Positions 1 through 64,000 of a stretch of 64,000 bases of DNA are shown piece by piece; positions within the stretch are counted from its first letter, which is position 1, and every line of letters begins with the position of its first letter. The stretch is from Alphaproteobacteria bacterium (GTDB lineage Bacteria; Pseudomonadota; Alphaproteobacteria; UBA2136; UBA6156). A model generated the notes under the pieces. The model saw only the letters and a program-made list of their open reading frames with translations. It was not told the origin of the DNA and searched no databases. Location of the stretch: assembly GCA_027485835.1 (NCBI GenBank), contig JAIXQG010000002.1:880681-944680 (forward strand), in the 5' to 3' direction. A program made the translations under genes and the position numbers.

Positions 1-580
1 CGCTGTAGAGCAGGCCCAAGCTGTGCGGGTAGGCGATTTCGCGGATGATTTCCAGTTTCTCTGGCGTGCCGATGGCGACCGTCGTGGTAGCGAGTTCGCC
101 GAGGCCGTCTATCACCAGCACCACCGCCTTACTGTAGGGCGATGGATAGAAGGCGCTGGCGGCGTGCGACAAATGGTGTTGTGCGAAGAGGATTTTGGAC
201 GACGGAATGTTGGCGTGGTGGTGCTGCAATTCCTTGATCAGCTTTTGGCGTTGCAGGAACTTTTCGGCGAGCCAGTCTTCCGCGCTTTGAATGAAGCTGC
301 GGAAGCCTGCGGGGGCAATCGCCTTATAGGTTTGCAGCAGGCGTGTGAATTTGAGCAAGGGTTTGTCGTAGAACGCGACGTGGGTGACGTCTTCCAGCGT
401 GATGCCCGCTTGGGCGAGGCACCAGGCGATGGAGCTGTGCGGGAAGTTGGTGTCGTGGCGTTGGCGGGTGAAGCGTTCTTCCTGTGCGGCGGCAACGATT
501 TCGCCATCCTTCAGCAAAGCGGCTGCCGAGCTTTGATAGAGCCCTGAGATACCGAGGATATAAACCGGTGATGTGCTCAT
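1..580 (-). CDS. Carbamoyltransferase (NodU/CmcH/HypF-like family), N-terminal part; gene runs off the window start
   Basis: Reverse-complement translation from ATG at 580: MSTSPVYILGISGLYQSSAAALLKDGEIVAAAQEERFTRQRHDT, typical carbamoyltransferase N-terminus. Not in ORF track because there is no in-window stop. Confidence 0.6.
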   Translation of the reverse strand, partial: MSTSPVYILGISGLYQSSAAALLKDGEIVAAAQEERFTRQRHDTNFPHSSIAWCLAQAGITLEDVTHVAFYDKPLLKFTRLLQTYKAIAPAGFRSFIQSAEDWLAEKFLQRQKLIKELQHHHANIPSSKILFAQHHLSHAASAFYPSPYSKAVVLVIDGLGELATTTVAIGTPEKLEIIREIAYPHSLGLLYS

Positions 581-1041
581 TAGCCGAGTTTCCGCATATC
601 GGTGGGGGGTTGGGGGGGGTGCCAGTAGGTGGTGGATTTGGGGTCGAACTGGCGGTGGAGAGGGTCGTGTCCGCGCAGCTGCATGTAGAGGCCGGAGGGA
701 AGTATGTAGAACAACCAATAAAGGCTGAGCAGAACGCGGGCGCCGGCATTCAGCGTGCTGTACCACGCCGTGCTGAGGTGGATGAAGAGCTGGGGTTTCC
801 AGAGACCCAACAAAACACACCAGCAGGCTAGCATGAGGGGAATGGGTTGCGAGACGTTGGTAAGCCAAGTCAGAACACAGCTCAGCAACGCCAGCAGTGT
901 GGCGATGTAAAATGCCATGTCGGCCGCAAGCTCTTGCGCCGTGCCTTCGGCTTGTGAGGCTGAGTGGAAGACTCCCATAGCTATGGTTATGCGGTGGGGG
1001 AAGGGGAGCGTCAAGCATACAGTTTGGGGGATGTGTGTCAT
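580..1041 (-). CDS. Small hydrophobic membrane protein, hypothetical. Stop overlaps the carbamoyltransferase start (TAATG).
   Basis: 153-aa ORF with several hydrophobic segments. Translational coupling to the downstream gene. Contains a poly-C tract (PPQPP). Confidence 0.4.
   Translation of the reverse strand: MTHIPQTVCLTLPFPHRITIAMGVFHSASQAEGTAQELAADMAFYIATLLALLSCVLTWLTNVSQPIPLMLACWCVLLGLWKPQLFIHLSTAWYSTLNAGARVLLSLYWLFYILPSGLYMQLRGHDPLHRQFDPKSTTYWHPPQPPTDMRKLG
604..619. repeat. Homopolymeric G tracts (6 G and 8 G) near the 3' end of the membrane ORF, 25-40 bp upstream of the carbamoyltransferase start
   Basis: ggtggggggttggggggggt at 601-620. Confidence 0.9.
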
Positions 1042-1070
1042 TCCAAGGGCTTCATGGCCGGAGTGAGATG

Positions 1071-1079
1071 TTATCCACA
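1071..1079 (+). promoter_or_regulatory. Perfect DnaA box TTATCCACA
   Basis: Exact 9-mer match in an intergenic region. Confidence 0.5.
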
Positions 1080-1251
1080 GAAGGGGCGGTTTGAGGGTGG
1101 TTACGTATGATATTTGTAAGATTTGCGTGGATTTTGTGTTTAATATATTGATTTATAACAATGTCAGGAAGTGGTTAAAACGTGTGCAGAGGCGTCGGGG
1201 GTGAGGCTGGCTGGGCTTTAAGGGGGGTGGGATGGCGAGATGTCCCAAGAG

Positions 1252-1260
1252 TTATCCACA
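1252..1260 (+). promoter_or_regulatory. Perfect DnaA box TTATCCACA, 180 bp from the first box, flanking an AT-rich stretch
   Basis: Exact 9-mer match. AT-rich 1100-1180 between the boxes. Confidence 0.5.
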
Positions 1261-1335
1261 GATTTTGGGATAACTTGAAAAAGCATAAATATTTTTGGGG
1301 GTTAGAGGGAACAAAATGCAACCTTCTGCTAGCCG

Positions 1336-3285
1336 TTGGCAGACGCCGGGAAGTGTGCGAGTTTCGGCATGATGAATGGGAATGTGGCTGACGGTATTGA
1401 GGTGATTAAGGGACGGTTGGCCAACCTGCCAACTACACCTGGCGTGTACCGTATGCTCAATGCCAAAGGGGACGTGCTGTATGTGGGCAAGGCGCGCAAC
1501 CTGAAAGCACGCCTAACCAGTTATACGCAGCCGGAGCGGATGGTGGTGCGTATCCGCAAAATGGTGTTTGAAACCCGCGAACTGGTGGTGGTGGAAGTAC
1601 CTACCGAAGCCGAAGCGCTGCTGCTGGAAGCCAACCTGATTAAAAGCCTGAAGCCGCGGTATAATATTATTTTCCGTGACGATTCCAGTTATGTCTCAGT
1701 GCTAATTACCGATGAAGAGACGCCGATGATAAAGTCGCATCGGGGTGCGCGGCGGACCAAGGGCGATTATTTCGGGCCTTACCCGAGTGCGAGTGCGGTG
1801 TACCAGACTCTCGATTTGATGGAGCGGGCGTTTAGGTTGCGGACCTGTGTGGAGACGGTGTTTAAGAACCGCACGCGGCCGTGTTTGAAGTATGACATCA
1901 AGCGTTGTAGCGCACCGTGTGTGGGAAAAATTGACCATAAGGCCTATGCCGCGACGGTGACGCAGGCCAAAAAGTTTTTGCGCGGTGAGCGCGGTGAGGT
2001 GCTGAAGGATATGCAGCGCGCGATGGAGGCGGCATCGGCTGCTTTAGAATTTGAGCAGGCCGGTGTGATTCGCGACCGGATCAAGGCGCTGAGCCATGTG
2101 AGTGGTGGCAGTGCGTTGAGCCACGCTTTGGCGGAAGCGGATGTATTTGCGATTGTGCGTGAAGGCGGGCGGTTGGGGATTCAGGCGTTCTACTATCGCA
2201 ACGGCCAGCACGTGGGGAACCAGATGTACTACCCCAAGTTTGACATGGGGACGCGCGAGGACAGTGGTGAAGCGGAGGATGAACTGGCCGAAGCACTGCG
2301 GGTGTTTTTGGCGCTGCATTATACCCAGCGTGCGGCCGTGGGGCAGGTGGTGTGTAACTTGATTCCGGCCGATGTCGAGACTCTGAGTGAGGCGCTGAGT
2401 GTGAGCGCGGGGCGTAAGGTAAAAATTGAAGTACCGAAGAGCGGTGACAAGCGTGCGGTGGTGGACCATGCCGCAAAGAACGCGGTGAATGCGCTCCACC
2501 GTAAGAATGCCGAGAACGACGGCTGGGCGACGCAAATGGCGAGTTTTGGCGAGATGCTGAAGTTGCCGCGGAGTTTGGAATTGCTGGAGTGTTACGATAT
2601 TTCGAATATTTCCGGGCGTTTTCCGGTGGCCAGTTGTGTGGTGGCGGGCCGTGAGGGGATGCTGCGCCAGCGCTACCGGCGCTACCATATTAAAACCAAA
2701 AATACCCCCGACGATTACGCGATGTTGCGTGAGGTGCTGACGCGCCGTGTGGAGAAGGGTATGAAGGAGCTGGCGTTTGACGACGAGGGGCGTCCGCTTG
2801 GGTTGCCGGATGTGCTGCTGGTGGATGGCGGTAAGGGCCAGTTGAACGTGCTGGTGGATGTTGTGCGCAGCCTTGGGCTGTTGGGCCAGCCGGAGTGCCC
2901 CGCGCTGGTGGGCATTGCCAAGGGCGAGGAGCGTGACAAGGGTTTGGAAACGATTTTCCAAGCCAAGGTGGATGCGCAGGGAGACGTGGTGTTGGAAGAA
3001 CTGCCGGTAACCTTCAATAGCGCCTTGATTTTTGTGTTGCAGCGGATACGCGATGAAGCGCACCGATTTGCGATTACCTTCCACCGCGAAAGCCGTGGCA
3101 AGGCGTTAGCGGTAAGTCGGTTGGATGGCATCCCCGGTGTGGGGCCGACCAAGAAAAAGGCGTTGTTGCTGCACTTTGGCAGTGTGGAAGGTGTGCGTGG
3201 TGCGAGCCTTGAGGCGCTGAGTCATGTGAATGGGATTGGCGAGGAGTTGGCGCAGATAATCTATGATTATTTTAAGACGAGTTAG
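1336..3285 (+). CDS. uvrC: Excinuclease ABC subunit C
   Basis: GIY-YIG motif VYRMLNAKGDVLYVGKARNLKARLTSY. Full-length 649 aa with UvrC C-terminal HhH region. Start may be at 1366. Confidence 0.95.
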   Translation: MADAGKCASFGMMNGNVADGIEVIKGRLANLPTTPGVYRMLNAKGDVLYVGKARNLKARLTSYTQPERMVVRIRKMVFETRELVVVEVPTEAEALLLEANLIKSLKPRYNIIFRDDSSYVSVLITDEETPMIKSHRGARRTKGDYFGPYPSASAVYQTLDLMERAFRLRTCVETVFKNRTRPCLKYDIKRCSAPCVGKIDHKAYAATVTQAKKFLRGERGEVLKDMQRAMEAASAALEFEQAGVIRDRIKALSHVSGGSALSHALAEADVFAIVREGGRLGIQAFYYRNGQHVGNQMYYPKFDMGTREDSGEAEDELAEALRVFLALHYTQRAAVGQVVCNLIPADVETLSEALSVSAGRKVKIEVPKSGDKRAVVDHAAKNAVNALHRKNAENDGWATQMASFGEMLKLPRSLELLECYDISNISGRFPVASCVVAGREGMLRQRYRRYHIKTKNTPDDYAMLREVLTRRVEKGMKELAFDDEGRPLGLPDVLLVDGGKGQLNVLVDVVRSLGLLGQPECPALVGIAKGEERDKGLETIFQAKVDAQGDVVLEELPVTFNSALIFVLQRIRDEAHRFAITFHRESRGKALAVSRLDGIPGVGPTKKKALLLHFGSVEGVRGASLEALSHVNGIGEELAQIIYDYFKTS

Positions 3286-3337
3286 ATTGTACTTTGTGGC
3301 CGCCTGCATGGGGCCGAATTATTTTCTGAAAACAACG

Positions 3338-3358
3338 AAGGCCGCCATGATGGCGGCC
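3338..3358. terminator. Palindromic hairpin ggccgccatgatggcggcc, possible bidirectional terminator
   Basis: Perfect inverted repeat. Confidence 0.35.
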
Positions 3359-3373
3359 AACGAAGTATGTATA

Positions 3374-3562
3374 TTAACGTGTCAGGGTGCGAATGGGCAC
3401 TCTGGAGTTTTTAAAGTCGCGAATGGCGCGATTGACCATATCCCTGTTGGAATCGAGAAGAGCCTCGGGATTTTGGATTTTACGCTTTCTCAGCTCTTTC
3501 AGAATATCACTATCCCGAAAGTGCGGAGACGAAGCTTCAATCGCGCTTTTAAGCTTACTCAT
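3374..3562 (-). CDS. Hypothetical small protein (62 aa), low-GC. Second gene of an overlapping pair; possible toxin-antitoxin-like module.
   Basis: ATGA start/stop overlap with the upstream ORF. Local GC ~47% versus ~60% in flanking genes. Confidence 0.3.
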   Translation of the reverse strand: MSKLKSAIEASSPHFRDSDILKELRKRKIQNPEALLDSNRDMVNRAIRDFKNSRVPIRTLTR

Positions 3563-3840
3563 CAGATAAACTCAGCCCCCTGCATATGCGTGCCTGTGGC
3601 ACGAGCTGCCAGAAAGCATGACTCAGCGTAACCAATGAGTACATCGGCTGTGGGTTCGTGATGGTTCACAAATTCCATCAACGCACCGGACGAGCACATG
3701 CGACTCATGCTGTAGAGCAGTTCCGCATGGATCGATCGATCGGATCGAGTGAGAGAAGACAGGCTGTCTTCAGCCAAAAGTTCCCGCATTTCTTTTTTTC
3801 TAGATGTAGGCATGAACGTCCCCGTATGTCTGGAAAGCAC
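3562..3840 (-). CDS. Hypothetical small protein (92 aa), low-GC, first gene of the overlapping pair
   Basis: ORF with foreign-looking composition. No confident homology from memory. Confidence 0.3.
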   Translation of the reverse strand: MLSRHTGTFMPTSRKKEMRELLAEDSLSSLTRSDRSIHAELLYSMSRMCSSGALMEFVNHHEPTADVLIGYAESCFLAARATGTHMQGAEFI

Positions 3841-4233
3841 GGCACGAGACCTTCCCCCGTGATTGGTAGTAAAATAATAGAGATGTGCCGTTGGTTGAGG
3901 GTATAAGGCGATGTGGTTTGGTATGCAAGTCGTTTGGTGTCCGGTTTCGCTTGTAAGGCAATTTTGAGGGGCATATCATAAGGGTGTTGTGGGGGAGGGT
4001 GTCGTGCGAACGCCAGCCGCCCGCCCTAGGTGGAAGTCAGAGTTCTGCCATGGACACGCACAACGAAAGAACCGAACGTTTAGGATGCGTTACGTTATTG
4101 GCGGGTTACAAACCTGCGTTTGGCGGGAACCTGTAAGTGACGCATGTGTTGGCCTGTAGGGCCTGAGTTCGGGGACTAAGGCTCTGCCTGCCCGGTCGGG
4201 TAGGCGAGAAATGAAGAAAGAAAGATCGTTATC

Positions 4234-4833
4234 ATGCATCTCAGCATTGCAGGAGTTCATATGGAAACCAGTGAAGCGCTGCGCGCCCACACCGAGGAAC
4301 GTGTGAAGAGCATCAAGGCTTTCTTTGACCAAGTGATTGATGTGAATGTAAAGTTTGTACACGATACCAAGCATGCGCACATGCACCTTGCCGATGTGAC
4401 CGTGCAAGCCAGTGGCCTGATGCTGCGCGCCGAAGCGCAAGCCGCCGACTGGTATGCCGCCATTGATGCGGCGGTGGAAAAGCTGCAAAAGCAACTAAAG
4501 AAGTATAAAGGTAAGCTGGAACAGCGCAAAAGCCAGCAGCAGGAGTACAAAGAGCGCGTACGCGACCTTGGCCCGCTGGCGTTTGAGGAAGTGCCGATGG
4601 CCGATGGCCCTGACACTGGCCTAGAAGCGCAGTTTGCCGAATTTGCGCCGGATATTTCTAAGAAAGAAGTCAGCAAGATTTCTCCCATGACTGTGGATGA
4701 GGCTGTGATGCAGATGGATTTGCTGCATAAGCCTGCGTTTTTGTTCATGAATGTGGATACTAAGGAGCTGAATATGGTTTATAGAGAAGGCGAAAATTCG
4801 GTGAGATGGGTTGCGCCTAAGATGGCCGCTTAA
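4234..4833 (+). CDS. hpf: Ribosome hibernation promoting factor (long HPF/RaiA form)
   Basis: N-terminus MHLSIAGVHMETSEALRAH matches the HPF pattern. Has the C-terminal dimerisation domain. Confidence 0.85.
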   Translation: MHLSIAGVHMETSEALRAHTEERVKSIKAFFDQVIDVNVKFVHDTKHAHMHLADVTVQASGLMLRAEAQAADWYAAIDAAVEKLQKQLKKYKGKLEQRKSQQQEYKERVRDLGPLAFEEVPMADGPDTGLEAQFAEFAPDISKKEVSKISPMTVDEAVMQMDLLHKPAFLFMNVDTKELNMVYREGENSVRWVAPKMAA

Positions 4834-4854
4834 GTGAACAGTCGAAAGTGAACA

Positions 4855-4884
4855 GGAGGGCTCCGATTACGGGGCCCTTTTATT
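4855..4884 (+). terminator. Rho-independent terminator after hpf
   Basis: agggctccgattacggggccc hairpin followed by a T-run. Confidence 0.6.
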
Positions 4885-4971
4885 TAACGTAGAATAGTTA
4901 TGGGTAAACTTGGCTTGTGATGGGCGGATTTTTTTGTTGTGGGGGTTGGGGGATTGAGTGAGACTGACGGC

Positions 4972-6072
4972 ATGACAATGCAAAACAGTGGCCGGGTGAA
5001 AGCCCTTGGCATGATGAGTGGGACCAGCCTTGACGGTGTGGACGTATGTTTGGTGGACACTGATGGCGAGCAGGAGGTTGCGGTGCTGGGGCGGTATTAC
5101 CGGCAGTATCCGAGCCGTTTGCGCGAGCGCTTGTTGGAGGTATCACGCGGGGATATTCCGCTCGCCGACGTGTTGCGGTTGGAACGGGACGTGACCGAGC
5201 AGTATGCGCTGGCGCTGCTGGAAAGCAATTTGCTGGAACAGGCTGATGTGGTGGGGTGCCATGGCCAGACGGTGCGTCATATGCCGACCGAAGGGCTGAC
5301 CTGGCAGTTAGGCGACCCGAATTATCTGGCCGAGCGCATTACCGGTGTGAAGCCCGTGCCGGTGGTGATGGATTTCCGGCGGCGTGACATGGCGGCGGGA
5401 GGTGAGGGGGCACCGCTAGCCCCGTTGTTCCATGCGGTGATGCTGGGTAAGCGTGCTAAGGTGGCGTGTTTGCTGAATATCGGTGGCGTGGCGAATGTGA
5501 CGGTGGTGCACCCGGACGGGCGTGTGTTGGCGAGTGACTGCGGCCCAGGCATGGGCATGTTGGATACCTGGATGCAGGAGCAGGCCGGAGCTGAATTTGA
5601 CAAAGACGGTGCGGCGGCACGGCAGGGGATTGTGCAACAAGAATTGGTGGCACGCGCGTTGACTGAGATCGGGTTTTTTAGCCGACCTGTACCGTGCAGT
5701 GCTGATCGGTATGAATTTTACGGGATGTTCGATTGGATGAAAGGCCTGAATGTGGCCGATGGTGCCGCCACGCTGGGCGCACTGACCGTAGCGGGTATTG
5801 ACCGTACCCTGCGCGCGTTCGGCGTGGCGCCGGACGAAGTGGAGGGGCTGTATGTTTCCGGCGGTGGCAGCTACAACCCGGTGGTGATGGAAGGCCTTGC
5901 CGACCATGGTTGGCAGGTGGCCGATAGTACCGCCCTGGGATGGGAGCCTTTGGCCGTGGAAGCGGCGTGCTTTGGATGGCTGGCGGTGCGGCGGTTACGC
6001 GGTTTGCCGACGGCCCAGCCGAGTACGACGCATTGCACCCACCCCACCGTGGGCGGTGTTTTGACGGTATAA
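4972..6072 (+). CDS. anmK: Anhydro-N-acetylmuramic acid kinase
   Basis: GMMSGTSLDGVD motif and overall AnmK length. Confidence 0.85.
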   Translation: MTMQNSGRVKALGMMSGTSLDGVDVCLVDTDGEQEVAVLGRYYRQYPSRLRERLLEVSRGDIPLADVLRLERDVTEQYALALLESNLLEQADVVGCHGQTVRHMPTEGLTWQLGDPNYLAERITGVKPVPVVMDFRRRDMAAGGEGAPLAPLFHAVMLGKRAKVACLLNIGGVANVTVVHPDGRVLASDCGPGMGMLDTWMQEQAGAEFDKDGAAARQGIVQQELVARALTEIGFFSRPVPCSADRYEFYGMFDWMKGLNVADGAATLGALTVAGIDRTLRAFGVAPDEVEGLYVSGGGSYNPVVMEGLADHGWQVADSTALGWEPLAVEAACFGWLAVRRLRGLPTAQPSTTHCTHPTVGGVLTV

Positions 6073-6082
6073 GTGCAGGCGG

Positions 6083-6385
6083 ATGAAGACGTTTTTGCGG
6101 CAGGTGTGGAGCGGCAGCTGGATGTTGTTTTGGAGCGGTATGCTGGTGTGGCTGGCGTATGGCATCTGGCAAGGGGGTTGGTGGGTGGCCACGCACAAAT
6201 GGGAATTGACCGGTTTGGCGATTGTGGCGTTGGCTTTGGTACCGTTGCTTTCGGCGTGCCATGGTGCTTGGCTGGCGGTGCAGATTTTGCTGGGGAAGAC
6301 CAGCCCGCGGATGGCGCGGCGGAAGTTTAGAAACGGGATTGCGGATGTGTTGATGTATAGCAAAACGGGGCTCTGGAAAGAGTAG
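6083..6385 (+). CDS. Small membrane protein, hypothetical
   Basis: 100-aa ORF with two hydrophobic helices. Confidence 0.3.
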   Translation: MKTFLRQVWSGSWMLFWSGMLVWLAYGIWQGGWWVATHKWELTGLAIVALALVPLLSACHGAWLAVQILLGKTSPRMARRKFRNGIADVLMYSKTGLWKE

Positions 6386-6402
6386 GTTTGTGGCTGATTG
6401 AA

Positions 6403-6579
6403 GGCGCGAGCTAAAACGGCGCCATAGCACTTTTTCGCGTGGCTTATGTACCTTCGTTTTTGTACACCGCGCCACGCGAAAAAGCACTCTGCCACCGTTT
6501 ATAGCCTCGCGCGCAGGGGCTTCCGTGCTTTGCACTGTTGGCGCTGGGAGAGCTATGCGCTGAGCGCATATCTCGCGCC
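6403..6579. repeat. MITE/REP-like intergenic repeat, copy A. Conserved ends ggcgcgRgctaaaa ... tttatagcNNcNcgNgNgggg, with internal hairpins.
   Basis: Shares terminal motifs with copies at 10889-11020 and 46199-46334. Internal perfect inverted repeat gcactttttcgcgtggc / gccacgcgaaaaagcac. Confidence 0.55.
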
Positions 6580-6681
6580 AAAAGGAATGCCTGCGGCATG
6601 GGTTGGGTAGTTTAGGGGCACGGGGCTTTGTTTTTTGTGGCGGATTGGGGTAGTCTGGGAGCAAGAAAAAAGGGTTTGGCG

Positions 6682-7710
6682 ATGAACGGCGGTAAGATTG
6701 AATTTGAGGGCGATGAGGCGGATATTGTGGCCACCAGCTTGCTGCGCCGCGACCTGCCCGTGGTGATTGCCGGTACCGCCAGCCAGAGTTTGGGTGAAGA
6801 AATTGCGTGGGGGCTTGGCGGCTACGTTCACCCCGTGACCGTGGAGCGCTTTGCCGATGGTGAGATTGGCGTGGAGCTGGGTGCCAGCGTGCGGCGGCGG
6901 AATGTGTTTATCGTGCAGAGCCTGTACCGCCCGCAGGAGCACCTGATGGAGCTGATGCTGCTGATTGATGCGTGCCGGCGTGCCAGTGCTGCGGAAATTA
7001 CGATTGTGGTACCGTACCTTGCCTATAGTAGGCAGGACCGTAAGGCGCGCTTGCGCAGCCCGATTTCGGCCAAGGTAGTGGCGCGGATGCTGGAGACCGC
7101 CGGTGCTGACCGGATTATGACCTTTGACTTGCACAGCGGGCAGGTACAGGGTTTTTACGAGATACCCTGCGATAACCTGCCCGGTGCGGAGATTTTGGCG
7201 CCGGTGGTCCAGCGGGCGTTGTTGGGGGATGATATCTGTTTAGTGGCGCCGGATGCCAGCGGTTTGGACCGCGTGCGGCATTTTATGAAGCGGCTGGATG
7301 CCGATGGTGATGAGCGGCCGGATGATTACCCTGTAGCGGTGGTGGACAAGCGCAAGGCCAAGCAGAACCTTGGCGCGGAAGCGGTGGTGGGGAATGTGGA
7401 CGGTTGCCACTGCGTGATTGTGGACGACATGATTGATACCGCGGGGAGCTTGCTGGCAGCTGTAAATGCGTTGCGGAGTGCGGGGGCGAGCAGCATCAGC
7501 ATGGTAGTGACTCATGGTTTGTTTAACGGCGATGCCTTGCGGGTGGTGGCCGGTGCGGGGCTGAAAAACCTGTGGCTGACCGACAGCGTGCCGGTGAGTG
7601 AGGACATTAAGAGCCTGCGCGGCGTGAAGGTGGTGAGTGTGGCGCCGCTGTTGGTGAAGGTGATTAAGCGGGTGAGTTTGGGGGATTCTCTCGAAGAAAT
7701 TTACAGTTAA
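6682..7710 (+). CDS. prs: Ribose-phosphate pyrophosphokinase
   Basis: RFADGEI, VRRRNVFIVQS and DDMIDTAGS motifs. Confidence 0.9.
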   Translation: MNGGKIEFEGDEADIVATSLLRRDLPVVIAGTASQSLGEEIAWGLGGYVHPVTVERFADGEIGVELGASVRRRNVFIVQSLYRPQEHLMELMLLIDACRRASAAEITIVVPYLAYSRQDRKARLRSPISAKVVARMLETAGADRIMTFDLHSGQVQGFYEIPCDNLPGAEILAPVVQRALLGDDICLVAPDASGLDRVRHFMKRLDADGDERPDDYPVAVVDKRKAKQNLGAEAVVGNVDGCHCVIVDDMIDTAGSLLAAVNALRSAGASSISMVVTHGLFNGDALRVVAGAGLKNLWLTDSVPVSEDIKSLRGVKVVSVAPLLVKVIKRVSLGDSLEEIYS

Positions 7711-7762
7711 GGGTTTTTGGTATACGTACGGGTCAGTTTGTTTTGCTAAGAGGAGCAAGAGA

Positions 7763-8110
7763 ATGACCGAAGCATTTAATCATAAAGAACTTGAAGACTG
7801 GCGACAGGGCTTGGATATTCCGGCTTTGCGCAAAAGATTGGCCGAGGCGGCTGCGCCTGAAAAGGCTGCCAACCCGAATGCTCGGGCGACGTTGGCGGCT
7901 CTCTCGGCCGTTTACGGGCATATCGAGGCCGGTGAGTACACGAAGGCGCGAAGCTTTTTTTTGGGGCTGGAAGAGTTCTTGCGGGACACTACCGGCTGGG
8001 AGGAAGGACAGGGAAAGCCTTTGCCGAGCCCTCTGGACGAGGATGAACTTTCCAAGATGTTCTGGCAGGCTTCTAAGGCTTTGAGTAATCTCGCTTCGTC
8101 TGCAACTTAA
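7763..8110 (+). CDS. Hypothetical protein (115 aa)
   Basis: ORF with RBS aggag upstream. Confidence 0.45.
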   Translation: MTEAFNHKELEDWRQGLDIPALRKRLAEAAAPEKAANPNARATLAALSAVYGHIEAGEYTKARSFFLGLEEFLRDTTGWEEGQGKPLPSPLDEDELSKMFWQASKALSNLASSAT

Positions 8111-8149
8111 TGCTGCAGGTGGCTTGATAGCGCTAAATGATAAGCGAGT

Positions 8150-8178
8150 GGAGGGAGGGTGTGAGCCCTCCCTTTGCG
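8150..8178 (+). terminator. Hairpin terminator
   Basis: ggagggagggtgtgagccctccc followed by a T-rich stretch. Confidence 0.45.
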
Positions 8179-8259
8179 TTATCAGGAAATATCTTGCTTT
8201 TATGGCGGATTTGGGTATGGTGCGGGCGTTCAAAGTATTCACATAAAGAGGATAGCGCG

Positions 8260-9156
8260 ATGACCACCATTACTCCGCAAATGATTAAGGACCTCCGCGA
8301 CCGCAGCGCCGCCGGTCTGGCTGATGTTAAAAAGGCTCTGGAAGCCACCGACGGCAATATTGAAGCTGCCATGGACTGGCTGCGCGAAAAGGGTATCTCC
8401 AAGGCTGCCAAGAAGAGTGGCCGCGCCGCTGCCGAAGGTATCGTGTGGGCCGTTTCCAACGGTAAAACCGGTGTGATGGTGGAAATCAACAGCGAGACCG
8501 ACTTCGCTGCCCGTAACGAGAGCTTCTCCGGCTTCGTGAAAAAGGTTGCCGATATCGCCCTGCAAAACGCCTGCGGCGATGCCGAAGCCATCAAGGCCCT
8601 GCCGTTTGAAGGTGGCAAGACCGTGGGTGAAGCCCTGACCGACCTGATTGCAACCGTAGGTGAAAACATGCAGCTGCGCCGCGCCGCCAAGCTGGAAAGT
8701 GCCGATGGTAACGTGGGTGCCTACATCCACATGGGTGGTAAGATTGGTGCGCTGGTTGCCGTATCCGGTGGCGATGTAGGTGAAGTGGCCCGTCAAGTTG
8801 CCATGCACGTCGCTGCCAGCAACCCTGCTGCCCTGGACCGCGACAGCATCGACCAAGACGTACTGGCCCGTGAAAAGGCGATTTTTGAAGCCCAAGCTGC
8901 CGAGAGCGGCAAGCCGGCCGCCGTTGTGGAAAAGATGGTGGAAGGCCGTGTGAGCAAGTTCTTGGAAGAGAGCTGCCTTGTTGAGCAAGCCTTTGTGATG
9001 GACCCCGACCGTAAGGTTGCCAAGGTTGTGGCTGATGCCAAGGCCGGTGCCAAGGTTTCTGGTTTTGTACGCTTTGGCTTGGGTGAAGGTGTTGAGAAGG
9101 AAGAATCCAACTTCGCTGAAGAGGTTATGCGTACTGCTGCTGGTAACGCTGCTTAA
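8260..9156 (+). CDS. tsf: Elongation factor Ts
   Basis: MTTITPQMIKDLRDRSAAGLADVKKALEATDGNIEAAMDWLREKG. No rpsB upstream. Confidence 0.95.
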   Translation: MTTITPQMIKDLRDRSAAGLADVKKALEATDGNIEAAMDWLREKGISKAAKKSGRAAAEGIVWAVSNGKTGVMVEINSETDFAARNESFSGFVKKVADIALQNACGDAEAIKALPFEGGKTVGEALTDLIATVGENMQLRRAAKLESADGNVGAYIHMGGKIGALVAVSGGDVGEVARQVAMHVAASNPAALDRDSIDQDVLAREKAIFEAQAAESGKPAAVVEKMVEGRVSKFLEESCLVEQAFVMDPDRKVAKVVADAKAGAKVSGFVRFGLGEGVEKEESNFAEEVMRTAAGNAA

Positions 9157-9173
9157 TTCGGCCTTTCTGAATG

Positions 9174-9200
9174 AAAACCCCTTCGGGGGTTTTTGTTTTA
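9174..9200 (+). terminator. Rho-independent terminator after tsf
   Basis: aaaaccccttcgggggttttt. Confidence 0.65.
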
Positions 9201-9231
9201 TGTGTAGGATGCTGCTGTTGTTAAGGAGATT

Positions 9232-9594
9232 TTGAAAATGAAGCTTGAGCCGAAGATGGCGGAGATTGCACCGGACCAGTTTTTTGCGGTGGATGTGCGG
9301 GTGGGGGTTGTGGTGGATGCCAAGCCGTTCCCGGAGGCGCGGAAGCCTGCGTACCAGATTTGGGTGGATTTTGGTGAGGCGTATGGGGTGAAGAAGACCT
9401 CGGCTCAGGTAGCCGTGCATTACACGCCCGAGGGCCTGATAGGGCGCAAGGTGCTGGGTTGGGTGAATGCACCTGCGCGGCAAATTGGCCCTTTTATGAG
9501 CGAGTTTTTGATTTTGGGTGTGCATGACGTTGACGGCGCGGTGTGTTTGCTTCAGGTAGACAGGGACGTACCAACAGGCGGGAGAATGAGTTAA
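9232..9594 (+). CDS. tRNA-binding domain protein (CsaA/EMAP-like)
   Basis: ~115 aa OB-fold-like sequence typical of CsaA/YgjH. Confidence 0.65.
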   Translation: MKMKLEPKMAEIAPDQFFAVDVRVGVVVDAKPFPEARKPAYQIWVDFGEAYGVKKTSAQVAVHYTPEGLIGRKVLGWVNAPARQIGPFMSEFLILGVHDVDGAVCLLQVDRDVPTGGRMS

Positions 9595-10169
9595 TGAGTT
9601 TTGCAGAATTAAAGAAGATGGCCGCGCCTCTGGACGATACGTTTGCAGTGTGGGGCTTTGGTGGCGGTTGGGCGATTGACGGAACCATCGGTAAGGTGAC
9701 GCGTGAGCACCATGATGTGGATATTTTCATTTTACGTGAGGATTTGGCTGAGTGGCGCGAGGTATGGCCGGAGGCGCTCTGGTATAAAATGGTTAATGAC
9801 CGAGAAGTAGAACTTGCTGACGGGGAAGAACCAGATGCGAGTGTACGCACGCTGCATGTCCGCGACGGTGAGGCGTTTTATGAAATTCTGCTGATGGAAA
9901 CCGAGGGCGATAACTGGGTGTACGAGCATGACGCCCGCGTGAAAATGCCGGTGGAAGAGGTGTTTGTGGCCGGTGTGGAGCGACTCTCGTTTGTGAACCC
10001 CGCGATTGCGTTGCTGATTAAGAGCAAACAGTTGCGTGAGAAGGACGTGAAAGATTTTAAGGCGGTGCTGCCGTTTTTGTCGGATTTTGAGCGCCAATGG
10101 CTGTTGCTGGCGTTACAGACCATGTATGGTGAGCACATTTGGATGGATGCATTAAAGGGAGCTAAGTAA
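9594..10169 (+). CDS. Nucleotidyltransferase of the ANT(2'')/Lnu (aminoglycoside/lincosamide nucleotidyltransferase) family
   Basis: WGFGGGWAIDGTIGKVTREHHDVDI matches the AadB-type motif WIGGGWAID..GRVTRKHDDIDL. TAATG overlaps on both sides (csaA upstream, pyrH downstream). Confidence 0.6.
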   Translation: MSFAELKKMAAPLDDTFAVWGFGGGWAIDGTIGKVTREHHDVDIFILREDLAEWREVWPEALWYKMVNDREVELADGEEPDASVRTLHVRDGEAFYEILLMETEGDNWVYEHDARVKMPVEEVFVAGVERLSFVNPAIALLIKSKQLREKDVKDFKAVLPFLSDFERQWLLLALQTMYGEHIWMDALKGAK

Positions 10170-10870
10170 TGGATTATAAGCGTATTGTTGTGAAGGTTTC
10201 GGGCGAGCGATTTGCCGGAGACCAGCACGAAAAGGTATTTGATGTCCACGCGATTGAAGACATTGCCGGTGAGATTAAAGCACTGGTGGACATGGGCATT
10301 CAGGTAGGCGTGGTAATTGGTGGCGGGAACATTGTGCGTGGTAAGGAAGCCGCCGCCGCCGGGATTATTGCCGCCCAAGCCCACCAGATGGGGATGCTGG
10401 CGATTGTGATTAACGCCCTTGCGCTGCAAAGCGTGCTGGAAGGCCAAGGCGTGCAAACCCGCGTGATGAGCGCGTTGACGATTGATACTGTGGCCGAGCC
10501 GTATATTCGTCGTCGTGCCATGCGCCATATGGAAAAGGGCCGCGTGGTGCTGTTTGCCGCGGGGATTGGGAACCCGTTCTTCAGCAGCGACACGGCTGGT
10601 GCGTTGCGCGCGATTGAGATCGGTGCCGAGATTTACGTCAAGGCCACCAAGGTGGACGGCATTTACACCGCCGACCCCGTGAAGGACCCGAATGCCAAGC
10701 ACTTGGCGGACATCAGCTACAAAGACGTGTTGGTGGACGACCTGAAGGTAATGGATGGCGCGGCGATTTCTCTCTGCCGCGAGAACCATATGCCGCTGAT
10801 GGTGTGCAAGGTGGGTGATGTGGTCAAAGCCCTTAAGGGTGAGGCGAAGTGCACCATTGTGCATGAGTAG
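10169..10870 (+). CDS. pyrH: UMP kinase
   Basis: IVVKVSGE ... GGGNIVRG ... FAAGIGNPFFSSDTAGALRAIEIGA. Confidence 0.95.
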   Translation: MDYKRIVVKVSGERFAGDQHEKVFDVHAIEDIAGEIKALVDMGIQVGVVIGGGNIVRGKEAAAAGIIAAQAHQMGMLAIVINALALQSVLEGQGVQTRVMSALTIDTVAEPYIRRRAMRHMEKGRVVLFAAGIGNPFFSSDTAGALRAIEIGAEIYVKATKVDGIYTADPVKDPNAKHLADISYKDVLVDDLKVMDGAAISLCRENHMPLMVCKVGDVVKALKGEAKCTIVHE

Positions 10871-10888
10871 GCTTAGGGGCTGATTAAC

Positions 10889-11020
10889 GGCGCGGGCTAA
10901 AACACTCCCCCAGCACTTCTTGGCGGGTCTGAAATACTCTCTTGTATTCGGCGCCCCGCCAATAAGCACTGGGATGAGCGTTTATAGCTCCGCGCGCGGG
11001 GGCAACGGCGCGTGGCGCCG
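10889..11020. repeat. MITE/REP-like intergenic repeat, copy B
   Basis: ggcgcgggctaaaacactcccccagcac ... tttatagctccgcgcgcggggg. Confidence 0.55.
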
Positions 11021-11077
11021 TGTTTTTTTAGGGCAGGTGGGTTGTGGCGTTGGGGTGTGAGGCGTAGAAGGTTGGGT

Positions 11078-12865
11078 ATGGTACGACATTCCTCCGATAA
11101 AAAAGCGAAAACGTCAGTGGACAAGGCGACGCAGAAGCGGACGCAGCGGTTTTTGTGGGAGTTGGTACGGCCTTATAAGTGGCGGCTGCTGGGCGGGAGC
11201 CTGATGCTGGTGGTGAGTGCGGGGGCGATGCTGGCGTTGCCGCAGTATTTGCGGCACATGTTTGATACCGCGCTGCGCACCGGTGATAAGGCGCAGTTGG
11301 GCGTGCTGGCGGGCATGATGTTTGGCACTGTTTTGGTGATGGTGGTCAGTATTTTTGCGCGGACGTGGTTGATTCAGTACAGTTCGACGTCGATTTTGGC
11401 CGAATTGCGGCGCCGCCTTGCGAATACGCTGTTGATGCAGGACGTGCGTTTTTTTGAGAACCGTTCTTCGGGGGAATTGGTCAGCCGGATGGCGTCGGAT
11501 ACGACGTCGGTGCGGGAGTTTTTGCACATGGCGGCGCCGCAGTTGGTGCGGGGGATTTTTCTAGGATTAGGGACCTTGTTGGCGTTGCTTTATACTAGCC
11601 CGAGTTTGACGCTGGTGCTGGTGGTGGCGTGTTTGCCGATTGCGTTGATCGGGCGGTTTTTGGGGACCTCGATCCGTTCTACCGTACGGCAGCAGCAGGA
11701 TAACATGGCTGGGTTTGGTGGGGCTTTGGAAGAGGCCGTGGCTAATATCCGAACCATTTTAGCCTTTAACCAGCAGCCGCGCCTGATGGCGGATATGGAA
11801 GAGCGCACGCAGGATATGCAGCGCGTGGGCAACCGCTTGGCGACGATACGCTCGGGGTTTGTGGCGGTGAACGTAGTGGTCGGTTTTTCGGCACTGATTG
11901 GCGTAGTGTGGCTGGGCGGTGTGCGGGTGATGGAAGGGGCGATGAGCCTTGGCGATATGATGGCATTTTTGCTGTATTTAGCGTTTGCGGCGGATGCGGC
12001 GGGGAATATCACCAATTTTTGGCCGGCGTGGCAGGGGGTTTTAGGATCGACCGAGCGGATTATCGGGATTTTGGACAGCAAGCCGGAGATTGCCGAGCCG
12101 AAGAAGGCTAAGGCTTTGCCGGTGGCGAAGGGTGGGCGTGGGATTGTTTTGAAGAACGTGCGGTATGTTTACCCCGCACGGCCTGATACCGCGGCGCTGG
12201 ATGGCTTGGAGATGGCGATTGCGGCGGGGCAGAACGTGGCGGTGGTGGGGCCGAGTGGCGCTGGGAAATCGACGTTGTTTAGATTGTTTTTACGTTTGGA
12301 TGATGTGACCGAGGGTAAGTTGCTGTTGGACGGCGTGGACGTGCGTGAGGCCGGTTTGGCGGATTTGCGCCGGCAGTTTGCGCTGGTGGCGCAGGAAAGC
12401 CCGCTCTTCAGCGGTACGGTGGCGTTTAATGTGCGCTTTGCCAAGCCGGATGCCACCGATGATGAAGTGTGGGCTGCCTTGAAGGCGGCCCATGCTGATG
12501 GGTTTGTGAAGGCCTTGCCGAAGGGTTTAAAGACGCCGGTGGGTGAGAAGGGCGTGCAGCTAAGTGGCGGGCAACGTCAGCGGATTGCGATTGCGCGGGC
12601 GGTGCTGGCCGATGCACCGGTGCTGTTGCTGGATGAGGCCACCGCGCACTTGGATAGCGAGAGCGAGGCGGCGATTCAGGCCGCGCTAACGACCGTGGGC
12701 AAGGGGCGGACGGTGGTGACGATTGCGCATAGATTATCCACTGTGAAAAATGCCGATGTGATTTTTGTGATGGATAAGGGACGTGTGGTGGCTTCGGGGA
12801 CGCATGGCGAGTTGATGAAGAGTAGTTCGCTTTATAAGGCGTTGGCGGCTATTCAGCTTGGTTAA
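11078..12865 (+). CDS. ABC transporter, fused permease/ATPase (MsbA-like exporter)
   Basis: Six-TM N-terminal domain. Walker A GPSGAGKST, signature LSGGQRQR, Walker B LLLDEAT. Confidence 0.85.
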   Translation: MVRHSSDKKAKTSVDKATQKRTQRFLWELVRPYKWRLLGGSLMLVVSAGAMLALPQYLRHMFDTALRTGDKAQLGVLAGMMFGTVLVMVVSIFARTWLIQYSSTSILAELRRRLANTLLMQDVRFFENRSSGELVSRMASDTTSVREFLHMAAPQLVRGIFLGLGTLLALLYTSPSLTLVLVVACLPIALIGRFLGTSIRSTVRQQQDNMAGFGGALEEAVANIRTILAFNQQPRLMADMEERTQDMQRVGNRLATIRSGFVAVNVVVGFSALIGVVWLGGVRVMEGAMSLGDMMAFLLYLAFAADAAGNITNFWPAWQGVLGSTERIIGILDSKPEIAEPKKAKALPVAKGGRGIVLKNVRYVYPARPDTAALDGLEMAIAAGQNVAVVGPSGAGKSTLFRLFLRLDDVTEGKLLLDGVDVREAGLADLRRQFALVAQESPLFSGTVAFNVRFAKPDATDDEVWAALKAAHADGFVKALPKGLKTPVGEKGVQLSGGQRQRIAIARAVLADAPVLLLDEATAHLDSESEAAIQAALTTVGKGRTVVTIAHRLSTVKNADVIFVMDKGRVVASGTHGELMKSSSLYKALAAIQLG

Positions 12866-12903
12866 AACGAAACGCCCCGAACCATCATGGTTGGGGGCGT
12901 TCG
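12866..12903. terminator. Bidirectional hairpin terminator
   Basis: aacgccccgaacc / ggttgggggcgtt inverted repeat. Confidence 0.55.
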
Positions 12904-12994
12904 GTGGCGACATCATGTCGCCTTGCGTTTTTTGCTCCGCAGGTAAGCCAGCAGGGCGGCAATGTCATTGAAGTCGACATTGTCGTTTGCTGGT

Positions 12995-13300
12995 TTAAGC
13001 TGCATGGGCTTGCTCCTGCATCATTTCGATGAGGGCGCGGGCCCGGCGGACGTAGCGGGTCATGTCGTCAATATCGAACCTCGGGCGGGAGAGTTCGGGT
13101 GGGACGATAGGCACGATGCGGCCGTCTCGCACTTCCGTGCGGAGCGGGAAGCGGCGGATGTGCCGTTCTTCCCTGATTTCCTCGATCCGTTGGAGAATCC
13201 GTTGCTGTTCTTCCAAGTTGAATTCGAACGCGAGGCGTTCGGTTAACTTGGATTCAAGGGCTTTGAGATTCTCAAGGGAGTGAGAGGAGAGATTTGTCAT
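12995..13300 (-). CDS. Hypothetical charged protein (101 aa)
   Basis: ORF only. Confidence 0.35.
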   Translation of the reverse strand: MTNLSSHSLENLKALESKLTERLAFEFNLEEQQRILQRIEEIREERHIRRFPLRTEVRDGRIVPIVPPELSRPRFDIDDMTRYVRRARALIEMMQEQAHAA

Positions 13301-13421
13301 TGTTAAGAATCCTTATTAACGGATGTTAAAGGGGATCCCTGTTTTAAAATGGTCTTTTTATAGTTCGATAGTCGGTAGTAAGACCTTTGATATAGGGGCT
13401 GCGGAAGGGATTTACAAGGGG

Positions 13422-14207
13422 TTAGGCCTTGCGGGGGCCGGATTCGGCGAGGAGGGTGAAGCCGAGGACGGCAAGGATGATGGCGAGGCCGGGGAAGGTG
13501 ATGAGCCACCACGCGGCTTCAATCACGGCTTTGCCCTCGGTGAGCATAGCACCCCAGCTGGCGGTGGGCGGTTGTACGCCGAGGCCCAGGTAGCTGAGGC
13601 CGGCTTCGGTGAGGATGGCGCCAGCGAGGCCGAGGCTCATGCTGGTAATGACCGGTGGCAGGGCGTTGGGGAGGATGTGGCGCCACGCCTTATGGGTGTT
13701 GGAGGCGCCTGCCAAGGTTGCCGCCTCGACAAAGCTGCGGCCGCGAAGGGAGAGGACCTCGGCGCGGACGAGGCGGGCGATGCCCATCCAGCCGGTGGCG
13801 CCGATGACGACCATGACGTTCATGAGGCTGGGGGTTAGGAAGGCGATGACCGCCAAAATCAGGAAAATGGTGGGGAAGCAGAGCATGACGTCGGTGGCGC
13901 GCATCAGGGCGGCATCCAGCCAGCGCGGGCCCATGCCGGCGGCGGTGCCGATGACAATGCCGAGGCCGGTGGCAAGGCCGACGGCCACCAAACCGACCGA
14001 GAGGCTGGTGCGGGCGCCGTAGAGCAGGCGGGTGAGGACATCGCGGCCGAGGCCATCGGTGCCCAACAGGAAGGTGGCGCCGGGCTCGCGGAGGACGTCG
14101 TAGAGATGGAGGTCGTTTGGCCCAAACGGCGTGAGCCACGGTGCCAACAGCGCGGCCAGCAGGGTTATGCTTACCAGTATCAAACCTGCCACACGCCATT
14201 TGCTCAT
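13422..14207 (-). CDS. ABC peptide/nickel-type transporter permease (DppC/OppC-like)
   Basis: Binding-protein-dependent transport permease pattern. Six TM segments. Confidence 0.85.
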   Translation of the reverse strand: MSKWRVAGLILVSITLLAALLAPWLTPFGPNDLHLYDVLREPGATFLLGTDGLGRDVLTRLLYGARTSLSVGLVAVGLATGLGIVIGTAAGMGPRWLDAALMRATDVMLCFPTIFLILAVIAFLTPSLMNVMVVIGATGWMGIARLVRAEVLSLRGRSFVEAATLAGASNTHKAWRHILPNALPPVITSMSLGLAGAILTEAGLSYLGLGVQPPTASWGAMLTEGKAVIEAAWWLITFPGLAIILAVLGFTLLAESGPRKA

Positions 14208-14461
14208 GGACCTAACATAGCGGGTTGGGGGGTTGATGGCTAGGCCATCGCATCCCATAATAGCACCATGAACATAAGGCTATCTGGTAAAAGACTGATA
14301 CGACCTGAACGGGCTGAAAATGCGTCTGGATTCTGCTTTGCTTGGCGTCAAATAGTCCCCGCTATTAGCCGCCAATCCCAACACAACCAGTCGCCTTTTC
14401 ATCTCCGTCATCTCGCACCAGCCTTTCACCAGATAACCTTTCCTTACTGGTGTTGACTATG

Positions 14462-15115
14462 CGGGAGGTGCCTGACATGAACGGCGCTTCCCCTCCAAGC
14501 GTACCTGCGCACGTGTTTAACAGCCACCGCACGCTGCTGTTGAATGCCGATTATTCTCCCTTTAGTTACCCGCTGGAGCCGCTGAACGCGGAAGATACGA
14601 TTAAGGGCCTGTGTTTGGGCCGTTATGTGGTGGTGGAGTGGAGCGAGACGTTTGCGCATAGCCCGAGTTTGGAAATGCGGTTACCGAGCGTGGTGGCGGT
14701 GAAGGAGTATGTGACCGATGCGGGGCTGTATGGGGTGCCTGCGTGTAATATCGGGAACCTTTACGTGCGGGATAAGGGCCTGTGCCAGTACACGGGGCGG
14801 GAGCTGAAGCTGCATGGCGCAGGGACGCATACGCTGGCGACGATGGACCATGTGATCCCCAAAAGCCGGGGCGGGTTGCTGACGTGGGAGAATACCGTGT
14901 TGGCCAGCCAATACGCCAACAATGCCAAGGGCGATAAAAGCCTGAAGGATTTTGGGATGCCGCTGCTAAACACGCCGTGGGTGCCGCGGGGGGGGGATTT
15001 GCTGTACTTGTGGCTGACCGAAGAGCGTTTGGCCAGTTTGCCGCAAACGTGGCATGCGTTTTTGCAGGTGGTGCCGACACCTGCGCTGCGGCGGGTTTTG
15101 GAGGCGGCGGCGTAA
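14462..15115 (+). CDS. HNH endonuclease-domain protein
   Basis: DHVIPKSRGG..TWEN ... NNAKGDKSL HNH motif. Native-like codon usage. Confidence 0.7.
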   Translation, partial: REVPDMNGASPPSVPAHVFNSHRTLLLNADYSPFSYPLEPLNAEDTIKGLCLGRYVVVEWSETFAHSPSLEMRLPSVVAVKEYVTDAGLYGVPACNIGNLYVRDKGLCQYTGRELKLHGAGTHTLATMDHVIPKSRGGLLTWENTVLASQYANNAKGDKSLKDFGMPLLNTPWVPRGGDLLYLWLTEERLASLPQTWHAFLQVVPTPALRRVLEAAA

Positions 15116-15208
15116 GGGAGGAATTAGGAGGCGGAAGAGCTTTAATAACGCCGTTATGCCTCTAAAGACCGGATGACCATGGGTGGCCGGTCTTTTTTGT
15201 GTGGTGTG

Positions 15209-16171
15209 TTAGTTGGTGGTGCGGGGGTCGGCGTAGGCGTAGGCGAGGTCGGCCAGCAGGTTGCCGAGGAGGGTGAGGATGGCGCCGAGGGTGAGGAGGG
15301 CCATGATGGTGGGGTAGTCGCGCATCATCACCGCCGTGTAGAACAACTGGCCGAGGCCGGGGAGGGCGAAGAGGCTCTCGAGAATCACGCTACCGCCGAT
15401 GAGGCCGGGTACGCTGAGGCCGAGGATGGTGATGAGCGGCAGCAGCGAATTGCGCAGGGCGTGGGTGAGCGTGCGCAGTTGGCTGGCGCCTTTGGCGCGG
15501 GCGGTGAGGATGTAGTCTTGTTGCAGGGATTCTATCGTGCTGGCGCGGACAAAACGGGTGATGCCGGCGATGCTGCCGAGCACGCCGACGGCGAGCGGGA
15601 GGGCGAGGTGGTGCAAAAGGTCGAGTGTGCGGGGCAGGAACGACCAGTTTTCCGCGCCAAAGCTATACAGGCCCGAGAGCGGAACCCAGCCCAAGGTAAT
15701 GCCGAAGAACTGCATGCCAAGCAATGCCAGCCAGACGCCGGGGGCGGCGAGGAAGAGGTAGAGGACGAGGGTGGAGATACTATCGCGCAGGCTAAACGGT
15801 TTGGAGGCGACCCAGATGCCGAGGGGAATGGCGGGGAGCAGCGTGAGCAGCAGGCCGGAGAGGTTGAGCCAGAGGGTGAGGGGGAGGGCTTCCATCAGTT
15901 TGTCCCAGACCGGGCGGCCATCTGGCGCCAGAGAGGTGCCGAGGTTGCCTTGCAGCAGGTTGCCGAGCCAGAGGAGGTATTGCTGCCAGATGGGTTTGTC
16001 CAGCCCGTAGGCGGCCTGCATGGCGGCGTTGGCGTGGGCTTTGGGGTCGAGGTCGCCCATTAACTGCGTGGGGTCTCCCGGTGCCAAGTGCATGACGGCG
16101 AAGCAGAGGATGGTGACACCGAGGAGAAGCGGTAAAGCTGAAAGCAGGCGTTGAAGGGTGTAGGTGAGCAT
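15209..16171 (-). CDS. ABC peptide/nickel-type transporter permease (DppB/OppB-like)
   Basis: N-terminus MLTYTLQRLLSALPLLLGVTILCFAVMHLAPGDP is typical of DppB. Confidence 0.85.
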   Translation of the reverse strand: MLTYTLQRLLSALPLLLGVTILCFAVMHLAPGDPTQLMGDLDPKAHANAAMQAAYGLDKPIWQQYLLWLGNLLQGNLGTSLAPDGRPVWDKLMEALPLTLWLNLSGLLLTLLPAIPLGIWVASKPFSLRDSISTLVLYLFLAAPGVWLALLGMQFFGITLGWVPLSGLYSFGAENWSFLPRTLDLLHHLALPLAVGVLGSIAGITRFVRASTIESLQQDYILTARAKGASQLRTLTHALRNSLLPLITILGLSVPGLIGGSVILESLFALPGLGQLFYTAVMMRDYPTIMALLTLGAILTLLGNLLADLAYAYADPRTTN

Positions 16172-16217
16172 GGTAGCATCGTAGCGTTATTACCTGGCTC
16201 CGCCAAACAGAAAGACA

Positions 16218-16793
16218 GTGATCATGCGTACCGCTCCGGCAAGCTATAACCTGATTGATAAAACCCTGCACTGGGCGATGGCGCTGGTGATTGTGGGGAT
16301 GCTGGCAAGCGGTTTGCTGATGGATTATGTGCAGCCGCTGGCGCTGAAGTTTCAGGTGATCCAGTTGCATAAATCGTTTGGGATATTGGTGCTGGTGCTG
16401 GCGTTTACGCGGGTGTTCTGGCGCTTTACCAACCCGACGCCACGCCTGCCGCTGGGTATGCCACGTTGGCAGAATGCGATTGCACATGGCACCCACCTTG
16501 CGCTGTACGGCTTGATGTTTGTGATGCCGTTTAGCGGGTGGATGATGTCGGATGCCAAGGGGTATCACCCGAATTTCTTTGGGTTGCCGGTGCCGATGCT
16601 GGGTGAGGTAGACCGTGCGGCGGGGCGTGTGCTGGGGGATGTGCATGAGTATGGTGCCTACCTGCTGATGGCGTTGCTGGCGGCGCATATGGGTGCCGCG
16701 CTGTATCATCACTTTATTGTGAAGGATGATATTCTGGCGCGGATGTTACCGGCCCGTTGCGGTAAAGGTAGCGGTTGCTGCTGCAAGCATTAA
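16218..16793 (+). CDS. Cytochrome b561 family protein
   Basis: Four TM helices, conserved His residues, N-terminus typical of the b561 family. Confidence 0.75.
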   Translation: MIMRTAPASYNLIDKTLHWAMALVIVGMLASGLLMDYVQPLALKFQVIQLHKSFGILVLVLAFTRVFWRFTNPTPRLPLGMPRWQNAIAHGTHLALYGLMFVMPFSGWMMSDAKGYHPNFFGLPVPMLGEVDRAAGRVLGDVHEYGAYLLMALLAAHMGAALYHHFIVKDDILARMLPARCGKGSGCCCKH

Positions 16794-16830
16794 AGATATT
16801 CAATCAACAAAAAAACGAAAGGGTAGGGGT

Positions 16831-17385
16831 ATGCGTTACGGCATGATGATGGTAGCGGGTTTGATGGCGGTAAGCGCGCAGGGATTTGCGGCGACGCAAT
16901 GGGCGGTAGACCCTGCCGCGAGCAAACTGGAATGGCAGGCGGCGTTTAATGGTCAGGCCGTGAAAGGCGAGTTCAAGAGCTGGGTGGCGGCGATTGCGTT
17001 TGATGAGAAGGATTTGCAAACCTCCAAGATTAAGGTGGATGTGCAGCTTGGGAGTGTGGACAGCGGCGATGACGACCGTGATGGCACACTGAAGGGCGCC
17101 GAGTTTTTTAATGTGGCGGCGACCCCTGTGGCGGTGTTTGAGAGTTCGCACATCGTGAAAGAAGGCAACGGTTACGTGGCCGATGGTACCCTGACCCTTG
17201 CCGGTGTGAAAAAGGGTGTGAGCCTGCCGTTTACCGTTGTGATTGCGAATGGCAAGGCCGAGGCCAAGGGCAAGCTCACCCTCAGCCGTAAGGATTTTGG
17301 CGTAGGGAAAGGCCAGTGGGCGACCTCGACCGAAATTGCCGACAAAGTGGACGTGCTGGTGCATGTGAAGGCGAGCGCGAAGTAA
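16831..17385 (+). CDS. YceI-like periplasmic protein
   Basis: Signal peptide plus YceI-like sequence. Commonly paired with cytochrome b561. Confidence 0.75.
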   Translation: MRYGMMMVAGLMAVSAQGFAATQWAVDPAASKLEWQAAFNGQAVKGEFKSWVAAIAFDEKDLQTSKIKVDVQLGSVDSGDDDRDGTLKGAEFFNVAATPVAVFESSHIVKEGNGYVADGTLTLAGVKKGVSLPFTVVIANGKAEAKGKLTLSRKDFGVGKGQWATSTEIADKVDVLVHVKASAK

Positions 17386-17393
17386 GACATAGA

Positions 17394-17900
17394 ATGGCGG
17401 GTGTCGGGCGGACGATTATTTTAGGGCTCGACCCCGGGCTGGAGCATACCGGTTACGGTGTGATTGCTGTGGAAGGGAACCGCCATACCTTTATGGCGGC
17501 GGGGCGTGTGACGACCAAGGCCAGTGACCCGATACCCCTGCGGTTGGCGCAGTTGGCGGCGGGGATTGGTGAGGTTATTAAGGTGTATTCTCCGACCGAG
17601 GCGGCGGTGGAAGAGGTGTTTGTGAATGTGAATGCCCGCAGCAGCCTGAAATTGGGCCAGGCGCGTGGCGTGAGCCTGTTGGTGCCGAGCCAGCACGGGT
17701 TACCGGTGCATGAGTATGCGGCGCGGCTGGTGAAGCAGTCGGTAGTTGGCAAAGGTGGCGCCGAGAAAACGCAGGTGGCGCATATGGTGGGCGTGTTGTT
17801 GCCCGGCTGTGGCAAGTTGCCGGCCGATGCGACCGATGCACTGGCCGTGGCGCTGACGCATGCGCATCATCGGACATTTGCGCGGGTGTTGGCGGGCTAA
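17394..17900 (+). CDS. ruvC: Holliday junction resolvase RuvC
   Basis: ILGLDPGLEHTGYGVI. Confidence 0.9.
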   Translation: MAGVGRTIILGLDPGLEHTGYGVIAVEGNRHTFMAAGRVTTKASDPIPLRLAQLAAGIGEVIKVYSPTEAAVEEVFVNVNARSSLKLGQARGVSLLVPSQHGLPVHEYAARLVKQSVVGKGGAEKTQVAHMVGVLLPGCGKLPADATDALAVALTHAHHRTFARVLAG

Positions 17901-17919
17901 AAGCCTGTATTTAAGAATA

Positions 17920-17953
17920 AAAAAACGCACGTCTGGGGGACGTGCGTTTTTTC
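17920..17953 (+). terminator. Rho-independent terminator after ruvC
   Basis: aacgcacgtctgggggacgtgcgtttttt. Confidence 0.7.
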
Positions 17954-17959
17954 GGCTGA

Positions 17960-18200
17960 AAAGGTCACGGGGACACAACCTTTTCAGAATACAGGCCGAC
18001 GGGCCCTTTTGGGGGAAAGGTATTGGGCGGGGCTTCCAATAACCCGTCGGTTGCTTGGTGCGGCGGCACCAAACGGGGCGAGAAGGAGGTCCAGGAGATG
18101 CGGCGGACCTAGCACCTCCTTCTCGGGGAGTTACACGACACAGAGGCACGAGGAACCTCTTTTGATGTGTTGTGCGGTCTCCCAAAGGGAACAAAATTAT
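17960..18200 (+). ncRNA. Candidate structured RNA or regulatory leader in the 465-bp ruvC-ruvA spacer (speculative)
   Basis: Several extended stems, e.g. gagaaggaggt...acctccttctc (11 bp), ccgacggg...cccgtcgg, ctgaaaaggt...accttttcag. Confidence 0.15.
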
Positions 18201-18274
18201 GATTGTGAATATGTTTATGCGGTGTTCCTGCTTAAATAATTAAGCAACTATGTGTTGCAGGCTGTATAATGAAG

Positions 18275-18283
18275 TTATCCACA
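18275..18283 (+). promoter_or_regulatory. Perfect DnaA box TTATCCACA just downstream of a TATAAT -10-like hexamer (18265-18270) upstream of ruvA
   Basis: Exact motif match. Confidence 0.45.
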
Positions 18284-18365
18284 GGCGTCAAGTGGAGCCA
18301 AGCGGCTTTTTTACGAAAATGTGGGAATTCGTTGTCTCTTGCGTTAGTTGTGGTAGCTTTAGGGC

Positions 18366-18959
18366 ATGATTTCCCTTCTCTCGGGCCCCGTGTTGGCCGT
18401 TACCTCGACCTCTGCCATTATTGACTGTGCCGGTGTGGGCTATGAGGCCTTGTGCACCACCCGTACGCTGGCGACGCTGACAAGTGGCCAACCTGCCCGT
18501 GTGTTTACGGTTTTGAACGTGCGTGAAGATGCCTTGACACTGTTTGGATTTGCGACGGTGGAGGAGCGGAGCTTCTTCAACCAGTTAACCAGTGTGAGCG
18601 GGGTGGGGCCGAAGTTGGCGTTGTCGCTGCTTTCTAGTTTTTCTCCGGCGGAAGTGCAGCAGGCGATCAGCTTGAACCAGCCCGCGACTTTGGCGCGTGC
18701 GAGTGGTGTGGGCAAGCGCATGGCGGAGAAGATTATCGTCGAGCTGAAGGACAAGTTGGGCAAGATTACCGAGTTTGGTCCGCTGGGCGTGGCGGCGCAG
18801 GGCGCGGTGGCGATGCAAGCGGCGGATTTGGCCTCGGCGCTCATTAACCTTGGGTACCAGCCGAAGATTGCCGAAAGTGCCGCGACCGAGGCGTTGAAGG
18901 CCAACCCGAGTGCGCCGTTTGAGGAGTTGTTCAGGTTGGCGTTGCGTAAAGCTGCATAG
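18366..18959 (+). CDS. ruvA: Holliday junction DNA helicase RuvA
   Basis: MISLLSGPV...VGYE...GVGPKLALSLLS. Confidence 0.9.
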   Translation: MISLLSGPVLAVTSTSAIIDCAGVGYEALCTTRTLATLTSGQPARVFTVLNVREDALTLFGFATVEERSFFNQLTSVSGVGPKLALSLLSSFSPAEVQQAISLNQPATLARASGVGKRMAEKIIVELKDKLGKITEFGPLGVAAQGAVAMQAADLASALINLGYQPKIAESAATEALKANPSAPFEELFRLALRKAA

Positions 18960-19001
18960 GTTTTTAGTTTATACTCAGTATTAAGAATAAGAGGTATATC
19001 A

Positions 19002-19694
19002 ATGAAATTACAGTATTTGGGGCACAGTGGTTTCCGGCTGGAAGATGGAAGCTTTACGTTGTTGGTGGACCCGTTTTTGACGGGGAGCCACACCGCACCG
19101 ATGGAGTGGGAGAAAGCGGCAAAAGACGTGACCCATGTGGTGCTGACCCATGGCCATAGCGACCATGTGGGCGATACGGTGGCGATTGCGAAGGCGAATG
19201 ATATTCCGGTAGTGGCGATGGTGGAGCTGGCGCGTTGGTTGGGCCGCAGAGGTGTGACGGATACGATTGAGGCGAATTTTGGCGGCACGGTAGCGTTGGG
19301 CCATGGTGTGAGCGTGACGCTGGTACCGGCATGGCACACCAGTGCGAGTGATGAGGGTGAGTATTTGGGAGAACCGGCCGGGCTGGTGATTACCATGAGT
19401 AACACCACGATTTACCACGCCGGTGATACCGCGATTTTTGGCGATATGGCTTTAATTGATGAGCTGTATAAGCCCGATGTGGTGCTGTTGCCGATTGGCG
19501 GGACCTACACCATGGATGCCAAAACGGCGGCGATTGCGGCGGAGAAGTATTTTAAAAAGGCCAAGGTTGTGCCGATGCACTATGCGACCTTCCCCGTACT
19601 GGCGCCGGATTGCGACGTGTTTATGGCGGAATGCGAGCGTCGCGGTGTAGAGGCGCATCCACTGAAACCCGGTGACGTGATGCAGTTGGCTTAA
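19002..19694 (+). CDS. Metal-dependent hydrolase, beta-lactamase fold (UPF0173 family)
   Basis: MKLQYLGHSGF...THGHSDHVGD. Confidence 0.8.
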   Translation: MKLQYLGHSGFRLEDGSFTLLVDPFLTGSHTAPMEWEKAAKDVTHVVLTHGHSDHVGDTVAIAKANDIPVVAMVELARWLGRRGVTDTIEANFGGTVALGHGVSVTLVPAWHTSASDEGEYLGEPAGLVITMSNTTIYHAGDTAIFGDMALIDELYKPDVVLLPIGGTYTMDAKTAAIAAEKYFKKAKVVPMHYATFPVLAPDCDVFMAECERRGVEAHPLKPGDVMQLA

Positions 19695-19713
19695 GGGTAC
19701 TGCTTGCCGAGAC

Positions 19714-19744
19714 AAGGCGCCACCTTCGGGTGGCGTTTTTTTGG
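19714..19744 (+). terminator. Rho-independent terminator
   Basis: gcgccaccttcgggtggcgttttttt. Confidence 0.7.
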
Positions 19745-19799
19745 GCGATGGCTGCTATTGTTGTTACGATTATCAGAAAAATGGGTGTAAAGTGGCGGT

Positions 19800-20804
19800 A
19801 TGAGCGAACCGTTGCTGTCTCCCTTATTGTCTCCTGTGGCGTTACCTGAAGAACAGCAGGTGGACCATGCGTTGCGTCCACAGAGTTTGGCGGATTTTAC
19901 CGGTCAGCCGGAATTATGCGATAACCTGCAGGTGTTTATTGCCAGTGCCAAGGCGCGTGGCGGAGCGTTGGATCATGTGTTGCTGGCGGGGCCTCCGGGC
20001 TTGGGCAAGACCAGTTTGGCGCATATTCTGGCAAAGGAGTTGGGGGTGGGATTCCGCTCTACCAGCGGGCCGGTGATTGCCAAGGGCGGCGATTTGGCGG
20101 CGATTTTGACCAGTTTGCAGCCGCATGACGTGCTGTTTATCGATGAAATTCACCGTTTGAGTACCAGTGTGGAAGAAGTGCTGTACTCGGCGATGGAAGA
20201 CTTCAAGCTGGATATTATCATAGGCGAGGGGCCTGCGGCGCGGACGGTGCGGGTGGATATTCCGCCGTTTACACTTGTGGGCGCTACGACGCGGGCGGGG
20301 ATGCTGAGCAACCCGTTGCGTGACCGTTTTGGGGTGCATGGGCGGTTAGAGTTTTACACGGCCCCTGATTTGCAACGGATTGTGAGTCGTGCGGCGCATT
20401 TGCTGGGCGTGCCGATTGCCGACGATGCGGCGACCGAACTGGCGGCACGCAGCCGTGGCACGCCGCGGATTGCCAACCGCCTGCTGCGCCGTGTGCGTGA
20501 TTTTGCCACCGTGGCCGGTGAGACGGCACTTAACCTTGCGACAACGCGCCATGCGCTGATGCGGCTGGGTGTGGATGGTATTGGCTTGGATAAGAATGAC
20601 CTGCGTTACTTGCAGGCTTTGGTGAACAAGTTTGCCGGTGGGCCGGTGGGGCTTGGCACCTTGGCGGCGAGCACCGGTGAGAGCGAGGATACGCTGGAAG
20701 ATATGGTGGAGCCGTATTTGTTGCAGTTGGGGTTTGTGCAGCGGACGCCGAGAGGGCGGGTGGCGACCGAGGCGGGGACGCGGCACGTGCTGACGGGGGA
20801 ATAG
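19800..20804 (+). CDS. ruvB: Holliday junction DNA helicase RuvB
   Basis: [12 protein letters not shown] ... [11 protein letters not shown]. Confidence 0.95.
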
Positions 20805-20836
20805 AAAAAGGCGCCGGAGACCGGCGCCTTTTCGTT
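20804..20836. terminator. Bidirectional hairpin terminator, copy 1 of the repeated palindrome ggcgccggagaccggcgcc
   Basis: Hairpin flanked by an A-run and a T-run. Identical to the copy at 21743-21773. Confidence 0.7.
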
Positions 20837-20846
20837 TCAGAGGAGT

Positions 20847-21662
20847 TCAGACGTGAATCTGAAGTGTGCATGCCAGAGGTGGCAGGGGTTCGTTTGTTTC
20901 AATGTTGATAGGCTCGTTTTCGTCATGTCGGCGGGCATCGATGATGCGGTGATGCACTCCCATAAATTTCGAAAGTTCGCCGTTGGCCGTGTGCCACTTC
21001 AAGATGAGCTTGAAGTTACCATCCGGCATATTCTGCACTGTGAGCGTGCAGGTGTCGTTTTCACGGTCGGCATGCAGGATATGGACCACGAGTTGCAGAG
21101 GGAACTTCTGCAGTTCGACGGTATAGACCGGCATAGATTGCTTTCTGTTTTCAGCGGCTTGGGCCGCCTTGGCCGCAACCTTATCGAAGTGCAGGCGCAG
21201 CTTGCCGAGGCGTTCTGCAGAGCTGCCCTCGACATAGGTTTCTGGCGTAAGTGGCTCTTTCCATTCGATCTCGTCGTCGGAGTCGCGCGGAAAGGTGAAG
21301 TATTCCATGAAGGCGAACCAATTGTGCCAGCCGTGGTGAAAGGGTACCCAGACATGTGAGTATTCTCCGCTGCCCATGCTTTTGGAAGCAAAGATAGCGG
21401 TGCATTCGGCGAGTTGGCCGAGTTCATCCATCAGGGCACTTAAGCTGATTTCGCCATCCTGTTTGAGGGGATTGTAAAATGCTTCCAGGCTATCGGCGAT
21501 GCAGCGTTGAAAGTCGGTCTCGCAGGATTTGCCTGCCAGAACGTGATTCAGATTTTCGAGGAAGAGGGTGAAGTCTTCGTCACTGCAGTAGGCCGGATTT
21601 TCGGGGCGGAGTTCTTCGGCTTCGAAACAAATGACGGGGAGGGTGATGTGAGTGTCGGTCAT
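20847..21662 (-). CDS. Hypothetical protein (271 aa), low GC3, likely horizontally acquired
   Basis: Long ORF. Codon usage rich in AAT/GAT/TTT, unlike neighbours. Confidence 0.5.
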   Translation of the reverse strand: MTDTHITLPVICFEAEELRPENPAYCSDEDFTLFLENLNHVLAGKSCETDFQRCIADSLEAFYNPLKQDGEISLSALMDELGQLAECTAIFASKSMGSGEYSHVWVPFHHGWHNWFAFMEYFTFPRDSDDEIEWKEPLTPETYVEGSSAERLGKLRLHFDKVAAKAAQAAENRKQSMPVYTVELQKFPLQLVVHILHADRENDTCTLTVQNMPDGNFKLILKWHTANGELSKFMGVHHRIIDARRHDENEPINIETNEPLPPLACTLQIHV

Positions 21663-21740
21663 GGTGGTGCTCCTCTGAACAGACCGGGAAGTTAAAAAAA
21701 ATGGCTCGTGATTTTTGTATACCTATAGGTGGTGGGGAGC

Positions 21741-21774
21741 AAGAAAAAAGGCGCCGGAGACCGGCGCCTTTTTG
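21741..21774. terminator. Hairpin terminator, copy 2 of the ggcgccggagaccggcgcc palindrome
   Basis: gcaagaaaaaaggcgccggagaccggcgccttttt. Confidence 0.7.
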
Positions 21775-21789
21775 CGTGTGGGAGTGGTA

Positions 21790-22163
21790 TCAGCCTTTCA
21801 GGTAGCTGATGAAGAAGGGATCGGCTTCGGCGATACCGAGGGTAATGAGCGCTACGTAGACTAGTTTGCAGAGGATGTGCAGGATCTGGTCGGTGTGGAA
21901 GCCGAAGCGACCATCGTTTTTGCCGTAGTCGATGGCGGTATGGAGCACGAACTCGATCAGCGCCAGCGCGAAGTTGCCGGTGATGAGCCAGACGACGCCT
22001 GCGTGGGGCAGGGTGTGGCCGGTGAGGTTCCAGCCCCAGATGGTTTCCGGGATGTGCTCGAATTTCTTTTTGTGCGATTTGTAGATTGCGATGAATTCGT
22101 ACTGGTTGAAGTCGATGAAGGTGTGTCCGATAAGCAGGGCGAAGAGGAGTTGGATCTCAAACA
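21790..22163 (-). CDS. Small integral membrane protein (possibly DUF3307-like), hypothetical
   Basis: ORF with good RBS GGAGAAACCGAG before the ATG. Hydrophobic. Confidence 0.45.
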
Positions 22164-22219
22164 TCTCGGTTTCTCCTGTGGATAGTATCCTCTGTATACG
22201 TGGATGGTGGGATGCTTGC

Positions 22220-22253
22220 AAGAAAAAGGCGCCGCGGGGTGCGGCGCCTTTTA
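22220..22253. terminator. Hairpin terminator, variant copy 3 (ggcgccgcggggtgcggcgcc)
   Basis: gcaagaaaaaggcgccgcggggtgcggcgcctttt. Confidence 0.65.
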
Positions 22254-22277
22254 AGGTTGTCGTTCGAAGAATAGCGC

Positions 22278-23057
22278 TCAGGCTGTTTTTTGGGCCGGAG
22301 CGGTGAGGAGAGGGAGGTCGAGGGTCAGTGTGCCGAAGGCTTGGCAGCGTGCAATAAGCTCCTCTGTCCGAAAAGACGGATTCACTTTTGTAGTGATACT
22401 GCTCCAGCGAAACTTTACCTCGTAACCACTGGACGCGTCCCGATGAAACGGGGAGAGTCCGACGTAGGCCACACCTGTTTCGAGCTGAATGCTGAAATTC
22501 ATGTTACCTTCTTCTAAGCCTGCTCTCAGGGCGGAGCTAGAAGACAGACATATGAAATCTCCGTTGTCTGCACATTCCCGTATCATTTTGTAGTGCCAGC
22601 AAAGCCATTCCACAAGTAGATCGAAAAGCTCGTGAGGAGTCGTGCCGAAGTGATTCAGCATGAAGGGATCGATGGTCTTTATGTGGTCACCTGTTGCGAG
22701 TGCCGCGAGATGCGGTATCGCCGGATGAATCCCTTTTGCGTGATCAATCCGCCAGTTCTGGGTGAGAGTACCTTCTGCCATACGACCTTTGTAGATGCTC
22801 TGCGCATAAAGGGCGAGGTAGGCGATGAGAGTCTTGAGTTCTTGGCGTGTGATTTCGCCGCTATTGTAGAGGCTCCAGTAGCTGTTGTTACGCTCCTTGA
22901 TATAGAATTCGCCTGACTTTCGCAGTTCGTTCCGCAAGGTCCTGACGGCGGATGTTGCCGTAGCTGGTGCTACGCCGTTAGTGCGGAGAATCTCCGTGAG
23001 ATCCTTAATCAGGATTTCCGTTTTACGGGAGCGTTCTTCAAAAATTGCGTCGCCCAT
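22278..23057 (-). CDS. Hypothetical protein (259 aa) with a possible N-terminal HTH-like region
   Basis: ORF. Low GC3. Confidence 0.5.
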   Translation of the reverse strand: MGDAIFEERSRKTEILIKDLTEILRTNGVAPATATSAVRTLRNELRKSGEFYIKERNNSYWSLYNSGEITRQELKTLIAYLALYAQSIYKGRMAEGTLTQNWRIDHAKGIHPAIPHLAALATGDHIKTIDPFMLNHFGTTPHELFDLLVEWLCWHYKMIRECADNGDFICLSSSSALRAGLEEGNMNFSIQLETGVAYVGLSPFHRDASSGYEVKFRWSSITTKVNPSFRTEELIARCQAFGTLTLDLPLLTAPAQKTA

Positions 23058-23206
23058 GGGAGCGCCTTTCTGGACTATGCCGGTTAGGAATGAAGAGATT
23101 ACGAGATACTGCTTTGGGCGTGGTTTTAGGCGGAAGTTGCTGGTTTGGCAAGGAAAAGCATAAAGAAAAGCCCCTGTGACAGGGGCTTTGCAAGGTGGGC
23201 GTTAGC

Positions 23207-23950
23207 CTAGTTTTGGCTACCGATGGCTTTTTGTACGGCGCGGGTGCGGGAGTACAACGGAGTTTCATCGGTCATTTCGCCTTCGGTTACGGCGGGGATG
23301 GCGATCTTGCGGGTGGTCATCCAGCTGTTGATGGCGATGGTGGCCATTTGGCGCATGGTCTTCTCAGCAGCGTCGCCCTTTTTACGCTTGAGGGCGCCGA
23401 GCAGGGTGATGAGGTGGGTGTTCAGTTCCTTCTTCTGGCCGACAGAGGTTGCCCAGAGTTCAGACATGTTGGTGCGTCGCTTCACCATGCTGATAGCTTC
23501 GGACACGGTCGGGCTGAAGGCGGTCTTTTCCATCATTTCCAGAGCGATTTCCAGCGATTGCAGGTATTGGGTGCTTTGGAGAGAATCGTCTTGGGCAAAG
23601 GCGAAGGCGGTTTCGAGGTCCATCAGGGCTTCGATGCTGGCTTTTTCAGCGGCCAGTTTGGCAGCGAGGCCGAGGAACAGGCTGTAGGATTGCAGCTGGT
23701 CTACCTTGGTGCTGGTGGGGACGTGGGTGACGAAGGCACCGCGGTGGGGAACCATTTCGACCAGACCGTCGGCAGCGAGGGCGCACAGAGCTTCACGCAC
23801 CGGAGTACGGGACACGTTGTAGTCCTTGCTGATCTTCAGCTCGGACAGGTGGAAGCCACCATCCAGTTCACCATTGAGGATTTTGTCGCGGAGGGATTCG
23901 CGGACCATGGTGTCGAGATTGCTGTGTTGAGTCGTCATCTGCTTGCTCAT
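23207..23950 (-). CDS. GntR-family transcriptional regulator (FadR-like C-terminal domain)
   Basis: N-terminal wHTH ...SELKISKDYNVSRTPVREALCALAADGLVEMVPHRGAFV. Confidence 0.8.
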   Translation of the reverse strand: MSKQMTTQHSNLDTMVRESLRDKILNGELDGGFHLSELKISKDYNVSRTPVREALCALAADGLVEMVPHRGAFVTHVPTSTKVDQLQSYSLFLGLAAKLAAEKASIEALMDLETAFAFAQDDSLQSTQYLQSLEIALEMMEKTAFSPTVSEAISMVKRRTNMSELWATSVGQKKELNTHLITLLGALKRKKGDAAEKTMRQMATIAINSWMTTRKIAIPAVTEGEMTDETPLYSRTRAVQKAIGSQN

Positions 23951-24238
23951 TTCTGTTCGTCTTTCCCCTGTGGTTTTTATTATTCTGTTTTTTTATCAGG
24001 CGGGGCCACGGCACGGTGGATACCATTCGGGCCCTGTATTGGCTGCAACCTGCCATGCCTTTTCCTTAGGGTCAAGGGCTAAGTATACATATTGGGCAGC
24101 GAAAGATGCTTTTGCACGCAATTCTGTTTTTATCATATCTTTTAGTTGTGATGTTTAGGTGGCAGAGGGTTAGCACGAGTGGACTTGAACCCTGCATAGG
24201 CCATGCGTTTTGATGTTGGTTGGCCTATACTTTATGCT

Positions 24239-24742
24239 ATGCAGCGCTATATTGCCCTTGGATGTTGGATGACCTTTGCCACGGTAGCCGCCGTGCGTGC
24301 CCAAACGAATGAATGTGTTCCGCCGGATGCGGGGCTTGCGATTGCTGGGGCTGTACGGGATTTTAAACTGCCGCCGTCTCCGGCGTGTGTGGCTGCCGAT
24401 TATAGCCATAGCTACGGGCCGATTATTGATTACGAGGCTGCGACAAGGCCTGCCGCTGCTGCGCCGGCCACCCCAGCCGCACCCGCTGCGGTGCCGCAAG
24501 TACAACGCCCGCAGCCGACCGGGCCGGTACTGGGGGCGGGTGAAGGCATGGATTTATATGACCTTGAGGCAGGTACGGGAGGCAGTGCGACCCAGTATAA
24601 TGGCCGCGAGCTGGAGCGTTTAGGCCAACTGGATGCCATGCAGGGCAAACCCCTTAATATGGACCATGCCAGCGATATTAACTATGTGCGCGGTTACACC
24701 AAGGGTAACGAACGCCGGACGATGCCGACACCTTGGCGGTAG
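24239..24742 (+). CDS. Secreted hypothetical protein with an Ala/Pro-rich segment
   Basis: Signal peptide MQRYIALGCWMTFATVAAVRAQT. Confidence 0.4.
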   Translation: MQRYIALGCWMTFATVAAVRAQTNECVPPDAGLAIAGAVRDFKLPPSPACVAADYSHSYGPIIDYEAATRPAAAAPATPAAPAAVPQVQRPQPTGPVLGAGEGMDLYDLEAGTGGSATQYNGRELERLGQLDAMQGKPLNMDHASDINYVRGYTKGNERRTMPTPWR

Positions 24743-24845
24743 GTTTTTCTGTTTTTTATTGCATATCAATGTTCAAGTGCTGTCAGGTTGTTGATTGAAT
24801 ACAGTATTGGCGGGGTTTATAAAGGGGTAGAGAGGAACTGCCACC

Positions 24846-25469
24846 ATGATGCACGCAACCCGTACCCGTATGACCGGCCTTATGCTTGCCATGGCATTGG
24901 TTGTGGCGCCTGTAGCCGAGAGTTATGCCTTAACCGCCGCCGACTATAGTACCAGAAACCCGGGCTATGGCATGGACATGGCCAGTGTGATTGATGCGCA
25001 GAGTATGATTAGTGCGATGTCTCTGGCGCAGGCGAACGGGTTTAATATTCAGGGTTTGGCTTCAGCCAGTTTGGGCAGCATGATTGGCAGTGCCGTGACC
25101 AATGCCATGGGCATTGATGGCGTGCTGGGAGGAGTTGTGCAGGGCGTGATTACGGCCGGTGTGATGCAGGGGCTTGATAAGTTGAGTGCCGGCGGCAGCA
25201 TGGGGAATTTTGGGGGGTTGCTGAGTGCCTCGCTCAGCAGTGCATTGCTGCAGCAAGGCGGTATGCAGGGTGCTTTTGCGACAGCCAGCAATTCGTTTGG
25301 AGGTTCGTCCAATTCTATTCTGACGGCAGCGGTGAGCTCTGGTGCGCAGGCGGCGCTGGGTGCTGCGAGCAGTGGTTCCGGCAGTAATATGATTCAGACC
25401 GTGGCGACTGCGGCGGTTGTCGGTGGGATTCAGGGGGCCGTGGCTAATACGGCGAGTTTGACGCAGTAA
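24846..25469 (+). CDS. Secreted Gly/Ser/Ala/Met/Gln-rich low-complexity protein
   Basis: Signal peptide. Repetitive GGxxQG / SxxLSSALLQQGGMQG composition. Confidence 0.5.
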   Translation: MMHATRTRMTGLMLAMALVVAPVAESYALTAADYSTRNPGYGMDMASVIDAQSMISAMSLAQANGFNIQGLASASLGSMIGSAVTNAMGIDGVLGGVVQGVITAGVMQGLDKLSAGGSMGNFGGLLSASLSSALLQQGGMQGAFATASNSFGGSSNSILTAAVSSGAQAALGAASSGSGSNMIQTVATAAVVGGIQGAVANTASLTQ

Positions 25470-25515
25470 ACGTATTATTTACTCTAAAGATAAGCCCCCT
25501 TGTGAGGGGGCTTTG

Positions 25516-27150
25516 TTAGGGCACCAATAGTGGTCGAAGTTGCCAGGCTTTGGGGACGTACCATGCGTCGAAGTTATAGCTGATACCGGCGGGGGCGGGT
25601 TGGATGCCGACGATACGTTTGTGCACGGCCTCTAGTGCATAGGGTGCGTAGAGCCAGAGGTAGGGTTGTTCGTCGTGCAGAATTTCCTGCAGGCGGTCGA
25701 GGTGCTGTTTACGTTCGGCTTGGTTGAAGGTGCCGCGCGAGGCGACGATGGCGGCGTCGGCCTCTGAATTCTTAAAGCTGATGATGTTGAACTCGGCGGG
25801 GGCGGTTTTGCTGCTGTGCCAGACATCGTAGGGGTCGGGTTCGGCGGGGAGCGTCCAGCCCATCAGCAGGGTTTGGAACTTGCGTTGTTGCACGGTGTTG
25901 GTGAGGAAGGTGGACCATTCCTGCACGCGGATATCCATGACCACGCCGACATCTGCGAAGAATTTTTGCAGTATTTGAGCGGTTTTGAGGCGGACCTCGT
26001 TGCCTTGATTGGTGCTGAGGGTGAAGCGGAATTCCTCGCCCTTAGCATTCACCAGCACGCCGTTGGGGCCCATGGTCCAGCCTGCTTCGGCGAAGAGTTT
26101 GCGGGCTTTGGCGGTGTCGAATGGATAGGGCTGGAGTGCGGTATTATACGCCCACGTGCCGGGTTTGATGATGCTGGCGATGGGTTCGCCTTGGCCGAAC
26201 AGGGCGGCGTTGATGAGGCCTTGCCTATCGACGGCGTAGGAGAGCGCTTGGCGGACGCGCTTGTCGGCGAAGAGAGGGTCCTTCAGATTAAAACCCAGAT
26301 AGGTGTAGGCACTGCTGAGGTAGCGGTAGGTGGCGTAGTTGTTTTTGAACCAGTCGGCATCGGTGAGGCGGGTGTAGGCCAGTGGGGTGAGTGGGGCGGT
26401 GTCCAAGTTACCCGCTTTCATTTCCAGCCACTGGGTGGATTGGTCTGGCAGAATACGCAGGTATTGTTGCGCGATGAAGGGCGCCTTGGTGCTGGACGGA
26501 TTGCGGGTGAGGAGGAGGTCTTGGCCACGGCGCCAGCGCTCCAGCTGATAGGAGCCGCTGCCGAGGGGGTTGTCTTTCAGAGGAGTATCGTTGAACGACT
26601 TGGTTTGCGCGATGACCTTGGCGGGCATGACCAGCAGTCCTGCCCAACTGGAGAGGCCGGGGGCGAAGGCGTCTTTGTAACTGACGCGGACGGTGTGGGG
26701 GTCGGGGGTTTCGAACTTACTCACGCGGAGGTAGTCGTCGGCGTAGGGGGTTTTGGTGTCCGGGTTGGTCAATGCGTGGAAGGTGGCGGAGACGTCGGCG
26801 CTGGTGAGTGGTGAGCCGTCGGAGAAGGTGAGGCCTTGTTTCAGTTTGAAGGTGATCTGCAGGCCGTCCGGGCTGACGGTGAAGGACTCGGCGAGCTCCG
26901 GTACAAGATTGAGGTCTTTGTCGTAGGTGATCATCGCTTGGTAGATGTCTCCGGCGATGGCGGAGGCCGCCGTATCGGCCGCCAGATAGGGCACCAGATT
27001 GGCGGGGGAGGCGGTGAGGGCGGAATTGAGGACGTCTCCGACGGCGGCGGGGCCTGCGGGGGTGGAGTAGTCGGTGGCGGCTGTTTCCGGCTTACAGGCG
27101 CCGAGCGCGAGGAGGGCGCAGACCGCGCTGAGAGCGTGAAGACTACGCAT
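25516..27150 (-). CDS. ABC transporter substrate-binding protein, family 5 (peptide/nickel; DppA/OppA-like)
   Basis: 544 aa with signal peptide and SBP_bac_5-like sequence. Confidence 0.9.
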   Translation of the reverse strand: MRSLHALSAVCALLALGACKPETAATDYSTPAGPAAVGDVLNSALTASPANLVPYLAADTAASAIAGDIYQAMITYDKDLNLVPELAESFTVSPDGLQITFKLKQGLTFSDGSPLTSADVSATFHALTNPDTKTPYADDYLRVSKFETPDPHTVRVSYKDAFAPGLSSWAGLLVMPAKVIAQTKSFNDTPLKDNPLGSGSYQLERWRRGQDLLLTRNPSSTKAPFIAQQYLRILPDQSTQWLEMKAGNLDTAPLTPLAYTRLTDADWFKNNYATYRYLSSAYTYLGFNLKDPLFADKRVRQALSYAVDRQGLINAALFGQGEPIASIIKPGTWAYNTALQPYPFDTAKARKLFAEAGWTMGPNGVLVNAKGEEFRFTLSTNQGNEVRLKTAQILQKFFADVGVVMDIRVQEWSTFLTNTVQQRKFQTLLMGWTLPAEPDPYDVWHSSKTAPAEFNIISFKNSEADAAIVASRGTFNQAERKQHLDRLQEILHDEQPYLWLYAPYALEAVHKRIVGIQPAPAGISYNFDAWYVPKAWQLRPLLVP

Positions 27151-28462
27151 GAGTTGGTGCTTTGATTGAGGGGGTGATGCGGATTTTCTCGATTTTGTGG
27201 CCGCGTTTTGTGGCGACAGTGAGAGTGAGGGTGCCGTTTGAGGTGGTGATGATGTGGGACTGGCCTTGGGAGGGGAGGTGACCGAGTTGTTCGATCATCA
27301 GGCCCGCCAGCGTGACGGCGGAGTCGGTGGGGAGATCCCAACCATAGTCGCGGTTGGCGGTGCGTACGGGCAGGTTGCCGCGCAGCGTGATGGAGCCGCT
27401 GGCGTCGGCGTGCGGGGCGGCTTCCACGGGGTCGTGCTCGTCGGCGATTTCGCCGACGATTTCTTCCAGAATATCTTCTAACGTAATCAGGCCTTGCAGG
27501 TCGCCGTATTCATCGACCACTAGCGCCAAGTGGCGATGGAGTTTGAGGAACTCTAGCAGTTGGTGGCCGAGAGGGGTGGTTTCTGGCACGAAGTAGAGTG
27601 GGCGGAGAAGCTCTTTTAATGAGACATCGGCGCGGGATTTGACCTCGGCCAATGCGGTGAGATAGTCGCGGACATTGAGGATGCCGATGGGGTTTTCCGG
27701 ACGGTCCTGATAGACAATCACGCGGCTGTGCTTAAGTTGCCCGAGCATTTTGGGAAGGGTGGTGGCCGCGGTGGCGATATCGAGGCCCACAATCGCGCTG
27801 CGGTGGATCATCACGTCGGCGACGGTCATGGTGTCGAGGTCGAGCACGGCATCCAGCATGCGGTGTTGGGTGAGGCCGAGAGCGCCGGCCTCCAGCCCCA
27901 GATTGATGGCGCCGCGGAGGTCTGCTTCGGTAAAGCTGGGGCCGTTGTCTCCGCCCAGACCGATAAGGCGCAGCATGCCGGTATTGAACATTTTAATGGC
28001 CCATGTGGCCGGGCTGAGGGCTTTGACGATGAGGTTCATGGGCATAGCCAAGGCCAGCGTGATGCCGACGGGGTATTTGGTGCCGAGGGCTTTGGGCAAA
28101 GCTTCGGCCAGCAGCAGAATGGTAAGGCCGAGTGCCAAGGTGGCGTAGGCCATACCGACCGGCCCGAACAGGCTGACCAGCAGGTTGGTGGCCATGGCCG
28201 AGCTGGCGACGGGGATGATCGTCATCACAATAAGGATAGCGGCGAGGACTTGGTCCGGCTGCTTCAGCATGTTCAGGGCTACCAGCGCGCGGCGTTGGGT
28301 GGAGGGTGCGCCCTTACGCGCGGCTTGGTGCAGTTGGGCTTTGCTGGAGGAGAGCAGGGCGATTTCGGCGGCGCAGAAAATGGCCGAGATAACTAGCAGG
28401 ACGATGATAATAAGGATAGTCAGCCACGGGGCCATAAGGGGAGCGGTGAGGGTTGATTCCAT
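27143..28462 (-). CDS. HlyC/CorC (CNNM/TlyC) family transporter with CBS pair and CorC_HlyC domain
   Basis: DUF21 TM domain, CBS region, C-terminal transporter-associated domain. Confidence 0.85.
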   Translation of the reverse strand: MESTLTAPLMAPWLTILIIIVLLVISAIFCAAEIALLSSSKAQLHQAARKGAPSTQRRALVALNMLKQPDQVLAAILIVMTIIPVASSAMATNLLVSLFGPVGMAYATLALGLTILLLAEALPKALGTKYPVGITLALAMPMNLIVKALSPATWAIKMFNTGMLRLIGLGGDNGPSFTEADLRGAINLGLEAGALGLTQHRMLDAVLDLDTMTVADVMIHRSAIVGLDIATAATTLPKMLGQLKHSRVIVYQDRPENPIGILNVRDYLTALAEVKSRADVSLKELLRPLYFVPETTPLGHQLLEFLKLHRHLALVVDEYGDLQGLITLEDILEEIVGEIADEHDPVEAAPHADASGSITLRGNLPVRTANRDYGWDLPTDSAVTLAGLMIEQLGHLPSQGQSHIITTSNGTLTLTVATKRGHKIEKIRITPSIKAPTHA

Positions 28463-28492
28463 GCGGGTTCTTGTTGTTTTGAAATTGGGGCG

Positions 28493-28985
28493 TTAGAGGT
28501 CGGTCGACTCGATGGTCACGCTGCGGGCGGTGTTGGTGGTGGCTGCGATTTTAGCGCGGTTGATGTGGCGCATGGAGGGTGGGATGAGGTCGTGGCTATC
28601 GAGCCAGTCGAGGGCCGCTTCCTTAATACGTTCCCGCAGCCAGCCACCGGTGCGGCCTTGCGAGAAGTGCTGCGAGAGACTGGCGATGGTGGCGGTTTGC
28701 AGCCAGTTGTCCAGAATGGTTTGTTCGTCTTCGCTGAGGTGCTTACGCTCGGCGCTTTGGGCGATTTCGGTGAGGTAGCTCTCGGGCAGGGGTTCTAGTG
28801 GAAAGATGTTTTTGGCCGGAGCGTCGGTGGGGGCGGTGGTGGAGACGGTGCCGGTACGGGTATCCAGCACGCACGGCGCGGTGCCGCAGAGTGCGGCGAG
28901 GATGTCGTCGATATCGTACTTGTGGGTGAAGAGGTGCTCGGACATCAGGAAATTCATGAGGGCAGGATAATCGGTGGGTGACATT
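28493..28985 (-). CDS. Hypothetical protein (~164 aa), strongly C-ending codon usage (like ribosomal genes here)
   Basis: Long open frame. The N-terminal extension in the ORF track overlaps a better-supported + strand gene. Confidence 0.4.
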
Positions 28986-29050
28986 TGGGCAAGGTAGTTG
29001 CCCCTTGGACAGGCTGGTATTAACTTTAGCCAAAACAAGGGGAGAATGTT

Positions 29051-29234
29051 CATGATTCCGAGTGGTATTTCGCGTGGTCCGCGTGGCCGCGGCAACGGTG
29101 GCCTGCCGTTACCGTTGATGATTGCTGGTGGCATTGGCGCCGTGTTGCTAATTGTGTTTGGTTGGGTTGTGCTGACCATGGGCAGTGCTCCGGCCACTGA
29201 AACGGTGACGGCCGATGTGCCGGTTAAGCTTTAA
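29051..29234 (+). CDS. Small membrane protein (61 aa), hypothetical
   Basis: RBS AAGGGGAG 7 nt upstream. Single TM. Overlaps the next gene by 20 nt. Confidence 0.35.
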
Positions 29235-31071
29235 GCTTTTTGGCTTAGCAATAATGCTAACAGTGGGGCTGATGCCCCGCTTTGGCATTGCTGAGATTGT
29301 GCAGGAAAAGCTGGGGGCTGATGGGTTTCCAGTCAATTGGAAGGCTTCGGATTTTGCGGTGGGTGAGGTTTCGGCGACGGAGGCAGTGAGTGCCTCGGCT
29401 GCCCGTGTGAACCGTGCTCAGAATGGCTGGAATACCGATGCGGTGGGTGTGCTGAAGCCCGGAAAAGGCGGTTTAGCGCCGGACCTGTGGCGGCAGATGA
29501 GCCGAGCCGAGGCGGAAGTGGCGTTGCAGCGGTCTCTCAGTAAAGGTGGCGCGAGCCCCGCCTTGAAAGAGGCGTGGCGTGTTGTGTTGCTAACAGCTGC
29601 GGCGCCGCCGTTGATGCCGGAGCGTGGCACGATCAGCAGTTGGTTGGCGGTGCGCAGTGAGGCGTTGGATAAGCTGGGCCTGCAGGAAGCGGCATGGGCG
29701 ATGTGGCGCGAGGTTCCGGTTGAGGATTTGGGCGCGGACGAGGCCAGCCAATTGGCGTGGGTGAAACTGCGCATGTTGGCGGGGGATGGGGAAACCGCGT
29801 GTGCCTTTGCCAAAGCCGAGGCCGTGAAAGAAACGATGGGCAACCGCTGGGCGCCGGTGATGGCGGCGTGCCAGTTGGTGGGGCAGGGGAAGAATCCGGC
29901 TTCGGTGCAATTAAGTTTGCAGGTGGTGGAGCCGCAGTTGAAAGCGGAGAATCCGTCTTTGCTGCGGATACTTCAGGCGGTGACCGAGGGGCGGGTGGTG
30001 AGCTCGCTGCCGAATGGGAATATGAATATTGATGCGTTGGGAGGCTCGGTATTGGGACAATACCCTGCACTGATGGGGGCGGCGATACTGCCGCGCGTGC
30101 CGGACCTTGCGTTGCGGCGGGTGGTGAAGAGTGCGGAATTGCCGATGGATGTACGGGGGCAGGCGGCAGTAGCGCTGGCAGGGCAAAGCGGGTTGCTAGA
30201 CGATGGCGTGTTGGCGTGGAGCTTGGTGAGTGGCACCCAGTTGGCGGGGGATTTGCCGGACAGTGTGGTGGTGGCACGCGGGGCGAAGGTTTCGGAGAGT
30301 GAGGTAAAAGACTATGTAGAAGCGGCGCTGCGCATGGGGTTGGTGGACGACGCGGCGAAGGCCATGACGACATGGGGAGCGCCGAGCCCGACGGTGGCGG
30401 CGGCGGAGATGCGGCGCCATGTGCAGGCGCGGTTGGCGGTTCAGCTTTTGCAAGGGCGTGTGGCGGAGGATGTGTGGGATGAGTGGATTGTGGCGCAGAC
30501 GTTGGAGAACGGTGTAGGAGCCAAACAGGCTCAGCGCACATTGCTGGTGGCAGAGGCGTTGGGGGTTGCGGTGCCGCAGCGGATTTGGAGCCAGATGCGC
30601 ATGCGCGCCGTGCCGGTAAGTGTGGCGGTAGACCCCGCGTGGCAGCGCCTGTTGGCGGATGCCGTGGCCAAACGCAATGTGCCGCAGGTGATGTTGTTGT
30701 TGAGTGAAGCGTGGAATGGTCAGCCCGTAGCCGATGTGGCGCCGGTTGTGGCGGGCGCGAGTGTGGAGGCGTTGCGGCGGGTTGGGTTTGAGGCGATTGG
30801 GCGGCGGGTGGCGGCGGAAGCGTTGCTTGGTTTGCCGCGTAAGCCGCTGGTGGCGTTGCGGCCGGAGGGGACGTTTGGTGGAGAGGCGATTTCGTCTACC
30901 GTGTTGCCAACTATGGCGCATGATGCGAGCCGGACGGTGGTGCGCGGGCTGAATTCGGTGGGGTTGGCACCGAAGGTGAGTGAGAGTGGGTTTATATTGC
31001 CGCCGCCGCGTGTGGACGCCCCCAAAGTGACGGCGCCGACCAAGCCGACGCCGCCACGGATGGATAATTAA
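29215..31071 (+). CDS. Large Ala/Leu-rich secreted or periplasmic protein (618 aa), hypothetical
   Basis: Signal peptide. Helical composition. Immediately upstream of xerD. Confidence 0.55.
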   Translation: MCRLSFKLFGLAIMLTVGLMPRFGIAEIVQEKLGADGFPVNWKASDFAVGEVSATEAVSASAARVNRAQNGWNTDAVGVLKPGKGGLAPDLWRQMSRAEAEVALQRSLSKGGASPALKEAWRVVLLTAAAPPLMPERGTISSWLAVRSEALDKLGLQEAAWAMWREVPVEDLGADEASQLAWVKLRMLAGDGETACAFAKAEAVKETMGNRWAPVMAACQLVGQGKNPASVQLSLQVVEPQLKAENPSLLRILQAVTEGRVVSSLPNGNMNIDALGGSVLGQYPALMGAAILPRVPDLALRRVVKSAELPMDVRGQAAVALAGQSGLLDDGVLAWSLVSGTQLAGDLPDSVVVARGAKVSESEVKDYVEAALRMGLVDDAAKAMTTWGAPSPTVAAAEMRRHVQARLAVQLLQGRVAEDVWDEWIVAQTLENGVGAKQAQRTLLVAEALGVAVPQRIWSQMRMRAVPVSVAVDPAWQRLLADAVAKRNVPQVMLLLSEAWNGQPVADVAPVVAGASVEALRRVGFEAIGRRVAAEALLGLPRKPLVALRPEGTFGGEAISSTVLPTMAHDASRTVVRGLNSVGLAPKVSESGFILPPPRVDAPKVTAPTKPTPPRMDN

Positions 31072-31072
31072 G

Positions 31073-32017
31073 ATGGCTGCAACGCCTGTTATGTTGGAAG
31101 AGGCGGCGCGCGAGTGGCGGGCTTATACGGAGTATCTGACCGTGATGAAGGGGGCGAGCCCGAACACGGTGGCGGCCTATGGCCGCGATATTAAGGATTT
31201 TTTAAGCTACGTGCAGACCGTGCCTGCGGAGGTAAGTGTTGCGGATGTGGAAGGTTGGATGGTAAGGCTTTCCAAAAACGAAAACGGTGCGCGTAGCGTG
31301 GCGCGGAAATTGAGTGCCGTGCGTGGCTTTTACCGGTTTTTGATGGAGCGCGGCTGGGCGAAAGATGACCCGACGGAGACGGTACCTTTACCGAAACTGC
31401 CGCAAACACTGCCGAAGGCGTTGAGTGTTGCCGATGTGAAAAAGCTGTTGCTGGCGCCGTTGGGTAGTACGCCCGCGGAAGTGCGGTTGCGGCTGATCAT
31501 TCAGCTTTTGTACGCGACCGGCTTGCGGGTGAGTGAGCTGTGTAACTTGACGCTGGATGCGGTGGCGGATGGCGATGGCGTTGTGCTGCGTGTGACGGGG
31601 AAGGGTGGCAAAACCCGCATGGTGCCGCTGGGTGATGTGGCGGCGCATACGTTGCGGGGCTATTTGAATGATGCGCGCCCGAAAATGCGCGGCAGCACCG
31701 GCCAGTGGGTATTTGCTAGCCCCGATGGGCACACGCCGCTGACGCGGGTGCGGGTGTTTCAGCTTTTAAAGGAGGCGGGGCAACGCGTGGGGGTGGAGGT
31801 GGCGCCGCACCACCTGCGCCACACCTTTGCGACCCACCTGCTGCAAAATGATGCGGATTTACGCGCGGTTCAGGTTATGTTAGGACATGCCAGCTTGAAC
31901 ACGACGCAGATATATACGAAAGTCGCCGGTGAGCGATTGAGAGAGACCTTGGAAAAACATCACCCCCTGAGTAATTCTAAGCTGGGCGCGGCCTCCAAAC
32001 GGAGTGGCACGCGCTAA
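31073..32017 (+). CDS. xerD: Tyrosine recombinase XerD
   Basis: HHLRHTFATHLL...LGHASLNTTQIYT. Confidence 0.9.
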   Translation: MAATPVMLEEAAREWRAYTEYLTVMKGASPNTVAAYGRDIKDFLSYVQTVPAEVSVADVEGWMVRLSKNENGARSVARKLSAVRGFYRFLMERGWAKDDPTETVPLPKLPQTLPKALSVADVKKLLLAPLGSTPAEVRLRLIIQLLYATGLRVSELCNLTLDAVADGDGVVLRVTGKGGKTRMVPLGDVAAHTLRGYLNDARPKMRGSTGQWVFASPDGHTPLTRVRVFQLLKEAGQRVGVEVAPHHLRHTFATHLLQNDADLRAVQVMLGHASLNTTQIYTKVAGERLRETLEKHHPLSNSKLGAASKRSGTR

Positions 32018-32970
32018 TGGCACGTCAATTTTTAGACTTTGAGAAGCCTATTCTGGAGCTGGCGGCTCGCATTGAGGATATGCGTGTAGCCCATGCCGAA
32101 GGTGCGATTACCGCTGAAAAGAACCTGCCCGCCGAGATTGAGCGGCTGGAAGTGCGTTTGGCGCGTGTGACCCGCTTGCTGTACCGCCATTTGACGCCGC
32201 ACCAGAAGGTGCAGGTGGCGCGGCACCCGCAGCGGCCGCAGGGCTCGGATTACATCAATACCCTCTTCACGGATTTTGTGGCGATGGAAGGTGACCGTCG
32301 GTTTGGCTCGGACAAGGCGCTGGTTGGCGGTTTTGCCCGTTTGAATGGCCTGCCGGTGATGGTGCTGGCGAATGATAAGGGCAAGGATACTCCCGGCCGT
32401 TTGGCGCGGAATTTTGGGATGCCCAAGCCGGAAGGTTACCGCAAGGCGCAGCGTTTGATGCTGCTAGCTGACCGTTTGGGGATTCCGGTGGTGAGTTTTG
32501 TGGATACGCCGGGGGCTTTCCCCGGAATTGACGCCGAGGAGCGGGGTCAGGCCGAGGCGATTGCGACCTGTTTGGAAGTGCAACTGGCGCTGAAAGTGCC
32601 GTTTGTGAGCGTGATTACGGGCGAAGGCGGCAGTGGCGGTGCGCTGGCGATGGCCGTGGCCGACAAGGTGCTGATGCTGGAAAATAGCGTTTATTCGGTG
32701 ATTTCTCCGGAAGGCTGTGCCGCGATTTTGTGGAAGGAAGCCACGAAGGATACGATTCCGTTGGCCGCCGAAGCGTTGAAGATGACCGCGCCCGACCTGT
32801 TGGGCCTTGGGATTATTGACGAAGTGATTAAAGAGCCGGTGGGTGGCGCGCATGCCGACCCTGAGTTGGCGATGCGGCGTGTGGGTGCGGCGGTGTTGGG
32901 GCACCTTGGGGCGCTGCGGGGTAAGGATTGCAAGGCCTTGCGGCGGGAACGGTTCTTGAAGATGACTTAA
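32017..32970 (+). CDS. accA: Acetyl-CoA carboxylase carboxyltransferase alpha subunit
   Basis: MARQFLDFEKPILEL ... typical AccA. Confidence 0.95.
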   Translation: MARQFLDFEKPILELAARIEDMRVAHAEGAITAEKNLPAEIERLEVRLARVTRLLYRHLTPHQKVQVARHPQRPQGSDYINTLFTDFVAMEGDRRFGSDKALVGGFARLNGLPVMVLANDKGKDTPGRLARNFGMPKPEGYRKAQRLMLLADRLGIPVVSFVDTPGAFPGIDAEERGQAEAIATCLEVQLALKVPFVSVITGEGGSGGALAMAVADKVLMLENSVYSVISPEGCAAILWKEATKDTIPLAAEALKMTAPDLLGLGIIDEVIKEPVGGAHADPELAMRRVGAAVLGHLGALRGKDCKALRRERFLKMT

Positions 32971-33012
32971 AGGCTCTGTGAGGAGCCTTCTTTGTAAGAG
33001 GGAGATATATTC

Positions 33013-33426
33013 ATGAACCTCATTTCTGAGAATGATTACAAGGCCTTTGAGGCGGCTATTGGACCTTTGTGGGATGTGCAGAATGCTGCGGATGGCGCGG
33101 ATAATGGTAAGGAGCACTGGGCGTTTACGTTGCGGGATGAGGCGGGTGCTGTAGTTGGTGGTGTGGGTGGGCACTTCAAATGGGACTGGATGTATGTGCA
33201 GCACCTGATTGTAGCGCCGGAGTTGCGCGGCAAGGGGGTGGGGCGCGCGTTGATGCAGAAAGCGGAAGAGTTGGCGCGGAGTAAGGGCGTAGTGGGGATG
33301 TATTTGAAGACGTTGGGGTATCAGGCGCCGGAGTTTTACCAAAAATGTGGGTTTGAGGTGAATGGCGTGATTGCCGATATGCCGAAGGGGACGAGCCATT
33401 ACACGCTGGTGAAGCGGTTGGGATAA
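33013..33426 (+). CDS. GNAT family N-acetyltransferase
   Basis: LIVAPELRGKGVGRALM acetyl-CoA binding motif. Confidence 0.8.
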   Translation: MNLISENDYKAFEAAIGPLWDVQNAADGADNGKEHWAFTLRDEAGAVVGGVGGHFKWDWMYVQHLIVAPELRGKGVGRALMQKAEELARSKGVVGMYLKTLGYQAPEFYQKCGFEVNGVIADMPKGTSHYTLVKRLG

Positions 33427-33428
33427 GA

Positions 33429-33454
33429 CAAAACCGGCTGGAGCCGGTTTTTTT
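33429..33454. terminator. Bidirectional hairpin terminator
   Basis: aaaaccggctggagccggttttttt. Confidence 0.65.
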
Positions 33455-33459
33455 AGGAG

Positions 33460-33684
33460 TTAGGCTTTGCTGGGGTGGTATTCGAAGCGGACTTTTTGGC
33501 CGGCGATTTTGATTTTTTCCGGGAGATTGGCCGCTGTGGGGTTTGGGAGGAAGATATTAAGGACGGGGAGACCGTTTACTTCGGTTAGCTCGTAGCCCGT
33601 GTGGTCGGGAAAGAGGGGCGTGAGGCGCTCGGCGACGAAGTCGGCCTTTTTAATGGCGGCGCTTACTTTGGATGTGATTGTCAT
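33460..33684 (-). CDS. Hypothetical small protein (74 aa)
   Basis: ORF with C-ending codon usage. Confidence 0.35.
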   Translation of the reverse strand: MTITSKVSAAIKKADFVAERLTPLFPDHTGYELTEVNGLPVLNIFLPNPTAANLPEKIKIAGQKVRFEYHPSKA

Positions 33685-33728
33685 GAGAGGGATATAGGCA
33701 TCTTTTGATGTGTGTGCAAGTGAAACGC

Positions 33729-33755
33729 AAAAACCGGCTTTAGGAGCCGGTTTTT
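33729..33755. terminator. Bidirectional hairpin terminator
   Basis: aaaaccggctttaggagccggttttt. Confidence 0.6.
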
Positions 33756-33772
33756 GGGAGTTTGGGTTTAGG

Positions 33773-34276
33773 TTAGGCGGCTTTGCTGCTGGTGCTGGAC
33801 ATCAGCGGTTCGAGCGTGCCTTCGGATTGCATGGCGTCTTTCACCTTTTGGGGGATCGGGTACAGCGTACCTTCGCCTTCCAGCATGCGCTTGCCTTCAG
33901 AATCTTCCACCCAGGTTTCGAAGATACAGAACTTTTCGGCGACTTCCTTGCAGCGGGCGATGGCGGTGTAGGGTGTGTTCAGCTTCACCGGAGCGAGGAA
34001 CTTGGCGGTTTGGGCGCCCCAGATGGCACCGAGGCCGGGGAGGTCCATACCGAAAATACCGGAGAATTTGGCGACGGAGATCATGCCGTGGGCGATACGG
34101 CCGCGGAAGACGGTTTTGCTGGCGTAGTCGTCGTTGAAGTGGGCAGGGTTGAAGTCGCCGCTGATTTCCGCGAACTTTTGCACGTCGGCATCGGTCACTT
34201 GGTAGGTCTGGCGGATTTCGTCGCCGACCTTGATTTCGGCCAAAGACTTACAGCCGCGGGGCTTGGGGTTGGTCAT
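33773..34276 (-). CDS. MaoC-like (R)-specific enoyl-CoA hydratase/dehydratase
   Basis: Hot-dog fold motifs ...FAEISGDFNPAHFND... Confidence 0.85.
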   Translation of the reverse strand: MTNPKPRGCKSLAEIKVGDEIRQTYQVTDADVQKFAEISGDFNPAHFNDDYASKTVFRGRIAHGMISVAKFSGIFGMDLPGLGAIWGAQTAKFLAPVKLNTPYTAIARCKEVAEKFCIFETWVEDSEGKRMLEGEGTLYPIPQKVKDAMQSEGTLEPLMSSTSSKAA

Positions 34277-34403
34277 GGGTAGGATTCTCCGATTTTGTTT
34301 TGTTGTGTTGTTATGGTGACTGATTATAGCATGGAGTTGGAACTTTTCTGACGGGTGTCAGGAATGATATTGTATACTATAGTGGAATCGGCTATATAGG
34401 GTT

Positions 34404-35834
34404 ATGAAAATGAATCTTTCTTTGCGCGCGTTGCTGGGTTTCTCGGTTGTGGCTGTCTTATGTTTGGCCAATGAGGCGCGTGCGGCGGACGGCGGTGAAA
34501 CCACGACGATGGCGGATGGTTCGGAGCAGTTGAACAAAGCGGCGGAGCAGGCCACGGAGTGCCAAAAAGCCATTGCTGAGGTAAATGAAGCCTTAGAAAA
34601 AGGGCGATATGAACGTGCGGAAACCTTGAAGAAGAAGAAGGATGCGATTTGTGAGCAGACGTATTCCGCTGAGAAAGAGAATTTGGCGAAAGAGAAGCAA
34701 GTAGAAGCTGAAAAAACGGAAGAGACTCTTCCTGCCGCTGCCAACCCTATGGGGGCTGATGCCCGTAATCAAGACGCTTACAATCCGCCTAAAAATATTA
34801 TGATTAATGGCCAGGAGATGAGCTGGGCGAAGTATGAAAGTTTCCGCCAGGTTGGTGAGAGTTATGGATTTAGCGATCAGCAAATTGCCGGTATTGCGGG
34901 GCGCTTACAGGTAGAAAGTAATGCGTTTAGCCCTACTAAAGATGGCTCTACCGCGGTAGGTGATGGAGGTACGTCGTTTGGTCGTGCGCAATGGCACAAA
35001 GAGCGTGGTACCGCGATGGCTAACTACGTAAACCAGATGCGTGCGGAACGTGCGGATGCGAATAATACGAGCTATAACCAAGCGAACTTGTCGCATAACG
35101 GTAAAACGGCTAGTGGTTTGAAGTTTTCTGCGTTTGACCAAAATAACTATATTTTCAAAGAACTTCCGAGCCAGATGTCGAAGTCGAATTACGCCGCGCT
35201 GAAGAGCACGACGTCGGCGGAAGAAGCGGCGCGTATCTTTACGAAGTATTATGAGCGTCCGGCTAACCAAGCCGGGCAAGCCTGGGGGCTTGCCGGTGGT
35301 AATGCTACGGCGGCTTTTGCGACGGGTTTAGCCAATACCAATGGAAATACGGTAGTGCCGGATATGGGGCAGTGGGGCTCGCGCCAGCTGGCAACTTATA
35401 ATAGTACCGGTGGTACGGGTTCGGGCGGTAGCGGGAGCGGTACTGGTGGTACGTCTGTTAATGATTTGATCTCTCAATTGTTGGGAGGTAATGGATCTTC
35501 CCTGCTAGGTGGGGGGAGTGGGAATTCTATTGCCGATGCGTTGAGCGCGTTGTTTGGTGGAGACGATTCCTCGGATTCGGATGATAGCTCGGACAGTGAT
35601 AGCGAGGATTCCGAGAGCCGTACGTTGGTTTCGACTGTGACGACGATTAACATCGACGGCAGTATCAAGACGGTCAAAACGTACTCGGATGGTTTGGTAC
35701 TGACGAGCCAGACCGCCAGTAACAGTGAAATTGCTGCGACGAATATCCAGAACTTCTGTGGTGTGGATAGCACCACCTCGACGGATGCGTTCATGTTGAT
35801 GATTGACGCGTGTGTCGCGGCATTTACGAGCTAG
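34404..35834 (+). CDS. Secreted modular peptidoglycan hydrolase. Signal peptide, conserved coiled-coil N-module, lysozyme-like domain (phage tail lysozyme-like motif), Gly/Ser linker, conserved C-module.
   Basis: GIAGRLQVESNAFSPTKDGSTAVGDGGTSFGRAQWH motif. N- and C-termini shared with the next gene. Low GC3. Confidence 0.7.
   Translation: MKMNLSLRALLGFSVVAVLCLANEARAADGGETTTMADGSEQLNKAAEQATECQKAIAEVNEALEKGRYERAETLKKKKDAICEQTYSAEKENLAKEKQVEAEKTEETLPAAANPMGADARNQDAYNPPKNIMINGQEMSWAKYESFRQVGESYGFSDQQIAGIAGRLQVESNAFSPTKDGSTAVGDGGTSFGRAQWHKERGTAMANYVNQMRAERADANNTSYNQANLSHNGKTASGLKFSAFDQNNYIFKELPSQMSKSNYAALKSTTSAEEAARIFTKYYERPANQAGQAWGLAGGNATAAFATGLANTNGNTVVPDMGQWGSRQLATYNSTGGTGSGGSGSGTGGTSVNDLISQLLGGNGSSLLGGGSGNSIADALSALFGGDDSSDSDDSSDSDSEDSESRTLVSTVTTINIDGSIKTVKTYSDGLVLTSQTASNSEIAATNIQNFCGVDSTTSTDAFMLMIDACVAAFTS
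34523..34684 (+). repeat. ~160-bp direct repeat (copy 1), >90% identical to 35997-36157. Encodes the shared N-module.
   Basis: Direct nucleotide comparison. Confidence 0.85.
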
Positions 35835-35852
35835 ATGGAGAAGGACAACGTC

Positions 35853-37298
35853 ATGATGTACCGGATAGGCAAGAATGTACAAGTTGGCATGCTGGCAATT
35901 GGGTTTGCGGCGTTGTTGAGTGTTGCGCATGCGGCACTTGACCCTGATGTAAGCGATTTTGATGCGAGCACGACTGCTGCTGCTGCAGATGGCGTGGAAC
36001 AGTTGAACAAAGCGGCGGAACAGGCCACACAGTGCCAGAAAGCCATAGCTGAAGTGAATGAAGCCTTAGAAAAAGGACGATATGAACGCGCGGAAACCTT
36101 GAAGAAGAAGAAGGATGCGATTTGTGAGCAGACGTATTCCGCTGAGAAAGAGAATTTACCTAAGCCTGAGACTAAGGAAGAGACTGTTCCGGCCGCTACG
36201 AACCCTATGGGTGCCGATGCGCGGGATAGTGAAAATTACTATCAGGAAGGTTTTGCCGGGCGTCAGCGCAATACCAAGGAAATGACCTACGTGACCTTTG
36301 AGGAAGCTAAAGATAAGAACCTGCCGTATGGTTGGACCGAAAGTACGCGTACCAGCGATTTTGGACCGCGTACATCTGTGCCGACTGCGAATGGAGGATT
36401 TTCTTCGAGTGACCACAAAGGTGAGGATTACTCGATTGGTGGGGGATTGACCGAAGGGACGGATATTTACTCCAACCAGAACGGTAAAGTTGTTTATGCG
36501 GGTGAAAAAGGTGCTTATGGCAAGACAGTTATTGTTGAGGACGACAATGGTAACCAGACCCAATATAGCCACTTGAGCGATATTAACGTGAATGTGGGAG
36601 ACAAGGTGACAACCGGTTACCAGATTGGTGATGCCGGTGCGACCGGGAACTCTACTGCTGCCCACCTGCACTATGGTGAGATTGCGAATGGCAGCTACGT
36701 GAACCCTGCCACCAGCAGTGGGATTAAGAATTACGATGTCGCTTCGGTCAATGCGTGGGCCGATAACTCGGTGGCTTCCGGCGGGTATTCGGCAACGGCT
36801 GGTAGCGGCGGCTCGACCGGAAGTGGTACGGGTGGTTCGGGTGTCAGCGCCAACAGTGGCTTGGGGAGCGATTTGATAAGCTCGCTGACTGGTAGCGGGT
36901 CGTCCAGTGGGTTTGAGTCTTTGATCCAGCAATTGTTCGGCGGTGGTTCTTCGGGTGGTAGCGGCGGTAGTTCTGAGACGGCATCTTCGGGTACCTCCGG
37001 CAGCTCGTCTGACGGAACGGCGGCGTCGGAGTTAGTGGTGAAAACGGTGACGGAAGTGGCCGCCAATGGTGATACCACCCGCACGACCACCTACGCTGAC
37101 GGACGCACAGAAACGCTGACGGTGAAGGCCACGGCAAGTACCAGCGAACAGTTGAGCGCCTTGCTGGTGTCGGTATTGGGTGAGGAAAAGGCTGTGAGTG
37201 TTATGGAATCGATTCAGGCACTGTGCGGCAGTAACCTTTCTACCAGCGCGGATGCGGACATGTTGAAGGTGAGCCAGTGCCAGTCGTCTTCGGTATAG
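35853..37298 (+). CDS. Secreted modular peptidoglycan hydrolase. Signal peptide, conserved N-module, M23 (LytM) metallopeptidase domain, Gly/Ser linker, conserved C-module.
   Basis: M23 motifs HKGEDYSIGG ... GKVVYAGEKGAYGKTVIVEDDNGNQTQYSHL ... AAHLHYGE. RBS GGAGAAGGA upstream of ATG 35853. Confidence 0.75.
   Translation: MMYRIGKNVQVGMLAIGFAALLSVAHAALDPDVSDFDASTTAAAADGVEQLNKAAEQATQCQKAIAEVNEALEKGRYERAETLKKKKDAICEQTYSAEKENLPKPETKEETVPAATNPMGADARDSENYYQEGFAGRQRNTKEMTYVTFEEAKDKNLPYGWTESTRTSDFGPRTSVPTANGGFSSSDHKGEDYSIGGGLTEGTDIYSNQNGKVVYAGEKGAYGKTVIVEDDNGNQTQYSHLSDINVNVGDKVTTGYQIGDAGATGNSTAAHLHYGEIANGSYVNPATSSGIKNYDVASVNAWADNSVASGGYSATAGSGGSTGSGTGGSGVSANSGLGSDLISSLTGSGSSSGFESLIQQLFGGGSSGGSGGSSETASSGTSGSSSDGTAASELVVKTVTEVAANGDTTRTTTYADGRTETLTVKATASTSEQLSALLVSVLGEEKAVSVMESIQALCGSNLSTSADADMLKVSQCQSSSV
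35997..36157 (+). repeat. ~160-bp direct repeat (copy 2)
   Basis: Direct nucleotide comparison with 34523-34684. Confidence 0.85.
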
Positions 37299-37359
37299 CA
37301 TTGTGATGAGTTGAGAAGGGTGGCGTGGCCACCCTTCTTGTTAGGTGCTAGGATAGCCC

Positions 37360-37590
37360 ATGATGGAAGCCGGAACCCTTTTACAGGTGCGTGTGACGCC
37401 GAAGGCGGCGGCCGATAGGCTGGTTGTGGAGGAGGGGAATTATCGGATTTATGTGACCGCCGTGCCCGAGGATGGCAAGGCCAATAAAGCGGTGATAGCC
37501 CTGCTGGCGAAGCACCTGGGAATTGCCAAAAGCAAGCTGGAATTGGTGAGGGGCGAGACGGCGCGGGACAAGGTATTTCGGATTTTATGA
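37360..37590 (+). CDS. YggU/DUF167 family protein
   Basis: ...YRIYVTAVPEDGKANKAVIALLAKHLGIAKSKLELVRGETARDKVFRI. Confidence 0.7.
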   Translation: MMEAGTLLQVRVTPKAAADRLVVEEGNYRIYVTAVPEDGKANKAVIALLAKHLGIAKSKLELVRGETARDKVFRIL

Positions 37591-37677
37591 AGTATTCCGC
37601 AATTATTTGGTTGTGGGTGCTAGTATTTTAGGCAGATTGCCCTTATGTAGGGGGTAGTTAAATAGAGGATCTCCGAC

Positions 37678-39084
37678 ATGGTAGAGCGTAAAGGGCCTGC
37701 AAAGGGCAAATTTGGTGGCGGTTTTTCGGGTCCGCGTGCAGGCGGGGCCGGTGGCGCCCGTGGTGGTTACAAGGCTGGTGGCAGCCGTGAAGGTGGGTTT
37801 GACCGTAAACCCCGCGAAGGTGGTTACGACCGCAAGCCGCGCGAAGGTGGTGAGCGTAGCTACGCACCGCGCGCCGATGGTGAGCGCAAGCCTTATGTAA
37901 AGCGTGAAGGCGGTTTTGACCGCAAGCCGCGTGAAGGTGGTTACGAGCGCAAAAGCTTTGGTGATGGTGAGCGTAAGCCTTACGTGAAGCGCGAAGGCAG
38001 CAGCTACGAGCGTAAACCCCGTGAAGGCGGCGAGCGTAGCTATGCGCCGCGTGGCGATGGTGAGCGTCGCCCTTATACCCCGCGTGAAGGCGGTTACGAC
38101 CGTAAACCGCGTGAGGGTGGTTACGAGCGCAAGAGCTTTGGCGATGGCGAGCGTAAGCCTTACGTGAAGCGTGAGGGCGGTTTTGACCGTAAGCCGCGTG
38201 AAGGTGGTTATGAGCGCAAGAGCTTTGGCGACGGCGAGCGCAAGCCGTATGTGAAGCGTGAGGGTGGGTTTGACCGTGCTCCGCGTGAAAACCGCGGTGA
38301 AGGCAAGCCGGCGAATTTTTCGGAAAAGCGGACCATCAAGCGCGACCGCAGCACCCCTGACGAAAAGCTGCTGATGGGTGGCGACGGCTGGTTGGTAGGT
38401 TACCATGCCGTGCTGGCCGCCCTGACCGCCGGCCGCCGCAAGGTGCGCAAGGTATGGCTGTTGAGCGAAGCCCAAGGCGAACTGGCGACCCTTTTGGAAA
38501 AGCACAGTGATTGGGATGTTGAGATTAAGTCTAAGCCCGAATTTGAGCGTGAGTTTGGCGATGTGGTTCACCAAGGTGTGGCCGCGCTGGTGGGTAACCT
38601 GCCGCAGCCGAGCCTGCCCGAGTTGCTGAGCAGCAAGCCGAAGCTGATTATCGCGCTGGACCAGATTACCGACCCGCACAACTTGGGTGCCATTGTACGC
38701 AGTGCGGCTGCCTTTGGCGCTGCTGGCGTGCTGGTGACCGAGCACCGCGCAGCTGGCCTGAACCTGACCGCTGCCAAGGTGGCTGCCGGTGCCATGGAAG
38801 TGGTACCCGTGGTGGAAGTGACCAACCTTGTGCAAAGCCTGACCATGATGCAGGAAGCCGGTTACACCGTGCTGGGTATGGCCGGTGAAGCCGAGACCGA
38901 GATTGGTGACGTGAACGCCAAGGGCCCCGTGTGCTTGGTGATGGGCAGTGAAGGCGAAGGCCTGCGCCGCCTGACCCGCGAAACCTGCGACACGCTGGTG
39001 AAGATTCAGATTTCTGCCGCCATGGAGAGTTTGAATGTATCTGTCGCTACTGGCGTCGCGTTGTCGATTCTGACCCGCAAGTAA
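37678..39084 (+). CDS. rlmB: 23S rRNA (guanosine-2'-O)-methyltransferase RlmB with a long N-terminal Arg/Gly/Glu-rich repeat extension
   Basis: C-terminal SpoU methylase domain (VGYHAV ... LDQITDPHNLGAIVRSA ... LVMGSEGEGL). The N-terminus has ~5 imperfect 29-aa repeats. Confidence 0.85.
   Translation: MVERKGPAKGKFGGGFSGPRAGGAGGARGGYKAGGSREGGFDRKPREGGYDRKPREGGERSYAPRADGERKPYVKREGGFDRKPREGGYERKSFGDGERKPYVKREGSSYERKPREGGERSYAPRGDGERRPYTPREGGYDRKPREGGYERKSFGDGERKPYVKREGGFDRKPREGGYERKSFGDGERKPYVKREGGFDRAPRENRGEGKPANFSEKRTIKRDRSTPDEKLLMGGDGWLVGYHAVLAALTAGRRKVRKVWLLSEAQGELATLLEKHSDWDVEIKSKPEFEREFGDVVHQGVAALVGNLPQPSLPELLSSKPKLIIALDQITDPHNLGAIVRSAAAFGAAGVLVTEHRAAGLNLTAAKVAAGAMEVVPVVEVTNLVQSLTMMQEAGYTVLGMAGEAETEIGDVNAKGPVCLVMGSEGEGLRRLTRETCDTLVKIQISAAMESLNVSVATGVALSILTRK
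37770..38290 (+). repeat. Tandem ~87-bp coding repeats (EGGYERKSFGDGERKPYVKREGGFDRKPR units)
   Basis: Visible periodicity in the protein and the DNA. Confidence 0.8.
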
Positions 39085-39243
39085 GCTTTATAAGCGAGGA
39101 AACGGCGCCCTGTGGGGCGCTGTTTTTGGCTTGGGGTTGTTTTTTGGGGAGGTGGGGCCTATCTGATAGATAGGCACATTCTTTAATTGACCTTTTTGGC
39201 GCCCGTGATGGGAGGATGTGCAGTGGCTTCATGGCTAGGAGAT

Positions 39244-39654
39244 ATGAACATGAAGAGTGCTTTGATGACGGCTGTGGCCGTATTTTTTGTTGCTGGTTCG
39301 GTTTCGGTATTCGCGCAGGATGCGACGGTTTCGGCCTGCGAGTTCGAAGGGGCGAAAGGCTCTTCGAACTATGAATGCTTGGCGGCGGCACAGGTGACTT
39401 TCCAGAAACTGGCGGCTGATGCTGCAGAGGGTGATACGACCAAGGCTTCCGACGTCTACGTCGAGCTTCTCGAGAAGACCAAAAGCTTCCAAACCCTGGT
39501 GGCGTCGCTTGATACGGCGGAACTCGGCAAGGGCCAGCCACTCCGGCAGAATGTCGAGGCGGCTAACAAGGTTGTTGCCAAGGCGATCTCGGCCGTTGAT
39601 AAGCTGACGACGGCGGCCGTAAAGGCGCATGCGATTCAGCTGCCGAAGAAATAG
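39244..39654 (+). CDS. Small secreted protein, hypothetical
   Basis: Signal peptide MKSALMTAVAVFFVAGSVSVFAQ. Confidence 0.5.
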   Translation: MNMKSALMTAVAVFFVAGSVSVFAQDATVSACEFEGAKGSSNYECLAAAQVTFQKLAADAAEGDTTKASDVYVELLEKTKSFQTLVASLDTAELGKGQPLRQNVEAANKVVAKAISAVDKLTTAAVKAHAIQLPKK

Positions 39655-39671
39655 CTTTCGTTAACGTTTAT

Positions 39672-39712
39672 TAAAAAGGGCTGGGGTCATATGACTCCGG
39701 CCCCTTTTTTTG
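39672..39712 (+). terminator. Rho-independent terminator with a palindromic catatg loop
   Basis: aaaaagggctggggtcatatgactccggcccctttttttt. Confidence 0.6.
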
Positions 39713-39833
39713 GTGAGGGCTTGTTTTGCGGTGGATTGGGCCTATCTGGTTAGGGAAAACGCATCTTTAGTCCTTTTGGGCACCAATGAAGGGTGATGCG
39801 TGGCTATGTTCCGAAAAAAATGGAGATTCGGGA

Positions 39834-40439
39834 ATGTTTACTAAGTTTTTTATGGTTGCTGGTTTGGTGTTCGCGGCGTCTTCCTCGGCATTTGCGGGGA
39901 TTGGCACGTTCGCCGATGTCGGCGGCCTTTCTTCGAGGGACGCCGATTTGTCGAGCACTTACAATGCGCCGATGCCGAATAACGGCAATCCTCACTCGGA
40001 GGAATCCAGCGATGACATGGCTCTCGATGCGGATGACATTTGCTCTCTCAATGACGAGGGTACTCGCTTCACCTGCAGGCGTGAGTTCGTACCTGAGGGG
40101 GCTCCGAAGTTTTACGGAGAGTACGGTGGGACTTATAGCTGTTCGTTCAAGATCGAGCTCGACTTCTTCTCTTGCTGGCGGGAGGGGTTCCGCCTGATGG
40201 CCGACATCGAGCGTTTGCTTGAGACCGGCAAGGCATCGGGTAAGCTCGATGCCATCATCGCGCTCGACCTGATGGACGAGAACGCGCTCGCGTTCATGGC
40301 CAAGCGCTTCGACGGCGAGGCCGAGGAGAAGCGCATTATGTTCTTCAAGACTTACTTCACGCTGAAGGACAAAGTTAATGGTACGCGGGTGTATCTGGAT
40401 TTCAATGAAATGCAGAGGGCGTTCGGTCTTTATAATTAA
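39834..40439 (+). CDS. Secreted protein, hypothetical (Cys-containing)
   Basis: Signal peptide MFTKFFMVAGLVFAASSSAFA. RBS GGAG 8 nt upstream. Confidence 0.5.
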   Translation: MFTKFFMVAGLVFAASSSAFAGIGTFADVGGLSSRDADLSSTYNAPMPNNGNPHSEESSDDMALDADDICSLNDEGTRFTCRREFVPEGAPKFYGEYGGTYSCSFKIELDFFSCWREGFRLMADIERLLETGKASGKLDAIIALDLMDENALAFMAKRFDGEAEEKRIMFFKTYFTLKDKVNGTRVYLDFNEMQRAFGLYN

Positions 40440-40461
40440 CGCTTTGCGCGTTTGCGAATGG

Positions 40462-40502
40462 CAAAAGGGCCGGTACATGACGTACCGGCCCTTCGGCTTT
40501 TG
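40462..40502. terminator. Bidirectional hairpin terminator (catga loop)
   Basis: aaaagggccggtacatgacgtaccggccctt. Confidence 0.6.
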
Positions 40503-40509
40503 AGGAAGC

Positions 40510-40812
40510 TTAGGCTTGCTTGGCGAGGCGCTTGACGATCTCGTTACGCAGCTTGGTGGCGGCGGCGGAGAAGCCTTCGCGGACGCGTACGTTACGTACT
40601 TGAGCCATGTAACCATCGAAACCGTTGTACTTATCCAGAGTGCGGATAGCGCGGGCGGTGAGCGTAAGGGTTACGCTGCGGCCCAGAATCTCGCTCTGGT
40701 AGGTTTTGGTTTGCAGGTTGGGGCGGAAGGTACGCTTGGTACGACGGTTGGAGTGGGACACGTTGTTACCAACGCCCACTTTGCTTCCAGTAATTTCACA
40801 TACGCGCGACAT
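40510..40812 (-). CDS. rpmB: 50S ribosomal protein L28
   Basis: MSRVCEITGSKVGVGNNVSHSNRRTKRTFRPNLQ. Confidence 0.9.
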   Translation of the reverse strand: MSRVCEITGSKVGVGNNVSHSNRRTKRTFRPNLQTKTYQSEILGRSVTLTLTARAIRTLDKYNGFDGYMAQVRNVRVREGFSAAATKLRNEIVKRLAKQA

Positions 40813-40888
40813 GGCACTAATCCTCGTTAATTAGGGGCGATTTACGGGTTTGGGGACGGATTGTCAACAGTAAAATGCGCTTTTGGGG

Positions 40889-41911
40889 TTATTCCGCCGG
40901 TTGGGAGATGGTCGCGGAGCAGCGCAGGCTGTGATAAAGGCCGAGGTGAGTTTGTAAGCTAATGACATCGTTATATTTTACGAGCTCCAGGTTGCTGAGG
41001 GGGGCGCCGAAGCCGTGGAGGACCACGGTAAGTACGGGGGCGGTGAGCACGGGCTCGCCCTCGGCGACCACGGTGGTGGGCTGGCAGGGGAGGTCGATAC
41101 TGCGGAAGGGCTCGGTCAGCGGGTAGGTGAGAGTGAGGTTGTAGAAGAAATTGCCGAGAACGACGGCCAGAGCGCAGGTAAGGGTGCCCAACGCCAGTAT
41201 GTAGGCCGGAATGCGCGGAAAGCGCAGCATGACTTGCGTGAGGAGCGCGGCGCTGGAAAGGGCGATCGCACCGGCGATGAGGATGTCTGTGGGGAAATGC
41301 GCCCCCAGCATGATGCGTGAGAGACCGAGGACGAAGCCCATACCGAGGCCGGTGGCCAAAAAGGCTTTGGCGAGGCGCGGCTTGCGGCGGCGTAGCGGAA
41401 AGAACGGGGCGGCGAGCACGAAGCCTACGGCGGCGTGGCCGGAGGGCATGCTGTTGCCGCGGAAGCTGTCGGCCGTTAGGTCTTGCGGAGTTTGCGCGAC
41501 GATGACATCGCGCGGGCGGGGGCGGTCGGCGAGGTTTTTGACGAGAATTTGGTTGAACAGGCCGGTGCCGAGCACGAGGCTGAGAGTAAACACGGCCGCA
41601 ACTTGGTAGAGAGTGGGCCGTTTGCGCCAGAGGCCCGGCCAAAACAGGCAGATGAGGCCTGCGAGGCCGAGTATCATGGCGGGGTAGGGGCCGTAGCGGC
41701 GAAGGAGCTTGGTAAAAGTGTTGCCGCCGTCGATGTGCAGGGTGTGGACGAGGGTGTGGTCGAGCCCCGTGAGTGCCAATAGCAGTGCGGCACCGCCGAA
41801 AAGGCCCCAGATGAGGGCTTGCTCGCGGAGCATCTGTTGGGGTGTATGAACGGTTGCTTGGTGAGCAGAAGGGTTGACCAGACGGGGCGGGGTGGGCAGC
41901 ATGGTGGGCAT
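40889..41911 (-). CDS. PAP2-family membrane phosphatase with a C-terminal extension; candidate lipid A phosphatase (LpxE/LpxF-like)
   Basis: All three PAP2 motifs: KNLADRPRP, PSGH, SRIMLGAHFPTD. Confidence 0.7.
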   Translation of the reverse strand: MPTMLPTPPRLVNPSAHQATVHTPQQMLREQALIWGLFGGAALLLALTGLDHTLVHTLHIDGGNTFTKLLRRYGPYPAMILGLAGLICLFWPGLWRKRPTLYQVAAVFTLSLVLGTGLFNQILVKNLADRPRPRDVIVAQTPQDLTADSFRGNSMPSGHAAVGFVLAAPFFPLRRRKPRLAKAFLATGLGMGFVLGLSRIMLGAHFPTDILIAGAIALSSAALLTQVMLRFPRIPAYILALGTLTCALAVVLGNFFYNLTLTYPLTEPFRSIDLPCQPTTVVAEGEPVLTAPVLTVVLHGFGAPLSNLELVKYNDVISLQTHLGLYHSLRCSATISQPAE

Positions 41912-43472
41912 GATACGCACAAAACTCCAACAAAACCACCTGCCAACACCGAAAGCTGCCGCGCAAGTGAACTGGCAACGCACCCTGACCCAAGGCTGGG
42001 GGTTGGTGTGGCTGCTGACGTTGGCGGTGTTGCTGGTACGGGTGGCGTATGTGCAGTTTTACCACCCCTACGGATTGGCGCCGGATGAAGCCCAGTACTG
42101 GAGCTGGCTGGCGCATAACGACTGGAGTTTTTTGACCAAGCCGCCGCTGACGACGTGGTTGATAGGGATTTCGACTTTTTTACTCGGTGATACCTTATTA
42201 GGTGTGAAGCTGTTTGCTTTGCTGGGGCAGGCAACGGTGAGCGTGTTGGGGTACGCGATAGCGCGTAAGGTAGCCGGGCGTGAGGCCGGTTGGTGGGCGT
42301 GGATTTTGCTGACTACCGCGCCGTTGATTGCGGGGGGCGGGTTGATTATGAGCCCCGATGCGATTCTGTTACCGCTTTGGCTGGGTGTAATGTTGAGCAT
42401 GGTACGGGCGTTTGGTAAAAACGATGAGAAGGCGTTGTGCTGGGGCCGGTGGTTGCTGATTGGGGCTCTGATTGGGTTGGGTGGTTTGGCAAAGTACAGC
42501 GCGGCGGCATTTTACCCGTTGCTAGGTGTGTTTTTGCTGGTGTTTAAGCGCGAGTGGTTGTTGCGGCCACAGGTTTGGGTGAGTGGGCTGGTGGCGTTGG
42601 CGTTTCAGTTGCCGGTGCTCATTTGGAACATGCAGAACGATTGGGTTGGCCTAGGCCATGTGCTGTGGCAGGCCGGAGGGGCGAATGATGAGCGTCATGG
42701 CGGTTTGGCGACCTTGGGTGAGTATGTGGGCGCGCAGGCGCTGGTATTGGGGCCGGTGGTATTTTGCTTTGTGGTGTGGGCGCTGACGCGGTGCCTGAAG
42801 CGTGAAGATTTGGCGACGCGTTGGCTGGTGTGGGTGGCGGTGGCGATTCTGGCGGCCTTTGCAGTGCTTAGCCTGACCACTAAAGTGCAGGCCAACTGGC
42901 CGGTGTTGGGCAGTGTGGTGGCACTGATTGTGTTGGCTATCTGGCTTGGTAAGGCGGGGCAGGGCCGTGGCAAGCACTGGTGGGTGCTATGGGTGATGGG
43001 TTTTGGGATTGTGCTGAACAGCGTGTTGAGCGTGATGTTGATGGACACCTACCGTGCGCGGTACGCTGGGCTGTTGCCGCTGAAGCCGAAAAACGACCCG
43101 ACCAAGGACCTGCGTGGGTGGGAGGATATAGGTAATATTTTAGGATTATTGCTGTACAAGCTGGATAACCCGCTGGTGCTGAGCAGCCGCTACCAGACGC
43201 TGGCGCCCCTGATGTTCCATACCCCCGGCAGCCCCGAGTTTGCCTATATGAATGCCGAAGACAAGCGTTTGAACGAGTATGACCTGTGGCCGAAGCCTGA
43301 GCTGAAGGGGCGTTTGGTGGTGTATGTATCCGAAAAGAACGTGTTGCCCGAGAAGGTGAAGGCGCTGTTTACTACCTGTGCGCCGTGGCACACGTTGGGC
43401 GTGGAGGAGTATGGAGTGGAGACGCGGCGGATATCTACTTGGATATGTTGGGGTGGGCGTGGTTCTTACTAA
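41910..43472 (+). CDS. ArnT/PMT-like glycosyltransferase (GT83/GT39 family), candidate lipid A glycosyltransferase
   Basis: Multi-TM N-terminal domain of the ArnT family (...YHPYGLAPDEAQYWSW...). Divergent from the PAP2 gene. Confidence 0.7.
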   Translation: MIRTKLQQNHLPTPKAAAQVNWQRTLTQGWGLVWLLTLAVLLVRVAYVQFYHPYGLAPDEAQYWSWLAHNDWSFLTKPPLTTWLIGISTFLLGDTLLGVKLFALLGQATVSVLGYAIARKVAGREAGWWAWILLTTAPLIAGGGLIMSPDAILLPLWLGVMLSMVRAFGKNDEKALCWGRWLLIGALIGLGGLAKYSAAAFYPLLGVFLLVFKREWLLRPQVWVSGLVALAFQLPVLIWNMQNDWVGLGHVLWQAGGANDERHGGLATLGEYVGAQALVLGPVVFCFVVWALTRCLKREDLATRWLVWVAVAILAAFAVLSLTTKVQANWPVLGSVVALIVLAIWLGKAGQGRGKHWWVLWVMGFGIVLNSVLSVMLMDTYRARYAGLLPLKPKNDPTKDLRGWEDIGNILGLLLYKLDNPLVLSSRYQTLAPLMFHTPGSPEFAYMNAEDKRLNEYDLWPKPELKGRLVVYVSEKNVLPEKVKALFTTCAPWHTLGVEEYGVETRRISTWICWGGRGSY

Positions 43473-43474
43473 AA

Positions 43475-43508
43475 AAGAAACCCCTCTGTTGAGGGGCTTC
43501 TTTTTTTG
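43475..43508. terminator. Bidirectional hairpin terminator
   Basis: aagaaacccctctgttgaggggcttcttttttt. Confidence 0.7.
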
Positions 43509-43516
43509 CATTTGGA

Positions 43517-44128
43517 TTACGCGAGGCCGATGGTTTGGCTGCTGAAGTTGAGGGTGTTGAGGCCGAGGAGTTGGGTGGCGGCGTTGTAGCGCTCGGCGGG
43601 GGGGACGTGAAAGAGGATTTCCGGCGTGGCGGGCGTTATGAGCCAGCTGTTGCTGTGGAGTTCGTGCTCTAATTGTCCGTGGTTCCAGCCCGCGTAGCCG
43701 AGGCAGAAATTGGCGTGTTTGGGGCCGTTGCCTCGCGCCATGTCGGTGACGATATCGGACTGGGCCGAGAGGGAAATTTCGGGGGTGAGGTCGATGGTCG
43801 ACTTCAGGGTATAATCCGGGCTGTGGAGGACGAAGCCGCGGGTGTTTTCCACCGGTCCGCCGCGGTAGATGATGGGCAGTGAGCGGGTGGTGATGGGTGA
43901 TTCGCGCCCTGCGGCGAGGATGTCTTCGATCCCCATGCTTTTCGCGATATCGGTAAAGTTGACGCGGGGCAGGGGCTGGTTGATGACGAAGCCCATCGAG
44001 CCTTCTTCGCCCTGATTGGCGATGTAGATCACCGCACGCTCGAAGAACGTGCCGTTCATTTCGGCCGTGGCCACCAGCAGGTGGTTACGCAGGTTGGTGA
44101 TGACGCCTTCTTCGGTAACGATGCTCAT
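43517..44128 (-). CDS. YqgE/AlgH family protein (UPF0301)
   Basis: Sequence pattern typical of AlgH/YqgE. Confidence 0.75.
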   Translation of the reverse strand: MSIVTEEGVITNLRNHLLVATAEMNGTFFERAVIYIANQGEEGSMGFVINQPLPRVNFTDIAKSMGIEDILAAGRESPITTRSLPIIYRGGPVENTRGFVLHSPDYTLKSTIDLTPEISLSAQSDIVTDMARGNGPKHANFCLGYAGWNHGQLEHELHSNSWLITPATPEILFHVPPAERYNAATQLLGLNTLNFSSQTIGLA

Positions 44129-44230
44129 GGGTGTAGCGTGAGACGGCGGCGGCGGCCTGTCAATCAGGATATTTTACATTCCGGCAGGGAACTTTGGCGC
44201 CTGTAAGGTTTTGTGTGCTGAAGTATTTGG

Positions 44231-44701
44231 TTAGGACTTAAACTTAAGTGACTGGGCGACCGCGAGTTTATCCACCCGCTCGTTCTCGGCGTGGCCGGCG
44301 TGGCCTTTGACCCAGATCCAGTCGATTTTATGCGGTTTGGCGGCGGCGTCGAGGGCTTCCCAGTACTCGCGGTTTTCCACCGGCTTGTTCTGGCTGTTCT
44401 TCCAGCCCTTGCGTTTCCAGCCCGGCATCCATTCGGTGATGCCTTTGATGACGTATTGGCTGTCGGTGTGCAGCTTCACCTTACAGGGTTTGGTGAGGGC
44501 TTTGAGAGCCTCGGTGGCGGCGGTGAGCTCCATGCGGTTGTTGGTGGTTTCTTTTGCGCCGCCGGAGAGTTCTTTCTCTAAAGTGCCGAACCTTATGAGC
44601 GCGCCCCAGCCGCCCGGACCTGGGTTGCCGGAGCAGGCGCCGTCGGTAAATACATGGACTATTGGCAAATCGGTGGCGGTAAGGGCTGGTTTTTCAGTCA
44701 T
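44231..44701 (-). CDS. rnhA: Ribonuclease HI
   Basis: [20 protein letters not shown] ... [14 protein letters not shown]. Confidence 0.9.
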
Positions 44702-44722
44702 GCATCGTCTATATCATGACTT

Positions 44723-45370
44723 ATGACGCAAAAAACCCCCGCAAGCCTAAAGGTTAGGAAGAAATCGCTGAGCAAGAGCAGCAAGGCGTGGGTGCAGCGC
44801 CAGTTGCGCGACCCGTATGTGGCGAAGGCGCAGGCCGAGGGATTCCGGGCCCGTGCGGCGTATAAGTTGCTGGAAGTGGATGAGAAGTTTCATATTCTTA
44901 AACCCGGCCAGAGCGTGGTGGACCTTGGGTGTGCCCCGGGTAGCTGGTGCCAGATTGCCGCGAGCCGCGGCTGCCGCGTGGTAGGCATTGACCTGCTGGA
45001 GTGTGACGCGATGGCCGGTGTGACGTTTATTCAGGACGATTTTACCACCGAGCAAGGCTACGAGCAGGTGAAGCAGGCGATGAAGAGTGAGTTTGTGGAC
45101 CTTGTGCTCTGTGACATGGCCGCGAATACCGTGGGGCACAAGGAGACCGATGGCCTGCGCACCCAAGCCTTGAGCGAGCTGGCGGTGGACTTTGCGCTAA
45201 ACCACCTGCGCAAGGGTGGGAGTTTTTGTACCAAGCTGTTTATGAACGGCTACGAAGCCGAGGCGAAGAAAAAGATGGCCACGCTGTTTGAGCGGGTGCA
45301 GTTGTTCAAGCCCGAGAGTAGCCGTGCCGAGAGTCGGGAAATCTTTTTAGTGTGCGTGAATAAGAAGTAA
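44723..45370 (+). CDS. rlmE: 23S rRNA (uridine2552-2'-O)-methyltransferase RlmE/FtsJ
   Basis: RAAYKLLEVDEKFHILKPGQSVVDLGCAPGSW. Confidence 0.9.
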   Translation: MTQKTPASLKVRKKSLSKSSKAWVQRQLRDPYVAKAQAEGFRARAAYKLLEVDEKFHILKPGQSVVDLGCAPGSWCQIAASRGCRVVGIDLLECDAMAGVTFIQDDFTTEQGYEQVKQAMKSEFVDLVLCDMAANTVGHKETDGLRTQALSELAVDFALNHLRKGGSFCTKLFMNGYEAEAKKKMATLFERVQLFKPESSRAESREIFLVCVNKK

Positions 45371-45595
45371 GCTGTTAAGGGCTTATTAAACGTTTGTGTT
45401 TTTTAAATTAACCGTTTGGTTAGGCTTGGTTTCGCTTGGTTTTTGTGTGGCGTATGTGCCTCAGGGGTGTGCAGTCTTGGGGGCTTTTTTTACGTTTTTT
45501 GGGAACCTGCACCCCCAAAATGTATTACAGTGATGAAGTAGCGCCTGCCTAGGCGGTGCCTCTGACACGAACAACCTATTAATAGGAATAAGATA

Positions 45596-46147
45596 ATGAT
45601 CCGTACTTCTGTAATGACCCTGGCTTTGGCCGGTGCTGTAATCGTAACCGGTAACGCCGAAGGCTGGAGCCGTGATGGCCTGTACGCTGGTGTTAAGGCC
45701 GGTGCCACCCAAGCCCAAAACCAATCCTTCAACACCGAATACGACGCTGGTTTCACCGGTGGTGCTTTCGTTGGTAAGAAAATGGGTAACTACCGCGCTG
45801 AGCTGGAAGGTATCTATGAAGAATCCGACGTTGACGGTGCTGACCTGGCTACCAAGTTCTCTGGTGCCATGGTTAACGGTTACTACGACTTCAAGAACGC
45901 CAGCCGCTTCACCCCGTACGTAGGTGCCGGTATCGGTTACGGTAAGGTACGTTACAGCAGCGACGTTGCTGGTACCGACAGCTCCAGCGAAGACGCTTTG
46001 GCCTACCAAGGTGTAGCCGGTGTTGGTTACGAACTGAACCCGTGCTGGACCCTGACCGGTGAATACCGTTACCTGGGTACCACTGAAGCTGGCGACACCC
46101 GTTACCAGAGCCATAGTGCATTGGCCGGTGTTCGCTACTCCTTCTAA
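45596..46147 (+). CDS. Outer-membrane beta-barrel protein (OmpA-like/Omp25-like small barrel)
   Basis: Signal peptide. Alternating amphipathic strands. C-terminal ...VRYSF. Confidence 0.7.
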   Translation: MIRTSVMTLALAGAVIVTGNAEGWSRDGLYAGVKAGATQAQNQSFNTEYDAGFTGGAFVGKKMGNYRAELEGIYEESDVDGADLATKFSGAMVNGYYDFKNASRFTPYVGAGIGYGKVRYSSDVAGTDSSSEDALAYQGVAGVGYELNPCWTLTGEYRYLGTTEAGDTRYQSHSALAGVRYSF

Positions 46148-46156
46148 CTTGGGGTA

Positions 46157-46192
46157 AGCAAGAAAAAGGAGCCGGTTGGCTCCTTTTTCTTG
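46157..46192. terminator. Hairpin terminator gcaagaaaaaggagccggttggctcctttttcttgc
   Basis: Perfect extended palindrome. Confidence 0.7.
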
Positions 46193-46198
46193 CCGAAG

Positions 46199-46334
46199 GG
46201 CGCGGGCTAAAAGCTCCCCCTGCGACGCTTCGCCAAAGCTCGTGTACTTCTTGTACACGTCGCTTCGTCTCATCCTCTCAGGATGAAGCTTTATAGCCTC
46301 ACGTGTGGGGCCTCATCAAACGTCGCTTCGCGCC
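46199..46334. repeat. MITE/REP-like intergenic repeat, copy C
   Basis: ggcgcgggctaaaagctccccctgcgac ... tttatagcctcacgtgtgggg ... ttcgcgccgg. Confidence 0.55.
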
Positions 46335-46357
46335 GGACTCTTGTCTTTCTGGTTAGG

Positions 46358-46387
46358 AAAGCCTCCCTTGTGGGAGGCTTTTTGTTT
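46358..46387. terminator. Bidirectional hairpin terminator
   Basis: aaagcctcccttgtgggaggcttttt. Confidence 0.6.
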
Positions 46388-46394
46388 GGTGGAA

Positions 46395-46805
46395 TTAGTC
46401 GGCGAACTGGACTTGGACTTCGCTGCGGCGCGTGCCTTTGGTGACCCAGCCGATTTTACGTTGAAGCTCTTCTGAGGAGAACGGTTTGCAAATGTAGAGG
46501 TCTACCCCTTTTTTGCTGGCTTCCAGAACTGAGTCGGTGTCGCTGCGGGCGGTGACCATGATGAAGGGAGTGAGGTTGCCTTCGTGACGCAGGTGGCTGA
46601 GGAGGTCGATGCCCGTTTCTTCCGGCATGTTCCAATCGCAGACAATCAGGTTGATTTCCGGCATATCGGTTAGCATATGCCGCGCTTGGGGAACGTTGTT
46701 GGCGATATGCACCGTGCCCACCCCCATGTTTTTGAGCATGAGTTTCATCGTTTCCAATGTCTCATGGTTGTCGTCGATAATCAGAACGGTATCGGGTAAC
46801 TGCAT
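46395..46805 (-). CDS. Single-domain response regulator (CheY-like receiver)
   Basis: DD...D...K receiver residues. Confidence 0.8.
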   Translation of the reverse strand: MQLPDTVLIIDDNHETLETMKLMLKNMGVGTVHIANNVPQARHMLTDMPEINLIVCDWNMPEETGIDLLSHLRHEGNLTPFIMVTARSDTDSVLEASKKGVDLYICKPFSSEELQRKIGWVTKGTRRSEVQVQFAD

Positions 46806-46819
46806 GGGTCAGGTTCTCT

Positions 46820-47926
46820 CTACGCTACTGTTTTCGGGATAAATATTTGCACGCTGGTGCCTTTGCCGACTTCGCTGGCGATATCGACAAAACCGTTCAT
46901 GCTGCGGACCAGCCCGTGGACCATCGAGAGGCCGAGGCCGGTGCCTTCGCCTTCCTTTTTGGTGGTGTAGAACGGATCGAAAATGCGCGTCAGGTGCTCG
47001 GGCGGGATGCCGGTACCGAAGTCGGTGACGGTCAGTGACGCATAAAGACCGGGTTCGACGCTCATTGCTTGGGCGCGTTGAGGTTCGATACGTACGTTGT
47101 CGCAACTGATCACCACCGTACCTTGGTAGTCGGAAGCGTGGGCGCTGTTGGAGACAAGATTGTTGATGGCTTGAATGAGGCCCGTGCGGTTGATGGCGAG
47201 GGGGAAGTCGTTTGCGGGCGGTTTAATTTGTACGTCGATGCTTGGTGGCAGGAAGGTTTGGCAGAAGGCGGCGGTTTCTTGCAGCAGTTCGGTCACCGAT
47301 TCCACTTCCATTTTGGCGCGGCCGCCAACGGAGGAGAAGGTGAGGACGTTGTCGATAATACGCCGTGCGTGCAGGCTGCTGTTAATGGCGCGGTTGATGG
47401 CGCTGAGGCAGGCTTCGCGGTCGTCGATACGGTTGCGTGCAAGCTCGCAGCCCCCCAGAATGGACTGGAGGGCTGTATTGATTTCGTGTGAGATACCGGA
47501 CGCGATGGTGCCCAGAGATTCCAGGCGTTGGCGGCGGTTGTAGGATTCGGCCAGTTTGTCTTTTTCTTCCATCAGGTGGGTGATGTCGGCCTGAAGACGG
47601 TGGGCCTCGTGAATATAAACCATGAGGATTGCAACAATCCCGATAAGCGTGCAGCCGATGAGGAAAACGAGTGGGTCTTCGATTTCGCTGTGGCTTTCCA
47701 TAAATTCAAAGAGTTCTGAGAACCATTTGAAATGGTAAATCCCAACGATCATGGTGAGGAGGAACAGAGATACCCCGCCGAGGGTGAGCAGCATTTTGTG
47801 GCGCATGCGCTCGTTAAAGCTTTCGCGGTACTGGGTGGCGAGCGACGTGAAGGCATCGGCGGCCGCTGCTGAGGCCGCATCGGCAGCGGCGGTATTTTCG
47901 GTGTTCTGTTTGCCATAGCAGAGCAT
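46820..47926 (-). CDS. Sensor histidine kinase (two TM, HisKA, HATPase_c)
   Basis: H-box SHEINTALQSI. G-boxes GTGLGLSMV. Confidence 0.8.
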   Translation of the reverse strand: MLCYGKQNTENTAAADAASAAAADAFTSLATQYRESFNERMRHKMLLTLGGVSLFLLTMIVGIYHFKWFSELFEFMESHSEIEDPLVFLIGCTLIGIVAILMVYIHEAHRLQADITHLMEEKDKLAESYNRRQRLESLGTIASGISHEINTALQSILGGCELARNRIDDREACLSAINRAINSSLHARRIIDNVLTFSSVGGRAKMEVESVTELLQETAAFCQTFLPPSIDVQIKPPANDFPLAINRTGLIQAINNLVSNSAHASDYQGTVVISCDNVRIEPQRAQAMSVEPGLYASLTVTDFGTGIPPEHLTRIFDPFYTTKKEGEGTGLGLSMVHGLVRSMNGFVDIASEVGKGTSVQIFIPKTVA

Positions 47927-48106
47927 GTGGCGTACCCGTTGGTTCCTGTTGTCGGGAGATGGAACTCTCCTTAACTGTAGGTTAGCCCTTTATGGGTGCA
48001 ACACAAAGTGGTGAATGCCAAGAACCTGACAGGGGGCATTGGATAAAGATATGATGTGTGCTTTTTCAGCTATAGTTTTATAAAATCATAAATTTAGTGT
48101 GGTTTT

Positions 48107-48550
48107 TTAACCGGCTTTGGAGAGATGGCTGGTACTGCCAAAGCCGCCCTCGCCACGGTCGGTGTCCGAGAGGTTCTCTACGGAGTTGAACGTGACCTGC
48201 GTGAAGGGGATGATCGCCATTTGGAACAGGCGGTCTTGCGGGTTCAGCACCTCGGGCGTGGTGCCGATATTGCGGATGACGGTGAGGATTTCGCCGCGGT
48301 AGCCGCTATCGATAATCCCCAGCGTGTTGGCCATCATGAGATTGCGCTTGGAGAGGCTGCTGCGCGGCACGACCATACCGAAGTGTCCTTCGGGGATTTC
48401 CATGGCAATGCCACAGCCGATTTTGACGGTTTGATCTGGCTGCAGAGTGATGGCTTCTTCGATGTTCAGAAAGAGGTCGAAGGCGGCGTCGCCCTGCTTT
48501 GCATAGGCGGGGAAGGGGGAGCCGGTGAGTTTGATGTTCATGGTGGTCAT
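48107..48550 (-). CDS. dut: dUTP diphosphatase
   Basis: GIIDSGYRGEI motif. Confidence 0.9.
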   Translation of the reverse strand: MTTMNIKLTGSPFPAYAKQGDAAFDLFLNIEEAITLQPDQTVKIGCGIAMEIPEGHFGMVVPRSSLSKRNLMMANTLGIIDSGYRGEILTVIRNIGTTPEVLNPQDRLFQMAIIPFTQVTFNSVENLSDTDRGEGGFGSTSHLSKAG

Positions 48551-48564
48551 GAAAAGGCTTTCGG

Positions 48565-50076
48565 TTACGGTTCGAACGGGGCGTCGCCGGGGACGTTGTA
48601 GTGGGAGGGGGCCATGTTGTGGAAGGTGGTGGTTTCGCCATGGAACATGAGCGTGACCACGCCGGTTGGGCCCTTACGGTTTTTGCTGAAGAGGACTTCG
48701 GCACGGCCGCGCACTTGCTCCAGCTTTTCCTTCATTTTCATGGTCTTTTCGTCCATGCCTTCTTCGGCACCCAGTTGGCGGGAGAGGTAGTAGTCTTCGC
48801 GGTACAAGAACACCACCAAGTCGGCATCTTGCTCGATCGAGCCGGATTCACGGAGGTCGGATAGCTGGGGGCGTTTGTTGTCGCGGTTTTCGACCGAACG
48901 CGACAGCTGTGAGAGGGCGATGACCGGAATGTTGAGCTCCCGCGCGATGGTTTTGAGACCTTGCGAGATTTCCGAGACCTCTTGCACGCGGTTGTCGGCA
49001 CTGCTGGCTTTGCTACCGGACATGAGCTGCAAATAATCGACCACCAAAAGGCCGATGCCGTAGAGGCGCTTCATGCGGCGGGCGCGCGCGCGCAGGGCAT
49101 TCACCGAGAGTTGGGGGGTGTCGTCGATGTACATCGGCAGTTCGGCGAGCTGGCCTGCGGCCTCAGACAGGCGGCGGAAGTCGGCGTCTGACAAATGGCC
49201 GTTGGTGAGCTGGTGGGAGGAAATGCCTGCGGCGGAGGAGAGCATACGCGCGGCGAGCTGGTCGGCCGACATTTCGAGACTAAACACACCGACTGCGGCA
49301 CCGTTGGCGCCGCCGGTGAGCATGCGCGTGGCGGCGTTTTGCGCGACGTTGATGGCGAACGAGGTTTTACCCATAGATGGACGCGCGGCGAGAATGATGA
49401 GGTCGGACTTGTGAAGACCGCCGAGGAGGTGGTCGATATCGATAAAGCCCGTGCTGACGCCCGAGACGCCGCCGCCATCTTTACGGGCTTGCTCGGCGCG
49501 TTTGATGACCTCAATTAGGGGATCGCGCAGGTTTTTGGCGCTGCTGCTGCCACTGCCGGATTCCGCCAGTTTAAACAGTTCGCCGCTGACGGCGTCGAGC
49601 ACTTCCTTGGCTTCGTCGGGCCGGTGGGCGGCACCGGCTTGGCTGCGCAGGGAGTCTCCCAGCGTGATAAGCTGGCGCTGGAGGTAGGTGGTGTGGATGA
49701 CTTCGGCCAGTGAGCGGACATCGCCACCCAAGCCTGCGTTTTCGAACATCTGGCTGAGGTGGGTGAGCAGGGTTTGCTCGTCGTCGTAGGGGGTGCCGCG
49801 GAGGATTTCGCGTAATGTAATTGGGTTAGCCTCGCGCCCGCGGTTGACCAGCGTTTGCAGGCCTTCGAAAATCGCGGCGTGGAGGGGCACGTAGAAGTGC
49901 TCGGCCATAATGGCGCCTGCGAGGTCGTCGAGCTGGCGGTTATTCACCATGAGGAGGCCGAGAATCGCTTGCTCGGCCGCGACGCTGTGCGGCACCTGCA
50001 CGGTGGAGGCGGCCGCCGTGTTGGCGTTGGTGAGGGCAGTTTCGGTCGCTTTGGCGAGGGGTACAATGTTGGCCAT
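48565..50076 (-). CDS. dnaB: Replicative DNA helicase
   Basis: Walker A GARPSMGKTSFA. DnaB N- and C-terminal domains. Confidence 0.95.
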   Translation of the reverse strand: MANIVPLAKATETALTNANTAAASTVQVPHSVAAEQAILGLLMVNNRQLDDLAGAIMAEHFYVPLHAAIFEGLQTLVNRGREANPITLREILRGTPYDDEQTLLTHLSQMFENAGLGGDVRSLAEVIHTTYLQRQLITLGDSLRSQAGAAHRPDEAKEVLDAVSGELFKLAESGSGSSSAKNLRDPLIEVIKRAEQARKDGGGVSGVSTGFIDIDHLLGGLHKSDLIILAARPSMGKTSFAINVAQNAATRMLTGGANGAAVGVFSLEMSADQLAARMLSSAAGISSHQLTNGHLSDADFRRLSEAAGQLAELPMYIDDTPQLSVNALRARARRMKRLYGIGLLVVDYLQLMSGSKASSADNRVQEVSEISQGLKTIARELNIPVIALSQLSRSVENRDNKRPQLSDLRESGSIEQDADLVVFLYREDYYLSRQLGAEEGMDEKTMKMKEKLEQVRGRAEVLFSKNRKGPTGVVTLMFHGETTTFHNMAPSHYNVPGDAPFEP

Positions 50077-50140
50077 AGCCCAGAGTATAGCGTTTTACCG
50101 GGGTGGGGGTAGGGGAAAGAGTCCTTTTTTGCCCACAGGG

Positions 50141-50149
50141 TTATCCACA
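50141..50149 (+). promoter_or_regulatory. Perfect DnaA box TTATCCACA in the dnaB upstream region
   Basis: Exact 9-mer 65 bp upstream of the dnaB start. Confidence 0.5.
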
Positions 50150-50159
50150 AAGGAGAAGC

Positions 50160-50190
50160 TCAAAAAAAATGGCCACCCGAAGGTGGCCGA
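50160..50190 (-). terminator. Rho-independent terminator for the upstream small gene
   Basis: ggccaccttcgggtggcc hairpin plus T-run on the minus strand. Confidence 0.65.
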
Positions 50191-50222
50191 CGCAATACTG
50201 TTACGCAGTACTCATTCAAGAA

Positions 50223-50465
50223 TCAGCTGGCGGCGGATTGGGCCCTAACCCATGATGCAATTTCTTGAAATTCATCCCGGTGGCCGAATGTGGATTCGGC
50301 TGTTTCGGTGGAGGCGACCAGCACCAAATCGACACCGCTGCGGTGAGGATCGGGGTCGGAATGTTCCGTACTCTCGGGTTCCCAGTGGGTGCGATCGCGC
50401 TCGGCGAGCTTTTCCTTCTTCGCGTTGCGGGATTGCGCACTACTCATGAAACGTCCGTTGGACAT
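50223..50465 (-). CDS. Hypothetical small charged protein (~80 aa)
   Basis: ORF followed by its own terminator. Confidence 0.35.
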   Translation of the reverse strand: MSNGRFMSSAQSRNAKKEKLAERDRTHWEPESTEHSDPDPHRSGVDLVLVASTETAESTFGHRDEFQEIASWVRAQSAAS

Positions 50466-50536
50466 ATATATCCCCCTCTTTGGAGTTAGATGTTTCAATT
50501 AACAAACCGAATGTATCGGAAAACACGATTGAAATC

Positions 50537-50569
50537 AAAAGAAACCCGCCGGTATAGGCGGGTTTCTTT
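50537..50569. terminator. Bidirectional terminator after rplI
   Basis: aagaaacccgccggtataggcgggtttcttt. Confidence 0.7.
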
Positions 50570-50585
50570 GTGTGTGCCTTAGCTA

Positions 50586-51044
50586 TTAAGCGCTTTGGCG
50601 GGTGATGGTCACCGGAACGGTGATGATCACTTCCGGGTGGAGGGCCACACGGATGCTGGTTTCGCCTACTTCCTTGAGCGGGTTCGCGATCAGGATTTGC
50701 GAGGCGTTGGCGGTGATGCCCTTGGCGGACAGCTCGGATACCAGATCCTTCGCCTTCACGCTACCGTAGAGTTGGCCGGTTTCGGATGCGAAACGGGACA
50801 GTTCCAGCTTAACGCCTTCCAGTTCGGCAGCCTTCTTCTCGGCAGCTGATTTGGCGGCTGCGGACTTGGCTTCCAGTTCGGCCTTTTGAGCCGCGAACTT
50901 TTCGGTGTTCAGCTTGGTGGCTACCAGCGCCTTACCGCGCGGCAGCAGGAAGTTGCGGGCAAAGCCGCCCTTCACGCGCACGGTGTCGCCGATTTTGCCG
51001 ACGCCCTGGAGGGCTTCCAGCAGGATAACTTGCATGTTTGCCAT
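50586..51044 (-). CDS. rplI: 50S ribosomal protein L9
   Basis: MQVILLE...GKIGD...VKGGFARNFLLP. Confidence 0.9.
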   Translation of the reverse strand: MANMQVILLEALQGVGKIGDTVRVKGGFARNFLLPRGKALVATKLNTEKFAAQKAELEAKSAAAKSAAEKKAAELEGVKLELSRFASETGQLYGSVKAKDLVSELSAKGITANASQILIANPLKEVGETSIRVALHPEVIITVPVTITRQSA

Positions 51045-51070
51045 GATGTCTATTCCTTCTCTTCTACCGA

Positions 51071-51499
51071 CTATTCAGCGGCTTCGGTGCTGGCTTCAGC
51101 ACGCGGTTCGCGGGGTTCGCGCGGCTCACGGCCTTCACGCGGGCCACGCGGGGTGCGGGCCGGACGGTCGTTTTGCGGGTCGAACTTAACGGTGTAGGGC
51201 AGCAGGGCGAGCATACGGGCGCGCTTGATGGCCTGAGTCAGTTCACGTTGCTTTTCAGCGCACACGCCAGTGATGTGACGGGGCAGGATTTTGCCGTACT
51301 CGGACAGGTATTTGCCCAGCAGGCGTACGTCCTTGTAGTCAATCTTCGGAGCCTTCGGGCCGCTGAAGGGGCAGCCGCGGCGACGTTGGAAGTAAGCCTT
51401 GCCCAACAGCTTGGGGGTGTACTTACCGCCGGTGCGGAATTCGTCGCGGGGTTTACGCTCGGTCTTTTCGCCGCGCTTACGGGGTTGTTCCATAGCCAT
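51071..51499 (-). CDS. rpsR: 30S ribosomal protein S18 (with an extended C-terminal tail)
   Basis: CPFSG...[26 protein letters not shown]. Confidence 0.9.
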
Positions 51500-51530
51500 G
51501 ATAGAATCTTTCTCTACAAACTAAATTGAA

Positions 51531-51893
51531 TTACGCGTTGGCGCCGGCTTCGCCGTCTTCCATGCGGTTTTTGGCCTTCAGCATAGCGGAGGGCTCTTTG
51601 CTGATGTCTTCTACCTTGATGGTCATGAAGCGGATCACGTCATCGGCAAGCTTGAGCTGGTATTCGATGTCGTTGATGGCTTCTTGGCCGGACAGGCTCA
51701 GGCCGCTCATGGTGTAGTAACCCTTGCGGTGCTTGCTGATCGGGTAGGACAGGGTGCGGAGGCCCCATTGTTCGGTCTTTATGACCTTGCCCTTGTGCTT
51801 CTTCACAAGGTCGGCCACTTTGCCGGCCACGACTTCGACCTGCGTGGTCGGAACGTCGGGACGGATGATGTAGGTGAGTTCGTAGAACGCCAT
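51531..51893 (-). CDS. rpsF: 30S ribosomal protein S6
   Basis: MAFYELTYIIRPD. Confidence 0.9.
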   Translation of the reverse strand: MAFYELTYIIRPDVPTTQVEVVAGKVADLVKKHKGKVIKTEQWGLRTLSYPISKHRKGYYTMSGLSLSGQEAINDIEYQLKLADDVIRFMTIKVEDISKEPSAMLKAKNRMEDGEAGANA

Positions 51894-52029
51894 AGCGTGT
51901 CATCTTTCCTCTTGGTTAGTGGGACTTACATCTGTTTTTACAGACTTGGGACCCGTTACGGCCACTTGCGTGACCAAGGTTGTGAGGTGCGTATTGCATG
52001 TTCTTGTTAAGTATGCAAGACCTTTGGCT

Positions 52030-52953
52030 ATGAAAAAGCTGTGTTTTGTTTTTCCCGGTCAGGGAAGTCAGGTGCCCGGAATGGGCAAGGATTTTGCTGA
52101 AGAATCCTTTGCAAAAGAATTGTTTGAGCAGGCCGATGACGCCTTGGGCTTTGGTTTGACCAAGCTGATGTGGGGCGAGGATGCCGCTGCGCTGACCCAA
52201 ACTGAGAATGCTCAGCCCGCCCTTTTGGTAACCGGTTTGGTGGCGTTGGAGTATCTGAAGCGGCAGTCTGGCAAAACCGTTGCCGAGCTGGTGGCATGTG
52301 TGGCCGGACATAGTTTGGGCGAGTACACCGCCATGGCCGCCGCCGGTGGCATGGACTTTGAAACCGCGGTGAAGCTGGTGCGCCTGCGTGGGGAAGCCAT
52401 GCGTGATTGCGGCCAAGAGGGGAGCATGAGCGCGATTTTGGGTCTCGACCCCGAAGTGGTTGATAAGGTGGCGAAGGAATCGGGTGTGGTGTTTGCCAAT
52501 GACAATGGCCCCGGTCAGGCGATTTTCAGTGGGCCGGTGGCGGCGCTGGAAAAGGCCGAAGAAGCTGCCAAGGCTGCCGGTGCCAAGCGTGCGTTGCGGT
52601 TGAATGTGAGCGGGCCGTTCCATACCCCCGTGATGACCGGTGCGGCCGGTGAGGTGCGTGACTTTTTGAAGAGCCACCCGCTGCGCGAGCTGGAGGTGCC
52701 GTGCGTGATGAATGTTCATGCGTCGGGCAAAATGGCTCCGGATGAGGTGGCTGAGGGTTTGGTGGCGCAGGTGACCGGCCGTGTGCGTTGGCGCGAGAGT
52801 ATGATGTATGTGGCCGAGCAAGGCGTGGACACGGTTGTGGAGCTGGGGGTTGGTAAGGTGTTGACGGGTATGGCGTCGCGTTGCGATTCTCGGTTAACCG
52901 GCGTAAGCTTAAGCAACCGTGCCGAGGTGGATGCTTGGGTGGCGGCTCTTTAA
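52030..52953 (+). CDS. fabD: Malonyl-CoA:ACP transacylase
   Basis: FVFPGQGSQ ... GHSLGEY. Confidence 0.9.
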   Translation: MKKLCFVFPGQGSQVPGMGKDFAEESFAKELFEQADDALGFGLTKLMWGEDAAALTQTENAQPALLVTGLVALEYLKRQSGKTVAELVACVAGHSLGEYTAMAAAGGMDFETAVKLVRLRGEAMRDCGQEGSMSAILGLDPEVVDKVAKESGVVFANDNGPGQAIFSGPVAALEKAEEAAKAAGAKRALRLNVSGPFHTPVMTGAAGEVRDFLKSHPLRELEVPCVMNVHASGKMAPDEVAEGLVAQVTGRVRWRESMMYVAEQGVDTVVELGVGKVLTGMASRCDSRLTGVSLSNRAEVDAWVAAL

Positions 52954-53018
52954 CCGACTTACTCGGAACAGGGCGCCCTACGGGGGGTTTTGTTGTTAAT
53001 AACAGAAAGGGTAACATC

Positions 53019-53411
53019 ATGTTACTGGCATATTGGATAGTGTTACTGGCGGCGTTGATGCCGTTTGGATTGGTGCAGATTGCACGGGGGCCGAACTTTA
53101 ATAACGCAAAGCCCCGCGATACGTATGCGAATGCCGAAGGGCGCCAGAAGCGGGCGTATAATGCACATGTGAACAGCTTGGAAGCGTTTCCGATTTTTGC
53201 CGCCGCCGTGTTGGTGGCTGTGCAGGGCGGGGCGGCGAGCTGGGTACTGAGCGTGCTGGCAGTTGTCTGGCTGTTGCTGCGTTGTGGTTTTATTTATGCC
53301 TATTTGAAAGACATGCCGCGTGAGCGTAGTGCGCTGTGGGCGTTGGCGATGATTGTGAATGTGGCGATCTTCACTTTGCCGCTGTGGGGGCCGCGTGCGA
53401 GCTTTTATTAG
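53019..53411 (+). CDS. MAPEG-family membrane protein (inserted between fabD and fabG)
   Basis: ~130 aa with four TM and a MAPEG-like pattern. Confidence 0.5.
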   Translation: MLLAYWIVLLAALMPFGLVQIARGPNFNNAKPRDTYANAEGRQKRAYNAHVNSLEAFPIFAAAVLVAVQGGAASWVLSVLAVVWLLLRCGFIYAYLKDMPRERSALWALAMIVNVAIFTLPLWGPRASFY

Positions 53412-53552
53412 AGTGTTGTGAGTGAAGGAAAGGGCTTTGAAGGGAGCCCTTTTTGGTTTTGTGCGCTGCGTGCGGACGTGTTGACGCCGCAAGAAGGACT
53501 GTTACAACTGCGGCATAGTTTTGAAGAAACACGACAACATAAGTAAAAAAGG

Positions 53553-54284
53553 ATGTTCAGGATGGCGTTTGGTGATTTGACCGGTATGCGGGCGTTGGTA
53601 ACCGGTGGGAGCCGTGGGATTGGCCGTGCGACGGCGGAAATGCTGATGGCGCATGGGGCGGAAGTGGTGATTCATGGCAGCAGCGACGAGACCGTGCAAA
53701 AGGCGGCGGCCGAGCTGGGTGTGAAGGGGATTGCCGCCAACCTGCTGGATGACAGCAGCGTGGGCAAGATTGTGGCCGAAGCCGGTGAGATTGATATTCT
53801 GGTCAACAACGCCGGTATTACCCGCGACGCCCTGTTTGTACGCCAAAACGAGCAGCAGTGGGATGACGTGATGCTGGTGAACGTGAGCCGTGTGGTGGCC
53901 CTGAGCCGCGCCGTGTTGCCGCACATGATGAGCAAGGGCCATGGCCGCATTATTAACATGACCAGCATTGTGGCCCACATGGGCAACGTTGGCCAAACCA
54001 ACTACGTGACTGCCAAAAGCGCGTTGGGTGGTTTTACCAAGGCTTTGGCCAAGGAAACTGCCCGCAAGGGCGTGACCGTGAATGCGGTGGCGCCGGGCTT
54101 TATCAATACCGACATGACGGCGGTGATACCCGACAACCTGAAAGAGGCGTTTGTGAAGCAGATACCCGCCCAGCGCTTTGGTGAGGCAAAGGATATTGCG
54201 GCTGCGGTGGCTTTCCTTGCGAGCAAAGAAGCCGGTTATGTGACGGGTACGACGCTGCATGTGAATGGCGGGATGTACGTATAG
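53553..54284 (+). CDS. fabG: 3-oxoacyl-ACP reductase
   Basis: ALVTGGSRGIG ... YVTAKSAL SDR motifs. Confidence 0.9.
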   Translation: MFRMAFGDLTGMRALVTGGSRGIGRATAEMLMAHGAEVVIHGSSDETVQKAAAELGVKGIAANLLDDSSVGKIVAEAGEIDILVNNAGITRDALFVRQNEQQWDDVMLVNVSRVVALSRAVLPHMMSKGHGRIINMTSIVAHMGNVGQTNYVTAKSALGGFTKALAKETARKGVTVNAVAPGFINTDMTAVIPDNLKEAFVKQIPAQRFGEAKDIAAAVAFLASKEAGYVTGTTLHVNGGMYV

Positions 54285-54315
54285 GTAACTAGGGATTTAG
54301 GTTGCTAGGAACGAG

Positions 54316-54347
54316 AAAAGGCTCCCGATGGAAGCCTTTTTCGTTTT
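54316..54347. terminator. Hairpin terminator between fabG and the divergent ACP-like gene
   Basis: aaaaggctcccgatggaagcctttttcgtttt. Confidence 0.5.
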
Positions 54348-54369
54348 ACGAGCGTGGCTCGTCCCGCCT

Positions 54370-54615
54370 CTAAGCGGCGATCAGTCGGATTCGGGATTTC
54401 ACTTTCACCAGTTCATGAACGTCGCCAACAGTTTGAAGGCGGTTCATTTCGGCGTCTGAAATCTGCTCGATTCCGAGTTCGTCTTCCAGCTTCATGCACA
54501 TGAGTGTGCGGGCGATGCTGGATGGCGAGATTGAGGAAAGGGTGGTTGTCGCGTTGAACTTGAAGTCAGCTCTCAGTTCCTCGCGGATGATGTCGTCTAT
54601 GCGATGCGGATTCAT
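54370..54615 (-). CDS. Acyl carrier protein-like (PP-binding) small protein, divergent from the fab genes
   Basis: ACP-like helix pattern ...SISPSSIARTLMCMKLEDELGIEQ.. Confidence 0.45.
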   Translation of the reverse strand: MNPHRIDDIIREELRADFKFNATTTLSSISPSSIARTLMCMKLEDELGIEQISDAEMNRLQTVGDVHELVKVKSRIRLIAA

Positions 54616-54776
54616 AATTCCTCCAAGGTGTCGGCGTTTGATGACCGGTATAAGTAAGTTACGTAAAGATTTGTATGCTTATTTCGCAGGCAGTTGCTAT
54701 GCCTGCTTGGAGAGGGGGTTGTCAACCCCAAGTGGCCGGTGCAAGGTGCCGCCGAGCTTAATTTAAGGTGATATGT

Positions 54777-64000: not shown

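Follow-up and report, generated by a model that had tools for sequence, protein, structure and literature searches.

Two adjacent genes of an uncultured alphaproteobacterium, designated g1 and g2, raise the question of why two putative secreted peptidoglycan hydrolases with different catalytic domains are framed by the same terminal modules, and whose cell wall they cut. The initial annotation of the 64-kb stretch of DNA analyzed here (the window) described a tandem pair of secreted hydrolases with the same architecture and exchangeable catalytic "warheads", probably acquired from elsewhere. Both ORFs exist as described. The features of the locus are summarized in Table 1.

Table 1. Predicted features of the g1/g2 locus (positions are those of the window)
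Feature	Position	Strand	Basis and remarks
Sigma-70-like promoter candidate, GTGTCA-17-TATAGT	34355..34383	+	Consensus scan; divergent MaoC/g1 intergenic region
g1, modular glycan-cleaving enzyme, predicted to be exported (476 aa)	34404..35834	+	ORF and Pfam PF18013; orthologues P0001, P0003, P0004
g1 predicted Sec-type signal peptide, MKMNLSLRALLGFSVVAVLCLANEARA↓AD	34404..34484	+	Basic n-region, hydrophobic core, A-x-A site
g1 N-module, predicted two-Cys (C53, C83) helix-turn-helix hairpin	34509..34703	+	Holds DNA repeat copy 34512-34684
MGADAR(N/D)Q.AYNPP motif, 5′ of the g1 lysozyme domain	34749..34790	+	M116-P129 invariant in alignment A1
g1 Phage_lysozyme2 catalytic domain (phi29 gp13 N-domain type)	34791..35303	+	Pfam, residues 153-290
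g1 Gly/Ser/Asp-rich region	35364..35615	+	Alignment A2; short amphipathic motifs VNDLISQLLGG and ADALSALFGG conserved
g1 C-module (kind A), invariant C452 and C470	35616..35831	+	Three beta-strands and two helices (predicted)
g2, modular M23 metalloendopeptidase, predicted to be exported (487 aa from 35835)	35835..37298	+	ORF and Pfam
g2 N-module	35982..36182	+	95% aa identical to the g1 N-module; holds repeat copy 35985-36157
g2 Peptidase_M23 domain	36345..36716	+	Intact zinc/catalytic set H194, D198, H246, H277, H279
g2 C-module (kind B)	37032..37295	+	VKTVTEVAANGDTTRTTTYADGR beta-part and C-x17-C helical end (predicted)
Terminator-like hairpin, GAAGGGTGG-cgtgg-CCACCCTTC then TTGTT	37315..37342	+	Read from sequence; end of the two-gene operon

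Catalytic domains

The catalytic domain of g1 matches the Pfam family PF18013 (Phage_lysozyme2; E = 2e-14, 54.4 bits versus a gathering cutoff of 28.2), which bears out its original description as phage-tail-lysozyme-like. The gathering score is also passed by the orthologues P0003 (39.2 bits) and P0004 (30.1 bits). In the alignment of the g1 type (A1), residues E171-S172 and E284/P286-A287-N288 are invariant. Comparison of the g1 family profile with the structure of gp13 of phage phi29 (3csr; E = 7e-4) paired the g1 segments RLQVES and ERPAN with NMQSES and ERPAN of gp13, and placed E171 at gp13 position 45. This position is occupied by Glu45 of the helix-end "ES" motif, which we take, from the gp13 structure, to be the catalytic residue. 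The lysozyme domain was modeled by AF2 with a pLDDT of only 35-58, and a fold search with this low-pLDDT model returned no matches. The same model contains short helices (residues 353-359 and 375-384) within the Gly/Ser/Asp-rich region.

The most likely start codon of g2 is ATG 35853, which is favoured by the ribosome-binding site GGAGAAGGA and is also the start chosen by NCBI (481 aa). The protein contains an almost complete Peptidase_M23 domain (PF01551; profile positions 3-96 of 96, E = 1.8e-23, 83 bits versus a cutoff of 28.7), whose HxxxD (H194-KGE-D198), H246 and HLH (H277-L-H279) residues are invariant in all four M23-type members of the family, in keeping with the M23/LytM assignment made initially. 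Searches of the PDB matched active M23 enzymes (best E = 2.6e-14), and the catalytic domains of lysostaphin and zoocin A were also matched. The best named NCBIfam matches are the DD-endopeptidases Pgp3, ShyA and MepM; all NCBIfam scores of g2 are 5- to 12-fold under the equivalog cutoffs. For EnvC the score is 24.3 bits (cutoff 270), and for DipM the scores are 54.5 (cutoff 740) and 44 (cutoff 900). The protein g2 is devoid of LysM, OapA and long coiled-coil domains. Judged from its active-site residues, the M23 domain of g2 is a catalytically intact endopeptidase.

The shared N- and C-modules

The two genes share a direct repeat of 173 nt (34512-34684 and 35985-36157; 92% identity, far above chance), slightly longer than the approximately 160 bp first noticed. 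A second repeated stretch of 78 nt (34708-34785 and 36166-36243; 74% identity) has carried a copy of the MGADAR(N/D)Q.AYNPP motif into g2 as well. At the protein level, the N-terminal 156 aa of g1 and g2 share 55% identity (E = 2e-43), which rises to 95% in the 57-aa hairpin core. Their C-terminal parts, which are partly of low complexity, are 34% identical (E = 2e-20), and both contain an invariant C-x17-C element. The Cys pair of the N-module is likewise invariant across 8 module-bearing sequences; common Cys-containing modules had thus been recognized correctly at both ends.

In AF2 models the N-module consists of two helices (residues 39-65 and 69-84; pLDDT 57-73 in g1 and about 81 in P0002), forming a hairpin of ~45 residues. 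Models of the whole proteins are poor (pLDDT 42-43), and the module folds are given here as secondary-structure predictions only.

The framing modules have no match by sequence in Pfam, NCBIfam, PHROG or the PDB, and no further copies of either module are present within the 64-kb window. Their distribution is restricted to about 10 protein clusters among 1.84-5.8 billion, and an exhaustive profile search retrieved only ~8 cluster representatives carrying the C-module of kind A. The modules are therefore not a common housekeeping domain.

Based on ~35 synonymous sites, the N-module copies of g1 and g2 in the window have a pS of 0.35 and a pN of 0.03, and the within-genome pairs span pS 0.33-0.68 and pN 0.02-0.08. 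The amino acid identity of the N-modules is 95%, 95% and 88% within genomes and 51-56% between genomes. The N-modules, and in one lineage also the C-modules, are held alike within a genome by protein-level selection, and the N-modules differ strongly from one genome to another. The lineage in question is represented by locus L019, in which g1 and g2 have almost identical C-module ends. Matching of the N-modules is not obligatory, since those of the L010 pair are mismatched (49% aa identity).

Chromosomal position of the gene pair

Genes g1 and g2 constitute a self-contained two-gene operon in a fixed chromosomal slot, located after MaoC and before YggU/SpoU and conserved in about 10 independent loci. 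The intergenic DNA between MaoC and g1 is 81-87% identical in L010, L015 and L016, up to the start of g1; the promoter candidate within it is a weak match, no better than expected from shuffled sequences. Downstream of g2, the terminator-like hairpin is followed by the gene for cytoplasmic YggU/DUF167. The consensus scanner made no call on this hairpin, which is also present 3′ of the lone hydrolase gene in L016.

The AT3-rich codon usage reported earlier was confirmed (GC3 of 0.545 for g1 and 0.572 for g2; 24 of the 27 other measured genes have 0.61-0.82), and only the hypervariable OMP gene (GC3 0.57) is comparably low. The acquisition deduced from it was not upheld: wherever this part of the chromosome is visible in a relative, the pair sits in the same syntenic slot, which speaks against an insertion, and the alleles of L001, the nearest genome, are near native in GC3. 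The atypical composition is a property of the alleles present in the window, in keeping with the exchange of alleles at a resident locus.

Inspection of the 64-kb window revealed no immunity-like gene, secretion apparatus or mobile-element gene near the pair, in agreement with the initial annotation as regards immunity and secretion. Neither the window nor the 10-kb flanks in the relatives contain phage, tailocin, flagellar, pilus or secretion genes, and no integrase, transposase, tRNA, Rfam match or flanking direct repeat was detected at the locus. XerD is a conserved chromosomal recombinase. Small secreted ORFs located downstream of the pair are unrelated across loci and show no correspondence with the module types, so that no consistently linked immunity candidate was found. 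Viral contigs, phage records and plasmids yielded no family members beyond generic domain similarity. The window also carries genes of ordinary peptidoglycan turnover (MltG/YceG and AnmK). All relatives of the host are uncultured; the lineage comprises uncultured, apparently small-genome alphaproteobacteria.

Divergence and domain replacement

Comparison of the window with L001 revealed flanking proteins of 78-98% identity, g1 products of 60% and g2 products of about 40% identity. The dS of the flanks is 0.26-1.3, while g1 and g2 have reached saturation at synonymous sites (pS 0.73-0.74). Purifying selection acts on the lysozyme domain of g1 (dN 0.116, dN/dS about 0.04). Other nearby envelope proteins are also hypervariable (hyp155, 35% identity; OMP, 18-39%).

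The window and L010 are 86% identical in DNA sequence from MaoC to the end of the N-module, after which homology is lost; in L015 and L016 it disappears within ~10 nt of the g1 start. In relatives whose MaoC proteins are 93-96% identical, an SLT-like domain replaces Phage_lysozyme2 at the orthologous position of g1, as the notion of exchangeable catalytic domains had implied. A second swap of these domains distinguishes L019 from L015, which have the linker and C-module in common (67% identity over 187 aa). The replacement of the lysozyme by the SLT-like domain in g1 has occurred at least twice, independently, in two sub-lineages.

This third domain is carried by relatives P0002, P0006, P0225 and P0227, and contains the motifs YRENQG and CGIGQY, to be compared with the catalytic Glu and the subsequent G-x-G-Q-[YW] motif of SLT-type enzymes. 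In P0227 it shows a sub-threshold match to Pfam SLT_4 (E = 2.7e-4, 21.1 bits versus a cutoff of 27), and in P0225 a weak precomputed match to PF18013; P0002 and P0006 have no Pfam match. Among the PHROG families it resembles a "transglycosylase" family (E = 4.3e-4) and a tail-fibre family (E = 3.8e-5). It has no match in the PDB, and its alignment with the lysozyme2 domain by hhalign was not significant.

L016, L003 and L004 lack g2, which makes an essential housekeeping function of this gene less likely. Old, divergent, apparently functional alleles populate the slot, which is a recombination hotspot.

Comparison with known systems

The combination of a Phage_lysozyme2-type N-domain with an M23/LytM endopeptidase is known from phi29 gp13 ("morphogenesis protein 1"; PDB 3CSQ/3CSR), the cell-wall-degrading enzyme of the tail tip, whose N-domain is the founding structure of PF18013. 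The best annotated phage matches are gp13 orthologues of phi29-like phages. The lysozyme domains of g1 and gp13 share only ~30% identity. In contrast to g1 and g2, gp13 is a single chain located in the virion, and lacks both a signal peptide and framing modules; at the present locus, each activity has a chromosomal gene of its own, with predicted Sec export.

Precisely this pairing of PF18013 and PF01551, with long disordered regions, occurs in BLF3872 of Limosilactobacillus fermentum (PMC10044573). The class III bacteriolysins BLF3872, lysostaphin and zoocin A are secreted wall hydrolases directed against other bacteria. They are single polypeptides of Gram-positive producers, with SH3b-like targeting and self-protection by wall modification, whereas g1 and g2 originate from a Gram-negative bacterium and are separate genes with novel modules.

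Polymorphic toxins and modular bacteriocins (colicins, pyocins, and pesticin with its muramidase domain) resemble the pair in having (i) a constant frame with exchangeable enzymatic domains, as seen in the alternation of lysozyme2 and SLT-like domains at one orthologous position of g1, (ii) deep allelic diversity at one locus and (iii) recombination at module boundaries. The hairpin and the Gly/Ser region with its short motifs are reminiscent of the receptor-binding and unstructured translocation regions of colicins. Unlike in polymorphic toxins, the variable domain of g1 and g2 is central and flanked on both sides rather than C-terminal, and no immunity gene, lysis gene, orphan cassettes or secretion-system domain were found at the locus; the delivery function of the N-module and the role as antibacterial effectors, both suggested by the initial annotation, are hypothetical. 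Colicins and pesticin also differ from g1 and g2 in lacking the Sec signal peptides predicted here.

The M23 domain of g2 also matches the models of the periplasmic Gram-negative proteins MepM, ShyA, Pgp3, EnvC, NlpD and DipM (E = 1e-14 to 1e-17). The active site of g2 is intact, unlike those of EnvC, NlpD and DipM, and the g1/g2 locus differs from housekeeping M23 enzymes in its hypervariability and in the dispensability of g2 in some relatives.

Possible role of the enzymes

By analogy, the pair is best read as a split version of the phi29 gp13 or class III bacteriolysin design. Both enzymes would be exported via Sec, and their common modules may steer them to one partner or site. There they could cut the same peptidoglycan cooperatively, one acting on glycan strands and the other on peptide cross-links, as the two domains joined in a single polypeptide of gp13 and of BLF3872 do. 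The N and C frames may double as homology arms for the exchange of catalytic cassettes. The likeliest use, and the weakest step of this scheme, would be an attack on foreign walls, as a bacteriolysin-like or predatory/epibiotic weapon whose variable modules would determine which target or partner is recognized. We tentatively favour, at somewhat less than an even chance, lineage-private, cassette-exchanging, co-targeted muralytic enzymes used most probably on foreign cell walls. Against a weapon stand the lack of a consistently linked immunity-like gene and of a secretion system in the window, as well as the fact that exogenous peptidoglycan hydrolases normally do not cross the Gram-negative outer membrane. 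It is rather doubtful that the pair constitutes an undescribed Gram-negative muralytic weapon in the stricter sense, in which a disulfide-stapled N-hairpin and C-module would frame swapped warheads and address the same target receptor or carrier. Such a weapon, assembled from phage tail-lysin domains, would correspond to polymorphic toxins and colicin-type bacteriocins but be chromosomal and lack an immunity gene; it might enable an uncultured epibiotic or predatory alphaproteobacterium to breach the wall of its prey.

The fixed position among housekeeping genes, shared by all relatives, would also suit lineage-specific autolysins, which would remodel the producer's own wall during daughter-cell separation, growth or turnover. 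Their modules would localize or restrain the enzymes in the periplasm, and hypervariability would reflect relaxed constraint, or phage or host pressure on envelope-exposed proteins; hyp155 and OMP nearby are hypervariable too. The putative Sec-only signal peptides, the lack of a neighbouring immunity gene or secretion system, the housekeeping DD-endopeptidases among the best named matches of g2, and AnmK in the window, which implies anhydro-muropeptide recycling, point in the same direction. To our knowledge, however, neither synonymous saturation (here in an otherwise moderately diverged background), nor a catalytic domain swapped between genomes with 93-96% identity in MaoC, nor the presence/absence variation of g2, nor N-modules matched inside genomes and divergent between them is typical of housekeeping hydrolases. 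Moreover, the nearest counterparts of all three catalytic domains are virion-associated lysins of phages, which attack the wall from outside, and the NCBIfam scores lie far under the equivalog cutoffs. We consider autolysins unlikely, though by no means negligible. A narrower housekeeping role, that of non-catalytic LytM regulators in which a coiled coil and a degenerate M23 domain activate amidases, would account for the helical hairpin preceding the M23 domain of g2 and for its weak matches to DipM and EnvC. An EnvC/NlpD/DipM-type regulator is ruled out for g2 by its intact active site, with all zinc and catalytic residues invariant; the scores (24 versus 270 for EnvC, 54.5 versus 740 for DipM), a hairpin of ~45 residues instead of a ~200-residue coiled coil, and the occurrence of the same module on the lysozyme domain of g1 also make this role scarcely conceivable for the pair.

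The resemblance of the catalytic domains to phage tail lysin and tape-measure domains, together with the PHROG family phrog_11037, in which both domains reside in a single protein, would agree with "space-making" enzymes of an envelope-spanning machine (flagellum, pilus or secretion system) or with a domesticated remnant of phage or tailocin virion lysins. One docking module on two enzymes would also fit recruitment by a single structure, onto which the N- and C-modules would dock them. Machine-associated hydrolases are, however, usually encoded inside the gene cluster of the machine itself, and no such genes accompany the pair in the window or in the flanks of its relatives; given also its absence from viral contigs, phage records and plasmids beyond generic domain similarity, this origin is improbable. 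The low GC3 of the window's alleles and the modular architecture with exchangeable catalytic domains would be expected if a polymorphic toxin or bacteriocin pair had recently arrived on a mobile island, together with its cognate immunity gene. This explanation is largely refuted by synteny, the same slot being filled in all relatives, and is very improbable: the locus lacks an integrase, a transposase, a tRNA and flanking direct repeats, the L001 alleles are near native in GC3, no consistently linked small gene qualifies as an immunity gene, and the variable domain is central, not C-terminal.

Significance of the locus

Secreted peptidoglycan hydrolases serve as bacterial weapons and are candidate enzyme antibiotics. 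At the locus described here, three different predicted wall-cutting domains are exchanged within one constant scaffold at a single chromosomal site, and the framing modules matched by selection between two enzymes point to a new mechanism of targeting or partner recognition in the Gram-negative envelope. Should other bacteria be the targets, the locus would tell how an uncultured alphaproteobacterial lineage lives and provide a natural chassis for lysin engineering; if the producer's own wall is the target, they would represent unusual autolysins under diversifying, cassette-type evolution.

Architecture of the gene pair

Two adjoining ORFs, gene 1 and gene 2, encode proteins of 476 and 487 aa, each of which, as read from the sequence, starts with a Sec-type signal peptide ending in an A-x-A cleavage site. 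The common architecture described in the initial annotation was recovered in the ORFs themselves, in the direct repeat and in the similarity of both protein ends. The repeat, put there at about 160 bp and >90% identity, measures 173 nt (92% identical), with a further stretch of 78 nt (74% identical) beyond it. The N-terminal 156 residues of the two products share 55% aa sequence identity (E = 2e-43), rising to 95% in the hairpin core (57 residues) of the N-module, while the C-terminal parts, which are partly of low complexity, share 34% (E = 2e-20). No additional copy of either module was found in the 64-kb window. A ribosome-binding site before gene 2 and a hairpin after it define a two-gene operon, and the same hairpin closes locus L016 of a relative, which carries a single hydrolase gene only.

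AlphaFold2 models of the gene 1 product and of P0002 (a family protein from a relative), based on alignments of 8-10 sequences, had mean pLDDT values of 43 and 42, respectively, and reached moderate confidence only in the N-hairpin and the C-module. The former, in which a turn connects two helices (residues 39-65 and 69-84 in gene 1), is the most confident part of these otherwise poor models (pLDDT 57-73 in gene 1 and ~81 in P0002). Its invariant cysteines, C53 and C83, are placed at roughly equal distance from the turn, which makes it plausible that a predicted disulfide staples the hairpin. The C-module has three beta-strands, two helices and an invariant C-x17-C motif. The linker between the modules is not featureless, since two short amphipathic stretches, LISQLLGG and LSQLFGGG, are kept in all 10 of the 10 aligned family members. 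Neither model matched any PDB structure in a Foldseek search (E <= 0.001) and, given also the quality of the models, we make no claim as to the fold of either protein. Two apparent relatives of the C-module were rejected: (i) a type 1 fimbrial subunit (5n2b, phmmer E = 0.019), a chance match in which the Cys residues are unaligned, and (ii) a YD/Rhs-like beta-hairpin (matches P0229 and P0231), which is merely a short, compositionally simple motif.

Coordinates of features in the window and in related loci
Feature	Position	Strand	Remark
AnmK (anhydro-MurNAc kinase) gene	4939-6072		
Aminoglycoside-2''-adenylyltransferase-like ORF	9543-10169		
HNH endonuclease ORF	14450-15115		
Gene 1	34404-35834	+	Phage_lysozyme2
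Direct repeat, copy 1	34512-34684		
Gene 2	35835-37298	+	Peptidase_M23
Ribosome-binding site GGAGAAGGA	directly past gene 1 stop, upstream of ATG at 35853	+	
Direct repeat, copy 2	35985-36157		
Terminator-like GC-rich hairpin, then TTGTT	3' of gene 2		
SpoU/RlmB-type methylase gene	37678-39084		
Tandem 87-nt (29-aa) repeats of the methylase gene	37785-38289		unit GGFDRKPREGGYERKSFGDGERKPYVKRE, ~4.7 copies
Small secreted protein ORF	39187-39654		155 aa
Small secreted protein ORF	39786-40439		217 aa
Outer-membrane-protein gene	45461-46273	-	
MltG/YceG gene	57084-58223		
Signal-peptide protein gene, L003	11667-12131		directly 3' of lysozyme gene
Signal-peptide protein gene, L004	11621-12094		directly 3' of lysozyme gene

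Catalytic domains

The assignment of gene 1 as lysozyme-like and gene 2 as M23 was borne out by Pfam, in which the products match Phage_lysozyme2 (PF18013, E = 2e-14) and Peptidase_M23 (E = 1.8e-23), both well over the curated cutoffs. The profile of the gene 1 family aligns with gp13 of phage phi29 (3CSR, E = 7e-4). In this alignment the invariant E171 of gene 1 (RLQVES) falls on gp13 position 45 (NMQSES), which we take to be the catalytic Glu, and the ERPAN motif is common to both. Comparison with the nearest genome gave a dN of 0.116 and a saturated dS (dN/dS ~0.04) for the lysozyme domain, indicating purifying selection. In gene 2 the zinc and catalytic residues (H194, D198, H246, H277 and H279) are all invariant, and among solved structures the product best matches active M23 enzymes. 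Judged from these sequence features, both enzymes look active.

A conserved chromosomal slot with unevenly diverged alleles

The window is ordinary core chromosome, encoding UvrC, AnmK, PRPP synthetase, EF-Ts, RuvABC, DnaB, FabD/FabF, MltG/YceG, XerD and AccA; phage, plasmid, secretion-system and transposon genes, as well as matches to Rfam RNA families, are lacking in the 64 kb. AnmK and MltG/YceG indicate ordinary peptidoglycan turnover and recycling besides the hypervariable pair. The HNH endonuclease and aminoglycoside-2''-adenylyltransferase-like ORFs are located amid core genes. GC skew is positive in all 1-kb bins of positions 1-64000 (0.06-0.37, mostly 0.15-0.30), an unusually high strand asymmetry, and its cumulative curve climbs monotonically, placing the whole window on one replichore. 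The nearest named relatives by RuvB are all uncultured "Alphaproteobacteria bacterium" MAGs (identity <=80%). The closest genome is GCA_005768725.1 (locus L001), whose label "MAG: Blastochloris viridis" is not credible because the near RuvB relatives are all unnamed MAGs.

The gene order of GCA_005768725.1 is that of the window: SBP-CNNM-...-XerD-AccA-GNAT-MaoC, lysozyme gene, M23 gene, YggU, SpoU methylase ... L28-PAP2-PMT_2. In all other loci with a visible flank (L003, L004, L010, L015 and L016), gene 1 is preceded by the MaoC gene, which is transcribed divergently, and YggU lies 3' of gene 2 wherever that flank is visible (the window, L001, L005, L006 and L007), with SpoU next to it also in the latter three. 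Gene 2 is absent from L003, L004 and L016; in L016 it is missing jointly with the adjacent YggU/DUF167 gene (L016 2414-2577 versus window 37299-37677).

Divergence within this slot is markedly uneven. Between the window and GCA_005768725.1, flanking proteins share 78-98% identity (AccA 95%, MaoC 95%, L28 98%), whereas the gene 1 and gene 2 products share only 60% and ~40%, respectively; the dS of the flanks is 0.26-1.3, whereas both genes are synonymously saturated (pS 0.73-0.74). The alleles are thus older than the genomes that carry them, a pattern that cassette exchange through recombination would produce. DNA homology with the window ends within ~10 nt of the gene 1 start in L015 and L016, at the end of the N-module in L010, and past the lysozyme domain in L001.

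The AT3-rich codon usage reported initially was confirmed: GC3 is 0.545 in gene 1 and 0.572 in gene 2, whereas 24 of 27 further genes that were measured fall at 0.61-0.82; among these 27, only a hypervariable outer-membrane-protein gene is as low. The gene pair of L001 is near-native (0.65 and 0.68), so low GC3 is a trait of the window's alleles and not of the family.

Exchange of catalytic domains

The MaoC protein of L010 is 96% identical to that of the window, and the gene 1 slot of this locus encodes P0002, which combines the same signal peptide, N-module type and C-module as gene 1 with a different, Cys-rich middle domain. P0006, P0225 and a partial gene of L005 are of the same kind. This third domain (motif YRENQG...CGIGQY) gave no Pfam match in P0002 and P0006, no significant hhalign match to the lysozyme2 domain, and nothing in a PDB profile search or by tblastn against phage records. 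Several matches below threshold were obtained: SLT_4 for the distant member P0227 (E = 2.7e-4), PHROG families annotated as "transglycosylase" (E = 4.3e-4) and tail fibre (E = 3.8e-5), and a weak precomputed PF18013 match for P0225. With moderate confidence, we regard it as a putative SLT-like, glycan-cleaving domain.

A second, independent swap was detected in a more distant sub-lineage, where gene 1 of L019 is of the lysozyme2 type and P0227 of L015 is SLT-like, with linker and C-module in common (67% over 187 aa). The M23 subtypes of gene 2 are 39-46% identical to each other and differ in their pre-domain regions. The constant theme is one predicted glycan-cleaving enzyme, usually with one predicted cross-link-cleaving partner. 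These swaps strengthen the initial idea of exchangeable "warheads".

Matched modules within genomes

The N-modules of the two genes of one genome are closely matched (protein identity of 95% in the window, 95% in L006 and 88% in L001), whereas the window type and the L001/L006 type are only 51-56% identical. Within genomes, the pairs show pS of 0.33-0.68 and pN of 0.02-0.08 (pN/pS ~0.1, estimated from only ~35 synonymous sites); between genomes, pN reaches 0.33. Many synonymous and few non-synonymous differences imply that the match is held by selection at the protein level, and not just by recent gene conversion. In L015 the mature sequence starts alike in both genes, and in L019 the last ~30 residues of both C-modules are near-identical; L010, with mismatched N-modules (49% identity), is an exception. 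The MGADAR...Y motif, otherwise found in lysozyme-type gene 1, is also present in gene 2 of the window, which suggests a past conversion tract from gene 1 into gene 2.

Most members of other than the window type (P0001, P0003, P0004, P0009, P0225, P0227 and gene 2 of L001) carry a conserved acidic motif, A-G-[MV]-[LV]-D-[DE]-E-[NSY], right past the predicted signal-peptide cleavage site. This motif, absent from both window proteins, might act as a signal for sorting or processing.

Neighboring variable genes

We also inspected nearby ORFs as potential immunity genes. Neither the small secreted ORF past SpoU nor the ORFs past gene 1 in L003 and L004 qualified as consistent immunity partners, since these ORFs represent unrelated families and show no covariation with N-module type. 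The L003 and L004 ORFs encode signal-peptide proteins of 154-157 aa (38% identical mutually, unrelated to anything in the window) at loci of more distant relatives devoid of gene 2, and are retained as a candidate inhibitor or partner.

The slot between the SpoU methylase gene and rpmB (L28) contains hypervariable genes for small Cys-containing signal-peptide proteins without Pfam matches. The 155-aa protein shares 33-35% identity with the corresponding proteins of L001 and L006 (dN/dS 0.59), and the 217-aa ORF has no L001 counterpart. The methylase carries an N-terminal extension of tandem Arg/Gly/Glu-rich repeats, which cross-align with relatives at shifted registers; this suggests that the repeats vary in copy number. 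A second hypervariable envelope gene, ~8 kb downstream, encodes an outer-membrane protein with 18-39% identity to its L001 counterpart, which carries OMP_b-brl; the neighbors FtsJ and RNase H share 92-95%. Its GC3 (0.568) is low, like that of the hydrolase genes.

Distribution of the family

Word-indexed searches of 5.8 billion clusters identified ~10 module-bearing relatives, and an exhaustive HMM search of 1.84 billion representatives with the C-module profile gave 12 matches, ~8 of them true family members. In a scan of GTDB species representatives the only carrier was the VAFM01 MAG, and thus the genome of the window is not a representative in that set. A metagenome scan with full-length M23-type protein queries returned just one already known contig and generic M23 genes. 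No family member was found in the viral contigs, phage records and plasmids searched, and the literature search revealed no mention of the family. The short-read contig L009 (Logan SRR16126897, the window's strain) stops 79 codons into gene 1, within the repeated N-module, and NCBI places the start of the GCA_005768725.1 M23 gene (P0010, 485 aa) too far downstream, omitting the signal peptide and N-module. Such artefacts hide the family from routine annotation.

Interpretation

The analysis reveals a resident, lineage-private two-gene operon for predicted exported, catalytically competent peptidoglycan hydrolases. The locus is a hotspot of recombination where catalytic domains are exchanged as cassettes, and private N- and C-modules common to both enzymes are kept matched by selection. 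A recent mobile insertion is disfavored: from the AT3-rich codon usage the initial annotation had suggested acquisition, which proved wrong in form, as the slot is ancestral and filled in relatives with a visible flank, and what moves is its alleles. Non-catalytic LytM regulators of the EnvC/DipM type are likewise disfavored by the intact active site of gene 2 and by its scores, far under the cutoffs of the EnvC and DipM models. We also disfavor machine-associated hydrolases. As noted initially, neither an immunity gene linked to the pair nor a secretion apparatus was found in the window.

We tentatively favor a use of the enzymes against foreign cell walls, which is suggested by (i) the deep allelic diversity, (ii) the domain swaps, (iii) the presence/absence variation of gene 2 and (iv) the relationship of each of the three catalytic domains to phage tail lysins. 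Lineage-specific autolysins are a serious, if less probable, rival; this reading draws on the lack of an immunity gene linked to the pair and on Sec being its sole known export route. The initial reading as a delivery module of an antibacterial effector is kept as a hypothesis. The common modules would send both enzymes to the same place or partner, where they may cut peptidoglycan cooperatively, one acting on glycan strands and the other on cross-links. The same enzymatic pair occurs in phi29 gp13, in the class III bacteriolysin BLF3872 (PMC10044573) and, by PHROG search, in phrog_11037, but fused: gp13 and BLF3872 are single proteins with both activities, which here are split over two genes. 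The pair is of a known kind, that of modular secreted muralytic enzymes, but its two unannotated modules are novel and its evolutionary regime is unusual.
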